This document shows positions 1-11,502 of a stretch of 11,502 nt of DNA, one piece after another. A program made the translations under genes and the position numbers. Origin of the DNA: Clostridia bacterium (GTDB taxonomy: Bacteria > Bacillota > Clostridia > TANB77 > CAG-508); NCBI GenBank assembly GCA_045602065.1, contig JAZSAX010000027.1, positions 1 to 11,502 of the forward strand, read 5' to 3'. Below the pieces are notes generated by a model. The model had not been told where the DNA came from and ran no database searches. It worked only from the letters and a program-made list of their open reading frames with translations. Numbering within the stretch: the stretch's first letter is position 1; the number at the start of each line of letters is the position of its first letter.

Positions 1-64
1 ATATATGCTTTTTTTATTTTATTATTACTTTGCAAAAATTTTTACAAATTTTTTAAAAAAAGAC

Positions 65-93
65 TTGAATATTGTAAAATTTAATATTATAAT
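65..93 (+). promoter_or_regulatory. Putative sigma-A type promoter for the 127..606 gene
   Basis: TTGAAT (65-70), a 17-nt spacer, then TATAAT (88-93). A GAAGGAG Shine-Dalgarno lies at 110-116, before the ATG at 127. Confidence 0.4.
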
Positions 94-126
94 ATCACTA
101 ACAAAAGATGAAGGAGTTTTTAAAAA

Positions 127-606
127 ATGGAGCTAACTAAAAACATATTTTTTAACACAGACAAATTAGTTGAAAATAGTAAAGTAAAAATTTCATATAC
201 AGGTGATTTATTTCAAAATGCATCTACAGATGTGTCTATTCATTATGGTTTTGGACCAAACTGGGATAATGTAAGTGATGCAAAAATGGAAAAAACAGAA
301 CTTGGCTTTCAAATAGAAGTCGAGCTTATTTCTAGTGATTTATTTAATTTCTGTTTTTATAATGAAAATGGAGAGTGGGATAATAATTCTGGAAATAACT
401 ATGTATTCCAAATCGAGAAAAAACCTGTAGAATTAATAGTATTAGATGATGAACCAGTATCATTAGGAAGTGCAAGAAAATTAAGAAGATCATATATTTG
501 GAGCAAAAAAGTACGTTTGGCAGTATATAAAATTATTACATATCTACCAAAAATAATTTCTGGAAATTATAGAAAAAAAGCTTCAACAGAAACAAGTGAA
601 AATTAA
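127..606 (+). CDS. Small cytosolic protein with a CBM25/CBM53-like (starch/glycogen-binding) N-terminal module and a basic C-terminal tail
   Basis: 159-aa ORF with an SD upstream. The N-terminal ~100 aa carry the aromatic-rich signature HYGFGPNWDNV...GFQIEV...FCFYNENGEWDNNSGNNYVF; the WDNNxGxNY element is typical of CBM25/53 starch-binding modules as I recall them. The C-terminal ~55 aa are basic and amphipathic (RKLRRSYIWSKKVRLAVYKIITYLPK). No signal peptide is present. Assignment is by motif memory only. Confidence 0.45.
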   Translation: MELTKNIFFNTDKLVENSKVKISYTGDLFQNASTDVSIHYGFGPNWDNVSDAKMEKTELGFQIEVELISSDLFNFCFYNENGEWDNNSGNNYVFQIEKKPVELIVLDDEPVSLGSARKLRRSYIWSKKVRLAVYKIITYLPKIISGNYRKKASTETSEN

Positions 607-611
607 TTGAT

Positions 612-641
612 AAAACCGGAACTTTGAATGTTTCCGGTTTT
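612..641. terminator. Bidirectional rho-independent terminator between convergent genes
   Basis: Perfect 10-bp stem aaaaccggaa (612-621) / ttccggtttt (632-641) with a 10-nt loop. It is flanked by A-runs and T-runs on both sides. It lies 5 nt after the stop at 604-606 and 8 nt after the minus-strand stop at 650-652. Confidence 0.75.
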
Positions 642-649
642 TATGTTTT

Positions 650-1363
650 TTAAATTATTACCCAACCGCCATTTATAGAAATAACTTGGCCTGTTGTATA
701 TTGGTCGTTAATTAACCATTCTACACATTTAGAAATATCAATTGTTTTACCCACTTTTTGTAATGGAATTTCATTTTTAATATTTTCAATATCCTCTTGT
801 GTTAAATTTTTATTCATATCTGTGTCTATTATTCCTGGCGCAATAGAATTCACCCTTATATTAGAAGGCCCTAATTCTTTAGCCAAAGATTTGGTCATCG
901 CATCAATTCCTGCTTTTGCAACAGAATAAACTGTTTCACATGATGCTCCTACAATTCCCCAAACTGATGAAATATTAATTATACATCCACATTTATTATA
1001 TATCATGTTTGGCAATACTTCTTGTGTTACACAAAAAGCGGAATATAAATTGGTATTAATTATTTTTTGCCAATCTTCATCTGTAACATCTGTAAATAGC
1101 TTACTTTCAGCTATTCCCGCATTATTAACTAATACATCGATTTTTCCATATTTATTTAAAATATATTCTACCATTTGTTTTACTTCTTGTCTTTTTGATA
1201 CATCTGCTTTATATATTTCTATATTTTTATTTTCTCTTTGCAAATTTTGAGCTTGTTCTTCTGATTTATTGTAATTTGCAATTACTATATTTCCATTTTG
1301 CGCTAAGTTTTTTGCAATTTCTCGTCCAATTCCTCTTGAAGCACCTGTTACAAGTATTATCAT
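650..1363 (-). CDS. Classical short-chain dehydrogenase/reductase (FabG-like 3-oxoacyl reductase family)
   Basis: SDR motifs are present: TGASRGIG (TGxxxGxG), NNAG, catalytic Ser plus YSVAKAG (YxxxK), and IAPGIIDT. The start is placed at ATG 1363 (MIILVTGAS...) because GGAGG lies 7 nt upstream on the minus strand. The track start at 1390 adds 9 aa without an SD. Confidence 0.85.
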   Translation of the reverse strand: MIILVTGASRGIGREIAKNLAQNGNIVIANYNKSEEQAQNLQRENKNIEIYKADVSKRQEVKQMVEYILNKYGKIDVLVNNAGIAESKLFTDVTDEDWQKIINTNLYSAFCVTQEVLPNMIYNKCGCIINISSVWGIVGASCETVYSVAKAGIDAMTKSLAKELGPSNIRVNSIAPGIIDTDMNKNLTQEDIENIKNEIPLQKVGKTIDISKCVEWLINDQYTTGQVISINGGWVII

Positions 1364-1434
1364 ATTAAAACCTCCAAATTTAATTAACACCCATTATTAT
1401 ATCACGTTTTTGTTGATTTTTCAATGTTTATGCT

Positions 1435-1464
1435 ATTGTTTTTTACATAATATTGTGTTATAAT
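1435..1464 (+). promoter_or_regulatory. Putative extended -10 promoter for the 1528..1905 gene
   Basis: TTGTTT (1435-1440), an 18-nt spacer, then TGtTATAAT (TG at 1456-1457, TATAAT at 1459-1464). The TTG at 1453 used by the ORF track lies inside this promoter. Confidence 0.5.
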
Positions 1465-1527
1465 ATTTTCATTGGGTTTATCCCAAAATCTTTGAAAGGT
1501 TTTTCAATGCCCAAAGGAGGAAACAAT

Positions 1528-1905
1528 ATGCCATTAATTTCAATCACACCTAAAAAGAATGTCGAACTCCTGCACAACACAATCTTAGAACTTCAGCAGA
1601 AATGTGAATCTTGTGATTTACTTCGGGAAAAGACAGTAAAAGAAATCTTTACATATGCTGTCAGCAACGATTATGTCACAGATGACGGTCCGGCAATGGT
1701 CGCTATTGCAAGCTATGATAATAATATCTATGCCATCCATGCCCCAGAATATCTTACAGATAAGCAATTCGTGGTTTTCGAATTTCTTCTCTGTAATATC
1801 GAACCCCAAGACGAAATCATTGTATTTTCTCAGAGCGCATATATTGCAGTTAAAAAGTACACTAACGGCAAAGTCAAACCCTATAACATATATTTATGTG
1901 TTTAA
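1528..1905 (+). CDS. Hypothetical protein (125 aa), compositionally atypical orphan
   Basis: The start is placed at ATG 1528 because AAAGGAGG (1513-1520) lies 7 nt upstream. The longer track ORF (1453) would start inside the promoter. I recognise no family motif. Five consecutive 60-nt lines, counted by hand, give 37-43% GC. CTC/CTG/GTC/GGC/CCG/GCC codons appear here and are scarce in neighbouring genes. Confidence 0.6.
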   Translation: MPLISITPKKNVELLHNTILELQQKCESCDLLREKTVKEIFTYAVSNDYVTDDGPAMVAIASYDNNIYAIHAPEYLTDKQFVVFEFLLCNIEPQDEIIVFSQSAYIAVKKYTNGKVKPYNIYLCV

Positions 1906-1910
1906 AAACT

Positions 1911-1955
1911 AAAACTCTCTCGGAATATTTCTGAGAGAGTTTTGTTCTTTGTTTT
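1911..1955. terminator. Rho-independent terminator (bidirectional potential)
   Basis: 11-bp perfect stem aaaactctctc (1911-1921) / gagagagtttt (1933-1943), extendable by G-U and G-C pairs. It is followed by gttctttgtttt on the plus strand and preceded by an A-run, which gives a T-run on the minus strand. Confidence 0.75.
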
Positions 1956-1959
1956 GAGC

Positions 1960-2003
1960 AAAATAAAAAGTCAATAATTAAGAGTATCCTCAAAACTATT
2001 GAC
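1960..2003 (-). terminator. Probable terminator of the tRNA operon
   Basis: On the minus strand, 6 nt after the tRNA-Thr CCA: GTCAATA (2003-1997) ... TATTGAC (1976-1970), with additional imperfect pairing inside. It is followed by TTTTTATTTT (complement of 1960-1969). Confidence 0.4.
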
Positions 2004-2009
2004 CTTATA

Positions 2010-2086
2010 TGGAGCCACTTCCCAGATTCGAACTGGGGACCCCCGCATTACAAGTGCGGTGCTCTGGCCAGCTGAGCTAAAGTGGC
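2010..2086 (-). tRNA. tRNA-Thr (anticodon UGU), CCA encoded
   Basis: The reverse complement folds by hand into a cloverleaf. Acceptor GCCACTT/AAGTGGC, D stem GCTC/GAGC, anticodon stem CCGCA/TGCGG with loop CTTGTAA, T stem CCCAG/CTGGG with loop TTCGAAT, discriminator T, then CCA. Confidence 0.93.
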
Positions 2087-2090
2087 GTTG

Positions 2091-2165
2091 TGGTGACCCC
2101 TACGGGAATCGAACCCATGTCTCCGCCGTGAAAGGGCGATGTCTTAACCGCTTGACCAAGGGGCC
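2091..2165 (-). tRNA. tRNA-Glu (anticodon UUC), CCA encoded
   Basis: Reverse complement is GGCCCCTTGGTCAAGCGGTTAAGACATCGCCCTTTCACGGCGGAGACATGGGTTCGATTCCCGTAGGGGTCACCA. The anticodon loop is CTTTCAC. This is a typical Firmicutes-type tRNA-Glu sequence. Only 4 nt separate it from tRNA-Thr. Confidence 0.93.
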
Positions 2166-2171
2166 ATATGG

Positions 2172-2200
2172 AGAATTCTAGTATTTAATACTAGAATTCT
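2172..2200. repeat. Perfect 13-bp inverted repeat (hairpin) in the tRNA-Lys/tRNA-Glu spacer
   Basis: agaattctagtat (2172-2184), tta, atactagaattct (2188-2200). It directly abuts the 3' CCA of tRNA-Lys (2201). No U-tract follows it on the minus strand. Confidence 0.9.
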
Positions 2201-2276
2201 TGGTGAGCTATCCGCGACTCGAACGCGGGACAACTTGATTAAAAGTCAAGTGCTCTACCACCTGAGCTAATAGCCC
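2201..2276 (-). tRNA. tRNA-Lys (anticodon UUU), CCA encoded
   Basis: Reverse complement is GGGCTATTAGCTCAGGTGGTAGAGCACTTGACTTTTAATCAAGTTGTCCCGCGTTCGAGTCGCGGATAGCTCACCA. Anticodon stem is CTTGA/TCAAG with loop CTTTTAA. Confidence 0.93.
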
Positions 2277-2304
2277 ATATGTTTGTGTCACACAACGCTT
2301 TTAT

Positions 2305-2333
2305 ATATTACACTATTTTTAATCAATTGTCAA
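2305..2333 (-). promoter_or_regulatory. Near-consensus sigma-A promoter of the tRNA operon
   Basis: The minus strand reads TTGACA (2333-2328), a 17-nt spacer, then TAATAT (2310-2305). This is about 29 nt upstream of the tRNA-Lys 5' end. Confidence 0.65.
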
Positions 2334-2359
2334 TACATTTTTCGAAATTTTTTTATTTT

Positions 2360-2545
2360 TTAAGCATTTAATTTTTCTACAACTTCATTAACATCTATTC
2401 CATGAACTTCACAAGCTTCTTCTAAAGTTTCCATTTGAGATGCAGGACATCCAATACAATGCATTCCACATTCCATTAATATTTCAGCTTTTTCTGGAGC
2501 AATTTGTAGTATTTCTCCTATTTTTGTATCTTTATCAAATTTCAT
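2360..2545 (-). CDS. DUF1858 / hybrid-cluster-protein-associated redox disulfide domain protein
   Basis: 61-aa ORF with a GGGAGG SD 5 nt upstream. The sequence MKFDKDTKIGEILQIAPEKAEILMECGMHCIGCPASQMETLEEACEVHGID matches the DUF1858 pattern as I recall it (GMxCxGCPxAxxETLEEAxxxHG). Confidence 0.8.
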   Translation of the reverse strand: MKFDKDTKIGEILQIAPEKAEILMECGMHCIGCPASQMETLEEACEVHGIDVNEVVEKLNA

Positions 2546-2602
2546 TTTAACCTCCCAATATTTATATTTTAAAAAATTTTATCATAATTTTTTAAAAAAG
2601 TA

Positions 2603-2631
2603 TAGACATTTTTAAAAAATTATTGTATTAT
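2603..2631 (+). promoter_or_regulatory. Putative promoter of the T4SS-like operon
   Basis: TAGACA (2603-2608), a 17-nt spacer, then TATTAT (2626-2631), with TG immediately upstream of the -10. It is divergent from the DUF1858 gene. The track's TTG start at 2623 lies inside it. Confidence 0.45.
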
Positions 2632-2652
2632 GTTTATCGAAAAAAGGCGGTG

Positions 2653-2805
2653 ATGATATTTAGCACATTAGTAACAATCTTTTTTATCATTTATATTATT
2701 AATTTTTTTATTACTTTATATTCAATTTATACATTTTTTGATATGAAATTTTTTCATAATCTACAAGGTTCTAAATTAAAAATCAAACAAAAAACGGAGG
2801 TATAA
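2653..2805 (+). CDS. Small single-pass membrane protein (about 50 aa), first gene of the T4SS-like operon
   Basis: MIFSTLVTIFFIIYIINFFITLYSIYTFF is one hydrophobic helix, followed by a basic tail (KLKIKQKTEV). AAAGG lies 5 nt upstream of ATG 2653. The 3' end contains the GGAGG that serves the next gene, and its stop abuts that gene's candidate start. It could instead be a non-coding leader. Confidence 0.35.
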   Translation: MIFSTLVTIFFIIYIINFFITLYSIYTFFDMKFFHNLQGSKLKIKQKTEV

Positions 2806-2843
2806 TTATAAAACGCTTTATATTTACTATCATATATTTATGT

Positions 2844-4484
2844 ATGACTTGTTTTTGTGCATGGCAACTTTTCTTTCCTATATTTAAGTCAGAAGAAATT
2901 ATTATTTCATTAGGGATTCATCCATTTGATATATGTTATGACAACCCTATCCTTTGGAAGTTTATTGAAACCAGTTTTTTTATTTTCTATATATTTGCGA
3001 ATTATATAATAATAAACTGCATTATTTTAAGATTTAATTTTTTCCCAAAACCTCATGAAATTAAAAAAATTGAAAATGAATATAATTCATCTTTACAATT
3101 ATTAATAGGTAAAGATATTTCTTCGAACAAAAAAGTTTATATTCCAGAATCTGGTTTATATCAAAATTTTTTAATAACGGGAACTATAGGTACAGGAAAA
3201 ACAAGTTCTGCAATGTATCCTTTTACAGAACAATTAATTAAATACAATTCTTTACATCCTAATAATAAATTGGGTATTTTAATATTAGATGTAAAAGGAA
3301 ATTATTTTAAACAAGTTCAAAAATTTGCATCAAAATATAAATTAGAAAAAGATATTATAGAAATCGGATTAAATTCGAAAACTAGATATAATCCATTATA
3401 TAAACCGAATCTAAATCCTCTAATTTTGGCAAATAGATTGAAAACGATATTGCTATTATTTTCAGAAAATAATAGTGAAAGTTTTTGGCTTGATAAAGCA
3501 GAACAAGTCTTAGCCGAATGCATTAAACTTTGTAGATTGTATAATAACGGCTATGTCACTTTTGTAGAGCTACACAAATTAATTACACAACCAGATTATT
3601 ATAAATCAAAAATAGAAGTATTAAAAAAATTATTTTGTGAGTCTAAATTTTCTCACAAGCAAATTTATGAGTTAAACACCGCATTAGAATTTTTTGAAAA
3701 AGAATTTAATTCACTAGATAGCCGTACTTTGGCTATTTTAAAATCAGAAATCTCTCGAATAACTAATGTTTTTATTTCCGATTACAATATTTGTAAGGTT
3801 TTTTGCCCAGACAAAAAAGATTTAAATTTCAAAGGTTTTAGTTCAATGTTGCAAAAGGGGAAAATAGTAGTTTTAAATATGAATATTGCAGAATATAAAA
3901 ATCTTTCAAAAATCATTGCAGCTTATTTAAAATTAGATTTCCAATCAGAGGTAATGTATAATTTGTCACATTCAATTGTGCATCCTTCAGCTTTTATTTG
4001 TGATGAATATGCAGAATATGCAACAAAAACTGATAGTGATTTTTTCTCACTTAGTAGAGAGGCAAAATGCATAAATATTGTGTCAACACAAAGTTATTCT
4101 TCTTTAAAAAATGCTTTAAAAGATGAAAATGCTGTAAAAGTGATTGTTCAAAATCTAATAAATAAACTGTGGTTTAGGACTGATGATATTTTTACTATTG
4201 AAGAAACACAAAAACAGTTAGGCAAAGAAGAAAAAACACATACTTCAAGAAGTATTTCTGAAAGTGCTAAAGAAACAAAATTTAACTATATAACAAATTC
4301 TTTGAATTCACAAAATTCTAGTATCACAGAAAGTTTTAACACATATACCCAGAAAGACTTTATCTATGATACAAATTTTTTCACACAAGACTTGGAAACA
4401 TTTTCAGCTCTAGCTTTTCTGTCAGATGGAACTCATATATTAAAACCTTCAAAATTGAAAATGTTTCCATATTTTAAAAACTAG
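2844..4484 (+). CDS. Type IV coupling protein-like P-loop ATPase (TrwB/TraD/VirD4 superfamily), membrane-anchored. The true start is probably upstream, at ATT 2805
   Basis: - N-terminal hydrophobic helices.
- Walker A: NFLITGTIGTGKTSS (GTIGTGKT at 3180-3203).
- ILILDVKGNY (compare the DPxGD/E motif of coupling proteins).
- Walker B: AFICDEYAEY (D387-E388 at 4002-4007).
- NIVSTQSYSSL (compare QSxxQL).
- WFRTDD...ETQKQLG.
- The motif order matches TrwB-type T4CPs when aligned by eye.
- The ATG at 2844 has no SD. Confidence 0.65.
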   Translation: MTCFCAWQLFFPIFKSEEIIISLGIHPFDICYDNPILWKFIETSFFIFYIFANYIIINCIILRFNFFPKPHEIKKIENEYNSSLQLLIGKDISSNKKVYIPESGLYQNFLITGTIGTGKTSSAMYPFTEQLIKYNSLHPNNKLGILILDVKGNYFKQVQKFASKYKLEKDIIEIGLNSKTRYNPLYKPNLNPLILANRLKTILLLFSENNSESFWLDKAEQVLAECIKLCRLYNNGYVTFVELHKLITQPDYYKSKIEVLKKLFCESKFSHKQIYELNTALEFFEKEFNSLDSRTLAILKSEISRITNVFISDYNICKVFCPDKKDLNFKGFSSMLQKGKIVVLNMNIAEYKNLSKIIAAYLKLDFQSEVMYNLSHSIVHPSAFICDEYAEYATKTDSDFFSLSREAKCINIVSTQSYSSLKNALKDENAVKVIVQNLINKLWFRTDDIFTIEETQKQLGKEEKTHTSRSISESAKETKFNYITNSLNSQNSSITESFNTYTQKDFIYDTNFFTQDLETFSALAFLSDGTHILKPSKLKMFPYFKN

Positions 4485-4497
4485 AAAGGATGATTTT

Positions 4498-4815
4498 ATG
4501 AAAAAAATATTGTTTATTTTTATTTTATTTTCTTATATTATTTTAATTTTATCAACAACAGTTTTGGGTGCAACACCTAAATTAGTAAACAAATTAAATT
4601 CCGCTTTTGAAGATATTGAAAGCTGGATAATAAAAATTTCTACACCAGCTGCCGCTGTCGCCGTTTGCTCAGGAGCTCTTATGAGAAAGTTTAGTTTTGG
4701 CGATGAAGAAAAAATTAGAACAGGAAAAAAATTGATTACAGGTTCGTTATTTTCTTATGGCTTTATTTTGGCTATAGATTTGATATTATCTGCAATTCAG
4801 TCACTAATTGGATAG
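4498..4815 (+). CDS. VirB2/TrbC-topology small secreted membrane protein (pilin-like)
   Basis: AAAGGA SD 7 nt upstream. Signal peptide MKKILFIFILFSYIILILSTTVLG|A. The mature ~81 aa have two hydrophobic segments (TPAAAVAVCSGALM and LITGSLFSYGFILAIDLILSAI) separated by a charged loop (RKFSFGDEEKIRTGKK). Confidence 0.45.
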   Translation: MKKILFIFILFSYIILILSTTVLGATPKLVNKLNSAFEDIESWIIKISTPAAAVAVCSGALMRKFSFGDEEKIRTGKKLITGSLFSYGFILAIDLILSAIQSLIG

Positions 4816-4823
4816 GTGATTAA

Positions 4824-5696
4824 ATGGAAAATTATTCAAATGTTACATCTACAATTCTTGAAACAATAAATACAATTCTAGGTAATTTATTTTCTTCAAT
4901 AGATAATAACGTATATACAGTTTTAGATGATATTACTTTTATAAGTTCTGATATAATTTATGATTCTTATTTTGAAAAAATTCTAGGAGCATCTGCTTCT
5001 AGTGGAATATTACTTATTGCAAATTCCTTAATTTCAGGTTTCATTTTATATTACTCAATTAAATATTTGTTAGCTCATTTTACTTATAAACCAACCGAAA
5101 GCCCTATGCAATTTTTATTTAAGGCAATCATATTTGGAATTTGTATTAATTTTTCATATTTTTTCATAGAAATATTTTTAGACCTAGTATCTAATATAAC
5201 TCTTGCTATTAGAGGAATTGGCGAAGAATTATTTCATAAAAATATATGTTTTTCTGAATTGATTTTAGAAATTAACAATACTATTTCTGTAGGTTCCTCT
5301 TCACTAGATGTTTTTTCACTAGATGGATTAATGAAGGCATCTCTTACAATATCATTATTAAATTTAGTTTTTACTTATTCTTTCAGATATATAATGGTTA
5401 AAATATTTATTTTACTTAGCCCTTTTGCACTTTTATCTCTAATGCTTGATTCAATGTCTTGGTTTTTTAAGTCTTGGTTAAAGAACTTGTTTTCTTTATT
5501 ATTTATACAAATTATAGTTTCTATTGTTTTGTTAATATTGTTTTCTATGGATTATTCATCTAATAATTTAATGACAAAATTTATTTATGTAGGTGCTATT
5601 TATGCACTTATAAAATCAAATTCTTTTGTCCGTGATTTTGTTGGTGGTGTTTCCACAACTTTCACCCAAAATGTGGAAAACCTTTTTAGAAAATAA
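4824..5696 (+). CDS. Polytopic membrane protein, VirB6/TrbL-like
   Basis: 290 aa. An AGGTG SD overlaps the preceding stop. There are 5-6 long hydrophobic segments, for example SGILLIANSLISGFILYYSIKYLL, FKAIIFGICINFSYFFIEIFLDLV, SLTISLLNLVFTYSFRYIMVKIFILLSPFALLSL, LFSLLFIQIIVSIVLLILF and FIYVGAIYALI. Its size, topology and position between VirB2-like and VirB3-like genes suggest VirB6/TrbL. Confidence 0.4.
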   Translation: MENYSNVTSTILETINTILGNLFSSIDNNVYTVLDDITFISSDIIYDSYFEKILGASASSGILLIANSLISGFILYYSIKYLLAHFTYKPTESPMQFLFKAIIFGICINFSYFFIEIFLDLVSNITLAIRGIGEELFHKNICFSELILEINNTISVGSSSLDVFSLDGLMKASLTISLLNLVFTYSFRYIMVKIFILLSPFALLSLMLDSMSWFFKSWLKNLFSLLFIQIIVSIVLLILFSMDYSSNNLMTKFIYVGAIYALIKSNSFVRDFVGGVSTTFTQNVENLFRK

Positions 5697-5711
5697 ACTT
5701 AGGAGGTGCTT

Positions 5712-5996
5712 ATGAAATTTATAATTCCACAAAACTATAATTTTAAAAATAAAATTTTGGGTATTATTGATTATTCAACAGCTTTTTTTAATATTATTTG
5801 GTATATTATTGTTTTTATTATTCTACATTTTTTATTTAAAAATTGGAATGTCAAAATATTTTTGCTTATTTCTTTTTGCTTCCCAATAACAATATTTAGT
5901 ATTGTTGGTTTTAATGGAGAGCCTATTATTTATGTTTTTAAATATCTGGCAAAATATTTTTTAAGACCCAAACTGTACTTATATAAAAAGTTTTAG
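5712..5996 (+). CDS. PrgI/TcpE-family (VirB3-like) two-TM protein
   Basis: The start is at ATG 5712, with AGGAGG (5701-5706) 5 nt upstream; the track's GTG at 5706 overlaps that SD. N-terminal IPQNYNFKNKILGIIDYST is followed by two TM helices. The C-terminal tail YLAKYFLRPKLYLYKKF resembles the ...F.RPK.R.Y tail of PrgI-family proteins as I recall them. Confidence 0.45.
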   Translation: MKFIIPQNYNFKNKILGIIDYSTAFFNIIWYIIVFIILHFLFKNWNVKIFLLISFCFPITIFSIVGFNGEPIIYVFKYLAKYFLRPKLYLYKKF

Positions 5997-6028
5997 ACAT
6001 TATCCCCTAAAAAAATTTAAATTTAGAC

Positions 6029-6056
6029 TTGATTTTATTTTCTAACATGATATAAT
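6029..6056 (+). promoter_or_regulatory. Extended -10 promoter for the dnaB/dnaI-like pair
   Basis: TTGATT (6029-6034), a 16-nt spacer containing TG (6048-6049), one base, then TATAAT (6051-6056). Confidence 0.55.
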
Positions 6057-6130
6057 TTGACTTAACTTATAGGGGAAACTAGTTCATTTCTTTTTGAACT
6101 AGATTCGTTCCTTTTGGGGGAGGAATGAAA

Positions 6131-7186
6131 ATGAAATTAGAACAGCCAGAAGTGCCTTTATTATTCTCTGAAACAGTTGTCCCTGACATCTTTTTTGCAG
6201 AGTACTTGTCACAGATGCCAGCTAATAGTGTAAAAGTTTATTTATATATGGTATTTTTATCAAAATATAAAAAAGATATAAAATTAAATGATATGTCAAA
6301 AAAGTTAGCATTGCCTTTAAAAGATTTAAATGATGCTATCTCTTATTTGGATTCAAATGGTTTTATTACCAAAAAAGAAAATGGTTACATTTTAGCCAAT
6401 TTACAAGAGATGACTCTTCACAAATTATATACACCAAATTTAACAGCATCACCAGAAAAAGTTGCTGATGTAGCTAAAAATCAAGCTCGTGCTAAAGTTA
6501 TAACACACATTAATAATGCTTATTTCCAAGGAATTATGGGACCTTCGTGGTATAATGATATTGACTTATGGTTCACAAAATATAATTTTGACGAACAAGT
6601 TATGATTGCACTTTTTGAATATTGTTTTAGTCGTTCTGCATTACACAAAAAATATGTACAAACTGTTGCAGAAGCTTGGGGTAATAATAAAATTCAAACC
6701 TGGAGTGATTTAGATTTATATTATCAAAAACAAGAAAAATTAGTAAAAATCAAAAAGACTATTGCTAAAAAACTTGGAAAAACTACACTTACTCAATATG
6801 AAGAAGCTTATATTGAAAAATGGGTCATTGATTTTGGCTATGAGTTAAATATAATAGAAATTGCTTTAAAAAGAACAACATTTAAAGCAAATCCAACATT
6901 TGAATATTTTAATAATATAATTACAGACTGGCATGATAGAAATTTAAAAACAGCAAATGAAATTCTTGCTTTTATAGAACAAAGAAATAAACAAAAGAAA
7001 GATACAAAACAATTAGAAAAACAAGTTGCAAAAGCCTCTTTTGAACAAAGGCATTATGACAATTTATCATTTTTATATGCAAACTCTGCTAATGCCGTAG
7101 TAGATTTTTCAACCAATTTAAATGGAAGTGAACCAAAAGTTGCAGCATCAAATTTTGTAAATATAGAAGGAGATATGAATGTCTAG
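6131..7186 (+). CDS. DnaD-domain replication initiation protein with B. subtilis DnaB-type architecture (winged helix plus two DDBH2 domains)
   Basis: There are two DnaD/DnaB C-terminal-type domains, each with the YxxxIxxxW motif (YVQTVAEAW and YFNNIITDW). The N-terminal region is winged-helix-like (VKVYLYMVFLSK...LNDMSKKLALPLKDLNDAISYLDSNGFI). The start is more likely ATG 6131, which is 7 nt after GGAGG at 6119-6123, than ATG 6125, which is 1 nt after it. Confidence 0.8.
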   Translation: MKLEQPEVPLLFSETVVPDIFFAEYLSQMPANSVKVYLYMVFLSKYKKDIKLNDMSKKLALPLKDLNDAISYLDSNGFITKKENGYILANLQEMTLHKLYTPNLTASPEKVADVAKNQARAKVITHINNAYFQGIMGPSWYNDIDLWFTKYNFDEQVMIALFEYCFSRSALHKKYVQTVAEAWGNNKIQTWSDLDLYYQKQEKLVKIKKTIAKKLGKTTLTQYEEAYIEKWVIDFGYELNIIEIALKRTTFKANPTFEYFNNIITDWHDRNLKTANEILAFIEQRNKQKKDTKQLEKQVAKASFEQRHYDNLSFLYANSANAVVDFSTNLNGSEPKVAASNFVNIEGDMNV

Positions 7187-8189
7187 TGAAATTTTATCTA
7201 CATTATTATTAGAATATGACCAAAAGAAACGTAAAGCCGAACTTGATTTAGAAAAACGCAAACAAGAGCTTTATGCAAAACTTCCACGCTTACAAGAAAT
7301 TGAAAATGAATTAAATAATTTTGCTATTAATGCTGCTAAAAATATTTTAAAAGGAACATCATCCTCTTTAGATGATTTAAACACCAAAGTTGCAGAATTA
7401 AAAACAGAAAAAGCAAAATTATTAAAACAAAATAAAATCGACAGTACATTTTTAGAACCTTCTTATGAGTGTGGTTTATGTAAAGATACTGGTTATGTTC
7501 AAGTAGAGAATTCAGCCTCTAGCTTATGTTCTTGCTTAAAACAAAAATTGTTAGATATTTCTTATAATAAATCAAATATATCTAACCTTGGAAAAGAAAA
7601 TTTTGATACATTTAATTTGAATATTTTTCCAGATAAAATTGATCCAAAAAAATATAAAATGAATATTTCACCACGCCAGAATATCCTTACAATAAAAGAA
7701 AAATGTATAGAATTTATTGAAAATTTTGACAATCCTGATACTCGTAATTTACTATTTACAGGTAACACTGGGCTTGGGAAAACATTTATGAGTAATTGTA
7801 TTGCAAATGAATTAATTAAAAAAGGTAAAAATGTACTTTACCAAACAGCACCTGTTTTATTAGAAACAGTTATTGATAATAAAATGAATAAATATAAAAC
7901 ATCAACTCAAGATGATTTTTATAAAAATGTTTTAGAATGTGATTTATTAATAATAGATGATTTAGGTACAGAGTGTTTGAATAGCATGAAATTAAGTGAA
8001 TTGTTTACAATTTTAAATACTCGTTTACTTAACTTAAATAATAAAATGACAAAAACTATAATTTCTACTAATTTACATATTAATAATATTTTTACAAAAT
8101 ATGAAGAACGTATAGGCTCTCGTATTGCCGGATTTTATGAAATGCATTATTTTTTCGGAGAAGACTTAAGATTTAAAGATAAAAGATAA
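7179..8189 (+). CDS. DnaI/DnaC-type replicative helicase loader (AAA+ ATPase)
   Basis: Cys4 zinc-module-like N-terminal region (CGLCKDTGY...LCSC). Walker A GNTGLGKTF, Walker B LLIIDDLGTE, sensor IISTN. The start overlaps the upstream stop by 8 nt (7179-7186), with a GAAGGAG SD at 7166-7172, so the two genes are translationally coupled. Confidence 0.85.
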   Translation: MSSEILSTLLLEYDQKKRKAELDLEKRKQELYAKLPRLQEIENELNNFAINAAKNILKGTSSSLDDLNTKVAELKTEKAKLLKQNKIDSTFLEPSYECGLCKDTGYVQVENSASSLCSCLKQKLLDISYNKSNISNLGKENFDTFNLNIFPDKIDPKKYKMNISPRQNILTIKEKCIEFIENFDNPDTRNLLFTGNTGLGKTFMSNCIANELIKKGKNVLYQTAPVLLETVIDNKMNKYKTSTQDDFYKNVLECDLLIIDDLGTECLNSMKLSELFTILNTRLLNLNNKMTKTIISTNLHINNIFTKYEERIGSRIAGFYEMHYFFGEDLRFKDKR

Positions 8190-8191
8190 AA

Positions 8192-8220
8192 GAGAAGTTT
8201 AAAAACTTCCCTTTTATTTT
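8192..8220. terminator. Weak bidirectional terminator between convergent dnaI-like and gyrA genes
   Basis: Imperfect hairpin gagaagt (8192-8198) / acttccc (8205-8211) with one mismatch. cttttatttttt follows on the plus strand and a T-run follows on the minus strand. Confidence 0.4.
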
Positions 8221-10674
8221 TTATTCGCCTTCTTCTACTTCAGCAATTTCAGGAGTTAAAGTTTCAATACTTACTACCTTTCCTCCATCAGTTGTTCTCA
8301 TAAGAGTAACACCTTGTGTTGGACGTCCTAAAATGCTAATATCTTTAACTTTTAATCTAATAATTGTTCCTGTATCTGTTATAAGCATTACATCTTCATC
8401 ATCTGTAGCGATTCTTGCTCCAACTAATTTACCAGTTTTTGGTGTAATTTTATATGTTACAACACCTTTACCACCACGAATTTGAACTCTATATTCATCA
8501 AGTTCTGTTCTTTTTCCAAATCCATTTTCAGTAATTGCAAGTAATGTAGCTTTTCCACCAGCAATTATTGATTCCATCCCTATTACTTCATCATCATCAT
8601 CAATTCTAATTCCTATAACACCTTGTGATACTCTTCCTATTGGGCGTACATCTTTTTCGTCAAAAGTAATACACATACCATTTCTTGTTACAAGAACAAC
8701 ATTATCTTCCCCATCTGTTAGCCTTACAGAAATTAATTCATCATCTTCTTTAAGAGTAATTCCTTGAAGACCTGTTTTACGTGAAGAATTATATTCAGCT
8801 AATGCTGTTTTCTTTATTAATCCATTTTTTGTTGACATTAATAAATATTTTCCTTCTGCAAAATTTTGAATTGGTATAACTGCAGAAACTTTTTCACCAG
8901 CATCTAATCTTAATAGATTTACTATTGCTGTACCTCTTGCAGTTCTTCCTGCTTCTGGAACTTCATATCCTCTTAATGTATATAATTTACCTTTATTTGT
9001 AAAGAATAGAATTGTATCATGTGTAGATGCTGTAAATATTTGTTTTACAAAGTCATCTTCTCTTGTTGCAATTCCTGTAATTCCTTTACCTCCACGTTTT
9101 TGGCTTCTATAAGTATCAATTGGCATTCTCTTAATATATCCGAAATGTGTTAAAGCAATAACTGTTTGTTCTTCTTTAATTAAATCTTCAACATCAAGTT
9201 CTCCTTCAGATGCAACAATTTTTGTCTTTCTTTCATCTCCAAACTTATCTCTTATTTCAATAAGTTCTTCTTTAATAATATCAAATACTAATCTTTCACT
9301 GTTTAATATTGCTCTTAATCTTTCGATTAATTCCATTAATTGTTTGTATTCTTCTTCTATTTTTTCACGTTGTAATCCTGATAAAGTTTTTAATCTCATA
9401 TCAAGAATAGCTTGTGCTTGGATTTCTGTTAATCCAAATCTTTCCATTAATCTTTCTTTTGCATCATCATAAGAGCTACGGATTATTGCAATTACTTCAT
9501 CTATATTATCAATTGCTATTTTTAATCCTTCTAATATATGTGCTCTTGCTAAAGCTTTATCTAACTCAAATTGTGTTCTACGTAAAATTACTGTTTTTCT
9601 ATGATCAATATAACAATCTAAACATTGTCTTAATGTTAATATTTTAGGTTCTCCATCAACAAGTGCTAACATGATTACACCAAATGTATCTTGCATTTGA
9701 GTATTTTTATATAATTGGTTTAGAACAACTTGTGGATTTGCATCTCTTTTTAGTTCCATTACAATTCTTACTCTATCATTTCTATCTGATTCATCACGTA
9801 ATTCTGAAATTCCTTCAATTCGTTTTTCCCTAGTTAATTTGGCAATATTTTCAATTAAGCGAGCTTTGTTTACTTGATATGGCAATGAAGAAACGATAAT
9901 TCTTTGTTTATTTCCGCTCATCTCCTCTATCTCAGCTTCAGCTCTCATTATGATTTTTCCTTTTCCTGTTTTGTAGGCTTCTTTAATTCCTTCTCTTCCT
10001 AAAATTAAACCTTCTGTTGGAAAATCTGGACCTTTAATTATTTGCATTAAATCATCATCAGTTACATTATCATCATCAATTATTTTTATTACACCATTTA
10101 TAACTTCTTTTAAATTATGTGGTGGTATATTTGTTGCCATACCTACGGCTATACCAGATGAACCATTTACTAATAATGTTGGAATCTTTGCAGGTAATAC
10201 TGTTGGTTCTTGTAATCTATCATCATAGTTTGGCATAAAGTCTACAGTATTTTTTTCTATATCAACAAGCATTTGCTCTGATATTTTTGACATTCTTGCT
10301 TCAGTATACCTCATTGCTGCTGCTCCATCGCCGTCAATTGAACCAAAGTTTCCATGTCCATCAATTAGCATATATCTCATTGAAAAGTCCTGTGCCATTC
10401 TTACCATTGCATCATATACAGATGCATCTCCATGAGGATGGTATCTTCCTAATACAGAACCTACTGTGTTTGCACATTTTCTGTAAGGCTTGTCTGATGT
10501 AATTCCATCTTCATGCATAGCATATAAAATTCTTCTATGTACAGGTTTTAATCCATCTCTTACATCTGGCAATGCTCTTGATACAATTACACTCATTGCA
10601 TAGTCAATGTAAGCAGTTCTCATCTCTTGTTCAATGTCTCTTTTAATTATGTTTCCATCTTGTCTTTCTTCCAT
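8221..10674 (-). CDS. gyrA: DNA gyrase subunit A
   Basis: 817 aa. Canonical N-terminus ([28 protein letters not shown]). [21 protein letters not shown]. Catalytic Tyr in AAMRYTEAR (Y123). GyrA-box QKRGGKG at 9082-9102 (residues 525-531), which distinguishes GyrA from ParC. C-terminal beta-pinwheel repeats are present. Confidence 0.97.
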
Positions 10675-10711
10675 TGTTTTCGACCTCTTTCTTTTTTACA
10701 TTTACAAGTGT

Positions 10712-10740
10712 ATTATATTATACCAATCCTTATTTTGCAA
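10712..10740 (-). promoter_or_regulatory. Putative dedicated gyrA promoter
   Basis: The minus strand reads TTGCAA (10740-10735), a 17-nt spacer, then TATAAT (10717-10712). An AGAGG SD lies before ATG 10674. Confidence 0.5.
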
Positions 10741-10791
10741 GGCTTTTAGCGAATTATTTTGGAATTTTTATACTAATTTATAGTACAATTT

Positions 10792-11502
10792 TTAGGTCTT
10801 TTGCGTTGATAAATTTTCTATTAGTTGATTTTCTAAATTTGTAATTTCAAAATTTTGTCCGTTATTTTTTATTAAATTATGTATCATTTCTACTTTTCTT
10901 GTTTCCTTTAAAATATTCTCTAGTGGAACTACATTATCTAATTGATTTTTTATTTTATTATATTCTTTTGTCATTCCTTTAAAATCTTTATTGTTATAGT
11001 ATTGTTTCCAATTATCAACATATCTTCCTAATTTCTCAACAACATTAGTCTGTTCATCTAATTCGTTTTTTATATTCCTTGAAATATTTTCTAATAATAT
11101 ATCTTTTCCATTTTTTATTAATGTTGTTACTGATCTGTTTATATATCCTGATTGATAAGTTTTATCAATAACTTTATCTAGTACATTTGACATTGTATCT
11201 ATAATTCCGCCATCTGCTACTGCATTTCTTACTTGAGTCATATTTTCGAAATTACCTGTAAATATTCCTATAGCACTTTTACCAAAATCAATTGCAGAAT
11301 CAACTGCAGTTTGAATTCCTTCTTTTAATCCATTTTTTAATAAGGAATCTTTTATTTCAATAACTTGATTTTCTATTAAATCTGGTAAAATAGATTTTAA
11401 TCCTATATCAATAGCATTATTTATTGTTTGTCCAATTGCTGTATTCAAAAAATTATTTTTTTCTTGTTTTATATTATTATTTATTTCATTTTGTATTTCC
11501 AT
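10792..11502 (-). CDS. Hypothetical alpha-helical protein with an internally duplicated QTxxxAIDxGxKS motif
   Basis: 236-aa ORF. Its ATG is the last three bases of the window, so completeness cannot be verified. It is N/K/E/I-rich and has no TM segment. Duplicated segment: GQTINNAIDIGLKSI versus IQTAVDSAIDFGKSAI. I recognise no family. Confidence 0.55.
   Translation of the reverse strand: MEIQNEINNNIKQEKNNFLNTAIGQTINNAIDIGLKSILPDLIENQVIEIKDSLLKNGLKEGIQTAVDSAIDFGKSAIGIFTGNFENMTQVRNAVADGGIIDTMSNVLDKVIDKTYQSGYINRSVTTLIKNGKDILLENISRNIKNELDEQTNVVEKLGRYVDNWKQYYNNKDFKGMTKEYNKIKNQLDNVVPLENILKETRKVEMIHNLIKNNGQNFEITNLENQLIENLSTQKT

Follow-up and report, generated by a model that had tools for sequence, protein, structure and literature searches.

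T4SS genes are usually part of mobile elements, and an operon of such genes lying among core genes in a Clostridia bacterium raises the question of what it does there and for whom. The window analysed here, a stretch of 11,502 nucleotides, is nearly all of an 11,551-nt contig, and its right edge is the ATG of a gene that we call p236. From this stretch, the original prediction described a VirB4-less, relaxase-less system, either the remnant of an integrative element (ICE) or a domesticated translocon. In our reading, the window probably holds one of two clusters of a domesticated, vertically inherited monoderm (MPF_FATA-related) T4SS, fixed at the origin region and serving a host function. Cluster 1, in the window, encodes a small transmembrane (TM) protein, a coupling protein (T4CP) and VirB2-, VirB6- and VirB3-like proteins; it lies directly ahead of dnaD-dnaI, in the same orientation. 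Cluster 2, found in relatives past the window, encodes a TrsD-like VirB4-N-domain protein, a VirB4 ATPase and p236, between gyrB and gyrA. The features of the window are listed below.

2010-2545, - strand: genes for tRNA-Thr, tRNA-Glu and tRNA-Lys and a DUF1858 gene, left boundary (same order in relatives)
2603-2631, + strand: promoter-like site TAGACA-N17-TATTAT ahead of the operon (10/12 consensus matches)
2653-2805, + strand: ORF1, conserved single-TM protein of about 50 aa (start probable)
2844-4484, + strand: ORF2, T4CP of VirD4/TrwB/TraD type, 546 aa, N-terminal membrane anchor (Pfam, fold, motifs)
4498-4815, + strand: ORF3, VirB2/TrbC-like pilin precursor, 105 aa (orthologue alignment, T4SS_pilin/TrbC matches)
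4824-5696, + strand: ORF4, VirB6/TrbL-like polytopic membrane protein, 290 aa (TrbL matches of orthologues)
5706-5996, + strand: ORF5, PrgI/VirB3-like two-TM protein, 94-96 aa (alignment of 29 orthologues)
6125-7186, + strand: DnaD/DnaB_2-type replication initiation protein (DnaB_2, 85 bits; DnaD_dom)
7179-8189, + strand: DnaI/DnaC-type helicase loader (PRK06835, 339 bits vs a cut-off of 215)
8186-8217, no strand assigned: terminator-like hairpin between convergent dnaI and gyrA
8221-10674, - strand: gyrA, 817-aa ORF (Pfam DNA_topoisoIV and DNA_gyraseA_C on orthologues, synteny)
10792-11502, - strand: p236, conserved all-helical soluble protein, 236 aa (position and alignment in relatives)

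Operon layout and gene identities

Scans for ORFs, SD-like sequences and hairpins bore out the predicted layout of five same-strand ORFs with individual SDs and no internal terminator. With gaps of 38, 13, 8 and 9 nt between them, the ORFs (2623-2805, 2844-4484, 4498-4815, 4824-5696 and 5706-5996, + strand) are preceded by purine-rich SD-like sequences. The hairpin at 8186-8217 is the first terminator-like one after the T4SS operon, none being found upstream of it on the + strand. The predicted promoter exists as a site, overlapping an imperfect palindrome (inverted repeat, 2572-2635), but the 50 sites of this kind counted here do not stand out from shuffled sequence (43.5 +/- 5.9). A further promoter-like site, with an extended -10, lies ahead of dnaD at 6029-6056. 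In L034, one of the related loci, dnaD is separated from ORF5 by an IS. The GC content of the T4SS genes is 24% vs 27% for the whole window, so their composition is not foreign.

ORF1 probably starts at the ATG at 2653 and is thus shorter than the listed ORF. It has one hydrophobic segment, the SD-like sequence GGCGGTG, a FHNxQGxKL motif that is invariant in the alignment of 19 orthologues, and a dN/dS of 0.13-0.45; domain searches gave no family match.

The identification of ORF2 as a TrwB/TraD/VirD4-type coupling protein stands, with scores above the Pfam gathering thresholds of both TrwB_AAD_bind (37.9 vs 20.5 bits) and TraG-D_C (34.4 vs 22 bits). The predicted motif order also holds, with Walker A GTIGTGKT at 3180-3203, whereas Walker B CDEY occupies 3999-4010, the positions first given for it (4002-4007) being those of the inner DE. 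The Walker residues are invariant across 120 homologues, and dN/dS is 0.06-0.14. Foldseek ranked DndH-C, DotL, Cagbeta and TrwB highest against a moderate model (pLDDT 65), all with prob 1.0. Since the best match, DndH-C, is a T4CP-like defence ATPase, the fold by itself does not link the protein to secretion. Matches to PLSDB were confined to 17 plasmids, at no more than 29% identity.

ORF2 was the one protein of ORF2-ORF5 to pass profile cut-offs; the pilin, VirB6-like and VirB3-like identities rest on orthologue profiles, the window proteins themselves falling below Pfam cut-offs. ORF3 scored 22.8 bits on T4SS_pilin (cut-off 26.6), a family matched by all 20 of its 20 orthologues, nine of which also matched TrbC; in their alignment, the signal peptide is variable while the mature part is nearly invariant, two hydrophobic helices flanking a charged loop. 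ORF4, with 4-5 hydrophobic segments, reached 18 bits on TrbL (cut-off 25.9). TrbL was matched by 16 of 28 orthologues (best E 1.8e-4), the one from L045 exceeding the cut-off with 26.9 bits, and the ORF4 profile matched the gene adjoining the pilin gene in a Vescimonas T4SS cluster (27.3 bits). ORF5 alone gave no family match. Four of its 29 orthologues matched PrgI, and the orthologue profile aligned along its whole length (positions 4-89) with residues 10-97, the PrgI portion, of a PrgI-VirB4 fusion (22.8 bits). The same profile scored 18.7 bits against the small ORF that immediately precedes virB4 in L049, and the L045 orthologue matched the N-terminal end of the Mycoplasma VirB4 model. Together these matches support the assignment of ORF2-ORF5 as T4SS-type coupling, VirB2-like, VirB6-like and VirB3-like proteins, as first proposed.

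A second cluster and a fixed place at the origin

The core-gene flanks were confirmed as tRNA-Thr/Glu/Lys, DUF1858, DnaD-type, DnaI-type and gyrA genes. dnaD is always immediately 3' of the T4SS genes and co-oriented with them, a linkage that persists to 40% T4CP identity, and the dnaI start overlaps dnaD by 8 nt. gyrA is on the same strand as, and downstream of, gyrB-trsD-like-virB4-p236. p236 yielded an all-helical AF2 model (pLDDT 64), a dN/dS of 0.07-0.42 and no match in Pfam, PDB-sequence or fold searches; in relatives it is the gene directly after virB4.

In every relative with a long enough contig, the stretch 0.1-4.3 kb past p236 carries a TrsD-like gene and one for a VirB4 ATPase; together with p236, these two are inserted between gyrB and gyrA. 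The relatives' VirB4 scores above the cut-offs of P-loop_TraG (64 bits), AAA_10, DUF87 and CagE_TrbE_VirB, and its best-scoring models are CD1110 and Mycoplasma ICE. VirB4N and VirB4C align to residues 125-285 and 336-923, respectively, of one Vescimonas PrgI-VirB4 protein. The window stops at the p236 start while virB4 adjoins p236 in relatives, so the description of the system as VirB4-less was an artefact of the window edge. As the contig ends short of virB4, we infer the gene's presence in this genome from relatives L001, L002 and L013, whose T4CPs are 93-94% identical.

The resulting order is rpmH, then dnaA-dnaN-recF-gyrB-(trsD-like, virB4, p236)-gyrA, convergent with dnaI-dnaD-(virB3, virB6, pilin, T4CP); the origin context in relatives reads yidC-rnpA-rpmH next to dnaA-dnaN-recF-gyrB-virB4 and on to gyrA. 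A synteny survey of 30 GTDB species-representative loci (T4CP 59-94% identical) found this order in all that were long enough, with virB4N and virB4C in every locus reaching that far. The T4CP-pilin-VirB6-VirB3-dnaD-dnaI block is still unbroken where T4CP identity drops to 47% and 40% and the other neighbours differ. The clade consists of uncultured AT-rich gut Clostridia, with one complete chromosome of 1.55 Mb. In about 25-30 species-level genomes, the genes are intact (full-length single alignments, no stop codons). Their dN/dS of 0.02-0.3 indicates purifying selection and is comparable to that of the neighbours dnaD, dnaI and gyrA.

No integrase was found at the locus, in line with the original prediction, and no att-like repeats. 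In about 40 loci, no relaxase was recognised at a distance of up to about 10 kb from either cluster, which upholds 'relaxase-less' at that local scope. Monoderm T4SSs normally require a VirB8-like protein and a peptidoglycan hydrolase; neither was recognised over the same 10-kb range. These intact core genes, which evolve under purifying selection and have no recognised relaxase, integrase or att site alongside, probably serve a host function and not self-transfer of a mobile element, which favours the domesticated alternative of the two first offered.

Alternative roles for the locus

Active conjugation-type DNA transfer, moving chromosomal DNA or a mobilisable element in Hfr-like or distributive fashion, is an unlikely role. 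T4CPs classically couple relaxase-DNA substrates, and here the T4CP is present and strongly conserved; the VirB4 is nearest to conjugative families, and mobile relatives such as L049 exist. A relaxase or substitute may be encoded elsewhere in the chromosome, making a conjugation-like role possible, and t4cp and relaxase genes are often distant from virB4 (PMC12102498). Against this stand the local lack of relaxase, integrase and att site and the single core position in all species, a host-function pattern unlike that of a transferable element.

Distinctly improbable is a DNA-import machine, a conjugation apparatus running inwards as in archaeal Ced or H. pylori ComB. Domesticated VirB2/VirB4/VirB6-type import machines have precedent, small-genome organisms may scavenge nucleotides, and the genes adjoin replication genes. 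However, ComB and Ced are not known to use a VirD4-type coupling protein, whereas the T4CP is among the best conserved parts here, and the competence genes comEC, comF and dprA were not seen in the loci.

A minimal inner-membrane translocon with a VirD4-type ATPase as its only motor fits the 11.5-kb window, which contains no VirB4, but is very improbable given that TrsD-like and virB4 genes follow in every further-reaching relative, L001 and L002 (T4CP 93%) included. A truncated, decaying ICE remnant with ORFs intact by chance, to which nearby tRNA genes and the locally missing relaxase, hydrolase and VirB8-like genes might point, is scarcely credible against intact genes even in lineages with 40-47% T4CP identity, their low dN/dS, tRNA trio and flanks identical in kind among relatives, and no att repeats.

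Relation to known systems and proposed function

Ced and Ted, which Beltran et al. in 2023 are said to have described, are reportedly archaeal DNA-import systems in which conjugation machinery was domesticated on the chromosome. Compared by description, they share with the Clostridia system a VirB2-like pilin, a VirB6-like protein, a VirB4-like ATPase and a chromosomal host function without relaxase; they differ in domain of life and cell envelope, and Ced is not known to have a VirD4-type coupling protein. The Rickettsiales rvh system is a diderm MPF_T apparatus with VirB7-B11, duplicated components and an intracellular lifestyle, unlike the monoderm-type system here. It is alike in being vertically inherited, non-conjugative and housed in a reduced genome, with genes scattered in several chromosomal islands, according to the title of PMC2653234 and a remark in PMC12102498.

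Conjugative MPF_FATA systems of Firmicutes (CTn2/CD1110-CD1115 type, pGO1/pIP501 TrsD-TrsE type and Mycoplasma ICE) share several components with the one here. The VirB4 scores highest on their CD1110 and Mycoplasma ICE models, albeit on conju_CD1110 at 296.7 bits (VirB4C), below the equivalog cut-off of 325; the TrsD-like/VirB4 pair fits the pGO1 subclass; and PrgI-like and VirB6-like proteins are present in both. The T4CP is far removed from CD1115, phmmer giving no match. The order T4CP-pilin-VirB6...VirB3-VirB4 is shared with the Vescimonas pMM35_02 cluster and plasmid-like L049, a ParA/ParB contig (T4CP 35% identical) reading T4CP-pilin-...-C39 peptidase-...-VirB3-like-unsplit VirB4; a contig of this kind is a plausible type of mobile ancestor. 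Unlike those systems, the one here is not mobile, occupies a fixed core-genome position and has no recognised adjacent relaxase, oriT, integrase, VirB8-like protein, hydrolase or adhesin.

Because relatives carry virB4 immediately outside the window, the system most resembles the origin-proximal, relaxase-less chromosomal T4SS of Patescibacteria/CPR (for example Ca. Southlakia epibionticum), a kind not yet known from other groups, as presented in Quinonero-Coronel et al. 2025 (PMC12102498, citing Wang et al. 2023). Calling the arrangement undescribed was therefore an overstatement, although our literature search found no description of such a T4SS in Clostridia. Both systems are monoderm, MPF_FATA-related, chromosomal and vertically inherited, without a nearby relaxase. 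Like the one here, the patescibacterial system often adjoins dnaA/dnaN/rnpA/rpmH, has a separate TrsD-like VirB4-N-terminal protein adjoining VirB4, comprises PrgI/VirB3, VirB6, a VirD4-like T4CP and VirB2-like pilins, and frequently has unrecognisable VirB8 and VirB1 (PMC12102498). Outside such systems, Gram-positive T4SSs are not expected to have VirB2-like pilins (PMC12857230). The differences are a Bacillota/Clostridia host with a genome of about 1.5 Mb instead of CPR, one pilin gene instead of an array, a division of the genes into two clusters that alternate with gyrB/gyrA and dnaD/dnaI, and a T4CP gene that adjoins the pilin, VirB6 and VirB3 genes, whereas that of CPR is usually far from virB4.

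From what these protein families do in other systems, we infer how the domesticated T4SS may assemble, form a pilus, engage a substrate and serve the cell. VirB4 and its TrsD-like partner, anchored by the VirB3-like protein, would power the assembly of a channel in the cytoplasmic membrane, with the VirB6-like protein as its base. The VirB4 motor would also extract the VirB2-like pilin, once its signal peptide has been processed, and polymerise it into a filament or conduit at the surface, while a membrane-anchored T4CP hexamer would recruit a cytoplasmic substrate and pass it to the channel. The host function served may lie in contact with other cells, or in transfer into or out of them, the role proposed for the patescibacterial T4SS.

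Gene content and components of the T4SS locus

The AT-rich window (27% GC) carries the following genes:

127-606, + strand: CBM53/CBM25-domain protein
650-1390, - strand: short-chain dehydrogenase
1453-1905, + strand: 150-aa ORF, function not assigned
2010-2276, - strand: tRNA-Thr, tRNA-Glu and tRNA-Lys
2360-2545, - strand: DUF1858 gene
2623-5996, + strand: five T4SS-type ORFs (ORF1-ORF5)
6125-7186, + strand: DnaD/DnaB_2-type gene
7179-8189, + strand: DnaI/DnaC-type loader (NCBIfam PRK06835, 339 bits)
8221-10674, - strand: gyrA
10792-11502, - strand: p236, a 236-aa gene; the window ends with its ATG

The five T4SS-type ORFs are separated by gaps of 38, 13, 8 and 9 nt, with SD-like sequences present, and the first terminator-like hairpin on their strand is found at 8186-8217, between dnaI and gyrA. 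The hexamers at 2603-2631 read as a promoter in the original prediction do exist, but comparable matches are equally common in shuffled sequences (50 in the window versus 43.5 +/- 5.9), a comparison that gives the promoter no statistical support in this AT-rich DNA. An imperfect palindrome (2572-2635; 30-nt arms, 80% complementary, 4-nt spacer) overlaps this promoter-like site upstream of ORF1 and may be an operator. An Rfam scan of the window returned the three tRNAs only. The 150-aa ORF located between the dehydrogenase and tRNA genes has no family match and no counterpart in any related locus; relatives display ~100 nt where the window has ~620 nt around it, and a hairpin with 22-nt arms follows (1904-1950). 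This ORF looks like a strain-specific insertion.

Profile, orthologue and topology evidence shows that the component assignments made by eye for ORF2-ORF5 were essentially right. ORF1, which probably starts at 2653, is a conserved gene encoding a ~50-aa single-TM protein. ORF2 passed the cut-offs of both TrwB_AAD_bind (37.9 bits, cut-off 20.5) and TraG-D_C (34.4 bits, cut-off 22), and its Walker A (GTIGTGKT, 3180-3203) and Walker B (CDEY, 3999-4010) motifs are invariant in 120 homologues. Its N-terminal anchor features a hydrophobic segment at residues 44-62, with AlphaFold2 (AF2) helices at 2-15 and 35-64 preceding the NTPase domain. A sequence search of the PDB gave no match for this protein. 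Its AF2 model, in which the C-terminal 150 residues are unmodelled, retrieved only DndH-C, DotL, Cagbeta and TrwB at a Foldseek probability of 1.0 (pLDDT 65, TM-scores 0.3-0.45). The sequence features identify ORF2 as a type IV coupling protein (T4CP).

ORF3 encodes a ~100-aa protein in which a variable signal peptide precedes a nearly invariant mature part, with two hydrophobic helices around a charged loop. The window protein scored 22.8 bits against PF18895 (T4SS_pilin), under the 26.6 cut-off; among its orthologues, this family was matched in 20 of 20 and PF04956 (TrbC/VirB2) in 9 of 20 at E<0.1, all below or near the cut-offs. ORF4, with 4-5 hydrophobic segments, scored 18 bits against TrbL (cut-off 25.9), which was matched by 16 of 28 orthologues; the orthologue from the distant locus L045 scored 26.9 bits, above the cut-off. 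These profile matches suggest that ORF4 is VirB6/TrbL-like. The ~95-aa ORF5 product has two hydrophobic segments and, taken alone, no family match. PrgI was matched by 4 of its 29 orthologues (best E 0.0019). Over its full length, the orthologue profile aligned at 22.8 bits to the PrgI (VirB3) portion of a Vescimonas fastidiosa protein in which PrgI and VirB4 are fused; it also matched the ORF upstream of virB4 in a plasmid-like relative, L049 (18.7 bits). Related systems have PrgI next to VirB4 or joined to it in one protein; the ORF5 gene does not adjoin virB4 at this locus. A PHROGs search with the T4SS genes gave nothing useful.

VirB4 and its partner in relatives that extend beyond p236

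The window represents nearly all of an 11,551-nt NCBI contig. In the related loci L001 and L002, metagenomic contigs whose T4CP is 93% identical, a VirB4-type gene (DUF87/AAA_10/P-loop_TraG) is found on the gyrA strand beyond p236, and virB4 lies ~0.1-4.3 kb past p236 in all relatives reaching that far. Because virB4 follows p236 in the relatives and the window is almost the whole contig, "VirB4-less" describes the contig and not the organism, and the proposed novelty of a translocon powered by VirD4 only was a contig-end artefact. The presence of virB4 in the window's own genome is deduced from these relatives, its contig ending before that point. When VirB4 seems to be missing from a short MAG contig, relatives should be compared before a new architecture is claimed.

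The longer relatives carry, on one strand, yidC-rnpA-rpmH and dnaA-dnaN-recF-(remA)-gyrB, followed by a short "TraC-like" ORF (182-190 aa), a VirB4 ATPase (~590-620 aa), p236, a variable stretch and gyrA; dnaI, dnaD, ORF5, ORF4, ORF3, T4CP and ORF1 are convergent to the gyrA strand. VirB4 of these relatives passed four Pfam cut-offs, including CagE_TrbE_VirB, displays a Walker A motif (GTSGAGKS) and scored 296.7 bits on NCBIfam conju_CD1110. The short ORF upstream matches full-length VirB4 proteins over their N-terminal domain and shows a weak alignment to TrsD/TraD; these alignments identify it as a TrsD-like partner, of a kind also present in pGO1-type systems and in Patescibacteria (PMC12102498). 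For p236, Pfam gave no match, a PDB profile search only coiled-coil noise, and Foldseek no match to the AF2 model at E <= 0.001.

A fragment search returned mostly 145-260-aa pieces of VirB4, for which pseudogenization was considered and rejected: the pieces derive from short contigs, scaffold gaps and poor assemblies, such as N runs in L005 and the assemblies of L009-L012, in which dnaA, dnaN and gyrB are split too. Likewise, a stop upstream of the L001 VirB4 ORF was only an artefact of ORF listing at the end of the locus.

Several features of the p236-virB4 interval vary between lineages. Some harbor a 2.5-4.3-kb extremely AT-rich stretch (L001 18661-21192, also L002; L025 14926-19188) devoid, on the gene strand, of any ORF >= 40 aa (L001) or >= 60 aa (L025); the L001 stretch is built from a ~600-nt unit repeated four times in tandem, with 60-80% similarity between the copies. 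Other lineages (L009, L027) instead encode a ParA/CbiA-like protein or contain K/N-rich ORFs at this position. Several assemblies break at this stretch, including the contig of the window. In L013, the GTDB representative closest to the window, the contig end (15563-15715) carries 51 aa of the VirB4 C-terminus in an orientation opposite to the expectation from other relatives; this points to an inversion or to a mis-join within the AT-rich repeats. Between gyrA and p236, many relatives encode an Xre-type HTH protein (112-120 aa), most of them together with a 72-97-aa ORF (L005 6961-7741; L014 13670-14410; L025 13799-14161; L027 9496-10447). The window, L001 and L013 are without both genes, the p236-gyrA distance being only 117 nt. 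This HTH protein could regulate the virB4 cluster.

Conservation and selection

One genome per GTDB species was scanned with the DnaI protein, leading to 30 loci, all from uncultured Clostridia MAGs of the guts of human, goat, rabbit and others, with one complete 1.549-Mb chromosome (OV788638.1). A tblastn map revealed an identical gene order in every long-enough locus, with T4CP identities of 59-94%; every contig extending that far includes the TrsD-like and VirB4 genes. Across the 30 loci, the T4SS genes occupy the same site in all relatives, with no patchiness, and appear as single full-length alignments lacking stop codons; the only fragmented copies come from assemblies with broken dnaA, dnaN and gyrB as well. 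The dN/dS values of the T4SS genes resemble those of their replication neighbors:

dN/dS ranges (Nei-Gojobori method, twelve close pairs, pairwise aligner)
T4CP: 0.06-0.14
Pilin: 0.05-0.22
VirB6-like: 0.02-0.15
VirB3-like: 0.04-0.23
VirB4 (ATPase part): 0.04-0.13
TrsD-like: 0.10-0.23
p236: 0.07-0.42
dnaD, dnaI and gyrA (neighbors): 0.02-0.16

The possibility that the locus is a decaying or truncated ICE remnant, one of the two options of the original prediction, is ruled out by the intact conserved genes, their low dN/dS, the failure of a search for att-like repeats to find any, the conservation of the tRNA trio in relatives and a GC content of the T4SS genes that is not foreign. Profile searches recognized no integrase in the window. 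General family profiles recognized no relaxase among the family matches at any examined locus, so that the description as relaxase-less holds for these loci as a local claim. Pfam and NCBIfam recognized neither a VirB8-like protein nor a VirB1-like peptidoglycan hydrolase in either cluster, where a divergent analogue is possible.

Two observations concern neighboring genes in other loci. Eight species-level genomes from a sister clade (L035-L042) show a frame change in the DnaI/DnaC-like loader gene, located precisely at the Walker A motif (L040 10595-10606, L036 5541-5552, L042 2100-2111; homologous to window 7734-7823). The DNA reads GGT TTA CGG TAA GAC, giving G-L-R-stop in frame 0 and G-L-G-K-T-F-M when the C is skipped. 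This 12-nt site is identical in 8/8 independent MAGs, while the window's own dnaI is in frame; the site resembles a case of programmed +1 frameshifting (rare CGG, then stop) or of CGG-linked recoding, not a sequencing error. In L003, whose T4CP is 77% identical to that of the window, a diversity-generating-retroelement-like pair (RVT_1 reverse transcriptase and bAvd accessory protein) with a possible target gene adjoins gyrA (18955-20396).

Probable function, known counterparts and proposed history

The locus is a T4SS of the core genome in a widespread lineage of gut Clostridia; it lies close to the origin, is locally relaxase-less, includes a VirB2-like pilin and parallels a system known from Patescibacteria. 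Literature searches, also on TANB77 or CAG-508, turned up no account of such a T4SS in Clostridia. The nearest described system, by gene content and setting, is the T4SS of Patescibacteria, which is chromosomal, relaxase-less, frequently adjoins dnaA/dnaN/rnpA/rpmH and is nested in MPF_FATA (PMC12102498). It includes TrsD, PrgI, VirB6 and VirD4-like proteins and VirB2-like pilins, VirB8 being rarely recognizable, and Ca. S. epibionticum reportedly requires several of its genes to grow as an epibiont (PMC12102498). A 2025 review described it as unique among monoderms, being host-essential and non-conjugative, with possible VirB2-type pili (PMC12857230). The clostridial locus shares with it the chromosomal setting near dnaA, the lack of a nearby relaxase and the combination of TrsD-like, VirB4, PrgI-like, VirB6-like and VirB2-like pilin components. 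It differs in that the host belongs to Bacillota, a single pilin gene replaces arrays, two clusters are interleaved with gyrase and primosome genes, and the T4CP adjoins the channel genes.

We consider it likely that the locus encodes a domesticated, functional, non-mobile T4SS. As no relaxase, integrase or att site was recognized at the locus and the T4SS genes are themselves core, a role for the host in interaction or exchange between cells is favored over self-transfer. By analogy with the respective families, VirB4, its TrsD-like partner and the anchoring VirB3-like protein would together energize a VirB6-based membrane channel, the same VirB4 motor would polymerize processed VirB2-like subunits into a pilus, and the T4CP would recruit a cytoplasmic substrate. 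An alternative, which we regard as improbable, is conjugation-like DNA export with a relaxase encoded at a distance from the examined loci. DNA import as in Ced/ComB is more improbable still.

The constant site of the T4SS genes upstream of dnaD-dnaI and between gyrB and gyrA may reflect mere origin-proximal gene dosage, as proposed for the Patescibacteria T4SS (PMC12102498), or it may reflect co-regulation with replication. In L034, represented by the complete chromosome, the VirB3-like gene and dnaD are separated by an IS element that encodes an HTH and an rve-type integrase core (7803-8738), hence the T4SS genes and dnaD-dnaI need not share one transcript.

In L001 (1-7522) and L003 (1-7529), the region located a few kb before the T4CP operon has conserved genes for two very large surface proteins (1,446-1,790 aa; Cna_B, SdrD_B and SpaA-type domains) and for a VanW/G5/PG_binding_4 protein. 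These proteins could be contact adhesins; nothing ties them to the T4SS.

Relatives of the T4CP are scarce, with only 2,033 at E <= 1e-3 among 1.84 billion cluster representatives and only 17 matching PLSDB plasmids, at 29% identity or less.

Distant related loci (T4CP identity to the window protein, genes found)
L045, 47%: T4CP-pilin-VirB6-VirB3-dnaD-dnaI block intact, remaining neighbors different
L046, 40%: T4CP-pilin-VirB6-VirB3-dnaD-dnaI block intact, remaining neighbors different
L049, 35%: plasmid-like contig (ParA/ParB/Toprim) with T4CP, pilin (52.8 bits), C39 peptidase, VirB3-like and unsplit 804-aa VirB4, in the same order
L047 and L048, 31-36%: SSB, DnaD_N-like and M23 peptidase genes nearby
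L050, 33%: diderm-type cluster with TrbI and SLT

In the simplest history, a Firmicutes-type conjugative cluster would have been captured, would then have lost its hydrolase and mobility genes and been split into two parts, beside gyrB/gyrA and dnaD/dnaI, and would since have been inherited vertically over a long time.

A bolder reading, to which we give a low probability, is that a small-genome lineage of gut Clostridia depends on this core, origin-proximal, pilus-forming T4SS for obligate cell contact or exchange in the style of Patescibacteria. If so, these Clostridia would be unrecognized episymbionts or parasites within Bacillota, and would be connected with the Patescibacteria T4SS, either as its source or as its sister. 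A more radical variant of this reading takes the deeply conserved T4CP...virB3-dnaD-dnaI and gyrB-virB4-gyrA arrangements as possible signs of functional coupling, whereby primosome and gyrase activity at the origin would replace the relaxase and feed chromosomal DNA to the T4CP. The locus places the Patescibacteria design in ordinary Bacillota of animal and human guts. If the favored domesticated T4SS is functional, domesticated conjugation machines in monoderms would span more than one phylum, the clostridial system would be a candidate relative or source of the Patescibacteria one, and an abundant uncultured gut lineage would be marked as likely living by cell-cell contact.
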